From the NCBI GenBank assembly GCA_025935615.1, contig JAICUY010000004.1, forward strand, positions 1 through 47,057: a stretch of DNA of 47,057 nucleotides, written 5' to 3'. The DNA comes from Steroidobacteraceae bacterium. Lineage in GTDB: Bacteria > Chloroflexota > Limnocylindria > QHBO01. Below the pieces are notes generated by a model. The model was not told the origin of the DNA, searched no databases, and saw nothing but the letters and a program-made list of their open reading frames with translations. Shown in pieces: positions 1 through 47,057 of this stretch (within the stretch, counting starts at the first letter, position 1; each line of letters opens with the position of its first letter). The translations under genes and the position numbers were made by a program.

Positions 1-22
1 CCTACCACTAGACGACGGGGCA
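1..22 (-). tRNA. 5' fragment of a tRNA, probably tRNA-Gln (Glu possible); truncated by window edge
   Basis: Reverse complement TGCCCCG-TC-GTCTAGTGGTAGG = acceptor strand, U8 and D-arm; U at position 1 favours Gln; anticodon is outside the window. Confidence 0.65.
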
Positions 23-44
23 CCGAATCCGCCGGGCAAAGAAA

Positions 45-120
45 TGGAGCGGAAGACGGGACTCGAACCCGCGACCCTCACCTTGGCAAGGTGATGCTCT
101 ACCAACTGAGCCACTTCCGC
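45..120 (-). tRNA. tRNA-Gly(GCC)
   Basis: GCGGAAG...anticodon arm CACCT-TGCCA-AGGTG...GGTTCGAGTCC...TCCA; 76 nt cloverleaf, CCA encoded. Confidence 0.97.
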
Positions 121-153
121 CCGCTCAAACCGATTATGACGCGTCCGCATGCG

Positions 154-229
154 TGGTGCCGAGGGTCAGATTCGAACTGACGACACCCGCCTCTTCAGGG
201 CGGTGCTCTACCAACTGAGCTACCTCGGC
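154..229 (-). tRNA. tRNA-Phe(GAA)
   Basis: GCCGAGG...CCGCC-CTGAAGA-GGCGG...GTTCGAATC...ACCA; 76 nt. Confidence 0.97.
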
Positions 230-333
230 CGGCGTGTCCGATGCCGATCGGTGAGCGCTCGCCCACGTTCGCGTATCGGCGTCGGAAGATAGCACACGAC
301 CCCCCGAGCGGCAACCGAAGCGACCGTGCCCGG

Positions 334-909
334 TCAGGTCGAAAGGTTGACCTCGGGGACCACCGCATCGGCCTCGCCGATCTGGAAATACTGTCGTTCG
401 CCGAACCCGAACAAGCCTGCCACCAGCACGTTGGGGAAGGTCTGCACCGACGTGTTCAGCTCGCGCACCGTCGCGTTGTAGTGCTGCCGCGCGAAGCCGA
501 TCTGGTTCTCCGTGGTGGTCAGCTCCTCCTGCAGCTCGAGCACATTTGCGTTGGCCTTCAGCTCAGGATAGTTCTCGACCACCGCGAACAGCGAGCGCAG
601 AGCACCGGTCAGCGCGTTCTCGGCCGCAGCCGCCTCACCTGCCTGCGCCGGACCCCGCGCGCCGGCGGCCACGGCGGAGGCACGCGCATCGGTCACGTTC
701 TGTAGCGTCTGCTGCTCGAACTGCATGTAGCCCTTGACCGCGTTGACCAGGTTCGGGATCAGGTCGTGGCGGCGCTTGAGCTGGACACTGATCTGGTTCC
801 AGGCCTCGTCGACCTGGTTGCGCAGCCGGACCAGCCCGTTGTAGACGAAGATCAGGAACAGGGCGATGACGGCCAGCACGATCAGCAGGATCCAGACGAC
901 GCTGGGCAT
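334..909 (-). CDS. lemA: LemA family protein
   Basis: N-terminal TM helix, YNGLVRLRNQVDEAW..I.VQLKRRHDLIPNLV, ENYPELKAN, TENQI.FARQHYN; GGAG SD. Confidence 0.95.
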   Translation of the reverse strand: MPSVVWILLIVLAVIALFLIFVYNGLVRLRNQVDEAWNQISVQLKRRHDLIPNLVNAVKGYMQFEQQTLQNVTDARASAVAAGARGPAQAGEAAAAENALTGALRSLFAVVENYPELKANANVLELQEELTTTENQIGFARQHYNATVRELNTSVQTFPNVLVAGLFGFGERQYFQIGEADAVVPEVNLST

Positions 910-956
910 GGTCTCCTCCGTCTTCCTCGGTCCCCGGTGCGGCCGGTAGCCGTGGC

Positions 957-1033
957 TGGTGGGCGGTGAGGGACTCGAACCCCCGACCCCCTCGGTGTAA
1001 GCGAGGTGCTCTGACCGGCTGAGCTAACCGCCC
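957..1033 (-). tRNA. tRNA-Val(TAC)
   Basis: GGGCGGT...CCTCG-CTTACAC-CGAGG...GGTTCGAGTCC...ACCA; 77 nt. Confidence 0.97.
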
Positions 1034-1059
1034 GGTGCGGGCGATGGTAGCCGAAGGAT

Positions 1060-1144
1060 TGGTGCCCAGGCCGGGACTTGAACCCGGATGAGTTGCCTCA
1101 TACGCCCCTCAAACGTACGCGTATACCAATTCCGCCACCTGGGC
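1060..1144 (-). tRNA. tRNA-Leu(GAG)
   Basis: GCCCAGGTGGCGGAATTGGTATACGCG, arm TACGT-TTGAGGG-GCGTA, long variable arm, GGTTCAAGTCC, ACCA. Confidence 0.96.
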
Positions 1145-1159
1145 CCGATGCTGAGGGTG

Positions 1160-1247
1160 TGGTACCGAGGGAGGGACTTGAACCCACACGACCGTAATGG
1201 TCACTAGGTCCTGAACCTAGCGCGTCTGCCTATTCCGCCACCTCGGC
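1160..1247 (-). tRNA. tRNA-Leu(CAG)
   Basis: GCCGAGGTGGCGGAATAGGCAGACGCG, arm CTAGG-TTCAGGA-CCTAG, long variable arm, ACCA; TAGAAT -10 at 1258-1263. Confidence 0.96.
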
Positions 1248-1313
1248 GCGGAGGGAGATTCTAGCGTACCGGCGCCGGCCCGTCGATCGACCGGCGAGCC
1301 GTTGAAGCGTCGC

Positions 1314-1538
1314 CTACAGACCGCCCTGCGGCAGCAGGTTGAGCAGCGAGAAGACGACGAACAGGACGGCCAGCACGATCGTCAGCCGGAACAGCGTGCG
1401 CTCGATGCCACGCCGGCTGCGGTAGGCGGTCACCTCGCCGCCGAAGGCGCCGCCGAGGCCCGTCCCGCGCTGCTGGAGCAGGATCGAGGCGATGAGCGCC
1501 ACGGCCAGGATCATCTGCGCGATGGTCAGCGGGGTCAT
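1314..1538 (-). CDS. secG: Preprotein translocase subunit SecG
   Basis: 74 aa, two TM helices flanking ILLQQRGTGLGGAFGG and RRGIERTLFRLT; follows tpiA/gpmI. Confidence 0.95.
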   Translation of the reverse strand: MTPLTIAQMILAVALIASILLQQRGTGLGGAFGGEVTAYRSRRGIERTLFRLTIVLAVLFVVFSLLNLLPQGGL

Positions 1539-1560
1539 AGGGCGCGGAGTATAGCAGCGG

Positions 1561-3093
1561 TCATTCGATGAGGCTGTGGCCGGTCATCTCCGGCCCCGGC
1601 GGGATGCCGAGCAGCTGGCAGACCGTCGGCGCCACGTCGGCCAGCAGGCCGTCGCGCAGGTGCGCGGCCTCGTACCCGGTCGCCACCAGCGCGAGTGGCA
1701 CCGGCGAGGTGGTGTGCTTCGTCTGCGGCTGGCCGTGCTCGTCGCGCATCTGCTCGATGTTGCCGTGGTCGGCGGTGATGATGAGGGCTGCATCGGTGCC
1801 GAGGGTTGCGCGAACGAGCCGTCCGAGACAGGCGTCGACCACCTCGGCCGCCTCGACCGCCGCGTCCCACACCCCGGTGTGGCCGACCATGTCCGGGTTG
1901 GCGTAGTTGGCGACGATGAAGCCGTACTCGCGTTGCTCGATCGCCTCCACCAGGCGGTCGGTGATCTGCGGTGCGCGCATCGCCGGCGCCTTGTCGTAGG
2001 TTGCCACCTCCCGGTCGGACGGCACCAGGACGCGATCCTCGCCGGGGAACGGCGCCTCCACCCCACCGTTGAAGAAGTAGGTCACGTGTGCGTACTTCTC
2101 GGTCTCCGCGATGTGCAGCTGCCGGATGCCCCGGCGCGACAGCTCGGCGGCCAGCGAGTCGATCCGCAGCGGGGGGAAGGCGACCGCGACCGGCAGCTCG
2201 TCCGGCGACTGATACTCGGTCAGCGTGGCAAACGCCAGTTCGGTGGGCATGGCGCCCCGGTCGAAGGCGTCGAAATCGTCGAGCACGAAGGCCTGCGTCA
2301 GCTGCCGCGCCCGGTCGGCGCGGAAGTTCATGTGAATCACCGCGTCGCGGTCGTGCACCGTCCCTTCGGACAGCACCACCGTCGGCTCGATGAACTCGTC
2401 GGATACGTCGCGCGCATACGATTCGGCGACGGCCTCGCGCGGGGTGTCAGCCGATCGACCGATGCCGTGCACGATCGCGTGCCACGCCCGCTGCGTACGC
2501 TCCCAGCGCTGGTCGCGGTCCATGGCGTAGTAACGGCCGCTGACCGTCGCGATGCGCGCCAGGCCGGCAAGCCGCTGCTCGAGGGCCGGCAGGATCTCGA
2601 TCGCGGACCGCGGAGGCGTGTCCCGACCGTCGGTGAACGCATGCAGGAAGACGCGGTCCGCCGGCAGGCCCCGCGCATGGGCCAGGCGCGCCATGGCGAC
2701 GATGTGCTCATCGACCGCGTGGATGCCGCCAGGCCCCACCAGGCCGAGCAGGTGCAGCCGGCCATCGTGGTGCAGCGCGTGATCGACGGTCGCGTCCAGG
2801 ACCTCGTTCCGAGCGAACGAGCCGTCTTCGATCGCTCGCGTGATACGCGGCAGGTCCTGGAGCACCGGAAAGCCGGCCCCGAGGTTGAGATGGCCCACCT
2901 CGCTGTTGCCCATCTGTCCCGCGGGCAGGCCCACCGCCGTGCCGGACGCCTGCAGCTCGCAGGTCGGCCACTCGTCGACGATGCGCCGCCAGTTCCACAT
3001 CGCGGCGGCCAGCAGCGCGTTGCGCTGCGGATCGTCATTCACGCCGAAGCCGTCCAGCACGCACAGGACGACGCGGTGGACAGCGTCGATCAC
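1561..3093 (-). CDS. gpmI: 2,3-bisphosphoglycerate-independent phosphoglycerate mutase
   Basis: LDGFG, GQMGNSEVGH, DGRD, GRYYAMDRD, AETEKYAHVTYFFNGG, NPDMVGHTG, TADHGN. Confidence 0.98.
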   Translation of the reverse strand: MIDAVHRVVLCVLDGFGVNDDPQRNALLAAAMWNWRRIVDEWPTCELQASGTAVGLPAGQMGNSEVGHLNLGAGFPVLQDLPRITRAIEDGSFARNEVLDATVDHALHHDGRLHLLGLVGPGGIHAVDEHIVAMARLAHARGLPADRVFLHAFTDGRDTPPRSAIEILPALEQRLAGLARIATVSGRYYAMDRDQRWERTQRAWHAIVHGIGRSADTPREAVAESYARDVSDEFIEPTVVLSEGTVHDRDAVIHMNFRADRARQLTQAFVLDDFDAFDRGAMPTELAFATLTEYQSPDELPVAVAFPPLRIDSLAAELSRRGIRQLHIAETEKYAHVTYFFNGGVEAPFPGEDRVLVPSDREVATYDKAPAMRAPQITDRLVEAIEQREYGFIVANYANPDMVGHTGVWDAAVEAAEVVDACLGRLVRATLGTDAALIITADHGNIEQMRDEHGQPQTKHTTSPVPLALVATGYEAAHLRDGLLADVAPTVCQLLGIPPGPEMTGHSLIE

Positions 3094-3905
3094 GAGCGCG
3101 TTGCTTCGGCCGATGGTGTGCGCCGGTGCGCTGCGGCCGCCTCGGCGGCGGCCACGATGGCCTCGAACGAGGCCGCGTCGAGGGAGCCGCCGCCGACCAG
3201 GGCCCCGTCGATGTCCGGGCAGTCGAAGAAGGCGCGCGCGTTGTCGCCGGTGACGCTTCCGCCATAGAGGATCGGCACCTGCGGCGCGGCGTCCGCATCA
3301 ACCGTCCCGAGCAGCTCCCGGATCCTGGCCGCCACCACCTGGGCGTCGGCCGGCGAGGCCGCCTCGCCGCTGCCGATGGCCCACACCGGCTCGTAGGCGA
3401 TGACCAGCCCGCTGCCGTGGATGGCCTCCAGCCGCGACACGGCGGCATGCAGCTGGCGGTCGACGACCTCCTCGGTCCGGCCGGCGCGCCGCTCCTCGAT
3501 CCGCTCCCCGATCGCCGCGATCGGCCGGATGCCGTGCGCCACCGCCGAGGCGACCTTGGCGGCCACGCCCTCATCCGTTTCCCCGTCGTTGGCGCGGCGC
3601 TCGGAGTGGCCCACGATGACGAAGCCGGCAAGGCCGGCGAGCATCAGCGGGGACGTCTCGCCGGTGAACGCGCCGCGTTCCTCGGCGGCCATGGTCTGGG
3701 CACCGACGGCCAGGCGGCTGGGACCCACCTCGGCAGCGACCTCGGCGAGGAACACCGTTGGCGGGCAGATGACCGTGGTGACCGCCTGGTGACGCGCAGC
3801 GGTCGCGGCCGCGGCGCGGGCCAGCATGAGCGCGTCGGAGCGCGCGGTCGGGTTCATCTTCCAGTTACCGGCCACCAGAGGCTGCATCGGACGGGTGCGG
3901 GTCAT
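3090..3905 (-). CDS. tpiA: Triosephosphate isomerase (start re-called at ATG 3905)
   Basis: AGNWKMN, GHSERR, AYEPVWAIG, LYGGSV, LVGGGSL; ATG overlaps whiA stop (ATGA). Confidence 0.97.
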   Translation of the reverse strand: MTRTRPMQPLVAGNWKMNPTARSDALMLARAAAATAARHQAVTTVICPPTVFLAEVAAEVGPSRLAVGAQTMAAEERGAFTGETSPLMLAGLAGFVIVGHSERRANDGETDEGVAAKVASAVAHGIRPIAAIGERIEERRAGRTEEVVDRQLHAAVSRLEAIHGSGLVIAYEPVWAIGSGEAASPADAQVVAARIRELLGTVDADAAPQVPILYGGSVTGDNARAFFDCPDIDGALVGGGSLDAASFEAIVAAAEAAAAHRRTPSAEATRS

Positions 3906-4744
3906 GTCGCCTCGTCCTGCGCGATCTGGACCAGCCGCCGCAGGCGGTGGTTGACCGCCGAGCGGCTGATCCCGAGCGCCGCGGCCATGTCGTCGAGATC
4001 GGCGTCGGGCTGGAGGCGGCGACGCCGGGCGACCTCGCGCAGCGCCTCGGGCAGGCGCTGCAATCCGCCGCTGGCTTCGAGCCGGCGTATCGCCTGCAAC
4101 TGGCGGTCGGCAGCGCGCACCGTCCGGTCCAGGTTCGCCTCCTCGGCGTTCAGCAGCCGGTTGAGACGGTTGTGGACGTCGCGCCCGACCCGCGCCGTCT
4201 CGAGGTCGAGCACCCCGCGGTTGGCCCCGGTCAGGCGCAGCAGCTCCGCGATCTGCTCCTGGCCTTTCAGGTAGACGACGTGGCGGCCGCGCCGATCGAG
4301 CTGTGCCGCGCCGACGCCGACCGAGGCAAGACGCCGTCGCAGCTCGTTCGCGGTCGACCGACCCGCGAAGACGAACTCGATGTGCGGCCCACGGGCCCCA
4401 AACGAGAGGGACCCGGATCGCAGCAGGACGCCGCGCAGGAAGGCGCGCCGGTCCGCGGCATCGGCGGCATGCCAGTCCCAGCCCTCGGCCAGCGCCGGGT
4501 CGACTTCGACGCGCAGGTGATGACGTCCCGGCGCCGCGGACGTGACCACGGCTCGCGGTGCGCCGACCGTCATGCCCAGCGAGCCGGCCAATGCCACGGC
4601 CGTCCGGGCCGTGGCGTGATCGAGGCTGCTGATGGTTCCGGTCTGGTCGCCATACAGCAGGCCGACCAGCTCGGCACGCCGGCAGCACTCATGGGCGGGA
4701 TGGATGCGGGCCAGCTCTCCCTTGACCTCGCTGGCGACCAGCAT
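3902..4744 (-). CDS. whiA: DNA-binding protein WhiA (start uncertain)
   Basis: SEVKGELAR..CCRRAELVG, AFLRGVLLRSGS, VYLK, NRLNRLLNAEEANL, C-terminal HTH ISRSAVNHRLRRL; rapZ-yvcK-whiA order. Confidence 0.93.
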   Translation of the reverse strand: MLVASEVKGELARIHPAHECCRRAELVGLLYGDQTGTISSLDHATARTAVALAGSLGMTVGAPRAVVTSAAPGRHHLRVEVDPALAEGWDWHAADAADRRAFLRGVLLRSGSLSFGARGPHIEFVFAGRSTANELRRRLASVGVGAAQLDRRGRHVVYLKGQEQIAELLRLTGANRGVLDLETARVGRDVHNRLNRLLNAEEANLDRTVRAADRQLQAIRRLEASGGLQRLPEALREVARRRRLQPDADLDDMAAALGISRSAVNHRLRRLVQIAQDEAT

Positions 4745-4778
4745 CGGGCTCGATGGCGACGTCAGGCGGACAGTGCCG

Positions 4779-6098
4779 TCACGACGCCGTCGCCGTCGGG
4801 CGGGCGAAGCGCCGCTGGCGGGGACGGTCGCCACGGTCCTCCTGCTGCAGCCGCATCAGGGCCGCGGCCAGCTTGGCGGGATCGTGGCGGTGGGCGTTGG
4901 CGACGTCGATGAGGTCCTCCTCGATGACGACGACCGGCAGCTCCTCGAGGCGCCGTATGTCGAGCTCCACCGGCTCGGCCTCCCAGTGTTGCGGGCGACG
5001 CGCCTTGCGGTTGTCGTTGATCAGGACGTAGTCGATGAGTCCTTCGCCGATGTGGTTGAAGAGCGCCTCGAGGTGCTCGGCGGCCGAGAAATGCTCCGTC
5101 TCGCCCGGCTGGGTCGCGACATTGCAGACGTAGATGCGCAGGCCGCCGGCCGCGGCAATCGCGTCGCGGATATCGGTGATCAGCAGGTTGGGCAGGACGC
5201 TCGAGAAGAGGCTTCCGGGACCGATGACGATCATGTCCGCTTCGAGGATCCGCTCGAGCGCCTCCGGATTGGCGCGCACGTCGGCGGGCTCGATCGTCAC
5301 CTGGCCGATCGGCTCCTCGGCGTGGCTGATCGAGACCTGGCCCTGAAGGTGCCGGCCGGACTCGAGCGTGGCGCCCAGGTTGAGCGGGACGCTCGTGGCC
5401 GGCAAGACCTGGCCGCGCACCGCAAGGACACGGTTCGACTCGCGCACCGCCTCCTCGAAGTCACCGGTCACTGCCGTCATGGCGGCGATGAACAGGTTGC
5501 CGAAGGCGTGGTCGTCAAGCCCGGAGCCGGCCGGGAAGCGGTACTGCATCAGCTGCGTCATCAGCGGCTCGGCGTCGGCCAGCGCTGCGATGCAGTTGCG
5601 GATGTCGCCGGGCGGGATGATCCCCAGCTGCTGGCGCAGCCGCCCCGACGAGCCACCGTCGTCGGCGACCGCCACCACCGCCGTGATATTGGCGCTGTAG
5701 CCCTTCAGCCCGCGCAGCAGCGTCGATAGCCCGGTCCCGCCACCGATGGCCACGATCCGCGGTCCGCGCGCCAGGTAGCGCTTGGTGTAGAGGACCTCCA
5801 TCACCGAGTTGCCGCGGCTGACGAACGGCGATACGACGCTGCGCATCAGGCCCCAGACGCCGACCGCGGTCACGGCCAGACCGATGCCGGCGAAGATCGC
5901 GGCGCGCAGCTCGGGCGGCATCCAGGCACCGGTCAGGGCGTAGATGATCGGGATGTCGTCGCCGGTGGACCGATACAGGTCGCGCACGAAGACGGCGGCA
6001 CCGAGTCCCAGGACCAGGATGCCCATGAAGACGAGCACCAGCCAGCGCTTGAGGTGCATTCCGGGGTACAGCCAGCGCGGGATGCGCAGGCGTCTCAT
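4779..6098 (-). CDS. yvcK: YvcK/CuvA (UPF0052) gluconeogenesis factor with N-terminal membrane extension
   Basis: IGGGTGLS.LLRGLK, DDGGSSGRLR, PPGDIRNC, GPGSLFSS, CNVATQPGET, RHD; ATG overlaps rapZ stop. Confidence 0.94.
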   Translation of the reverse strand: MRRLRIPRWLYPGMHLKRWLVLVFMGILVLGLGAAVFVRDLYRSTGDDIPIIYALTGAWMPPELRAAIFAGIGLAVTAVGVWGLMRSVVSPFVSRGNSVMEVLYTKRYLARGPRIVAIGGGTGLSTLLRGLKGYSANITAVVAVADDGGSSGRLRQQLGIIPPGDIRNCIAALADAEPLMTQLMQYRFPAGSGLDDHAFGNLFIAAMTAVTGDFEEAVRESNRVLAVRGQVLPATSVPLNLGATLESGRHLQGQVSISHAEEPIGQVTIEPADVRANPEALERILEADMIVIGPGSLFSSVLPNLLITDIRDAIAAAGGLRIYVCNVATQPGETEHFSAAEHLEALFNHIGEGLIDYVLINDNRKARRPQHWEAEPVELDIRRLEELPVVVIEEDLIDVANAHRHDPAKLAAALMRLQQEDRGDRPRQRRFARPTATAS

Positions 6099-7069
6099 CG
6101 CTCCAGCTCCCGGTGGAAGACGGCGACGTTCATGCCGCCCAGGCGCCGGAGGCGCTCGGCCAGCTCCTCGGCCCGCGCGATGGAGCGGTGATAACCGCCG
6201 GTGCAACCCAGCGCGACCATGAGCCGGGACTTGCCCTCGGTGCGGTAGGCCGGCACGGTCAGCTGCAGCAGCTCGACCACCAGCTCCAGGAAGCGGCTGG
6301 CCTGGGGCTGGCCGAGGACGTAGTCGCGCACCGGCTGCTGCAGCCCGGAGAGCGGCTTGAGGTCGGCGACGTAGTAGGGATTGGTCAGGAAGCGGACGTC
6401 GAAGACGAGATCGGCCTCGAGCGGAATGCCGAACTTGAAGCCGAACGTCAGCACGTCGACCTGCAGCACATCGGTGACGCCCTCGCGCGGGACGAGGCTG
6501 AACAGCCGCTCCTTGAGCTGGCCGATCGAGCAGCCGCTCGTGTCGAGGACGTGGTCGGCAACATCGCGGGTGCGGGCCAGGCGGCGGCGCTCCTCGACGA
6601 TGCCGGCCTGGATCCCGCGGCGCGACTGCAGCGGGTGCCGATGCCGCGTCTCGCTGAAGCGACTCACCAGGTTGGCGTCGTTTGCCTCCAGGAACAGGAC
6701 GGTCATCGGCACGCCCCGGGCCGCCAGCGCGTCACGTGCATTCTCGATGGCCGGGGAGGGGTCGCCGGCTCGGATGTCGAGCACCAGCGCGACGTCCCGG
6801 TACCGCTCCGGGTCCTCATCGCGAAGGACGAGAAACCCCTCCAACAGGTCAGGCGGCAGGTTGTCGACGCAGTAGTAGCCGAGGTCCTCGAACAGCTTGC
6901 TCGCCTGGCTCTTGCCGGCGCCGGACAGGCCGCTGATGACGACGACGTTGCCCGACCCGACGGCGGCGTCAGCCGAGCGCGGCGCCGCAGGGCCGGCGGT
7001 GCCTGCCGGCCGGTCGCCGGTTCGGCGCGATCGCGACGTCGTCGCGGCCGATCCCGTTGATCGTGGCAT
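6095..7069 (-). CDS. rapZ: RNase adapter / P-loop protein RapZ (YvcJ)
   Basis: ISGLSGAGKS, FEDLGYYCVDNLP, RFSETRHRHPL, FGFKFG.P..ADLVFDVRFL.NP, GCTGG.HRS; TATACT at 7101-7106. Confidence 0.96.
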   Translation of the reverse strand: MPRSTGSAATTSRSRRTGDRPAGTAGPAAPRSADAAVGSGNVVVISGLSGAGKSQASKLFEDLGYYCVDNLPPDLLEGFLVLRDEDPERYRDVALVLDIRAGDPSPAIENARDALAARGVPMTVLFLEANDANLVSRFSETRHRHPLQSRRGIQAGIVEERRRLARTRDVADHVLDTSGCSIGQLKERLFSLVPREGVTDVLQVDVLTFGFKFGIPLEADLVFDVRFLTNPYYVADLKPLSGLQQPVRDYVLGQPQASRFLELVVELLQLTVPAYRTEGKSRLMVALGCTGGYHRSIARAEELAERLRRLGGMNVAVFHRELER

Positions 7070-7110
7070 CTGCGTGCTTCCTCGGCGAGGTCGTCGTCCG
7101 AGTATAGCCG

Positions 7111-8079
7111 TCAGGCGCCACGCGTCCCGCGCTCGAGCCCGTCGAGCAGTCCCTGGACGGTTGCCGCTGCGGAGGCACGCAGCGCGTCGAGGTCGTATCC
7201 GCCTTCGAGGGTGAGGGCCACCCCGCGAAGCTCCAGCCGCGCGGCCAGCTCGCCGAGCGCGGTGGCCACGTCCCAGTAGCCACGGTCGGTAACCTCGAGG
7301 TCGGCGAGTGGATCGGCCGCGTGGGCGTCGTAGCCGGCCGACACGAGAATCGCCTCGGGCCGGAAGGCCGCGACCGCCGGCAGCAGCTCGCCGGTCCAGG
7401 CCGACACGAACGCCGCGTCGCCGCTTCCCGGGGAGAGGGGCACGTTGTGCTTCGTCCCCGCGCCCGATCCCACGCCCTGCTCGTCCCGATTGCCACTCCC
7501 CGGGAAGAGCGGAACCTGGTGGGTCGAGGCGTAGCACAGGTCCGGGTCCGCGCCGAAGATCTCCTGCGTCCCATCGCCATGGTGCACGTCCCAGTCGACG
7601 ATCGCCACGCGTCGTGCGAGGCCGGCGGCGCGCAGCGCCGCCACCGCCAGCGCGACGTTGTTGAGCAGGCAGAACCCGCTCGCCCGCTCCGCTCCTGCGT
7701 GGTGTCCCGGCGGCCGCACCACCGCGAACGCCACGTCCGCCTCGCCGTGCCCTACGGCGCTCGCGGCCTGGATCGTGGCACCTGCCGCCAGCCGCGCCGC
7801 GCGCATCGAGTCGCGACCGAGGTACGTATCCGGATCGAGCCAGCCGCCGCCGGCCGCGGCCGCCTCGTCGAGCGCGGTCAGGTATCGGTCCGCATGCACC
7901 GGCGTGATCGCCTCATCCCCGACGGGCTGCACCGCACGGCGCTCCAGGCGTGCTCCGGCTGCGGCCGCGCCATTGGCCACCCCGCCCTCGACCGCCGCCA
8001 GCCGTTCCGGCCGTTCCGGATGGTCGGGAGGAGCATGGAGCGCCATGGCCGCATCTGTCAGCAGCAGGACGGTCCGCAT
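7111..8079 (-). CDS. Zinc-dependent histone deacetylase family protein (AcuC/APAH-like)
   Basis: HPERPERL, RPPGHHA, GFCLLNN, DWDVHHGDG, SAGYDAH..DPL, LEGGY. Confidence 0.93.
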   Translation of the reverse strand: MRTVLLLTDAAMALHAPPDHPERPERLAAVEGGVANGAAAAGARLERRAVQPVGDEAITPVHADRYLTALDEAAAAGGGWLDPDTYLGRDSMRAARLAAGATIQAASAVGHGEADVAFAVVRPPGHHAGAERASGFCLLNNVALAVAALRAAGLARRVAIVDWDVHHGDGTQEIFGADPDLCYASTHQVPLFPGSGNRDEQGVGSGAGTKHNVPLSPGSGDAAFVSAWTGELLPAVAAFRPEAILVSAGYDAHAADPLADLEVTDRGYWDVATALGELAARLELRGVALTLEGGYDLDALRASAAATVQGLLDGLERGTRGA

Positions 8080-8085
8080 CGGTCC

Positions 8086-8811
8086 TCAGGGACGAACGCG
8101 GCGCATGACGAACATCGACGCCTCGAACAGGACGTACATGACGCCTGACATGATGAGCGGCGAGAAGATATCGCCGCCGGGCGTGACGATCGTCGAGAAG
8201 ATCACGATGCCGACGATGATCGAGCGCCGGCGGCGTGCCACCGCCCGGTGGTTCAGCACGCCCACCCGCGCCAGACCGATGAGCACGATCGGGAACTCCA
8301 TCACCAGCCCGAACGCGAGCAGCATGGCCCCGGTGAAACCGATGTAGTCGTCGATCGTCAGCAGCGGCGGGAAGTCCTCGCGCGCGAACGACAGCAGGAA
8401 GCCGAGCGCGAAGGGCAGGATGAGGTAGCCGACCACCAGGCCCAGCACGAAGAGGAGGGTGGCGGCGATGATCACCGGCCATACCACGCGTCGCTCGCCG
8501 CGAGTGAGCCCCGGCGTGACGAAGCGCCAGGCCTCGAACAGGATGATCGGCATGGCAAAGGCGATGCCGAGGTAGAAGGCGATCTTCAGCTTGGCGGCGA
8601 AGGCGCCGACCGGGCTGGTGAAGTACAGGACGTCGTACTTGTCGGGCAATGGCGCGCGCAGGAGGTCGATGGCGGCGTCTGACAGGACGAAGCCGAGCAC
8701 CGCGGCAACCACGACCGCGACGACGCTGATGATGAGCCGGGTGCGCAGCTCGGTGAGGTGCTCGACGAGGGTCATGCTCCCCGCGTCATCGGTCACCGCA
8801 ATGTCCCTCAC
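8086..8811 (-). CDS. tatC: Twin-arginine translocase subunit TatC
   Basis: MTLVEHLTELRTRL, WRFVTPGL..GE, multiple TM helices, TPGGD; next to tatA. Confidence 0.96.
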   Translation of the reverse strand: MRDIAVTDDAGSMTLVEHLTELRTRLIISVVAVVVAAVLGFVLSDAAIDLLRAPLPDKYDVLYFTSPVGAFAAKLKIAFYLGIAFAMPIILFEAWRFVTPGLTRGERRVVWPVIIAATLLFVLGLVVGYLILPFALGFLLSFAREDFPPLLTIDDYIGFTGAMLLAFGLVMEFPIVLIGLARVGVLNHRAVARRRRSIIVGIVIFSTIVTPGGDIFSPLIMSGVMYVLFEASMFVMRRVRP

Positions 8812-8874
8812 ACGATCGGACGGGCGCCGCCCTGCGCGCGCCCGTCCCTTGGTCGGCTGGAGCCGATGGAACTG

Positions 8875-9105
8875 CTAGTGCGTCTGCTCGCCCGGATCCC
8901 GCGTGACCGGCTCCACCGGCTGTGCGGGCTTCTCCTCGCGCTTCGGTTCACCGCGGACCGCGTCCTCGATGTCGGACGATGCGCGGCGGAACTCGCGGAT
9001 CCCCTTGCCGATGGCATTGCCGATGTCCGGCAACTTGCCCGGGCCGAAGATGATCAGCACGATCACCAGCACCAGGATCAGCTCCCATGGTCCGGGAACT
9101 GGCAT
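8875..9105 (-). CDS. tatA: Twin-arginine translocase subunit TatA
   Basis: GPWELILVLVIVLIIFGPGKLPDIG.AIGKGIREFRRA; GGAGG SD; TG-n-TACACT at 9142-9150. Confidence 0.96.
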   Translation of the reverse strand: MPVPGPWELILVLVIVLIIFGPGKLPDIGNAIGKGIREFRRASSDIEDAVRGEPKREEKPAQPVEPVTRDPGEQTH

Positions 9106-9131
9106 GAAATCGACCTCCGCGACGCGATTGG

Positions 9132-9953
9132 CTAGATCGGGAGTGTAGCACTCACCTCCTGCATTCGATCCGCCAGCGCCTTGGCCGATGCGGCTGCGGC
9201 CTGCCTCCAGTCGCTTCCTGCCGAGGCCGATGCGATCGCCCGCGACACGCTCACCAGCCCCGGCGCCAGGGCACCGTCGCATGCCTCGACGGCGGCCGCC
9301 AGGTCCCCGCCCTGCGCGCCGACACCCGGGACCAGGAACCCCGGATTCGGGACCGCTCGGCGAATGCGGCGCAGCTCATCGGCAGCCGTCGCGCCGACGA
9401 CCAGCCCGACGCGCTCCTCATTCGGCCACCGGCCGACGACCCAGCGCGCGACGCTCTCGTGGAGCGGCGCGTTGCCCACCTCGAGGTCCTGCAGATCGCC
9501 GGCGCTCGGGTTGCTCGTCCGCGCCAGCACGTAGACCACCCGATCGGGGTAGCGCAGGAACGGCTCGATCGCATCACCGCCGAGATAGGGCGATAGCGTC
9601 ACGGCGTCGGCACGCAGCCGCGCGAAGAGTGCCTCGGCATAGCGCTCGGCGGTGATGCCGATGTCGCCGCGCTTGGCGTCGAGCACCACGAATTGCTCTG
9701 CCGGCACGTCGCCGCGGACTCGCTCGAGTGCCGCCACGCCGGCCGAGCCGAACGCCTCGAAGAACGCGACGTTGATCTTGACCGCGATCGCGTGCTCCGC
9801 CGCCGCCTCCAGCAGGCCGCGGGCGAAGCTCTCGATCCCGGCCACGTCGCGGGAAAGCTCGTGGGGCAGCTGATCGGGATGCGGGTCGATCCCGAGGCAC
9901 AGCCGCGTGCCGAGCCGCCCAACGCGCGCCCGCAGCCGCTCGAGCGGGGTCAT
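9132..9953 (-). CDS. pyrF: Orotidine-5'-phosphate decarboxylase (type 2)
   Basis: LCLGIDP, K.NVAFFE, DAKRGDIG.T, RTSNP, VVGAT, LVPGVGAQGG, SRAI. Confidence 0.96.
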   Translation of the reverse strand: MTPLERLRARVGRLGTRLCLGIDPHPDQLPHELSRDVAGIESFARGLLEAAAEHAIAVKINVAFFEAFGSAGVAALERVRGDVPAEQFVVLDAKRGDIGITAERYAEALFARLRADAVTLSPYLGGDAIEPFLRYPDRVVYVLARTSNPSAGDLQDLEVGNAPLHESVARWVVGRWPNEERVGLVVGATAADELRRIRRAVPNPGFLVPGVGAQGGDLAAAVEACDGALAPGLVSVSRAIASASAGSDWRQAAAASAKALADRMQEVSATLPI

Positions 9954-11713
9954 GCCACGCCTGCCACGGCCGCTCCCGCCGCCACCGGGATGGCTGCCAG
10001 ACGTCGCGCCAGCAGCGGGCTGGCGTCCGCGTCGGCGTAATCGAGGACGCGGAGTCGCAGCCGCGGCATGCCCTGGAACAGGTCGCGCTCGAGCGTGCCG
10101 ACCAGGTCGATCGCGCTGCCCGGCTCGGGCAGGGGCCGCTCGCCTGGCGTCCCGAAGGCGATGGCGTCGAAGATCTCGGCTCCGCGCCGCAGTCGGAGGA
10201 GGAGGTGTTGCTCGGCGGCGCCGACACGCCGCGCTTCCCCGACCCGCAGGCCGGTCACTGCGAGGATCGGCTCGACATGGCCCGGCCCGAACGGCGCGAG
10301 GCGCTCGAGCTCTTCGGCGAGCGGCCAGCCGAGGTAGCCGGCGCTCAGAACGAGATCGACGGCGACCCTGCCGGCCGGCAGGACCTCTCCTGTCCCGGCC
10401 GGGTACGGCCGAGCCAATCCGCGGAAGGCCTCGGCAAACGCGGCCCAGCTCCCCGAACGCAGGCTGAAGCCTCCGGCGGCGGCATGTCCGCCGCGGCGCT
10501 CGAGATGCTCGCCGCAGGCGTCGAGCGCCTGCGCCACGTGGAAATCGGCGGGCGCGCGCACCGATCCGCGCAGCTCGCCGTCGAGCTCGGTGACGACAGC
10601 GACCGGACGCGCCAGCCTGTCGCTCAGCCGGCCGGCGACCAGTCCGATCAATCCCGGTGGCCAGGACCCGCGGATGAGCAGTGGACCGGTGCCGTCGTCG
10701 GCGAGTACGGTGGCCTCCTCGACGGCGCTCGTCGTCAACTCGCGACGGCGCAGGTGCACCTCCTCGAGCTCGGCGGCCAACTGCTCGGCGCGCGCGGCGT
10801 CCTCCTCGAGCAGCAGCGCGATCGCCAGCTCGACATCGGCGATGCGTCCGGCAGCATTGATACGCGGCGCGACGCCGAAGCCGAGATCACGGGCGGTCGG
10901 CTGCAGTGGCTCCTCGGCAGCGACGGCAAGCAACGAACGCAACCCGGCGCGCGATGTGGTCGCCAGCTCCGCGAGCCCCAGCCGCACGATGGCGCGGCTC
11001 TCGCCCGTCATCGGCGCCAGATCGGCGATCGTCCCGATCGCCGCCACCGCGGCCAGGTCCGAGGCAGCCCCGCCGCGTCGGGCCAGGAGCGCAGACGCCA
11101 GCTTGTAGGCCACCCCGGCCCCGGTCAGGTCCGGATCGGGATAGCCGCAATCGGCGCGATGCGGGTCGACCACCGCCACCGCCCGAGGCAGCTGCGCGGG
11201 CGGCAGGTGGTGATCGGTGACGATGACCTCCATGCCGAGCGAGCGAGCGACCTCGACCTCGGCCGCGTTCGAGACCCCGCAGTCGCAGGTGACGACGAGG
11301 CGCGCGCCGCGATCGGCCAGCTCGCGCAGGCCCCGCTCCGACAAGCCGTAGCCTTCGGCCAGCCGCGACGGCACGTAGCGCAGCGGGTCAGCACCGAGCG
11401 CGCGGAGCGCGATCATCCAGACCACCACGGCGGTCATGCCGTCGGCGTCGTAGTCGCCCCAGATCGCGATTCGCTCCCCCGCCGACAGCGCCGCCTCCAG
11501 GCGGCGCAGCGCGACATCCGCATCCGCCATGAGCGCCACGTCATGCAGCGAGTGCTCGCCGGCCTGCAGCAGGCGGGCCACGTCCGCATCGGTCCGGTAG
11601 CCGCGGCGAGCGAGCAAGGTGGCGACCGGGGCGCCGAAGCCGTCCAGCCGGGGAGGATCAGGGTAGGGCTCGGGCAGGACCCACGCCAGGCGCGGCACGA
11701 TCACGGCCGCCAT
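9950..11713 (-). CDS. recJ: Single-stranded DNA exonuclease RecJ (true start may be GTG at 11704)
   Basis: GDYDADG, TCDCG, TDHH, GTIAD, PRINAAGR, RGSVR, GGHAAAGG, LAPFG.G. Confidence 0.95.
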   Translation of the reverse strand: MAAVIVPRLAWVLPEPYPDPPRLDGFGAPVATLLARRGYRTDADVARLLQAGEHSLHDVALMADADVALRRLEAALSAGERIAIWGDYDADGMTAVVVWMIALRALGADPLRYVPSRLAEGYGLSERGLRELADRGARLVVTCDCGVSNAAEVEVARSLGMEVIVTDHHLPPAQLPRAVAVVDPHRADCGYPDPDLTGAGVAYKLASALLARRGGAASDLAAVAAIGTIADLAPMTGESRAIVRLGLAELATTSRAGLRSLLAVAAEEPLQPTARDLGFGVAPRINAAGRIADVELAIALLLEEDAARAEQLAAELEEVHLRRRELTTSAVEEATVLADDGTGPLLIRGSWPPGLIGLVAGRLSDRLARPVAVVTELDGELRGSVRAPADFHVAQALDACGEHLERRGGHAAAGGFSLRSGSWAAFAEAFRGLARPYPAGTGEVLPAGRVAVDLVLSAGYLGWPLAEELERLAPFGPGHVEPILAVTGLRVGEARRVGAAEQHLLLRLRRGAEIFDAIAFGTPGERPLPEPGSAIDLVGTLERDLFQGMPRLRLRVLDYADADASPLLARRLAAIPVAAGAAVAGVA

Positions 11714-11727
11714 GGTAGTCGCGGGCG

Positions 11728-11755
11728 CTTACCGGCCGCTTACCAATCGGTTACC
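11728..11755 (-). promoter_or_regulatory. Triple direct repeat GGTAA(C/G) at 11-bp period upstream of recJ -10 box
   Basis: GGTAAC-cgatt-GGTAAG-cggcc-GGTAAG, 10 nt, TACCAT (11712-11717), 7 nt, GTG; same layout at 18028-18080. Confidence 0.65.
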
Positions 11756-11769
11756 GGGCGAACCTTCGG

Positions 11770-12843
11770 TCAGCGCGAGAGCGGGCGGACGGCGCGCCCA
11801 CCGGTGGCGCGCGCCTGGCGGCGGCGCTGGTCCCACTCCTGCCAGGCGACCAGGATCTGGCTGGCGTTGAAGATTGACGAGTAGGTCCCGCTGACCACCC
11901 CGACCAGCAGCGCGAGGGTGAAGGTCCGGATCGTCGGCGGCCCGAGCAGCAGCAGCGCGCCGAGCGTCACCACCACGGTCAGCGAAGTGTTGATCGAGCG
12001 ACCCACGGTCTGCAGGATCGAGTGGTTGACGATCGCGCCGAACGGCTCGCCGGCGTGCCGGATGCGGTTTTCGCGGATGCGGTCGAACACCACGATCGTG
12101 TCGTGCACGCTGAAGCCGATGATGGTCAGCAGCGCGGTCACGAACAGGGCGTCGAACTCGAGCCCGAAGAAGAAGCCGAGGATCGCGAACATCCCGACGA
12201 CCACCACCACGTCGTGGAGCAGGGCAATGATCGCCGCGGTGCCGAACCGGAACCCGAAGCGGATCCACAGGTAGGCCAGGATGAACAGCTCGCCGACGAT
12301 GATCAGGATCGCCGAGCTGCGGACCAGCTCGGAGCCGATCAAGGGTCCGATCGTGGTCGTCTTGCGGGGCTGCCCGCCCTCTGGCTCGCCGAACCGCTGC
12401 TCGAGTGCCGATTCGAGGTCGTCGAACTTTGTGTTCCGCGGCGTCGCGGCGCCGGGAGCTGGGCTGCCTGCCGGGCTGGCTGCCGGGCTCGCCTCGGGCG
12501 TGGCTGTCGGGGTCGGCGTGGGAGCGGCGCTTCCCGACGCGATCGGGCCGATCGAGGCGGACGCAATCGGCTCCGGCGGCAGGAGGTCGATCGGCTCGGT
12601 CTGGATCAGGAGGTAGCCGTCCGGCAGGGCGCGGACGACCGCTTCGTCATGTCCGAGATCGACCAGCGCGCGCTGCACATCGGTCGGCGATGGTTGGCTG
12701 GCGTACTTGACCTCCCACTCGGTGCCACCGGTGAAGTCGATCGACGGTTTCAGGCCGCCCAACAGGACGAAGATCAGGCCGGGGATCGTCAGCAGGGCGC
12801 TGAGCGTGAAGTACCAGCGCTTGTGCGCGACGAAGTCGAACAT
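11770..12843 (-). CDS. secF: Protein translocase subunit SecF
   Basis: SIDFTGGT, IGP.IG.EL, ALLHDV, TIIGFSVHDTIVVFDRIREN, RSINTS, GTYSSIF.A. Confidence 0.96.
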   Translation of the reverse strand: MFDFVAHKRWYFTLSALLTIPGLIFVLLGGLKPSIDFTGGTEWEVKYASQPSPTDVQRALVDLGHDEAVVRALPDGYLLIQTEPIDLLPPEPIASASIGPIASGSAAPTPTPTATPEASPAASPAGSPAPGAATPRNTKFDDLESALEQRFGEPEGGQPRKTTTIGPLIGSELVRSSAILIIVGELFILAYLWIRFGFRFGTAAIIALLHDVVVVVGMFAILGFFFGLEFDALFVTALLTIIGFSVHDTIVVFDRIRENRIRHAGEPFGAIVNHSILQTVGRSINTSLTVVVTLGALLLLGPPTIRTFTLALLVGVVSGTYSSIFNASQILVAWQEWDQRRRQARATGGRAVRPLSR

Positions 12844-12846
12844 CGG

Positions 12847-14166
12847 CTAGCGCTCCACGTGGTAGAGCTCGAGGCGCTTGCCCCAGTCGGTGCGCACGAC
12901 GTAGCGCAGCATGGTTCGCGTCACTGTCACGGCGCTGAACATGGAGACGAGCACGCCGACGATGAGCACCAGGGCGAAGCCGCGCACCACGTTGGTCCCC
13001 TGCCAGTAGAGCCAGGAGGCGACCAGGATGGAGCTGACGTTCGAGTCGAGAATGCTCGACCAGGCACGGTTGAAGCCGGCCTCGATCGCCGGTCCCAGCG
13101 TCTTGCCGGCGCGGATCTCCTCTTTCATCCGCTCGAAGATGAGGATGTTGGCGTCGACGGCCATCCCGATCGAAAGGATGAAGGCAGCCACCCCGGCGAG
13201 CGTGAGCGTGACCCCGATCAGCCGGAAGACCGCGTAGCTGACCAGCGTGTAGAAGATGAGCGCCAGCGCGGCCAGCACGCCCGGCAGGCGGTAGTACGCG
13301 ATCATGAAGAAGAGGACCAGCAGGAGGCCGATACCTCCCGCCACCAGCGCCTGGCTCAGGAAGTTGGCGCCCAGCGTGGCGGACTGCTGCGCGACGTCGA
13401 CCTCTTCCAGGGAGACCGGCAGCGCGCCGAAGCGCAGGGTGTTGTACAGGCTGGTGCGCTCGGTCTCGCCCTGCTGGCCGGCACTCCCGACCGTGATGAT
13501 CGTCTGGCCGCCGCAGATCGCGCTGTTGATGTTCGGCGTGCTGATGACCTTGCCGTCGAGGGCGATCGGCCCTGGCTGGTTGACGTGCGCCGTCGTATAG
13601 GCGCACCACGCCTGACTGCCCTGCTCCTTCAGGTTGAAGACCACGCCCAGCTGGCCCTGGTCGCTGCTGGGCGCCACGCTGCCCGGCTCGATCTGACCGC
13701 CGTCGAAGATCACCGGGATGGTGCCGTTGGCGACCTGCTGGCTGATGTCCTGGCCCTCGGACAGCGTCTGGCCGTTGGGATCGATGAACTGGAGCTGGCC
13801 GGTCGAGCCGACCAGCTGACGGACCTGGTCGGCGTTGCTGACGCCCGGCACCTCGACGATGATCCGCCGCTCGCCGTTGGGAGCGGTCTCCGTCCGCACC
13901 TGCGGCTCGGACACGCCGATGCCGCCGACGCGCCGCTCGATGATGTTGCGCGCGGTCTCGAGATCGGCGTCGCTGATCTCTTCGCCACCCGGCTGCGGCT
14001 TCACCGCCAGGGTCACGCGGATGCCGCCCTGCAGATCCAGGCCGAGGACCGTCTTGATGTTGGTGCCGGGAAGCGTGGACGGCAGCCAGTCGCGCGGCAG
14101 GTCGATGTAGACCGCCAGCGCGAGCGTGATGAGGATCACCCAGGGGGCGATGCGGCGCCAGGTCAT
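12847..14166 (-). CDS. secD: Protein translocase subunit SecD (start re-called at ATG 14166)
   Basis: LGLDLQGG, GVSEP, IVEVPG, GALPV, IGMAVDANILIFERMKEE, DSN, VRGFA; TATAAT at 14265-14270. Confidence 0.96.
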   Translation of the reverse strand: MTWRRIAPWVILITLALAVYIDLPRDWLPSTLPGTNIKTVLGLDLQGGIRVTLAVKPQPGGEEISDADLETARNIIERRVGGIGVSEPQVRTETAPNGERRIIVEVPGVSNADQVRQLVGSTGQLQFIDPNGQTLSEGQDISQQVANGTIPVIFDGGQIEPGSVAPSSDQGQLGVVFNLKEQGSQAWCAYTTAHVNQPGPIALDGKVISTPNINSAICGGQTIITVGSAGQQGETERTSLYNTLRFGALPVSLEEVDVAQQSATLGANFLSQALVAGGIGLLLVLFFMIAYYRLPGVLAALALIFYTLVSYAVFRLIGVTLTLAGVAAFILSIGMAVDANILIFERMKEEIRAGKTLGPAIEAGFNRAWSSILDSNVSSILVASWLYWQGTNVVRGFALVLIVGVLVSMFSAVTVTRTMLRYVVRTDWGKRLELYHVER

Positions 14167-14303
14167 GCGTTCAGCCGATGATCCTCTTGGCTCGGGAGGC
14201 AAGGCTGCGGCGACGGAATCGGCCGCAGACATGGAACACGCCGCACTCACGCGGCGGCGGCGCGATTATAGGAGCGCCACTCGGCCCCTGCAACGCGACG
14301 CGA

Positions 14304-16292
14304 CTACGCCAACATCCCCTCGCGCGCCAGCGCGCTCTTCAGCCGCTCCGCCAGCTCGCGGTTGACGCCCGGCGTCTGCGCCACCTCTTCGACCGATGCA
14401 TCGCGGATCCGCCGCACGCTGCCGAACCGCTTCAGCAATGCCTTCTTTCGCGTCGGACCGATGCCCGCCACGTCGTCGAAGACGCTCGCCAGTGCCCGCC
14501 GCCCGCGGACGTTGCGGTGGTAGGTGATCGCGAACCGATGCGCCTCGTCGCGGATGCGCTGCACGAGGTACAGGGACTGGCTGGTGCGCGGCAGGACGAT
14601 GGGCGCGGCCTGACCCGGCACGAACAGCTCCTCGAAGCGCTTGGCCAGCCCGGCCAGCGGGACGTCGCGCAGGTCGAGCTCCTCCATCACCCGCACGGCG
14701 GTCGACAGCTGCCCCTTGCCACCGTCCACGATCACCAGGTCGGGCAGCGCCCAGCCCTCGTCGCGCCGCTGAGGCCGGCCGGTTCGCTCGACCGGCCCGG
14801 CGTTCTCCTCGAGGTTGGCCGGCTCGGCGGTGTCGCCCTCCGGCGCCTCGTCGGCGCCGACCGCGGCCAGCGACAGGTAACCGGTCTGTGCCCGGAGCCG
14901 CGCCGCTCGCCCGAAGCGTCGGCCCAGCACCTCCGCCATCATCCGGAAGTCGTCCGGCGTCTCGCCCGATCGGATCTTGAATCGACGGTATTCGCGCGGC
15001 TCGGGCTTGCCGTTGATGAAGACGACCATCGAGCCGACCGCGCTGGTGCCCTGGATGTTGCTCATGTCGTAGCACTCGATGCGCTCCGGCGGCCGCGGCA
15101 GGTCGAGCGCCTCGGCCAGGCCGGTGAGCGCCTCGTCGCGCTTGCCCACGTCGGCCAACCACTCGGCGCGCTCCTTGGACAGCGCCTCGACCGCGTTCTG
15201 GGTGGCCAGCGCCACCAGGCGGCGCTTGTCGCCGCGCATTGGTACCGAGATCGTCACGCGCGCGCCGCGCCGGTCGGTGAGAAAGGCCGCCAGCGCATCG
15301 GCCTCCGAAGGCAACGACGGGACGAGCACGTCGCGCGGCACCGACTGGGTCGAGGCGTAGTACTGCTGCAGGAAGGAGCCCAGTACCTCGCCGTCGCCAG
15401 CGTCGCGGGCGCCCTCCACGATGAAATGCTCACGGCCGATCATCTTGCCGTTGCGGATGACGAGCACCTGCAGGCACGCCTCGTTCTCCTCGCGCGCCAT
15501 GCCGATCACGTCATGCTCGGCGCGGCTGTAGGCAGCCACCTTCTGCTGCTCGATGGTGCGCTCGACGGCACGCAGCTTGTCACGCGCGATGGCCGCGGCC
15601 TCGAAGCGTAACGCCTCGGCGTCCGTCTCCATCTGGTCACGCAGCTCGGCGGCGATACCCTCCTGCTTCCCCTCCAGAAAGTCGACGATGCGGCCGATGG
15701 TGGCGCGGTAGTCATCCTTTTCGACGGCCTGGATGCACGGTCCCTGGCAGCGTTTGATGTAGTACAGCAGACACGGCCGCTCGAGCACCCGCTTGCCGTC
15801 GGGAATGTCGAGGTTGCAGGTGCGAAACGGGAAGATCTTGCGCAGCAGCTTGAGCGTCTCGTCGACGCTCGATGCGGAGGCGTAGGGCCCGAAGTAGCGG
15901 CTGCCATCGCGGGCCAGCTTGCGGGTGCGCACGATGCGCGGGAAGTCCTCGCCCAGCGTGATCTTCACGAAGGGATAGGTCTTGTCGTCGCGCAGCCGGA
16001 TGTTGAATCGGGGCCGGTGCTCCTTGATCAGGTTGCTCTCGAGCAGGAACGCCTCGCTGACGGTATCGGTCAGGATGTAGTCGATATCGGCAACCTCCTG
16101 CGTCATGCGCAGGATTCGCGCGTCGAGGGCGCCCTTGCTGCCGAAGTAGCTGCGCACCCGGTTGCGCAGCGAATCGGCCTTGCCAACGTAGAGCACCCGA
16201 CCGTCGGGACCCTTCATGAGGTAGACGCCCGGGCTGGTCGGCAGCTGGCGCAGGATGGCGCGAATGTGGTCGTCGCGGGTGGGCTGGGTCAC
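14304..16292 (-). CDS. uvrC: Excinuclease ABC subunit C
   Basis: GIY-YIG PGVYLM..LYVGKA, LRDDKTYP, CQGPC, RIECYDMSN, VDGGKGQ, RDEAHRFA, C-terminal HhH. Confidence 0.98.
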   Translation of the reverse strand: MTQPTRDDHIRAILRQLPTSPGVYLMKGPDGRVLYVGKADSLRNRVRSYFGSKGALDARILRMTQEVADIDYILTDTVSEAFLLESNLIKEHRPRFNIRLRDDKTYPFVKITLGEDFPRIVRTRKLARDGSRYFGPYASASSVDETLKLLRKIFPFRTCNLDIPDGKRVLERPCLLYYIKRCQGPCIQAVEKDDYRATIGRIVDFLEGKQEGIAAELRDQMETDAEALRFEAAAIARDKLRAVERTIEQQKVAAYSRAEHDVIGMAREENEACLQVLVIRNGKMIGREHFIVEGARDAGDGEVLGSFLQQYYASTQSVPRDVLVPSLPSEADALAAFLTDRRGARVTISVPMRGDKRRLVALATQNAVEALSKERAEWLADVGKRDEALTGLAEALDLPRPPERIECYDMSNIQGTSAVGSMVVFINGKPEPREYRRFKIRSGETPDDFRMMAEVLGRRFGRAARLRAQTGYLSLAAVGADEAPEGDTAEPANLEENAGPVERTGRPQRRDEGWALPDLVIVDGGKGQLSTAVRVMEELDLRDVPLAGLAKRFEELFVPGQAAPIVLPRTSQSLYLVQRIRDEAHRFAITYHRNVRGRRALASVFDDVAGIGPTRKKALLKRFGSVRRIRDASVEEVAQTPGVNRELAERLKSALAREGMLA

Positions 16293-16301
16293 GCTCCGAT
16301 T

Positions 16302-16814
16302 CTAGGTCGCGGCGGCGGTCGGCCCTTCGCCGCGCCCCAGGTAGATCGGGTGTTCGGCGCCTTCGGGGATGGCGTCCAGCAGCTGAGCCAGCTTGGGAGC
16401 CGCCCTCGCAACCTCCACCGGCAGCAGCCAGCTCACCTCGGCGATCTCCTCGGGCTGGGGTCGAAGCCGGCCGCCCAGCGGACGACAGCCGAAGACGAAG
16501 TCTGTCGAGCGGGCATGCCGGGCGTCGACCAGCAGGCAGCCCTCGACCACCACCTTGATCCCGGTCTCCTCGGCCACCTCGCGCACCGCCGCTGCTTCCG
16601 GTGTCTCGCGGCCGGTCACCTTGCCGCCAGGCAGGGTCCACTCTCGCGGCGGAAAGAGGGGCCTGACCACCAGGATGCGGCCATCCCCATCACGGACGAG
16701 GCCGTGCGCTCCCTCGAGCCTGGCGTAGCGGCCCGCCAGCATGAGCGACACCTCGCGCAACGCCACGACCAGCAGCCGCGGCAGGTCGAGTGGTCGAATC
16801 CGGTTACGAACCAC
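16302..16814 (-). CDS. NUDIX hydrolase (MutT-like)
   Basis: Nudix box GGKVTGRETPEAAAVREVAEETG. Confidence 0.9.
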   Translation of the reverse strand: MVRNRIRPLDLPRLLVVALREVSLMLAGRYARLEGAHGLVRDGDGRILVVRPLFPPREWTLPGGKVTGRETPEAAAVREVAEETGIKVVVEGCLLVDARHARSTDFVFGCRPLGGRLRPQPEEIAEVSWLLPVEVARAAPKLAQLLDAIPEGAEHPIYLGRGEGPTAAAT

Positions 16815-18009
16815 TGGACGCCGATGCGCCCTGCACCGGCTCAGCCAGCTGCGTGGCCAGGTACTGCTTCAGCGGCTGGTAGTCGGCCGCTGTCTGCCGA
16901 CCGATGACGACCAGGATGTACTCGCCGTCGGTGTTGGTCGTCGCCTCCAGGGCGACGCCCTCCTTCATCTCGATCCGACGGTCCGGGTGCAGATGTCCCG
17001 ACAGCAGGAAGAGGTCGATCGCCGACAGGTCGGTATGCATCCGCCCCGACAGAGCATCCATCAGCGACAGGCCCGGGCCGATGGAGCCGATCCCGCCGGA
17101 ACCGACCTTCGAGCGCAGCGCCGACATGATCCGCTGCTGCCGGATCGAGCGCGCGAAGTCGCTCGACTCGACCGCCAGGCTCGTGTACCGGACGCGCGCA
17201 TAGGCGAGCGCCCGGCGGCCACTGAGGTGCAGGGTGCCTTTCTTGAAGTGGCCGCCGTTCCAGTTCTGCGCGTGGAACGAGTTCGCGTTCCAGGTGTACG
17301 AGAACGCGCGCGGGTTCTTGACGGTGACCCCGCCGACGGCATTGACCATTTCCTTGAAGCCGTCGAAGTCGATCGCCATCCAGTGATCGATGCGCAGCCC
17401 GGTCACATCGCTGAGGATGCGCGCCATCGCCGCCCCCGCTTCGTCAGCGCCGCCCTGCTGCCAGCCGAGGGCGAACGCCTGGTTGATCTTGCCGTTGCCC
17501 GGCATGTCGGCCATGCCCTCGATCCAGAGGTCGCGCGGCACCGGGATGATCGTGGTCGTATCGCTCGCCGGATCGATCGACAGGATGTTGATCGAGTCGC
17601 CCAGGTAGGTCCCGCCGTGCTTTGCCTGGCCCGAGTAGCCGACTATCACCACGTTGACGCGGTCCTTGCCGTTGAGCGGGCCGAACAGGGCGGTCGACAT
17701 GGCCGGCGCGCTGGAGACGGTGTCGTTGAACGAAGCCACCCGGCCCCACAGCAGCACGCCTCCGACGATCACGATCGTCAGCGTGCCGAGCAGCATGAAG
17801 AACAGAATCCGCTTCAGCGGCGGCCCCGACCGTTGCGTGGCTACCCGGTACTCATCGGTGTCGTCGACGGCGGCTGGATCGGGCTCCGGCGACTGGCGAG
17901 CAGCCGCCTCGCGCCGGGCGTCGTCGCGGTCGGCGCCGGCGCGAATCCGGCGGGTGCGCGCCGTGGGCGAGGCCTGGGAACGGAATCGGTCTCGCTCGGA
18001 CGTGCTCAT
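16804..18009 (-). CDS. LCP (LytR-CpsA-Psr) family phosphotransferase
   Basis: TM helix, GDSINIL, VPRDLW, KINQAF, IDFDGFKEMVNAVGGV, ALAYARVR, DFARSIRQQRI. Confidence 0.93.
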   Translation of the reverse strand: MSTSERDRFRSQASPTARTRRIRAGADRDDARREAAARQSPEPDPAAVDDTDEYRVATQRSGPPLKRILFFMLLGTLTIVIVGGVLLWGRVASFNDTVSSAPAMSTALFGPLNGKDRVNVVIVGYSGQAKHGGTYLGDSINILSIDPASDTTTIIPVPRDLWIEGMADMPGNGKINQAFALGWQQGGADEAGAAMARILSDVTGLRIDHWMAIDFDGFKEMVNAVGGVTVKNPRAFSYTWNANSFHAQNWNGGHFKKGTLHLSGRRALAYARVRYTSLAVESSDFARSIRQQRIMSALRSKVGSGGIGSIGPGLSLMDALSGRMHTDLSAIDLFLLSGHLHPDRRIEMKEGVALEATTNTDGEYILVVIGRQTAADYQPLKQYLATQLAEPVQGASASSGS

Positions 18010-18027
18010 CGGGCTGGCAGGATAGTC

Positions 18028-18055
18028 GATAAGCCAGCGGTAAGCGGTCGGTAAG
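18028..18055 (+). promoter_or_regulatory. Triple direct repeat G(A/G)TAAG at 11-bp period between divergent LCP and helicase genes
   Basis: GATAAG-ccagc-GGTAAG-cggtc-GGTAAG, 10 nt, GATGAT (18066-18071), 6 nt, ATG 18078. Confidence 0.65.
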
Positions 18056-18077
18056 GACCGATGCGGATGATGGCTCG

Positions 18078-19751
18078 ATGATCGCGACGGTTCCCGCCGG
18101 TCGGGTTGTCAGCCACGGCTCTGAGGTGGACGCTCTGGTCGCCTCGCTCGATCCCGAGCAGGCCGCGGCTGCCACGCTGCCCGATGGCCCGGCACAGATC
18201 ATCGCGCCGGCCGGCAGCGGCAAGACGACGACGCTCATCGCGCGCCTCGGGGTGCTCCTGGCGCGCGGTGTTCCCCCGGCGTCGATCCTGGTCGTCACCT
18301 TCAACCGTGAAGCGGCTCTCGAGCTGTCGGCGCGGATCGGCGTCCGGCTCACGCCGGTCGTCGCGGATGCCGCCCGGATCGAGGTGCGGACCCTCCACGC
18401 CCTGGCGCGCCGCATCCTGCTCGACGCGGGGATCGGCGCTGAGCTCGTCGCCGACCGGCTGCCGCTGCTGCGTGCCGCGCGCCGGCGCTGCCTCAGCGGT
18501 CGCCGCGACGACGCTCCACCCGTCCCCGACGCCGCGGCACTCGATACGATCGTCTCGGCCTGGAAGGTCGAAGGACGGTCTCCACCGGCCGATGCGCTGC
18601 CAGTCGTCCAGCAGTACGCGGCGCTGCTCGCAGCGCGCAACGCGGTCGATTTCGACGACCTGGTGGTGCGCTCGGTCGAGCTGCTTGCCTCGCGCACCGA
18701 GCTTCGAACGCGCTGGCAGTCGCGGTTTCGGCACGTGTGCGTCGACGAGTTCCAGGACGTGGATGCGGCGCAGCTGCGCCTGGTGCGGCTGCTGGCCGCT
18801 CCCGACGACAACCTGTTCGTGGTCGGCGACGACGACCAGACGATCTACGCCTGGCGCCTCGCCGACGTGCGTCGCATCCTCCATTTCGCCGATGACTATC
18901 CCGCAGCCCGACGGGTGCAGCTGGCGACGAACTACCGCTGCCCGTCGCCGGTCGTCGAGGTGTCGCGGCGGCTGATCGACATCAACCGCGAGCGGTTCGC
19001 GAAGCGAATCCAAGCCGCCCCGGCCGCCCTTGCCGACGCTGCGTCCGTCGTGAGCGTGGCCACGGCGTCGCCGGACTGGGCGGACGGCCTCGTCCGGCTG
19101 GCGGTTGCCGCGGCCGAGGCCGGTGGGCGCGCCTGCTTCCTGGCCCGGACCCGCAGCGAGCTCGGCCCGATCTCGGTGGCGCTGATCCGCGCCGGCGTGC
19201 CGCACGCGACCGCACTCCCCGCCCCGGCCGAGGCAGAACCGGTGGTGGCGCTGCTCGACGAACTGCGCAGGGTACCGTCCGCCACAGCGCCGTTCCATGC
19301 GCTGCTCCGGCTGCGCGCCGGCCGCGGCTGGCGCCGTGCCGACATGGACGACAATCTTGGCGACGACGACCACGCCGCCATCGACGCAGCCATGGGTTGG
19401 TCGGTCGGCTACGCGCGAACCGATCGGTTCCTCGAGGGCTATGACGCCGCGCGGGCTCGCCTGGCGGCGCTGCGCGATCCCACGGCGCCGATCGAGCTGG
19501 TCACGGTCCACGGCGCCAAGGGCCGCGAGTGGAATCTGGTCGTCATCCTCGGCTTCGAAGAAGAGCGCTTCCCGAACCGTCGTGCACTCGTCGACGCCGT
19601 GAATCCGGAACGTGCGCTCGAAGAGGAACGCCGGCTCGCGTACGTCGCCCTCACGCGAGCCACGCGGCAGCTCGTCCTCGCCTTCGACCCGGCTCGTCCG
19701 TCGCGCTTCCTGGCCGAGATGACGGCTACAGCCCCACCTCGGGCGCGATGA
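18078..19751 (+). CDS. Compact UvrD/Rep/PcrA-family (SF1A) DNA helicase
   Basis: Motifs I APAGSGKTT, Ia VTFNREAA, II DEFQD, III VGDDDQTIYAWR, IV NYRC, V TVHGAKGREW, VI EERRLAYVALTRA. Confidence 0.93.
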   Translation: MIATVPAGRVVSHGSEVDALVASLDPEQAAAATLPDGPAQIIAPAGSGKTTTLIARLGVLLARGVPPASILVVTFNREAALELSARIGVRLTPVVADAARIEVRTLHALARRILLDAGIGAELVADRLPLLRAARRRCLSGRRDDAPPVPDAAALDTIVSAWKVEGRSPPADALPVVQQYAALLAARNAVDFDDLVVRSVELLASRTELRTRWQSRFRHVCVDEFQDVDAAQLRLVRLLAAPDDNLFVVGDDDQTIYAWRLADVRRILHFADDYPAARRVQLATNYRCPSPVVEVSRRLIDINRERFAKRIQAAPAALADAASVVSVATASPDWADGLVRLAVAAAEAGGRACFLARTRSELGPISVALIRAGVPHATALPAPAEAEPVVALLDELRRVPSATAPFHALLRLRAGRGWRRADMDDNLGDDDHAAIDAAMGWSVGYARTDRFLEGYDAARARLAALRDPTAPIELVTVHGAKGREWNLVVILGFEEERFPNRRALVDAVNPERALEEERRLAYVALTRATRQLVLAFDPARPSRFLAEMTATAPPRAR

Positions 19752-20289
19752 CGGACAGGTATCGGACCATGCGCGCCACGTGGTCGTCGAAGGCGAGCCC
19801 GATCTCGTCGGCACCGGCCAGCAGCATCTCGCGCGGCACCGCCCGCGCGAAGGCCTTGTCCTTCATTCGCTTGCGGACGTTGGCGGGCTCGACATCGGAC
19901 AGCTTCTTGGAGGGACGCATCAGGGCGACGGCCACCAGGAACCCGGCGAGCTCGTCACAGGCGTAGACCAGGTGGTCGAGGCGGCTCTGGCGCGGGATGC
20001 CGATCGCGTCGTTGTGCGACCGCACGGCGTGGACCACCTCCGGCTCGTAGCCACGCCGCTCGAGCTCGTCCGCGCCGATCGCGCCGTGGGTGGCCGGGTC
20101 CGGATGGCGCTCGTAGTCGACGTCGTGGAGCAGGCCCGCGATCCCCCAGCGCTCGACCGTCGCGGCCTCCAATCCGTCGTCGGCCGCGTAGCCGCGGACG
20201 CCGGCTTCCACCAGCAGCCCGTGCTTGCGCAGCGACGGGTTCTCGTTCCACTCCTCGAGAAGCGCCAGCGCTTCGTCTCGCGTCGGCAT
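19726..20289 (-). CDS. HD-superfamily hydrolase
   Basis: LRKH, GLLHDVDYE, VRSHN, ACDELAG, RPSKKL, KDKAFAR; directly downstream of uvrA. Confidence 0.88.
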   Translation of the reverse strand: MPTRDEALALLEEWNENPSLRKHGLLVEAGVRGYAADDGLEAATVERWGIAGLLHDVDYERHPDPATHGAIGADELERRGYEPEVVHAVRSHNDAIGIPRQSRLDHLVYACDELAGFLVAVALMRPSKKLSDVEPANVRKRMKDKAFARAVPREMLLAGADEIGLAFDDHVARMVRYLSVIAPEVGL

Positions 20290-20292
20290 GGC

Positions 20293-23214
<2,922 letters not shown>

Positions 23215-23237
23215 CGGTCCATTCTACCAGACCGATA

Positions 23238-23251
23238 CGAACGCCTGTTCG
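23238..23251. promoter_or_regulatory. LexA (SOS) box, GAAC-N4-GTTC type, upstream of uvrA
   Basis: CGAACGCCTGTTCG lies over the expected -35 region of the uvrA promoter (-10 TAGAAT at 23221-23226). Confidence 0.85.
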
Positions 23252-23366
23252 ATTTCCACGCCAATTCCCGCACGATTTGGCGGATGAGTGCGGTCGTGTG
23301 CGGACCTGCGCAGTTGGCGCGCCGGCTGGCAACCGGCATGCTTTGCCCAGTACCTCGGTAGTACCA

Positions 23367-23636
23367 ATGGGGCAGGCACACGCAATGATCTCGGTGGCAG
23401 TCAGGGGCTACGGCATCGTCATCTGGGACGAGGAGCAGGGATGGCGCACCTTCAGCGCCAGCGAATCGATGTCGGCGGTGCTTGCCTCGCGGGTCGAGAT
23501 GGCCCTCTCGGGACTCCAAGTCGATACCGAGGACGACGTCGCCGGCGCCCTGCTTTCGCTTCCCGATGCCCACCTGCTGGCGCGCAGCTGCGAGCACGGT
23601 CCCGGCGGCTGCGACGACGAGATCGGCCTGAACTAG
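23367..23636 (+). CDS. Small acidic hypothetical protein (start 23367 or 23385)
   Basis: Protein-like composition in the gap between uvrA and a convergent gene, 4-nt stop overlap; no recognisable family. Confidence 0.6.
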   Translation: MGQAHAMISVAVRGYGIVIWDEEQGWRTFSASESMSAVLASRVEMALSGLQVDTEDDVAGALLSLPDAHLLARSCEHGPGGCDDEIGLN

Positions 23637-24220
23637 TACACCAGCGGGTCGTAGTCGCTGGCCACGAAGGTGTTGCGGCAGCGGTCCTCGCGCTCCGGCA
23701 CGCAGTCGGCGGCCGTCGCGTCGTCGAAATGACCCACGAACACGAGCTGCTCCATGGCCGCCGTCCCGCTGCCGATGGGCGTCGCCGGCGGGAACGCCTC
23801 ACCCGTCGGTGACGACAGCCTGATCCCCTGCGCTTCGAGCTGCTGCTGCGACATGCCCGGCGTCGGACGGTCGGCCAGCACGACGCGCAGCGGGCAGTCG
23901 CGCTGCAGCCATGCGACCGAGGCGTCAGCTCCGCCGGTGTCGCCCTGACAGGCCTTGTCGACGGTCACGAACCAGCCGACCAGGCGCAGCTCGTGATCGC
24001 CGAACCGCTCGGCCGGCGCGGTTCCCGAGGTCAGTACGTCGTCCACGCTGACGCGCTGCAGGTCGGGCCGCGTCGGCAGGAAGCTGCTGACCACCATCAG
24101 CGCGAAGACCAGCAGCCCGACACCGACCACCACGGCGGTCCATAGCAGTCGTTCACGGCCCTGCTCGGTGCGTGGCGTGGCAGCCAGGCTGTCGTGCTCG
24201 ACCGGCTCGTCGTGCGTCAC
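23633..24220 (-). CDS. Single-TM hypothetical protein with 4-Cys extracytoplasmic domain
   Basis: TM LLWTAVVVGVGLLVFALMVVSSFL; GTG start overlaps upstream TGA (GTGA); four Cys. Confidence 0.75.
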   Translation of the reverse strand: MTHDEPVEHDSLAATPRTEQGRERLLWTAVVVGVGLLVFALMVVSSFLPTRPDLQRVSVDDVLTSGTAPAERFGDHELRLVGWFVTVDKACQGDTGGADASVAWLQRDCPLRVVLADRPTPGMSQQQLEAQGIRLSSPTGEAFPPATPIGSGTAAMEQLVFVGHFDDATAADCVPEREDRCRNTFVASDYDPLVY

Positions 24221-24858
24221 AGGCTCGACCACCGCTCGGCGAGCCGCGCCATCCCCTGCCGCCACAGCCCGCAGTGCCCGTCATCGTTGAGCCAGGTCGA
24301 CGCGCCCGATGGATGCGGCAGGCACAGGACCGCTGCGCCCGGCGCCGCATCCCAGCTCAGCTCGCGCCCCACCAATCCCTCCAGTCTCGCCCGTGGACCG
24401 AAGGCGAACCGATGCGCCAGCCCGCCCACCAGCAGCACCAGCCTCGGCTCGACCAGGCGCAGCTCGTCGAGCAGGATCGGCCCCCAGCGCACGATCTCGG
24501 CACGCGACGGTGGCCGGTCGACCGATGCGTCCGGCGCGCGACCGGGGTAGCACTTACCGACCGAGGTGACGTACCAGCGCTGCCGGAAATCGTCGACGTC
24601 GATCCCCGCCAGTCCGAGCCAGCCGACGAGTCGCTTGCCCGCGTCCCAGGCGAAGGGCACGCCGGTCTCGATCTCGCGCCAGCCGGGCGCCTGCCCGATG
24701 AGCATGGCCTGCTCGGTGCCGTCCCCTGACAGCACCGGCGCCTGCCCGTCGCAGCCGGGCATCGCGTCCTGCAGCGCGCGCAGCGGCGTGCCGAGCGGGG
24801 CGCGGCGGGGCTCGCCGACGATCCATACGCCGCTGTGGCGGATCCGTTTCGGCGACAC
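24217..24858 (-). CDS. Uracil-DNA glycosylase superfamily protein (start uncertain)
   Basis: Motif A LIGQAPG..E..TG.PF, KCYPG, PRLVLLVGGLA, motif B LPHPSG. Confidence 0.88.
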   Translation of the reverse strand: MSPKRIRHSGVWIVGEPRRAPLGTPLRALQDAMPGCDGQAPVLSGDGTEQAMLIGQAPGWREIETGVPFAWDAGKRLVGWLGLAGIDVDDFRQRWYVTSVGKCYPGRAPDASVDRPPSRAEIVRWGPILLDELRLVEPRLVLLVGGLAHRFAFGPRARLEGLVGRELSWDAAPGAAVLCLPHPSGASTWLNDDGHCGLWRQGMARLAERWSSL

Positions 24859-24887
24859 GCCGTCGAGATCCCGGGACGATGGCGTCG

Positions 24888-25499
24888 TCAGCCGCCGTCC
24901 TCGCCACCGCGCAGCCTGTCCACGGCGCGCAGGTCGTCGGCGATCGCCAGGCGCAGCATCCGACGCACGCCGTCGGCGGTCGAGCCGGCGGCGGCCAGCG
25001 CATCGGTCAGGGCCTGGCGGGTCGCGTACAGCCGGTCGACCGGATCGGCCCCGTCGTCGGGGACCTGGCTGCCCAGCGCGCCGACAAAGGCAACGTCCTG
25101 ATCGGCGATCCGGTCGAGGTCCTCGGCCGCCGCCTCGGGTCCGCAGGCATCGAGGGCGTCCGCCAGCTCCTCGCGGGCGAGCTCGAGCCACCGGAGGAAC
25201 TGCTCGTACTCGGTGTCCGAGGGCGGCAGCTCGTCGAGCGAGAACGCAGCGCGCGCATCGGGCGTGGCAGCCGCGCGCTCGACCTCGTACCAGTTGTCGC
25301 CGACGAACTCGGCTGCCTCCTCACCGGCCGACCGCAGCCAGCTCGTGAAGCGCGCCACGCGGCGCGGGATGGCCGCCACCGCATCGGTATCCGAGGAGGC
25401 GAAGGTGGCGCAGCCGGGAAGCTCGGCGGCGTAGGCCGCGAAGCCACCGCCGGGAAGGTCGGTCTCGACGAAGACGGCGTGCGGCATGGTGCCCGCCAT
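24888..25499 (-). CDS. HicB-like N-terminal domain fused to a degenerate DinB-like helical domain
   Basis: N-terminal VFVE...FAAYAAELPGCATFA resembles the HicB fold; helical C-terminus; GGAGAGG SD immediately after uvrB. Confidence 0.6.
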   Translation of the reverse strand: MAGTMPHAVFVETDLPGGGFAAYAAELPGCATFASSDTDAVAAIPRRVARFTSWLRSAGEEAAEFVGDNWYEVERAAATPDARAAFSLDELPPSDTEYEQFLRWLELAREELADALDACGPEAAAEDLDRIADQDVAFVGALGSQVPDDGADPVDRLYATRQALTDALAAAGSTADGVRRMLRLAIADDLRAVDRLRGGEDGG

Positions 25500-25503
25500 G
25501 GAA

Positions 25504-27633
<2,130 letters not shown>

Positions 27634-27683
27634 GGGTCGTTCGATTCTAGCCGTGCGCCTCTCCCACGTGGCCCTCGCGCTCC

Positions 27684-27731
27684 ATCGGTACCGACGCACG
27701 AGTACCCCAAGCGGCCTATATCGGTACCGAC
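27684..27731. repeat. Two copies of ATCGGTACCGAC (palindromic core TCGGTACCGA), 36 bp apart
   Basis: Exact 12-mers at 27684-27695 and 27720-27731 in the uvrB/tadE divergent gap; TATCCT at 27742-27747. Confidence 0.7.
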
Positions 27732-27782
27732 CGCCCATTTCTATCCTCGCGGCGAGTCCTGGTTTGCCCGTTGCGGAGTCGC

Positions 27783-28406
27783 ATGCGCACCTTCTTTCAG
27801 CCCGTCCCGCGCTACCCGCTGAGCGCCTCGCCGCGCGCTCGGCTGCCGCGACGCGCCTCGGTCCGCGGCCAGGCCATGGTCGAGTTCGCCGCCGTGCTCC
27901 TTCCGGTGCTGCTGCTCGTGGTCGGCATCATCCAGTTCGGCCTGCTGTTCGGCGCGAACGTGACGCTCACCAACGCCGCGCGCGAGGGCGCGCGGGCCGG
28001 CACGGTGGAGGTCTACAACCCGACCGTCAGCCGGGCCGAGAACGACCAAGACCGATGCACCGCGATCCTGGCCGCCGCCAAGAACGAGTTCGGCCTGCTC
28101 AGCGACGGCGCGCCTCACTTCAGCGCCACCAGCCCCTGCCCGCTCACGGCGGGAAGCGCCGACGGCAGCACATGGACCAACGGGGACCTGCTGATCCGAT
28201 ACTGCGACCACGTCACCACGCCCGATGGCGACTGCCCCGACTCGACCGATCCGGACACGGCCTGCGGCGCCGACAGCCGCGAGGGCTGCCTGGTCCGCGT
28301 CGAGCTCAGCTATCGGTCGGACATCATCGTGCCGTTCATCGGGCCGCTCCTCGGCGGCGGCAGCCTCTTCGGACAGCACTCCAGCGCGACCATGGTGGTC
28401 AACTGA
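27783..28406 (+). CDS. tadE: TadE-like pseudopilin
   Basis: Class III signal RGQAMVEF plus hydrophobic helix, [10 protein letters not shown], Cys-rich C-terminus. Confidence 0.9.
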
Positions 28407-30349
28407 TGCTGCCCATGCGCCGCTGGGCGGCCGGGACCACCGGCGGGCAGGTGCTCGTCATCTTCGCGCTGCTGATCGTCGTCCTGCTTGGCGCCACCGC
28501 CTTCACCGTTGACTTCGGCCGGCAGCTCGCCGAGCGCCGGCACATTCAGAACGCGGCCGATGCCGCGGCCCTGGCCGGCTGCCGCTCGCTGACCGAGGGC
28601 GACTCCGATGCCACGGCTGCCACCAACGCGCGTGCCATGGCGCTCATCAACATCGAGGGATCGCCGGCCAGCGGGCGCGCCTCGATCGCGTCCGACGCGG
28701 CACGCGAATATGAGGACGGGCACCTCGGCGACCCCGCCTACCTGACCAGCGGCGTGATCGTCAGCGGCAACAGCGTTCGCGTCGCGATCAGCTCGGCGGT
28801 CGATACGACGTTCGGCCGCGTCCTGGGCATCTCTCAGCTCGGCACCAGCGCGCGAGCGCGATGCCAGCTCCAGGGCTCGCCGGCGGTGCCGCTGGTGGCC
28901 AGCCGCTACGCCAACCCGCCGGGGCCAGGGGCCGGCTTCGTCGACCGCATGGCGACCGAGGCGACCAGCGGCAACGGCGTCATGACGCCCAGCGACCCGC
29001 GGGGATACGACGCGCCGAACCGGATGGCCGCGACAGAAATCGAACCCGGGCCGCTCTTCGAGCTGTACGGCACCAACAGCAAGGCCACCAACGCTTCCGA
29101 TTTCCGCGGCTTCGTGGCGCTCGACGTGCGCGACTTCGAGGATCCGACGGCGCGCGACTACTACAACGGGGTGACCTCGGACGACAATGAGCAGACGCTC
29201 AAGGACGTCGAATCGGCGTACTTCGCCGACGGCTACGATGGTCCGCCACTGCCTGCGGTGAGCGACCCCGCGACCGGCGCGACCCAGCTTGGCGTCCTGT
29301 CAGGGCACAACACCTCGTTCGTCGTACAGGAGTTCGACAAGGCGTACGAGGACGGCGACCGGCTCCTGCTCGGCGTCTACGACGGGACGGTCAAGGAGGT
29401 TCCCGACTTCTCGATCTCGCCGCCGTCGGCAGCGATCGTGATCCCGCAGACGACCAGTACGCCGGTGGACGGCCCGTCGTTCAGCGTGTCGCGCAACCAG
29501 AATTTCAGCGCGCAGGTGGCGCTCAGCCTGCTCGGCGACGCGGATGCCAGCAACCCCGCGTATGACCTCGTCCCCGATCCGTCGGTCAACCCGCCGGTCG
29601 CCGGCGACATAAGCGAGCCGCCGCTGTGGTCCAGCACCACCGTCGCGCCCGACAAGAACGGCACCACCGTCACCATGCCGGGCCTGCAGAGCACTGCCGT
29701 CCCGAAAGGCATCTACACCGTCTGGCTCGAGGGCGAGTCGAACGGCACGCCGGTGCAGCGCCGCCGCTACCCGGTGGCGGTGCAGGTGGGCGGCGCGGTT
29801 CGCGACTTCAGCCTCAAGAACTCGATCCTGACCGGATCGACGGACACGGTCAGCGGCACCATCGACCTGCCGGTGTACGTCTCGACCCGCAACTCCGGGT
29901 CGAGCCAGTGGAACACCACCAACCCGGTGACGCTGAGCTGGGACAGCGGGTCGTTCAGCGACTGCAGCCTGCACCCGGTCTCGCTGGGCACGGCCAGCAT
30001 CACCTTCGACACAACGTCGGTCGTGCCGTCGTCAGCCGGCAATGGCGCGCCGGCCACGCTCAGCATCAACACCGGCACGCTGCCCGCCGGCTGCTACGCC
30101 TTCACGCTGCGCGGCACCGGCACCAACGGTGACGGCGAGCCGGTCACCCACCTCCGGACGGTCACCTTCAACGTCGCGACCGATGCGTCGACCGGCCAGT
30201 ACATCGACATCATCGGCTACGGCGTCTTCCAGGTCGATCACGCCGACGCCAACAGCATCTTCGTCAGGGCGGTCTCGGGCGTCTTCGCCGACCCGAGCGC
30301 CCTCGAGCTGCGCAGAGCCCAGGAACCTCGCCTCGTCCCCTGGACGTAG
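28406..30349 (+). CDS. TadG-like (Tad domain) pilus protein with beta-rich insert
   Basis: GGQVLVIFALL...VDFG...IQNAADAAALAG; TTFGRVLGI; ATG overlaps tadE stop (TGATG). Confidence 0.88.
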   Translation: MLPMRRWAAGTTGGQVLVIFALLIVVLLGATAFTVDFGRQLAERRHIQNAADAAALAGCRSLTEGDSDATAATNARAMALINIEGSPASGRASIASDAAREYEDGHLGDPAYLTSGVIVSGNSVRVAISSAVDTTFGRVLGISQLGTSARARCQLQGSPAVPLVASRYANPPGPGAGFVDRMATEATSGNGVMTPSDPRGYDAPNRMAATEIEPGPLFELYGTNSKATNASDFRGFVALDVRDFEDPTARDYYNGVTSDDNEQTLKDVESAYFADGYDGPPLPAVSDPATGATQLGVLSGHNTSFVVQEFDKAYEDGDRLLLGVYDGTVKEVPDFSISPPSAAIVIPQTTSTPVDGPSFSVSRNQNFSAQVALSLLGDADASNPAYDLVPDPSVNPPVAGDISEPPLWSSTTVAPDKNGTTVTMPGLQSTAVPKGIYTVWLEGESNGTPVQRRRYPVAVQVGGAVRDFSLKNSILTGSTDTVSGTIDLPVYVSTRNSGSSQWNTTNPVTLSWDSGSFSDCSLHPVSLGTASITFDTTSVVPSSAGNGAPATLSINTGTLPAGCYAFTLRGTGTNGDGEPVTHLRTVTFNVATDASTGQYIDIIGYGVFQVDHADANSIFVRAVSGVFADPSALELRRAQEPRLVPWT

Positions 30350-30373
30350 GCCGCACAAGGAGAACTACCCCTC

Positions 30374-31198
30374 GTGGAACTCGAGTACTCGGACAAGAAC
30401 AGCAAGCGCTCCAAGCTCTACATCGCGGTAGGGCTGGTGATCGCGCTCATCGTCGGGGGGCTCGTCTTCGTGGCCCTGCGCTTCAGCAACATCGGATCGG
30501 GCGAGACGGCCGTCGAGGAGCGCCAGGTGGTCGTCGCCGCGCGTTCCATCGCCAGCCGCAAGCCGATCGAGGAGGGCGACCTGGTGATGCGCACCGTCGC
30601 CGCCGACCCAACCAACGCGACCGCCTTCGCCCGCATCGACGAGGTGCTGGGCCGGATCACCGGCGTACCGATCGCGCCCGGCCAGCTGGTGACGCCAAAC
30701 GTGCTGGCATCGACGACGTCGGGACAGGCGTACTCCATCCTCGAGGCGGGACAGGAGTTCGATCCCAACGGCCCGCCGCTCCGTGCGGTATCGGTCAATG
30801 TCGGCGACGACAAGGCGGTCGCCGGCACGCTGCAGCCGGGCCAGACCGTCGACCTGATCGTGACCCTCAACGTCAACCCGCTGGCCGGGAAGAAGGCGCA
30901 GACCGTGGCGGCCCAGGCCGGCGACCCGATCGCCGGGCCGTCCACCAAGGTGACGCTGCAGAAGGTCACCATCCTCGCCCGCAACGGCGGCAGCTACATC
31001 CTGCGCACCGATCTGACGACCGCGGAGAAAATCATCGAGCTGACGGCCGCGGGCGGGCAGTTCGCCATGGTCCTGCGCCCGGAGCCGGACGACCGGGTCG
31101 CGGACACCCCGGGGTCGACCCTCGACCAGCTGATCGAGGAGTTCGGCTTCCCGCCGCCGCGCGTGGCCGAGATCTCAGACCAGCAGGCGCGACCTTAG
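30374..31198 (+). CDS. cpaB: Flp pilus assembly protein CpaB/RcpC
   Basis: TM, SAF-like VVVAARSI..RKPI...DL, RAVSV.V...AVAGTLQPGQTVDLI, LQKVTILA; AAGGAG SD. Confidence 0.9.
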   Translation: MELEYSDKNSKRSKLYIAVGLVIALIVGGLVFVALRFSNIGSGETAVEERQVVVAARSIASRKPIEEGDLVMRTVAADPTNATAFARIDEVLGRITGVPIAPGQLVTPNVLASTTSGQAYSILEAGQEFDPNGPPLRAVSVNVGDDKAVAGTLQPGQTVDLIVTLNVNPLAGKKAQTVAAQAGDPIAGPSTKVTLQKVTILARNGGSYILRTDLTTAEKIIELTAAGGQFAMVLRPEPDDRVADTPGSTLDQLIEEFGFPPPRVAEISDQQARP

Positions 31199-31776
31199 TC
31201 CACAGTTCTCCCGAGGAGCGCGGCGAGCGCGGCGGCCACCTGCCGCCGCGTCTCGTCGAGCGTGCCCCGGTTGTCGATCACCACGTCGGCGCGCGCGGCC
31301 TTCTCCTCCTGCGACGATTGCGCAGCGAGCCGCCGTCGTACCGCCGCCGCATCCATGCCCCGCGACGCCGCCAGGCGCCGGACCGCCTCGTCCTCGTCAC
31401 AGATCACCGCCCAGCTCTCATCGAGGGCATCGTTCAGCGGCGACTCGAACAGCTTGATGACCTCCACAGCCGCGACCTCGACACCACCCTCGGCCAGCTC
31501 GGCAAGGCGCTCACGGACGGCGTCGCGGACGCGGGGATGGAGGATCGCCTCGAGGACGCGGAGCGCCGCCTCGTCGGCGAAGACGATCTCGCCCAGGCGT
31601 CGCGCGTCGATCGTCCCGAAGCGGCGCTCGATGGCCCGGCGCGCATCGGCGTCGTTCTGCCGGATCTGGCGCGCCAGCGCATCCGCGTCGATCGTCGCCG
31701 CGCCGAGCTCGCGGAGCATCCCGGCCACGCTGGACTTGCCGCAGCCGATGTTGCCGGTGAGGCCGATCACCTTCAT
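31195..31776 (-). CDS. coaE: Dephospho-CoA kinase
   Basis: IGLTGNIGCGKSSV, IDAD, LEAILHP.V, ADVVIDN.G; polA-mutM-coaE order. Confidence 0.96.
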   Translation of the reverse strand: MKVIGLTGNIGCGKSSVAGMLRELGAATIDADALARQIRQNDADARRAIERRFGTIDARRLGEIVFADEAALRVLEAILHPRVRDAVRERLAELAEGGVEVAAVEVIKLFESPLNDALDESWAVICDEDEAVRRLAASRGMDAAAVRRRLAAQSSQEEKAARADVVIDNRGTLDETRRQVAAALAALLGRTVD

Positions 31777-32666
31777 CGGTCAGGCGGCCCGCCGAATGGC
31801 TGGCAGTGCGCGCAGAAGTGGGTGCTGCGCTGCCCGACAACGATGCGGCTGATGGGCCGGCCGCAACGCAGGCATGGCTCGTCGGTCCGCCGGTAGACCT
31901 TCAGCCGCTCGGCGTTGGCACCCGGCTCACCGTCCGCTCCGACATAGTCGCTGAAGCTGGCGCCTCGGTTGCGCACTCCCTGGCGCAAGACCGACCGGAT
32001 CGACCGATGCAGCCGCCGCACCTCCTCGTCGCTCAGCGAGTCTGCCGGCCGCAGGGGATGCAGGCGCGCGCGCCACAGCGCCTCGTCGGCGTAGATGTTG
32101 CCGATGCCCGCGACGAACGACTGGTCGAGCAGGAGCGTCTTCAGGCGCGCGCGGCGTCCCCGCAACCGCTCCCGGAGCCGATCGCTGCTGAAGGCAGCGG
32201 CGAGTGGCTCCGGCCCGTGGCGCGCGAAGACATCGCCGACCCGCTCGCGCAACCTCGCGGGCCCCTTTCGCCGTGCCGCGCGCTGGCGCAGCCCGCCGCC
32301 CTGCCACAGCCCGATCCGACCGAACTTGCGCACGTCGCGATAGCGCAGCTCGCGGCCGTCGGCGAGGGTGAAGATGACGCGGGCATACGGATCGGGCGCC
32401 GTTCCCGGCGGGCTCACGATCAGCGCGCCGGTCATGCGCAAAGCGACGGTCAGCACGCGGCCGTCCGCAAGGTGAATGAGCACCGTCTTCGCCCGGCGCC
32501 CGACCCGATCGATTCGGGCACCGCGCAGCTCGACCACGAACCGTTCGGGCGGCTGCGGATGGACAATCGTGCGCTCCCATGCGACGGCGGCATCGACGAT
32601 AGTCGCGCCGGCGACCCAGCGCTGCAGGTCGCGGGCGACGGTCTCGACCTCGGGGAGCTCCGGCAT
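31773..32666 (-). CDS. mutM: Formamidopyrimidine-DNA glycosylase
   Basis: MPELPEVE, RRAK, LRMTG, D.RKFG, GIGNIYADE, zinc finger C..CG...RSTHFC..CQ. Confidence 0.98.
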   Translation of the reverse strand: MPELPEVETVARDLQRWVAGATIVDAAVAWERTIVHPQPPERFVVELRGARIDRVGRRAKTVLIHLADGRVLTVALRMTGALIVSPPGTAPDPYARVIFTLADGRELRYRDVRKFGRIGLWQGGGLRQRAARRKGPARLRERVGDVFARHGPEPLAAAFSSDRLRERLRGRRARLKTLLLDQSFVAGIGNIYADEALWRARLHPLRPADSLSDEEVRRLHRSIRSVLRQGVRNRGASFSDYVGADGEPGANAERLKVYRRTDEPCLRCGRPISRIVVGQRSTHFCAHCQPFGGPPDR

Positions 32667-32698
32667 GGCGAGGAGTCTGCCGCATCGGCGCCGGGCGG

Positions 32699-35566
32699 TC
32701 AGACCAGCTCGGCGCTCACCTCTTCGTCGGCCTCTTCACGGGCGACCTCGCCCGCCGACTTCGGCCGGCGCCGCCAGGCGCCATCGACCAGCTCGTATCG
32801 GTCCATCTGCTCCCAGTTCTGTCCGACCTTCAGGTCGACCTCGAGCGGCACGTCGAGCGGCAACGCTCCCTCCATCAGCTCCTTGACGAGAGTGGCGAGG
32901 TCCGGCAGCTCCTCCTCATCGGTCTCGAAGACGAGCTCGTCGTGGACCTGGAGCAGCATCCGCGAGCGGAGGCCGCGCTCGCGGAGCGCCGCGTCGACGC
33001 GAACCATGGCGATCTTCATCCCGTCGGCCGCCGTGCCCTGGATCGGCATGTTGATCGCCATCCGCTCCCCCGCCGATCGCAGCGCGCCATTACGGGCGGT
33101 GAGCTCGGGGAGGTAGCGCCGCCGGCCCAGCAGCGTGGTGACGAACCCCTGGTCGCGGGCCAGGATCTTCATCTCGACCGTGTAGCGCCGAATGCCCTCG
33201 TACGCCGCGAAGTAGTCGGCGATGAAGCGCTGCGCTTCCTCGCGCGGAATCTTCAGCCGCTCGGCCAGGCCGTAGTCCGAGAGGCCGTAGGCGATGCCGT
33301 AATTGATCATCTTGGCCACGCTGCGCTCCTTCGGCCCGACCTGTTCGGGCGCCAGCCCGAGCACCCGAGCCGCGGCGGCGAGATGGATGTCGGAGTGCGC
33401 GTCGAAGTCGGCACGCAGCCCCGGATCGGCCGAGACGTGGGCCAGGATGCGGAGCTCCTGTTGGGAATAATCGGCGCCCAGCAGCAGCTTCCCCGCAGGC
33501 GCCACGAAGGCGCGACGGATACGGCGCCCGAGGCTGGTGCGAATCGGGATGTTCTGAAGGTTCGGATCGGTGCTCGACAGCCGCCCGGTGGCGGCCACCG
33601 CCTGCTGGTAGGTCGTGTGCAGCCGGCCCTCGCCGTCGACCAGCGTCGGCAGCGCGTCGACATACGTCGACTTCAGCTTGGCGACCTGCCGGTGCTCGAG
33701 GATGAGGCCGATCGCCTCGTGCTTGTCGCGCAGCTCCTCGAGGACCGATGCATCGGTCGAATAGCCGGTCCGCGTCCGCTTGGTGGCCGGAAGCTGCAGC
33801 TCGTGGAAGAGCACCTGCTCGAGCTGCTTCGGCGAGCCGATGTTGAACTCACGGCCCACCAGGGCGTAGATGCGTGTCTCCAGGTCATGCAGCGTCGTGC
33901 CGAATTCGTCGCGCATGGCCGCCAGCGCGTCGAGGTCGAGACACACGCCGGCCAGCTCCATGCGGGCCAGGACCGGCACCAGCGGCATCTCGACCTGGTC
34001 GAACAGGTTGGCGAGACCCGCGTCGGTCAGCTCCCGCTCGAGGGCGGGCCGCACGAGCAGCGCCGTCAGTGCCTCACCCGCCGCGCGACGCGCGGACGCC
34101 GCCTCTTCGGCGCCGGTCTCCGGATTCAGCGGCTTCGGCGGCAGCTCGCCGCCGTAGCGGGCAGCGACCAGGTCGTCGAGCGTCTGCGAGCGCAGCGCAG
34201 GGTTGACCATGTACGACGCGACCTGCGTATCGAAGCAGCTGCCGTCGAGCGCCACCCCGCGCGCGCCGAGCATGACCATCAGCTGCTTGATGTCGTGCCC
34301 GACGACGGGACGGTCGCCGCGCGAGAACCACGCCGGCAGTGGACGATCGTCGGTCCACGGGAGGTACCAGGTCGTCCCATCCGCGCCGGCCAGCGCGACC
34401 CCGAACAGATCCCGATCCAACGGACGCCCGGCGCCGGCCGCCCAGCCGAGGCCCACCGCATCCTCGTGCGCCGTCAGCCACGCGTCGAGGGCGACCAGGT
34501 CATCGTCCCCGCGGGCGATCCGCGGGTCGACGTGCTCGATCGCGCCACCCGGATTGCCGAGCGGATCCGGCTGCGATCGCGGGAGCCGCGGCGCATCGGC
34601 CTCGGCCCGCGCGGCGCCACCCAGCAGGTCGAGGCTGAGCTGCAGGCCGCCCTTCGTCTCGCGATCGGTCGGCTCCGGCCCGCTGGGCGCGATGCTCGAC
34701 GCCGGCAGCCGGTCGATCAGGGACCGGAACTCCAGCTCGCGGAAGCGCTGCGCCACGGCGCGGCGGTCGTAACGACCGGTGCGCGCTTCCTCGATCTTCA
34801 GCTCGACCGGCAGGTCGCACAGGATGCGGCCGATCTGGCGGCTCATGAATGCCGACTCGCGGTGCTCGGCCAACCGATCGCGCAGCTTGCCCTTCACCTC
34901 GTCCAGCCGCTCGTAGATTGCGTCGAGCGATTCGAACTGCTGCAGCAGCTGGCTGGCCGTCTTCTCGCCGACGCCCGGGACGCCCGGAATGTTGTCCGAG
35001 GTGTCGCCCTTGAGGGCCTTGTAATCGAGCATCTGGCTCGGCGTGAGGCCGTATCGGTCCATCACCCTGGCTTCGTCATAGATCACCGTCGCCGCCACGC
35101 CCATGCGCGTAGTGAGCAGCCGCACGTGGTCATTGACCAGCTGGAGGCCGTCGAGATCGCCGGACACGATCATCGTGTCGATGCCCGCCGCGGTCGCCTC
35201 CTGGACCAGCGTGCCGATCACGTCGTCGGCTTCATAGCCCTCGAGCTCGCGGATGGGCATCCCCATCATGGTCGCGATCTCGCGGACCAGCGGGAACTGG
35301 CTGCGCAGGTCGTCGGGCATGCTCGGCCGGCCGGCCTTGTACTCCGGGTACGCATCGAAGCGGAACTGCGGCTTGCCCATGTCGAAGGTCACGATGGCGT
35401 AGTCGGGCTTGATGTCCTGCATGCCCCGCAGGACGATCTGCAGGAAGCCGAATGCGGCGTTCACCAGCGTCCCGTCCGAGGTGGTCAGCGGCGGCAGCGC
35501 GAAGTAGCCGCGGTACACCAGGCTGGGACCGTCGATCAGCATCAGCAGGGGTCGTCGTTCAGGCAT
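32699..35566 (-). CDS. polA: DNA polymerase I (start re-called at ATG 35566)
   Basis: 5' nuclease LIDG...YKAGR, EADD, GDTSDNIPGVPGVG; polymerase TGRLSS..PNLQNIP, ADYSQQELR, NMPIQGTAAD, QVHDEL. Confidence 0.99.
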   Translation of the reverse strand: MPERRPLLMLIDGPSLVYRGYFALPPLTTSDGTLVNAAFGFLQIVLRGMQDIKPDYAIVTFDMGKPQFRFDAYPEYKAGRPSMPDDLRSQFPLVREIATMMGMPIRELEGYEADDVIGTLVQEATAAGIDTMIVSGDLDGLQLVNDHVRLLTTRMGVAATVIYDEARVMDRYGLTPSQMLDYKALKGDTSDNIPGVPGVGEKTASQLLQQFESLDAIYERLDEVKGKLRDRLAEHRESAFMSRQIGRILCDLPVELKIEEARTGRYDRRAVAQRFRELEFRSLIDRLPASSIAPSGPEPTDRETKGGLQLSLDLLGGAARAEADAPRLPRSQPDPLGNPGGAIEHVDPRIARGDDDLVALDAWLTAHEDAVGLGWAAGAGRPLDRDLFGVALAGADGTTWYLPWTDDRPLPAWFSRGDRPVVGHDIKQLMVMLGARGVALDGSCFDTQVASYMVNPALRSQTLDDLVAARYGGELPPKPLNPETGAEEAASARRAAGEALTALLVRPALERELTDAGLANLFDQVEMPLVPVLARMELAGVCLDLDALAAMRDEFGTTLHDLETRIYALVGREFNIGSPKQLEQVLFHELQLPATKRTRTGYSTDASVLEELRDKHEAIGLILEHRQVAKLKSTYVDALPTLVDGEGRLHTTYQQAVAATGRLSSTDPNLQNIPIRTSLGRRIRRAFVAPAGKLLLGADYSQQELRILAHVSADPGLRADFDAHSDIHLAAAARVLGLAPEQVGPKERSVAKMINYGIAYGLSDYGLAERLKIPREEAQRFIADYFAAYEGIRRYTVEMKILARDQGFVTTLLGRRRYLPELTARNGALRSAGERMAINMPIQGTAADGMKIAMVRVDAALRERGLRSRMLLQVHDELVFETDEEELPDLATLVKELMEGALPLDVPLEVDLKVGQNWEQMDRYELVDGAWRRRPKSAGEVAREEADEEVSAELV

Positions 35567-35646
35567 GGCCGATGGCCAGTCTAGACCGATGCGGCCGGTT
35601 CCCGGCCGCTGCTCAGCGCCGCTCGGACCGCCGTAGAATCGCCGCG

Positions 35647-36153
35647 ATGCCGAACCGCACGCAGGTCGATCCGTACGCCGTCCTGGGCGTTCCGCGCGAC
35701 GCATCGCCGCTGCAGGTGGCGCGCGCTCACCGGCGCCTGGCGAAGCGCTATCACCCGGACCTCGGCGCCGAGGGCGACACCGAGCGGATGCGCCGCATCA
35801 ACGAGGCGTGGGCACTCCTGTCGGTGCCGGCCCGCCGCGCCGAGTTCGACCGGAGCCACCCGCTCGTCGCCGGCGCGACGGCGGGCCACTGGGCCGGCAC
35901 GCGGCGGCCGATTCATCCGAGCGCCCCGTCAACGACGCGCAGCTGGGCCACCTGGCGCGCCACGGCGGCCGAGACGCGCGCCGCGCCCCGCACACGGCGC
36001 ACGCCGGGCGAGGTGCAGATTCCGGTGACGCGGCGGCCGCCGGCGCGCCAGCCGGAGGCGGCGTCGTTCCGCGATTCGGGATGGGCCGCGCTGTTCGTGG
36101 CCGCGGTGCTGCTGCTGCTCCTGTTGAGCGCGATCGTCCTGGGACGGCTCTAG
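35647..36153 (+). CDS. J-domain protein with C-terminal TM anchor
   Basis: DPYAVLGV...LAKRYHPD...INEAW; C-terminal hydrophobic helix; TAGAAT 7 nt upstream. Confidence 0.88.
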   Translation: MPNRTQVDPYAVLGVPRDASPLQVARAHRRLAKRYHPDLGAEGDTERMRRINEAWALLSVPARRAEFDRSHPLVAGATAGHWAGTRRPIHPSAPSTTRSWATWRATAAETRAAPRTRRTPGEVQIPVTRRPPARQPEAASFRDSGWAALFVAAVLLLLLLSAIVLGRL

Positions 36154-36154
36154 C

Positions 36155-36760
36155 TCACCCCGCTCGCGGCAGGACGGCGTAGCGCAGCACCAGCGCGCCG
36201 GCGACGAGGACGAGGCCCGCACCCAGCACGACCGGCCACACCACGACGTTGACGGGCGCGGACGGCGGCGTCTGCCCATGCTTGGCGCCGCCGTCAGTGG
36301 CGAGGTTCCGACCACCGTCGTACGCGTCGTAGCCGCTTGGCGCGGGCTGGCCTCCGCCCGAGACTGCTCCCTGGTCGGTCGCGGGCTGCGCCACCTCGGC
36401 CGGCGCGGCACCGCTGGCGGCCATCCCGCTCAGCAGCGACCCGAAGGAGCCGACGCCGCCAGCGACCGCCAGCAGCACCCCTGCCGCCAGCGTCGGCGCG
36501 AACAGCCCGCGCAGCAAGCTCGTGCGGCCGCGACCAGGCTCGGGTGCCGGCGGCAGCAGGCGCAGCGGACGCGGCGGCGTCACATCGGGAAGGGCCGACA
36601 GCGCCGTGCGCAGGGCAGCCAGCTCGTCGACCGTGCGGCGGCATCGGTCACAGCTGGCGACGTGTGCGATCAGCGCCCGGTCGGCGGTCGCCTCCGGATC
36701 GCCCTCCGCCAGCGCCGAGAGCCGCTCGTCGTCGGGATGGCGGTTCGGGTCGTGCATCAT
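36155..36760 (-). CDS. Zinc-binding (ZAS) membrane anti-sigma factor
   Basis: H..ERLSAL.EG...HVASCDRC motif, two hydrophobic segments, directly downstream of ECF sigma. Confidence 0.88.
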   Translation of the reverse strand: MMHDPNRHPDDERLSALAEGDPEATADRALIAHVASCDRCRRTVDELAALRTALSALPDVTPPRPLRLLPPAPEPGRGRTSLLRGLFAPTLAAGVLLAVAGGVGSFGSLLSGMAASGAAPAEVAQPATDQGAVSGGGQPAPSGYDAYDGGRNLATDGGAKHGQTPPSAPVNVVVWPVVLGAGLVLVAGALVLRYAVLPRAG

Positions 36761-36773
36761 GGATCAGACGCCC

Positions 36774-37382
36774 TCATGGGCGGAACAGTTCCCGCTGCTC
36801 GGCCAGCAGTTCGCGCAGTCGGAGCCGTCCGCGGTGGATGCGTGACTTCACCGTGCCAAGCGCCGACGAGGTCAGCGAGGCGACCTGGTGGTAGTCCATC
36901 CCGTAGACGTCGGCGAGCACGACCGCCGTGCGCTGGTCCTCGGGGAGCAGCCGCAATGCAGCGTCGAGGTGCCGGTACATCTCGCCTCGCGCCGCCTCGT
37001 CGGACGGCGCCGGCAGGCCGTGATCGGCCAGCTCGGCCTCGCCTTCGGCCGGATCGGGAAGCGCCTGCGTCGGTCGCCGCTGGGCGCGGCGCAGGATGTC
37101 GTACGCGGCATTGGCGGTGATGCGCAACATCCACGAACGGAACGCGCCGCCGCGGTATCGGTCGATGGCGTCGAAGGCGTGCACGAAGGCGTCCTGCGTC
37201 GCATCGGCCGCCATTTCCGCATCGTTGAGCAGCCGCCAGGCCAGGCCATAGCAGGCGCTCTGGTAGTGCTCGACCAGCCTGGCGAAGGCGCCGCGATCGC
37301 CGGCGACGGCACGTGCCACGAGCGCCTCCTCGTCGGGAAGCGGCGCGGTGCGCCGGGTGGCCGCTGGCTGGGGCTCGGGCAT
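36774..37382 (-). CDS. ECF RNA polymerase sigma factor
   Basis: Region 2 ADATQDAF...FRSWMLRITAN, region 4 LPEDQR...GTVKSRIHRGR. Confidence 0.95.
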   Translation of the reverse strand: MPEPQPAATRRTAPLPDEEALVARAVAGDRGAFARLVEHYQSACYGLAWRLLNDAEMAADATQDAFVHAFDAIDRYRGGAFRSWMLRITANAAYDILRRAQRRPTQALPDPAEGEAELADHGLPAPSDEAARGEMYRHLDAALRLLPEDQRTAVVLADVYGMDYHQVASLTSSALGTVKSRIHRGRLRLRELLAEQRELFRP

Positions 37383-37409
37383 CGGCTGCCTATAATGACG
37401 CGGCACTGT

Positions 37410-37496
37410 GCCGGAGTGGCGGAACAGGCAGACGCGACGGTCTCAAACACCGTTGAGGGAAACCTCTTGTGGGTTCGACCCCCACCTCCGGTACCA
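37410..37496 (+). tRNA. tRNA-Leu(CAA)
   Basis: GCCGGAGTGGCGGAACAGGCAGACGCG, arm ACGGT-CTCAAAC-ACCGT, long variable arm, GGTTCGACCCC, ACCA; TATAAT at 37391-37396. Confidence 0.96.
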
Positions 37497-37550
37497 GCCC
37501 TGCTAGGCTGGCGCGGCCCAACCGTCGCTTGAGGGAGTGCGGACCGATCC

Positions 37551-38234
37551 ATGACCGGCGACAGCGTCGAGTGCTTCAACTGTGGGCGCCCGAATCCTGC
37601 CTGGGCGCGCGTCTGCCGATACTGTGGCGTCCCCCTTGTCGCCGGTGACGCCGCCGCCGTCAACAGCGGTCCATTCCCCACCGACCAGCATTCGCTGCTC
37701 TCGATGGGCGCCGCCATCGCCACCATCGTGGCGGCGGTGATCGTCGGGGTGATCTTCTCGAACATCAACCCGACCGATCCAACGGTGGGCCTGGCACCCA
37801 GCCCCACGCCGCAGGCCTCCCAGCCGGTGCCGTCGGCCTCGACCGAGCCGAGCGCCGAGCCGACCAAGACGCCCAAGCCCACGCCCAAGCTGCCCGGCAC
37901 GGTTGCCTTCGGGACCGGGGTCGACTCGTCGTCCTGCAAGCTCACCGACGAGACCAACACGTTCGGGCCGGGGACCGGATTCGCCCACGTCATCACCCTG
38001 GACGAGCCCTTCGGCGTCAACCAGCTCACCGAGCGCATCAGCCGGATCCGCAAGAACGGCACGACCAAGGTCGTGGAGGAAGGGGCGAACCGCGCACCGG
38101 CTGACGAGCATGTCGTCTGCTACGCGGTCCGCAGCAACGACGTCATCTCCAACTGGGGCACCGGCCGCTTCCTGATGCGCGTCTACCGCGGCGACGAGGA
38201 GATCGCCTCGGCGAGGTTCCGCCTCACCGACTAG
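37551..38234 (+). CDS. Zinc-ribbon membrane protein with Pro/Thr linker and extracytoplasmic beta domain
   Basis: CFNCG...CRYCG, one TM helix, PSPTP-rich linker, two Cys in C-terminal domain. Confidence 0.82.
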   Translation: MTGDSVECFNCGRPNPAWARVCRYCGVPLVAGDAAAVNSGPFPTDQHSLLSMGAAIATIVAAVIVGVIFSNINPTDPTVGLAPSPTPQASQPVPSASTEPSAEPTKTPKPTPKLPGTVAFGTGVDSSSCKLTDETNTFGPGTGFAHVITLDEPFGVNQLTERISRIRKNGTTKVVEEGANRAPADEHVVCYAVRSNDVISNWGTGRFLMRVYRGDEEIASARFRLTD

Positions 38235-39102
38235 CGGGTTCGTCCCGGCGGCTGCCGTCCACCGTCGCGATCTCCGACCAGGCGCCGGCATACAGATCGG
38301 CACGGATCGGCAGGTAGCCCGGATACTCGGTTCGGTTCTGCGCGATGACTCGCGAGTCGAGCGTGACGAGGGCGACGGGATCGGTCGTCTCGACGAGCAT
38401 CTCGCCGTCCGGGTCGACCGCTACCGATGGCCCGCCGATCAGGACACCCTCCTCGGGGTGCGGCCGGTTGACGCTGATCACGTACACGCAGCTCGTCAAC
38501 GCGATGGCACGGAAGACGATCCGCCACCGCGCATAGGTCGCTTCCTCGGTGGCACGTGGCGCCAGGACGGCGTGCACGCCCTGGGCGCCCAGGAGGTGCG
38601 ACCCCTCCGGGCGGTTGATATCGCTGCAGATCTGGACGCCCACGGGCAGCCCGAACACATCGATGCGCCGGGGCGCCTGTGTCCCCGGCCGGTAGTGGCT
38701 CGTCTCCCAGAAGCCGGGCTCCTCGGGCAGATGCAGCTTCTCGTAGGTCGCGCACAGCTCACCGGTGCGGTCAAAGACGAGCGCGCGGCTCGTTCGCCTG
38801 CCGTCGTCAGCCCGGTGGATGATGCCGCCCACCAGACCGATGCCGGCCTCGCGCGCGGCGTACGCCTGCGTCTGCATCCGCGGACCACCCATCGGTTCGG
38901 CGTCCGCCTCGACAGCATCCTTTGTCGCCGGCCGCCACGGGTTGAGCGGAAGCTCGGGAAGCACGGCGACGTCGGCACCCTGCTCGGCAGCTTCGGTCAG
39001 TCGCTCGCGGAGCCGCTGCTGGCCGTCCGGTTCCCAGAAGACCTCCGAAATGAGCGCGACGGTGAGCTTGCCATCGGTCCGAGGCGCGGGCGTATCGGTC
39101 AT
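38224..39102 (-). CDS. Carbon-nitrogen hydrolase (nitrilase superfamily, AguB-like)
   Basis: Catalytic triad contexts VLPEL, YEKLHLP, QICSD; TAGGCT 6 nt upstream. Confidence 0.9.
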   Translation of the reverse strand: MTDTPAPRTDGKLTVALISEVFWEPDGQQRLRERLTEAAEQGADVAVLPELPLNPWRPATKDAVEADAEPMGGPRMQTQAYAAREAGIGLVGGIIHRADDGRRTSRALVFDRTGELCATYEKLHLPEEPGFWETSHYRPGTQAPRRIDVFGLPVGVQICSDINRPEGSHLLGAQGVHAVLAPRATEEATYARWRIVFRAIALTSCVYVISVNRPHPEEGVLIGGPSVAVDPDGEMLVETTDPVALVTLDSRVIAQNRTEYPGYLPIRADLYAGAWSEIATVDGSRRDEPASR

Positions 39103-39147
39103 GCGCGGAGCCTACCCGCTCCGTGGCTCGCCCGCCCAGTCGCGCGC

Positions 39148-39474
39148 CGAACCGTTCGGATTCACGCCAGGCGACCATTCGGGCGCGCGCTTGTTGCTTC
39201 GAAGGTACGGTCGCTGAACATGACGCGCTGTCCGTGAGGTTCGCCCTTCGCGGGCGGGCAGCACAGGCTTGGGTCCGTCGGCCTTCGGGCGCCCTGCCGA
39301 GCGGTCTCTTGTGGTTCGCGAAACGTCCCGATTCACGCCACGCGACCATTCGCAGCGGACGCCGAGCCTGCGAGCCTCCGAATTCACGCCTCACGTGAAT
39401 GGGAACTCTTCTACCGCAGAATGAGCGCGAGGAGAGCACCCGTATGGGAGCGATTTCACGCCTGACGTGAAATC
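39148..39474. repeat. Cluster of four related TTCACGCC-containing repeats (REP-like or operator-like)
   Basis: 39159-39181 and 39330-39352 match at 22/23; palindromes ATTCACG-cctca-CGTGAAT (39382-39400) and GATTTCACG-cctga-CGTGAAATC (39452-39474). Confidence 0.75.
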
Positions 39475-39796
39475 AGCCCTTTGGATGCGAACCGCCGCCA
39501 TCGCCATTCGAAGGACCGCCGTCGACAGCGGCCCGGAGCAGACCGATGTAGTAGGAGGCGTTCCGCGTGACGTCGGCGTAGTCGGATGGGCGCAGCGAGC
39601 CGAGCTTGTTATAGCGCTCGACGAATCGCTCGGCGGCCTTGCGGCCATCGGTCTGGCCCCAGCCACTCGACTCGGGCGTGAAGAACGGGCAGTTCTCAAC
39701 CGTCGATACGCCGACGGTGAATCCCTTGCCACGGACCGTCTCGAGCCGCTGCCCCTCGAAGCGGCGCGCGAGGTCCAGCAGTCCCTGGTACGTCAT
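39473..39796 (-). CDS. Hypothetical protein, 107 aa
   Basis: Globular-looking sequence starting 19 nt downstream of the Rieske gene stop; family not recognised. Confidence 0.75.
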   Translation of the reverse strand: MTYQGLLDLARRFEGQRLETVRGKGFTVGVSTVENCPFFTPESSGWGQTDGRKAAERFVERYNKLGSLRPSDYADVTRNASYYIGLLRAAVDGGPSNGDGGGSHPKG

Positions 39797-39815
39797 CGAC
39801 GAGCGCCCCACCGCC

Positions 39816-40901
39816 CTACTCCCCCAGGAACTCGCGGATCAACGACTGGAAGTGATAGACGCCGTTCTCGCGCTTCGCGCTGAATCGGCCGGTGTCGTAC
39901 GAGCGCGAGCGCAGGCCGCGCTGCACCTGCTCGCAGATGACGATGTCCTCCTGCTGGATCTCGTCCGAGAAGGCGATCGTCTGCTGCATGCTCTCCCAGC
40001 CCGGCCCGGTGCCTGGCTCGGCGAAGAACCACTCGAAGATGGTCAGGGTCCTGTCCGGACCGACAGGCAGGATCACGTTCGACGACATGTTGTCCTGGTA
40101 GATGTTGAACATCGTGTTGGGAAAGAGCCAGTAGTAGAGCGCCGACTCCTCCGCTCCTGGCTGCCGCAGGTAGCGACGGTCGACCCCGATCTCCTGCCCC
40201 GGCTTCAGCTCGCGGATGGGGGCGTGCTGCTTGGAGTAGAAGCGAAACTCTTCCACCCGGTAGTTGTCGTAGTCGAGCTCCTTGAACAGGCTCGGGTGCG
40301 CGATCGGCAGGTGGTAGCCCTCGAGGTAGTTGTCGACGTAGACCTTCCAGTTGCAGTCGATCAGATAGTCGCGGCGCTCGACCAGGCGCATGGACTCGAC
40401 GTCGTAGCCCGCGGCCGCCACCTCGTCCGGAATGGCGCCCATCACCTCGCGCAACGGCGGAGCCGAGTCGGAGAGATTGACGAAGACGAACGGCCCCCAT
40501 CGGTCGACCCGCACCGGCATGAGCCCGAAGTCCTCCTTGCGGAAGCCATCGCTCTCCTCCATCTCCGGCGCGGCACGCAGGCAGCCGTCGAGTCCGTAGG
40601 TCCAGCCGTGGTAGCGGCATTGCAGCGACTTGCGGTTCCCCTTGGTCAGCGCCACCTGGCCCGCCCGATGGCGGCACACGTTGTAGAAGGCGCGCAGCTC
40701 CTCGTCGAGGCCGCGCGTGATCACGATCGGCTCGTCGAGGACGGTCACCGGCACGAAGTCGCCGACGCGCTGCAGCTCGTCGACGCGGGCCACGAGCTGC
40801 CAGGTCGCGCCGAAGACTCGCTCCTTCTCGTCCTCGAGGTAGGCAGGGTCGAGGTAGTAACGCGACGGCAGCGTTCGCGCGCGCGCCAACGGGATCGACA
40901 T
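39816..40901 (-). CDS. Rieske non-heme iron oxygenase alpha subunit (choline monooxygenase/CntA-like)
   Basis: NVCRHRA...CRYHGW, NWKVYVDNYLEGYHLPIAHP, EDIVICEQVQRGL; TACACT 6 nt upstream of ATG 40901. Confidence 0.93.
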   Translation of the reverse strand: MSIPLARARTLPSRYYLDPAYLEDEKERVFGATWQLVARVDELQRVGDFVPVTVLDEPIVITRGLDEELRAFYNVCRHRAGQVALTKGNRKSLQCRYHGWTYGLDGCLRAAPEMEESDGFRKEDFGLMPVRVDRWGPFVFVNLSDSAPPLREVMGAIPDEVAAAGYDVESMRLVERRDYLIDCNWKVYVDNYLEGYHLPIAHPSLFKELDYDNYRVEEFRFYSKQHAPIRELKPGQEIGVDRRYLRQPGAEESALYYWLFPNTMFNIYQDNMSSNVILPVGPDRTLTIFEWFFAEPGTGPGWESMQQTIAFSDEIQQEDIVICEQVQRGLRSRSYDTGRFSAKRENGVYHFQSLIREFLGE

Positions 40902-40933
40902 GCGCCGAGTGTATCGGTCGAGCAAGCGCCTGA

Positions 40934-40964
40934 CCGATGCAGTAGCGGCATCGGATGCAGTAGC
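40934..40964. promoter_or_regulatory. Candidate operator between divergent Rieske and ABC transporter genes
   Basis: GATGCAGTAGC twice (40936-40946, 40954-40964) overlapping inverted repeat CCGATGC-N7-GCATCGG. Confidence 0.5.
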
Positions 40965-41016
40965 CTTGTCCACAATCGCGCCCGGACCTACGCGACCCGG
41001 GGCCACTGGAGGATCC

Positions 41017-41964
41017 ATGTTCCGCGCCACCCGTCCGATCACCGTCCTGGCGACAGCCATCCTGGCTCTGCTCACGGCGTGCAGCGGCACGTCGCCGAGC
41101 CCGACAACATCGCTTCCCACGGGTGCACCGAGCGGCAGCAATGTCGTCTCGCCGAGCACGGCCCCCGGTCCCGTCGCAACCGTGCCCGATGACCAGCTCG
41201 CGTTTCCCGGCAAGCTCGTGGTCTGTTCGGATATCCCCTATCCGCCGCAGGAGTTCTTCGACGACAGCGGCAAGGCGGTGGGTTCCGATATCGAGATCGC
41301 CGAAGGGATCGCCACCAACCTCGGCCTCGAGCCGCAGATCGAAAACTCCGTCTTCGACACGATCATCGCGGCCGTGACCAGCGGCAAGTGCGACATCATC
41401 GTCAGCGCGCAGAACATCACATCCGACCGGGTGAAGCAGGTCGACATGATCCCGTACTTCCAGGCCGGCCAGTCCTTCGTGGTCGCCAAGGGCAACCCGG
41501 CCGGGATCAAGACCGAGGACGACCTGTGCGGCAAGTCGGTCGCAGCGGAGACCGGCACGACCGAGATCGACTACCTGAAGGGCACCGGCGATTACGAGGG
41601 CAAGGGTCTTACCGCCGCCTGCCAGAGCAAGGGCAACGAGCCCATCGATATCAAGGAGTACCCGAAGGACAGCGACGCGCTGGCGGCCCTGATCAGCGGG
41701 AACACCGATGCCTACTTCGCCGACTCGCCGGTCGCCGGTTATTACACCGTCCAGCAGCCCGATAAGTTCGAGCTCTCCGGTCTGACGTTGGACGTGGCTC
41801 AGGAGGGCATCAGCGTCCCGAAGGACAAGAACGAGCTTCGTGACGCCGTTGCGACCGCCCTGAAGTCGATGATGGACGACGGCACCTATGGGCAGATCCT
41901 CGACAAGTACGGCGTCGCCGACGGCGCGCTCGAGTCGAGCGACGTGGTGCCGGTGACGAAGTAG
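41017..41964 (+). CDS. Polar amino-acid ABC transporter substrate-binding lipoprotein
   Basis: Lipobox LLTAC, SDIPYPPQEF, G.DIEIA, FDTII, ITSDR..QVD; GGAGG SD. Confidence 0.94.
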   Translation: MFRATRPITVLATAILALLTACSGTSPSPTTSLPTGAPSGSNVVSPSTAPGPVATVPDDQLAFPGKLVVCSDIPYPPQEFFDDSGKAVGSDIEIAEGIATNLGLEPQIENSVFDTIIAAVTSGKCDIIVSAQNITSDRVKQVDMIPYFQAGQSFVVAKGNPAGIKTEDDLCGKSVAAETGTTEIDYLKGTGDYEGKGLTAACQSKGNEPIDIKEYPKDSDALAALISGNTDAYFADSPVAGYYTVQQPDKFELSGLTLDVAQEGISVPKDKNELRDAVATALKSMMDDGTYGQILDKYGVADGALESSDVVPVTK

Positions 41965-41977
41965 TCACCCGCGTCCC

Positions 41978-42877
41978 GTGCGAACCGCACCAGGAGAATC
42001 ACTGATCGGAACCCGGCCGGCACGATTGCTGGCCGGGTTCGTCGTCCTGGTCCTCCTGCTGTCGGCGTGCGAGAGGAACGTCTCCTACCAGTACCGCTGG
42101 GACCTCTTCTTCAAGTCCGTCTTCACACCGAGCCCCTTGATCCTGGGCGGCCTTGGCCTGACGGTCGCTATCGCCGTCGTCAGCCAGGTGGTTGGCGTGA
42201 TCCTCGGCGTCCTTGGTGCGCTCGGCCGCCTTTCGTCAGCGGCCCCCATTCGGTGGCTGGCCGGCTTCTACGTGTGGATCTTCCGCGGCACGCCTTTGCT
42301 TGTGCAGATCACGTTCGTGTACTTCGGCCTGGGCGTTGCCGGCATCTATGCCTGGGATCGTCATCCGCTGTTCGGGATCGCCGGCGCCATCCAGGCCGGG
42401 ACCGTAGCGCTGGCGCTCAACGAGGGTGCCTACATGACCGAGATCGTGCGCGCCGGCATCCTGTCGGTGGACATCGGGCAGATGGAGGCTGCCAAGGCGC
42501 TGGGCATGACGTATCGCCAGGCGATGCGTCGGATCGTGCTTCCGCAGGCGGCGCGGATCATCGTTCCGCCGCTCGGCAACGAATTCAACAACATGCTCAA
42601 GACGACCTCTCTGCTGGTCATCCTCGGCGTCGGCGAGCTGTACGTGACCTTCTCGCGACTGAACGGCACGCTGTTCGCCCCGTTTGAGCTGTTCCTGGCC
42701 TGCGCGCTCTGGTTCCTGCTGCTGACGACCATCTGGAGCTTCATTCAGAGCTGGATCGAACGGCGGCTGGGCCGTGGCTTTGCACCGACCGACAGCGGGC
42801 CGGGCTGGCGCGGCCGCCTGTTCGGCAGCCGCCTCCGACCGATCGAGGATCCGAGCCAGGTCAGCGGCGGCCGCTGA
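41978..42877 (+). CDS. Polar amino-acid ABC transporter permease
   Basis: [23 protein letters not shown] loop [20 protein letters not shown]. Confidence 0.95.
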
Positions 42878-43692
42878 TGACGCAGATTTCGCCGCACATC
42901 CTCGACGCGCTGGGCACCGTCGGTCCGGCCTCGGGCACCGTGGTTCAGGCGACGGACGTCCACAAGTGGTTCGGTCGGCTGCACGTGCTGAAAGGCGTTT
43001 CGCTGGAGGTGGCTCGCCGCGAGGTGGTCGTCATCATCGGTCCGTCCGGCTCGGGGAAGACGACCTTCATCCGCTGCATCAACCATCTCGAGAAGATCCA
43101 GCAGGGGCGGATCTTCGTGAACGGCCATCTCATCGGCTACCGCGAGGCGAACGGCAAGCTGGTGGAGGATCGCGAGAAGAACATCGCGCGCCAGCGGCAG
43201 GAGATCGGCATGGTCTTCCAGCGCTTCAACCTGTTCCCGCACCTCACCGCGCTGGGCAACGTGGTCGAGGCGCCATTGCGGGTTCGACACATGCCCGAGC
43301 ATGAGGCGCGCGACATGGGCCGCGACCTGCTGACCCGCGTCGGGCTCGCCGGCAAGCTGGACGCGTATCCGGCTCAGCTGTCCGGCGGCCAGCAGCAACG
43401 GGTCGCGATCGCCCGCGCGCTGGCGATGAACCCCGCGCTCCTCCTGTTCGACGAGCCGACCAGCGCCCTCGATCCGGAGATGATCGGCGAGGTGCTCGAC
43501 GTGATGAAGGCGCTGGCGGCGGATGGGATGACGATGATCGTCGTCAGCCACGAGATGGGATTCGCGCGGGAGGCCGCCGACCGGGTGGTGATGGTCGACG
43601 ACGGTCAGATCATCGAGCAGGGATCGCCCGACGAGGTATTCGGCAGTCCCCGACACGAGCGCACGAAGGCGTTCCTCTCCAAGATCGTCTGA
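42877..43692 (+). CDS. Polar amino-acid ABC transporter ATP-binding protein (GlnQ family)
   Basis: [54 protein letters not shown]. Confidence 0.97.
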
Positions 43693-43727
43693 GGCCGGCA
43701 TCCGAGGCAGCGGTGGCTTGCCGGGCG

Positions 43728-43754
43728 TGCAACCTTTCGGACGACGCGATCGTC
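43728..43754 (+). promoter_or_regulatory. ECF-sigma-type promoter candidate
   Basis: TGCAAC-N17-CGTC, 62 nt upstream of ATG 43817. Confidence 0.5.
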
Positions 43755-43816
43755 CTGTCAGTCAAATCCGGCACGCGGCGTGCATCGAGGGCGCCATCAC
43801 CTTATCGAGGGGATCC

Positions 43817-44008
43817 ATGGTCACGCGAAGCTGCACTCATTGTGAGGCCGAGATCGAGGTGCTCGACGAGGCTCGGACGGTGTGCCCCATCTGCGGGCTC
43901 GACCCGGACCAGCCGAAGCTCGGCTTCGACGACGCCCCGGCGTTCTTCTTCTCCCCATACACTCGCCTGGAGCCGATCCCGGTGCCCGTCGAGGGTCGCC
44001 TCTTCTAG
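43817..44008 (+). CDS. Small zinc-ribbon protein, 63 aa
   Basis: CTHC-x13-CPICG; GAGGGG SD; followed by hairpin. Confidence 0.75.
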   Translation: MVTRSCTHCEAEIEVLDEARTVCPICGLDPDQPKLGFDDAPAFFFSPYTRLEPIPVPVEGRLF

Positions 44009-44061
44009 GCTCTTCCGCTCCTCACCCCCGACCGGCACACTCTTCGGACCGGCAACCGATG

Positions 44062-44087
44062 CGCCGCTCCCTTCCGCGGGAGCGGCG
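44062..44087. terminator. GC-rich hairpin between convergent genes
   Basis: Perfect 10-bp stem CGCCGCTCCC-ttccgc-GGGAGCGGCG; no clear U-tract. Confidence 0.6.
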
Positions 44088-44098
44088 TCGTTGGTGCC

Positions 44099-44554
44099 TC
44101 AGCGGGAGCCGTAGACCTGGGCTCGAGGCAGTCGCGCGGCCTCGTCCTCGGCCCGGACCCGGTCGGTCGCCGGCTGGAGCGCTGCGGGCACATCCTGCGG
44201 CTGGCCGCCTTCGTGGCGGATCAGCCAGCGCAGCCCGGCTTGGGTGAGCTCGCCACCGCCGGCCGTGCCGGGCTCGATGAACGGCGCGTTCAGCAGCCGT
44301 CGACCCGCCAGCCGTTCGACGGAGAGCTGGAGCTTGAACGGGTCGATGCCGAGCTCGTCGGCGAGCGGCGCGAGATCGACGAAGCGGTTCGGGAAGAGGC
44401 GCAGGAAGCGCAGGATAGCGGCGTCGAGGGCGTCCCCTTCCGCTGATCCACCGGGCGCGACCTTGGACGCAGCCCCGGCCGATGGCGTGATGGCGAGATC
44501 CGCGTCGGCGGGCTGCGGAGGGCGACGGCGACGCCGCGGTGGTCGGCTGCTCAC
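44099..44554 (-). CDS. Hypothetical protein with probable winged helix-turn-helix domain
   Basis: DAAILRFL...DLAPLADELGID...SVERL..RRLL...ELTQAG pattern; TATCCT 6 nt upstream of GTG 44554. Confidence 0.65.
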   Translation of the reverse strand: MSSRPPRRRRRPPQPADADLAITPSAGAASKVAPGGSAEGDALDAAILRFLRLFPNRFVDLAPLADELGIDPFKLQLSVERLAGRRLLNAPFIEPGTAGGGELTQAGLRWLIRHEGGQPQDVPAALQPATDRVRAEDEAARLPRAQVYGSR

Positions 44555-44571
44555 GTGGACAGGATAGCCGC

Positions 44572-47057
44572 TCAGCCCAGCTCGACGCGGACCGGCACTC
44601 CGGCGGCGAGCCGGACGACCTCGCTCAGACGCTCGTCCCACGCCACCCTGTCGGGGAGCCGAACCTGGCGCGTCTCGCCCGCCACGGGGATCGACAGCAC
44701 GACGGGCAGCGGCCCGGGACGGCCGGCCAGCGCGCCCTTCACCGACTCGATCGCGCGCAACAGCTGGTCGGACGGCACCTCCGTTCCGATCGACACGCTC
44801 ACCGTGGCGGCGCCGTCGACAGGCGCCGATTGGAGTGGAACCGCTTCGGGCGGCGCCTCGGGCTCGTCGTCATCCTCCGATCCGACCGACACGGCGACCG
44901 AAACGGGTGCGACCACCGGAACGGCCGCGCGGCCATTGGCCTGGCCGTTCTGTCCTGCATTGGCTCCGTTTCCAGCGTACGGTCGGCCGCCCCGCGCCCG
45001 CAGCAGCCGATCACGCTCGGCGGTGAACGCCTCCATGCCCATCCGCACGGCGTCGTCCCAGGCGTGAACCGCCTCGCACAGCAGCTGGGTGGAGTCGTCG
45101 CGATGGTCGACGCGGCCGGTGACGAGGACGCGAGTGTCATCGGCCCAGGCATTGGCGGTCTGCTCGAAGACCTTCGGAAAGACCACGACCTCGATGCTTC
45201 CCTGCAGGTCCTCGAGCGTGGCGACCAGCATGGTCGATCCAGCGCGGGTGATGACACGCCGCGACGTCTGGATGATGCCGCCCAGCGTGACCTTGGCCTG
45301 GTCCGTCTCCTCGGCCAGCTCCCCGGTGTAAGCGGTGACGTAGTCGGGCAGCAGACCGGCGATGTCGCCCAGCGGATGCTCCGAGAGGTACAGCCCGATG
45401 AGCTCCTTCTCCCAGCGAAGCCGCTCACGGCGCGGGATCTCGTCGCCGTCGTCAAGGAAGGTGATGTCGGGTCCGGTCTCGGCCGGCGCGAAGAGGTCGA
45501 ACAGGGTTCCCTGTCCCGCCGCGACGTCGCGCTGGTGTCGCGCGCCGGTCTCGAGCGCCAGATCCAACCGTGCCAGCAGTGCGCCGGGCGTCCCGAGCGA
45601 CGCGAGCGCACCGGCTTTGACGAGCGACTCGACGACTCGCTTGTTGACGGTGCGCAGGTCGACGCGCCGGCACAGGTCGTCGAGCGAGCGGAAGAGACCC
45701 GGCTCCTCGCCGCCGTCGCGCACCCCGACGATCGCCTCGATCGCTCCCTCGCCGACGTTCTTGATTGCCGCGAGGCCGAACCGGATGGCGCGGGTGCCGT
45801 CCGCATCGGTTTCGACAGTGAAGAGCGCATGCGACTTCTGGACGTCAGGTGGCCGCACCTCGATGCCCAGCCGCCGGCACTCGGCGATGACCGCCGCCAC
45901 CTTCTCGGCGCGCTCGCGAAAGCCGTTGAGGACGGCGGTCATGAACTCGATCGGATAGTTGGCCTTGAGATACGCCGTCTGGTATGCGATCAGGCCGTAG
46001 CACGTGGCGTGGGCCTTGTTGAAGCCGTATCGGGCGAATGGCTCGAACTCGCTGAAGACCTTGTCGACGATGGCCGCAGAGATCCCCTTGCGGCGGGCGC
46101 CTTCCTTGAACTTCGCCTCGTGCTGGCGGAGGACGTCCTCCTTCTTCTTGCGGATGGCGTAGCACAGGTTGTCGGCCTCGGGACCGGTGTAGTCGGCCAT
46201 GGCGATGGCCGCGGTCATGATGTCTTCCTGATAGACGAAGATGCCGTACGTGTCCTTCAGCGCGGGCTCGAGCGACGGATGGAGGTACGTCACCGGCTCC
46301 TCGCCGTGTTTGCGCCGGATGTAGGCGGGGATGTTGGCCATGGGTCCGGGACGGAAGAGGGCGACCATGGCCGCCAGGTCGCGCACCTCGGTCGGCCGCA
46401 GCTCCTTGACGTAGCGGCGCATGCCGCCGCCCTCGAGCTGGAAGATGCCGGTCGTCTCGCCGGTTGACAGCAGCTCGAAGGTCCTGGCGTCGTCGAGGGG
46501 CAGAGCATCGACGTCGAGCTTCACGCCCTGGTGCTTCTCGACCAGCTCGACCGCATCGGCCAGGATGGTGAGGTTGATGAGGCCCAGGAAGTCGAACTTC
46601 AGCAGGCCCAGCGCCTCGCAGGCGTGCATCTCGAACTGGGTCATGGTGGTCCGGCCGTCGGTGGCGCGTTGGAGCGGCATGATCTCGGTCAGCGGCTCGC
46701 GACTGATGACGATGCCGGCGGCATGGGTCGACGCGTGGCGCGAGACGCCCTCGACCTGCTTGCCGATATCGATCAGCTTCGCGACGCGATCGTCGCCGGC
46801 CATCAGTTCCCGCAACTGCGGGCTGGTCTCCACCGCCCGATCCAATGAGATGTTCAGCTCGTTGGGGACCGCCTTGGCCACGCGATCCGCCTCGGCGTAG
46901 GTCAGGCCCATGGCCCGCCCGACGTCGCGGATGGCGGCCTTGGCGCCCAGGGTCCCGAAGGTGATGATCTGCGCCACCCGGTCGTCGCCGTACTTGCGGG
47001 TGACGTACTCGATCACCTCGTCGCGGCGGCTGTCCTGGAAGTCGATATCGATGTCCG
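44572..47057 (-). CDS. dnaE: DNA polymerase III alpha subunit, 5' end outside window
   Basis: DIDIDF at window edge, STHAAGIVI, GLLKFDFLGL, GIFQLE, YQE, YGFNKAHA, clamp motif QGTLF, LYLSEHPL, OB fold. Confidence 0.98.
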   Translation of the reverse strand, partial: DIDIDFQDSRRDEVIEYVTRKYGDDRVAQIITFGTLGAKAAIRDVGRAMGLTYAEADRVAKAVPNELNISLDRAVETSPQLRELMAGDDRVAKLIDIGKQVEGVSRHASTHAAGIVISREPLTEIMPLQRATDGRTTMTQFEMHACEALGLLKFDFLGLINLTILADAVELVEKHQGVKLDVDALPLDDARTFELLSTGETTGIFQLEGGGMRRYVKELRPTEVRDLAAMVALFRPGPMANIPAYIRRKHGEEPVTYLHPSLEPALKDTYGIFVYQEDIMTAAIAMADYTGPEADNLCYAIRKKKEDVLRQHEAKFKEGARRKGISAAIVDKVFSEFEPFARYGFNKAHATCYGLIAYQTAYLKANYPIEFMTAVLNGFRERAEKVAAVIAECRRLGIEVRPPDVQKSHALFTVETDADGTRAIRFGLAAIKNVGEGAIEAIVGVRDGGEEPGLFRSLDDLCRRVDLRTVNKRVVESLVKAGALASLGTPGALLARLDLALETGARHQRDVAAGQGTLFDLFAPAETGPDITFLDDGDEIPRRERLRWEKELIGLYLSEHPLGDIAGLLPDYVTAYTGELAEETDQAKVTLGGIIQTSRRVITRAGSTMLVATLEDLQGSIEVVVFPKVFEQTANAWADDTRVLVTGRVDHRDDSTQLLCEAVHAWDDAVRMGMEAFTAERDRLLRARGGRPYAGNGANAGQNGQANGRAAVPVVAPVSVAVSVGSEDDDEPEAPPEAVPLQSAPVDGAATVSVSIGTEVPSDQLLRAIESVKGALAGRPGPLPVVLSIPVAGETRQVRLPDRVAWDERLSEVVRLAAGVPVRVELG

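Follow-up and report, generated by a model that had tools for sequence, protein, structure and literature searches.

A phased GGTAAG direct-repeat box upstream of DNA-uptake and recombination genes in a family of Limnocylindria

In this study, we asked what a triple direct repeat upstream of a UvrD-like helicase gene might do in a Candidatus Limnocylindria bacterium, and how far beyond this one gene it reaches. Limnocylindria is an abundant, uncultured soil class of the Chloroflexota; the genome is a metagenome assembly of 1.88 Mb (68% complete), and the stretch of it analyzed here, which we call the window, comprises 47,057 nucleotides of contig JAICUY010000004.1. Ahead of the helicase gene, the DNA reads GATAAG-N5-GGTAAG-N5-GGTAAG (18028-18055), that is, hexamers with an 11-bp period, followed by 10 nt, the hexamer GATGAT, 6 nt, and the ATG, letter for letter the arrangement on which the original prediction was built (Table 1). 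The helicase matches the NCBIfam PcrA, UvrD, and Rep models, in all cases under the equivalog cut-offs. No σ70-type −35/−10 pair was found between 17900 and 18200, none of the genome's 24 matches to the LexA/SOS operator GAAC-N4-GTTC lies within 18010-18077, and no Rfam family matches the box site. A 558-aa ORF on the plus strand (19780-21456), considered as an operon partner of the helicase, turned out to be spurious: it overlaps an HD-domain gene and uvrA, which are read from the opposite strand, and its tblastn matches in relatives reflect uvrA.

Table 1. Features of the helicase and recJ sites and of their surroundings (positions in the window)
Feature	Position	Strand	Basis or remark
recJ gene	9950..11704	-	Pfam (DHH, DHHA1, RecJ_OB domains)
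recJ −10-like hexamer TACCAT	11712..11717	-	sequence read
recJ box GGTAAC-N5-GGTAAG-N5-GGTAAG	11728..11755	-	sequence read; 10 nt to −10
Divergent LytR-CpsA-Psr (LCP) gene	16804..18009	-	Pfam; neighbor, not target
LCP −10-like hexamer TATCCT	18024-18019	-	sequence read
Helicase box, repeat 1 (GATAAG)	18028..18033	+	sequence read; predicted about −50 to −45 from the transcription start
Helicase box, repeat 2 (GGTAAG)	18039..18044	+	sequence read and chance control; predicted about −39 to −34, the position of a −35 element
Helicase box, repeat 3 (GGTAAG)	18050..18055	+	sequence read and chance control; predicted about −28 to −23
Helicase −10-like hexamer GATGAT	18066..18071	+	A at position 2, T at position 6; 10 nt 3′ of repeat 3
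UvrD-like SF1 helicase gene, 557 aa	18078..19751	+	ATG at 18078; Pfam UvrD-helicase 2.8e-53, UvrD_C 4.1e-20
LexA (Cheo-type) box GAAC-N4-GTTC	23239..23250		upstream of uvrA; sole match in the window; marks a separate SOS regulon

The site upstream of recJ shares with the helicase site its orientation, its period, and its distance to a weak −10, and we agree with the earlier proposal that the two are copies of one regulatory element. At recJ, the box also bears on the gene start. The ATG first assumed (11713-11711) overlaps the −10, an in-frame GTG (11704-11702) lies 7 nt beyond it, and, judged by eye, most of 29 recJ upstream sequences feature TACCAT (or TAGGAT/TACGAT), a gap of 6-7 nt, and an in-frame GTG. 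By this reading of the sequences, the GTG at 11704-11702 rather than the ATG at 11713 is likely the leaderless start of recJ, an example of how the box can correct gene starts.

The periodicity of the box is visible both in the window and across the genome. GGTAAG-N5-GGTAAG, with up to 2 mismatches, occurs four times in the window, always inside the helicase and recJ sites, compared to 0.47 expected occurrences and 0 of 100 shuffles that reach 4; the single hexamer GGTAAG shows no such enrichment (6 occurrences compared to 3.3 expected, with 15 of 100 shuffles reaching 6). Genome-wide, same-strand pairs of GTAA are found 37 times at a distance of 11 nt, 18 times at 22 nt, and 4 times at 33 nt, while all other distances between 4 and 45 nt yield 0-3 pairs each, and the control word AATG has a flat profile. 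Scored with a position matrix of the box, 30 positions in the genome exceed 14, compared to 1 in the reversed genome. In total, we count 22 strong boxes and 2 weaker two-hexamer sites, and because of the incompleteness of the assembly this list of targets is partial. The boxes are direct repeats that lack dyad symmetry, T never occupies the first hexamer position (0 of 63 hexamers), and two boxes (C5 and C77:4726) contain four repeats. A hexamer of the form NANNNT follows the last repeat after 10-11 nt in 19 of the 22 boxes (4.1% of random positions), and in 14 of the 22 a −10-like hexamer is followed 5-8 nt later by ATG or GTG (0.47% of random positions), which implies leaderless mRNAs; the helicase mRNA, whose ATG comes 6 nt after the −10, is predicted to be one of them. 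Ordinary promoters of the same organism carry TTGACA, as in the flp pilin (TTGACA-17-CACAGT) and lexA (TTGACA...TAGCGT) promoters.

The regulon marked by this box is separate from the LexA regulon. The lexA gene is present in 5/5 genomes checked, and the 24 GAAC-N4-GTTC sites of this genome (compared to 2 for a control pattern) include those of lexA, uvrA, and a dnaE2-like gene; none of the 24 is found at a GGTAAG box.

Absence of the motif from related bacteria would have spoken against a regulatory element, yet its strict triple pattern is present in 16 of 41 relatives, with 0 of 41 for the reversed control. Sorted by rank, the pattern is found in all 5 other genomes of the genus, in 15 of 24 genomes of the family, and in 0 of 16 genomes from other families of the class. 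Upstream of helicase orthologs, the box is kept in 32 of 36 cases (13 of 1,320 control windows), and in 30 of the 36 the box, the −10, and the start codon stand in the same geometry. Among the recJ orthologs of the family, 18 of 29 have a box with a score above 14 (again 13 of 1,320 control windows), and in the remaining 11 it is weak or lost. The three hexamers differ in their conservation across helicase orthologs, with repeat 3 being the best conserved, repeat 1 being retained as G[GA]TAA[GC] in most, and repeat 2 often being degenerate (GATCAT, GGTGAT). Variants of the box also exist, such as the CGTAAG form at locus L063.

The genes behind the boxes, as assigned with Pfam and NCBIfam, point to a common theme. 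Those for DNA uptake are comEA-comEC and comF, the latter matching TIGR00201 with E=7.6e-28, under the cut-off of that model; those for processing and recombination are comM-dprA, radC, recA, and recJ, with dprA lying downstream of comM on the same strand and its domain match beginning ∼360 nt past the comM stop. The UvrD-like helicase is joined by an AddA-like helicase-nuclease (which makes two UvrD-type helicases) and a topoisomerase IA, and the list continues with six XRE (HTH-nuclease) paralogs, a GntR regulator, an S41 peptidase, an 853-aa LTD/OB-fold protein, a small secreted peptide gene, and a small-RNA candidate. G003, a genome of the same genus that is 95% complete, has the box upstream of ssb, comEA, comF, the helicase gene, and a C5 DNA methylase gene; in other genera, it precedes recA, comEA, recJ, and GntR, XRE, and N6/N4 methylase genes. 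In G006, DNA-translocation genes and recA are among its targets. The box is thus found upstream of both gene classes that are expected in a competence regulon, translocation (comEA, comEC, comF) and processing (dprA, ssb, recA, radC, comM). No box was found in the tad/flp pilus cluster, and pilus genes are missing from the targets seen in this genome (G000) and in G003, so that the support stops short of a full competence regulon.

For this conserved element at a fixed distance from −10 and start codon, the reading that we consider rather probable is that a class II activator in the style of PhoB and SARP proteins docks on the box and runs a competence-type regulon of this Limnocylindria family. 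The sequence features of class II OmpR/PhoB/SARP boxes are present, namely, direct repeats one helical turn apart, a 3′ repeat 8-10 bp upstream of the −10 (10 nt at the helicase site), and replacement of the −35, and the geometry of an activator-dependent promoter that was first suggested for the helicase gene is borne out by the position of the box relative to its weak −10. It is this position that argues for activation rather than repression, and the activator is most likely a winged-helix protein of the OmpR/PhoB type. The putative activator would bind head to tail along a single face of the DNA, each 11-bp unit taking up one protomer. If the start codon is taken as the transcription start, the hexamers fall at the positions given in Table 1, so that the activator would take the place of the missing −35; by touching σ region 4 and the polymerase, it could let the weak GATGAT fire and give rise to a leaderless helicase mRNA. 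Since the same box stands at about two dozen promoters, the helicase and recJ would be switched on together with the uptake channel (comEA-comEC and comF), and the single-strand processing proteins DprA, Ssb, RecA, ComM, and RadC, along with further nucleases and helicases, would follow the same switch. Competence would be the physiological output of such a regulon, and many of its mRNAs would be leaderless.

Two narrower readings start from the helicase locus itself. The original prediction had pointed out that the box abuts the −10-like TATCCT of the divergent LCP gene and could be a WalR-like site (TGTWAH-N5-TGTWAH, in the consensus quoted there) that controls LCP, and the hexamer indeed agrees with TGTWAH at 5 of 6 positions. 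We regard this as very improbable, since the quoted consensus begins with T and none of our hexamers does; moreover, the box is kept at 6/6 helicase loci that lack LCP in the 2.5-kb upstream flank, and at two loci with LCP 0.7-1.3 kb off it still sits at the helicase start. The motif thus follows the helicase instead of tracking only with LCP, its orientation and spacing suit the −10 and ATG of the helicase in the 30 orthologs of shared geometry, and the remaining 20-odd targets are not cell wall genes. Similarly, the fact that recJ and the helicase gene are both boxed had led to the idea of a private two-gene regulon for end resection. This scope proved too narrow: the pair accounts for only 2 of ∼24 targets, most boxes stand before other genes, and what the targets share is DNA uptake plus recombination, not end resection alone, so that a two-gene regulon has next to no probability.

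The broader readings accept the regulon but differ in what reads the box or why. A repressor, for example one of the boxed XRE-HTH/nuclease-fold paralogs, could cover the −35/spacer region until released by a signal; the box does overlap the core promoter, the six XRE paralogs and the GntR gene are the sole boxed regulator genes, which is consistent with autorepression, and both four-repeat boxes head XRE paralogs. Many high-GC bacteria also use promoters without a −35. We nevertheless judge a repressor operator unlikely, because the rigid 10-11 nt to the −10 is typical of activators that touch the polymerase, because TTGACA is carried by ordinary promoters of this organism and not by box promoters, and because XRE and GntR regulators usually bind palindromes as dimers and would normally need the dyad symmetry that the box lacks. 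Somewhat less likely still is a LexA-independent response to DNA damage or single-stranded DNA, resembling that of PafBC in actinobacteria and driven by a WYL-type regulator, in place of competence. The targets recA, recJ, ssb, the AddA-like helicase-nuclease, the UvrD-like helicase, and the topoisomerase can be cited in its favor, recA carries no exact GAAC-N4-GTTC box, and WYL-domain proteins occur in 5/5 genomes checked. Against it stand comEA-comEC, comF, comM-dprA, and radC, which are hallmark uptake and transformation genes, as well as the secreted peptide gene under the box; the PafBC motif is a single element, unlike the phased array seen here, and none of the 6 WYL loci scanned has a box within 1.5 kb, for which reason we set WYL regulators aside. 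PafBC is cited as a σ-adaptation activator in PMC10936776. The genes recA and recJ and those of the helicases and the topoisomerase would suit a DNA-damage regulon equally well. Finally, RNA polymerase with an alternative σ factor could read the repeats directly, as a lineage-specific −35 or UP-like element and without a separate activator, given that the box extends over the −35 and the DNA upstream of it with constant spacing to the −10 and that no dedicated regulator was found; this is improbable, as σ region 4 does not read DNA as 3-4 identical units spaced by one helical turn and the −10 hexamers follow the usual NANNNT pattern.

The activator reading places the box among several known systems. 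In the pho box of Escherichia coli, which the winged-helix response regulator PhoB binds, repeats with an 11-bp period stand in for the −35 and end 10 bp before the −10. Our box resembles PhoB/PhoP pho boxes in its head-to-tail, 11-bp-period repeats in place of a −35 and shares with the E. coli box the 10-bp gap to the −10, but the repeat sequence is another one and no phosphate genes are among the targets. Streptomyces PhoP, too, binds 11-nt direct repeat units, according to PMC2275107. SARP targets, as PMC10936776 describes them, feature direct repeats spaced by 11 or 22 bp, which overlap the −35 and whose 3′ repeat is 8 bp from the −10; like the afs box of AfsR in Streptomyces in that description, our array has direct repeats one helical turn apart, covers a poor or absent −35, and ends just upstream of the −10. 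The same paper has SARP proteins binding side by side and replacing σ region 4 contacts, and our box is placed likewise, its register (−50 to −18 in 11-nt units) being within 1-2 bp of the afs box register given there (−40 to −19). Unlike SARP boxes, it has a gap of 10-11 nt instead of 8 bp to the −10 and 3-4 units instead of two, and its targets are DNA-uptake and recombination genes instead of antibiotic clusters. BTAD (SARP) proteins were found neither in this genome, at its 68% completeness, nor in G002 (same genus, 96% complete, 9 strict boxes), and 0 of 12 BTAD loci of relatives are boxed; we therefore rejected a SARP as the regulator.

With respect to competence, the pneumococcal ComCDE/ComX system (PMC6560143) is similar in that one box serves the gene of a secreted-peptide precursor together with competence genes, and its late genes, which need a separate σ factor with a −10-type motif, include the same uptake and processing set. 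The ComE site described there consists of two imperfect 9-10-bp repeats with an 11-13-nt gap and has its right half 42-44 nt from the start. In contrast to this LytTR-type box, ours has hexamers with 5-nt gaps, the last ∼22 nt from the start, and it is one and the same box that is found at the uptake and recombination promoters themselves. In Haemophilus influenzae, CRP acts together with Sxy at the CRP-S site, a palindrome of 22 bp. That regulon gathers nearly the same core set (comE1/comEA, rec2/comEC, comF, comM, dprA, radC, and ssb) behind one cis element. In the 5 genomes checked here, no TfoX/Sxy was found (TfoX_C in 0 of 5 above the cut-off), and the pilus genes of the present genome are not behind the box. 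ComK is likewise found in 0 of 5 genomes. We found no published regulator, promoter element, or competence system for Limnocylindria, nor any paper in which the class is named together with "competence" or "regulon," and a search on GGTAAG, direct repeats, and response regulators did not return the hexamer itself, in agreement with the view that this system had not been described.

Several candidates for the regulator were considered, but no regulator was found. Trans_reg_C has 8 matches, comprising 7 complete response regulators of the OmpR type and 1 cut by a contig end, and none of the genes of the 7 complete ones has a box within 1.5 kb. A response-regulator pair is embedded in the tad pilus cluster next to comF; for the tad-embedded regulator, G016 (95% complete) yields nothing at E≤1e-40 and G023 (92% complete) only a match with 40% identity, although both of these genomes have the recJ box. 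What looked like a stand-alone winged helix of the OmpR type in G003 is a response regulator with a frameshift. The boxed regulator genes are of the XRE and GntR types only. The ORF at 44099-44641 on the minus strand (44099-44554 when it was first put forward as a wHTH candidate) matches no Pfam family and has weak MarR/IclR-like feature similarity. A single RNA run, which contains 6% of the sampled words and is stored as contigs, gives sparse cover of the helicase gene, and its pile-up at uvrA probably stems from other organisms; it was set aside as evidence for the start site. For finding the regulator, the boxes themselves provide defined DNA baits.

The peptide gene adds a further layer. 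This small ORF is preceded by a ribosome-binding site of its own and encodes a signal peptide and a conserved Gly-rich [F/W]-P tail; in 8 genomes, which represent 7 genera, it stands behind a box with a high score. An EamA transporter gene is its neighbor in 4 genera, and no regulator was found among its neighbors. That a secreted peptide gene has one of the top-scoring boxes hints at a peptide signal that amplifies itself. As a bolder and more tentative proposal, which we think could be true but would not expect to hold in full, Limnocylindria may be naturally transformable, with one 11-bp-phased GGTAAG box and a winged-helix activator switching the whole uptake and recombination machinery, amplified by a tiny secreted (possibly lipidated) peptide that has the strongest box, and also commanding a small RNA and a family of HTH-nucleases. 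A peptide loop of this sort, if it exists, would mean that horizontal gene transfer in soil bacteria responds to a new kind of signal.

More generally, the box is a handle, obtained from DNA alone, on a coherent regulon in an uncultured soil lineage, and it predicts genes that would join DNA uptake. Some of these are unannotated, namely, the six HTH-nuclease paralogs, the 853-aa LTD/OB-fold protein, a 246-aa protein, the peptide, and the small RNA. No Rfam family matches the small-RNA candidate. The 246-aa protein stands behind a perfect box and matched only hypothetical Chloroflexota clusters, with a weak DUF1444 lead. The boxed comF adjoins hpf.

The UvrD-like helicase and recJ are preceded by the same promoter element, a box of three GGTAAG-like hexamers whose 5-nt gaps give a period of 11 bp, with a -10-like hexamer 10 nt further on (see the table). 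At the helicase, GATGAT is followed six nucleotides later by an ATG at 18078, which opens an ORF of 557 aa with UvrD-helicase and UvrD_C domains (Pfam). At recJ, the ATG at 11713 overlaps the -10 hexamer TACCAT, and an in-frame GTG (11704-11702) sits 7 nt past it; recJ therefore most likely starts at this GTG, on a predicted leaderless mRNA. The two-hexamer pattern, with at most two mismatches, had four matches in the window, all within these two sites (0.47 expected), and the arrangement is far beyond chance; single hexamers were not enriched in the window. An ORF 3' of the helicase (19780-21456, plus strand) was rejected as a spurious antisense artefact, and because the real genes there run on the minus strand, the helicase gene stands alone, convergent with the HD-domain gene and uvrA. 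Soil metatranscriptome contigs pile up inside uvrA (20418-20685, 90-95% likeness); they probably stem from other organisms and reflect conserved ABC-ATPase sequence.

Coordinates of the features discussed, in the window or, where an L number is given, within extracted loci of this genome (G000; contigs numbered C) and its relatives
Feature	Position	Strand	Remark
recJ box, GGTAAC-N5-GGTAAG-N5-GGTAAG	11755-11728	-	10 nt, then TACCAT
LytR-CpsA-Psr (LCP) gene	16804-18009	-	divergent from helicase
Helicase box repeat 1, GATAAG	18028-18033	+	
Helicase box repeat 2, GGTAAG	18039-18044	+	
Helicase box repeat 3, GGTAAG	18050-18055	+	
Helicase -10-like hexamer, GATGAT	18066-18071	+	10 nt past repeat 3
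HD-domain gene	19726-20289	-	opposite spurious ORF
uvrA	20293-23214	-	opposite spurious ORF
LexA (Cheo-type) box, GAAC-N4-GTTC	23239-23250		just upstream of uvrA
180-aa hypothetical protein	44099-44641	-	after dnaE
GGTAAG box with -10 in 1341-aa dnaE2-like gene	L009:4001-4028 (C51:27732-27759)		opposite strand to the gene
Very basic ORF, ~65 aa	L014:4046-4243 (C76); L186		between box and recA
tad/flp pilus cluster	L111:1381-14376 (C77)		flp, cpaB, cpaE-like, cpaF, tadB, tadC, tadE, tadG-like
Peptide ORF	L018:4109-4255 (C95); L155:1599-1730; L181, L190, L198, L202, L203, L204		
Small-RNA candidate	L017:850-940 (C91); L154, L189, L194		box and -10, then ~90 nt non-coding
XRE paralogs, 216-276 aa	L001:154-813; L002:130-777; L007:3228-3977	-	each behind a box
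XRE paralogs, 216-276 aa	L008:4052-4879; L013:4051-4836; L015:4063-4803	+	each behind a box

The element recurs throughout the G000 assembly (1.88 Mb in 115 contigs, 69.6% G+C, 68% completeness), in which the window is contig C99. In an unbiased distance count of GTAA words on the same strand, 37 pairs lay 11 nt apart, 18 lay 22 nt apart and 4 lay 33 nt apart, with 0 to 3 at each remaining distance from 4 to 45 nt, and the control word AATG gave a flat profile. Enumeration yielded 21 triple or quadruple arrays, which three sites with two exact cores bring to a total of about 24. A position matrix exceeded a score of 14 at 30 positions compared to 1 in the reversed genome, and 22 distinct sites scored above 20. 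In 19 of these 22 boxes, NANNNT lies 10-11 nt past the last repeat (4.1% of random positions), and in 14 it is joined by an ATG or GTG 5-8 nt beyond (0.47% of random positions); the topoisomerase and S41 peptidase promoters carry TACACT at 21-22 nt, that is, one helical turn farther from the box. The original prediction of a shared, activator-type element is supported, with copies of the box at both genes and a geometry common to most boxes of the genome. Its two-gene scope was too narrow, the helicase and recJ being just two of the sites. No published description of such a box was found in the literature searched.

Among 41 genomes, G000 included, the strict triple pattern occurred in 16: in all five other genomes of the genus, in 15 of 24 of the family (the unpublished G019 among them) and in none of 16 from the class's other families; a reversed control pattern was absent from all 41. 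We collected 37 helicase relatives of at least 59% identity, 36 of them with upstream sequence. The box scored above 14 in 32 of these 36 and stood in register with a -10 and a start codon in 30, compared to 13 of 1320 control windows scoring above 14. One alone of the relatives of 31-57% identity passed this score, and at one distant helicase locus (L063) CGTAAG hexamers stand in the same arrangement. At recJ, the box was present in 18 of 29 loci and the full geometry in 17, with two loci (L120 and L141) belonging to genomes that are unpublished (G009 and G044). The box lies in the 68 bp between the helicase and the divergent LCP gene, and a loose likeness to the WalR box had made LCP an alternative target. 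This alternative fails where the two genes are unlinked: the box is kept in all six helicase loci that have no LCP gene in the 2.5-kb upstream flank (scores 17.9-39.2), and in two loci with LCP 0.7-1.3 kb distant it remains beside the helicase start. The motif clearly tracks the helicase.

Judged by its motifs, the GGTAAG regulon is not the SOS system, and the LexA/SOS regulon is separate from it. lexA was present in five of five genomes checked, and GAAC-N4-GTTC occurs 24 times in G000 compared to 2 for a control pattern, at sites that include lexA itself, uvrA and a dnaE2-like gene. None of the 24 coincides with a GGTAAG box in G000, and recA, which lies behind a GGTAAG box, lacks an exact LexA box. 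The dnaE2-like gene, with its LexA box upstream, contains a GGTAAG box that is kept in two relatives (G003, L165; G006, L188) and could serve as an antisense promoter.

Assuming that transcription begins at the start codon, the three hexamers fall at about -50/-45, -39/-34 and -28/-23, with the middle one in the usual -35 place. The helicase-LCP intergenic region holds no -35/-10 consensus pair; such a pair is present in ordinary promoters of the organism, at the flp pilin gene (TTGACA-17-CACAGT) and at lexA (TTGACA...TAGCGT on contig C107, with a GAAC-N4-GTTC operator between both elements). Direct repeats spaced by one helical turn that end 8-10 bp before the -10 and stand in for the -35 are the hallmark of OmpR/PhoB-type and SARP-type winged-helix activators, and the E. 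coli pho box has a 10-bp spacing to the -10. SARP repeats have a spacing of 11 or 22 bp, with the 3' repeat 8 bp from the -10; the afs box covers -40 to -19, and the SARP dimer engages σ region 4 (PMC10936776). Streptomyces PhoP binds 11-nt repeat units (PMC2275107). The box here resembles both kinds, with direct repeats at an 11-bp period in place of the -35. A winged-helix activator of the OmpR/PhoB or SARP kind would bind it and touch the polymerase. A repressor could occupy such a box instead, but the rigid spacing to the -10 favors an activator, which would have to contact the polymerase, and from this we infer activation. Our best reading of the element is the box of a competence-type regulon of the PhoB/SARP mechanical kind, with a putative regulator.

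According to Pfam and NCBIfam, the genes behind the boxes in G000 are recJ, the UvrD-like helicase, an AddA-like helicase-nuclease (1006 aa, UvrD and PD-(D/E)XK), comM (with dprA next on the same strand), recA, radC, comF (ComF family, E=7.6e-28, below the curated cut-off), comEA-comEC, topoisomerase IA, an 853-aa protein with lamin-tail (LTD) and OB-fold domains, an S41 peptidase, a GntR/FCD regulator, a 246-aa hypothetical protein and six paralogous XRE-HTH proteins. recA begins ~257 nt downstream of its box, and the small basic ORF in between is conserved in two genera. In G003 (95% complete, same genus), a simple two-core pattern found 13 sites, which precede ssb, comEA, comF, the helicase, the LTD/OB protein, a C5 DNA methylase and three XRE paralogs, and strict boxes in other genera precede recA, comEA, recJ, GntR, XRE paralogs and an N6/N4 DNA methylase. 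These genes make up the core of the known competence regulons of Haemophilus and of streptococci, among them that of the pneumococcus (PMC6560143).

Trans_reg_C has eight matches in G000, namely, one cut by a contig end and seven complete response regulators, none with a box within 1.5 kb. By position, the most attractive candidate would be an OmpR-type response regulator embedded with its kinase in the tad/flp cluster. comF, with its box, comes immediately after this cluster, and another two-component pair, of the LuxR type, precedes it. Most of the family has an ortholog of the embedded regulator (61-77% identity). The near-complete G016 has no match at E<=1e-40 and the near-complete G023 one just 40% identical, and both still show the recJ box. 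The SARP domain BTAD was found neither in G000 nor in G002 (96% complete, nine strict boxes), and none of 12 BTAD loci of relatives has a box. ComK and TfoX were not found in the genomes searched, and WYL proteins are present with no box beside them. The 180-aa protein after dnaE, originally proposed as a winged-helix candidate, matches no Pfam family and has weak MarR/IclR-like feature similarity.

Small ORFs of 33-55 codons with their own ribosome-binding site lie 57-108 nt past high-scoring boxes in eight genomes of seven genera. They encode a signal peptide and then a short conserved tail (a Gly-rich stretch, F or W, then P), which in G000's genus and one other (G020) starts with Cys and carries NGNGFP; several have a Cys at the cleavage site. 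The product may be a secreted or lipidated signal, and by analogy its logic would resemble that of pheromone precursors, which sit in their own regulon. A second copy in G000 (C47, L182) has an ordinary promoter. Elsewhere, a ~90-nt stretch seen in four genomes is a candidate box-driven small RNA; it has a long closing stem and a hairpin of 12 nt that is invariant, and it matches no Rfam family. The XRE paralogs, of which there is also a seventh, frame-disrupted copy (L011), are modeled (mean pLDDT 84) as an XRE-type HTH joined to a restriction-endonuclease-like (PD-(D/E)XK) fold, with Foldseek matches that include the R2 endonuclease domain, EcoT38I, BstEII and SduA (E-values 2e-4 to 3e-3). 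Of the six, three retain D...ExK, and in the other three the lysine is gone. Records that name this family are almost all from Limnocylindria.
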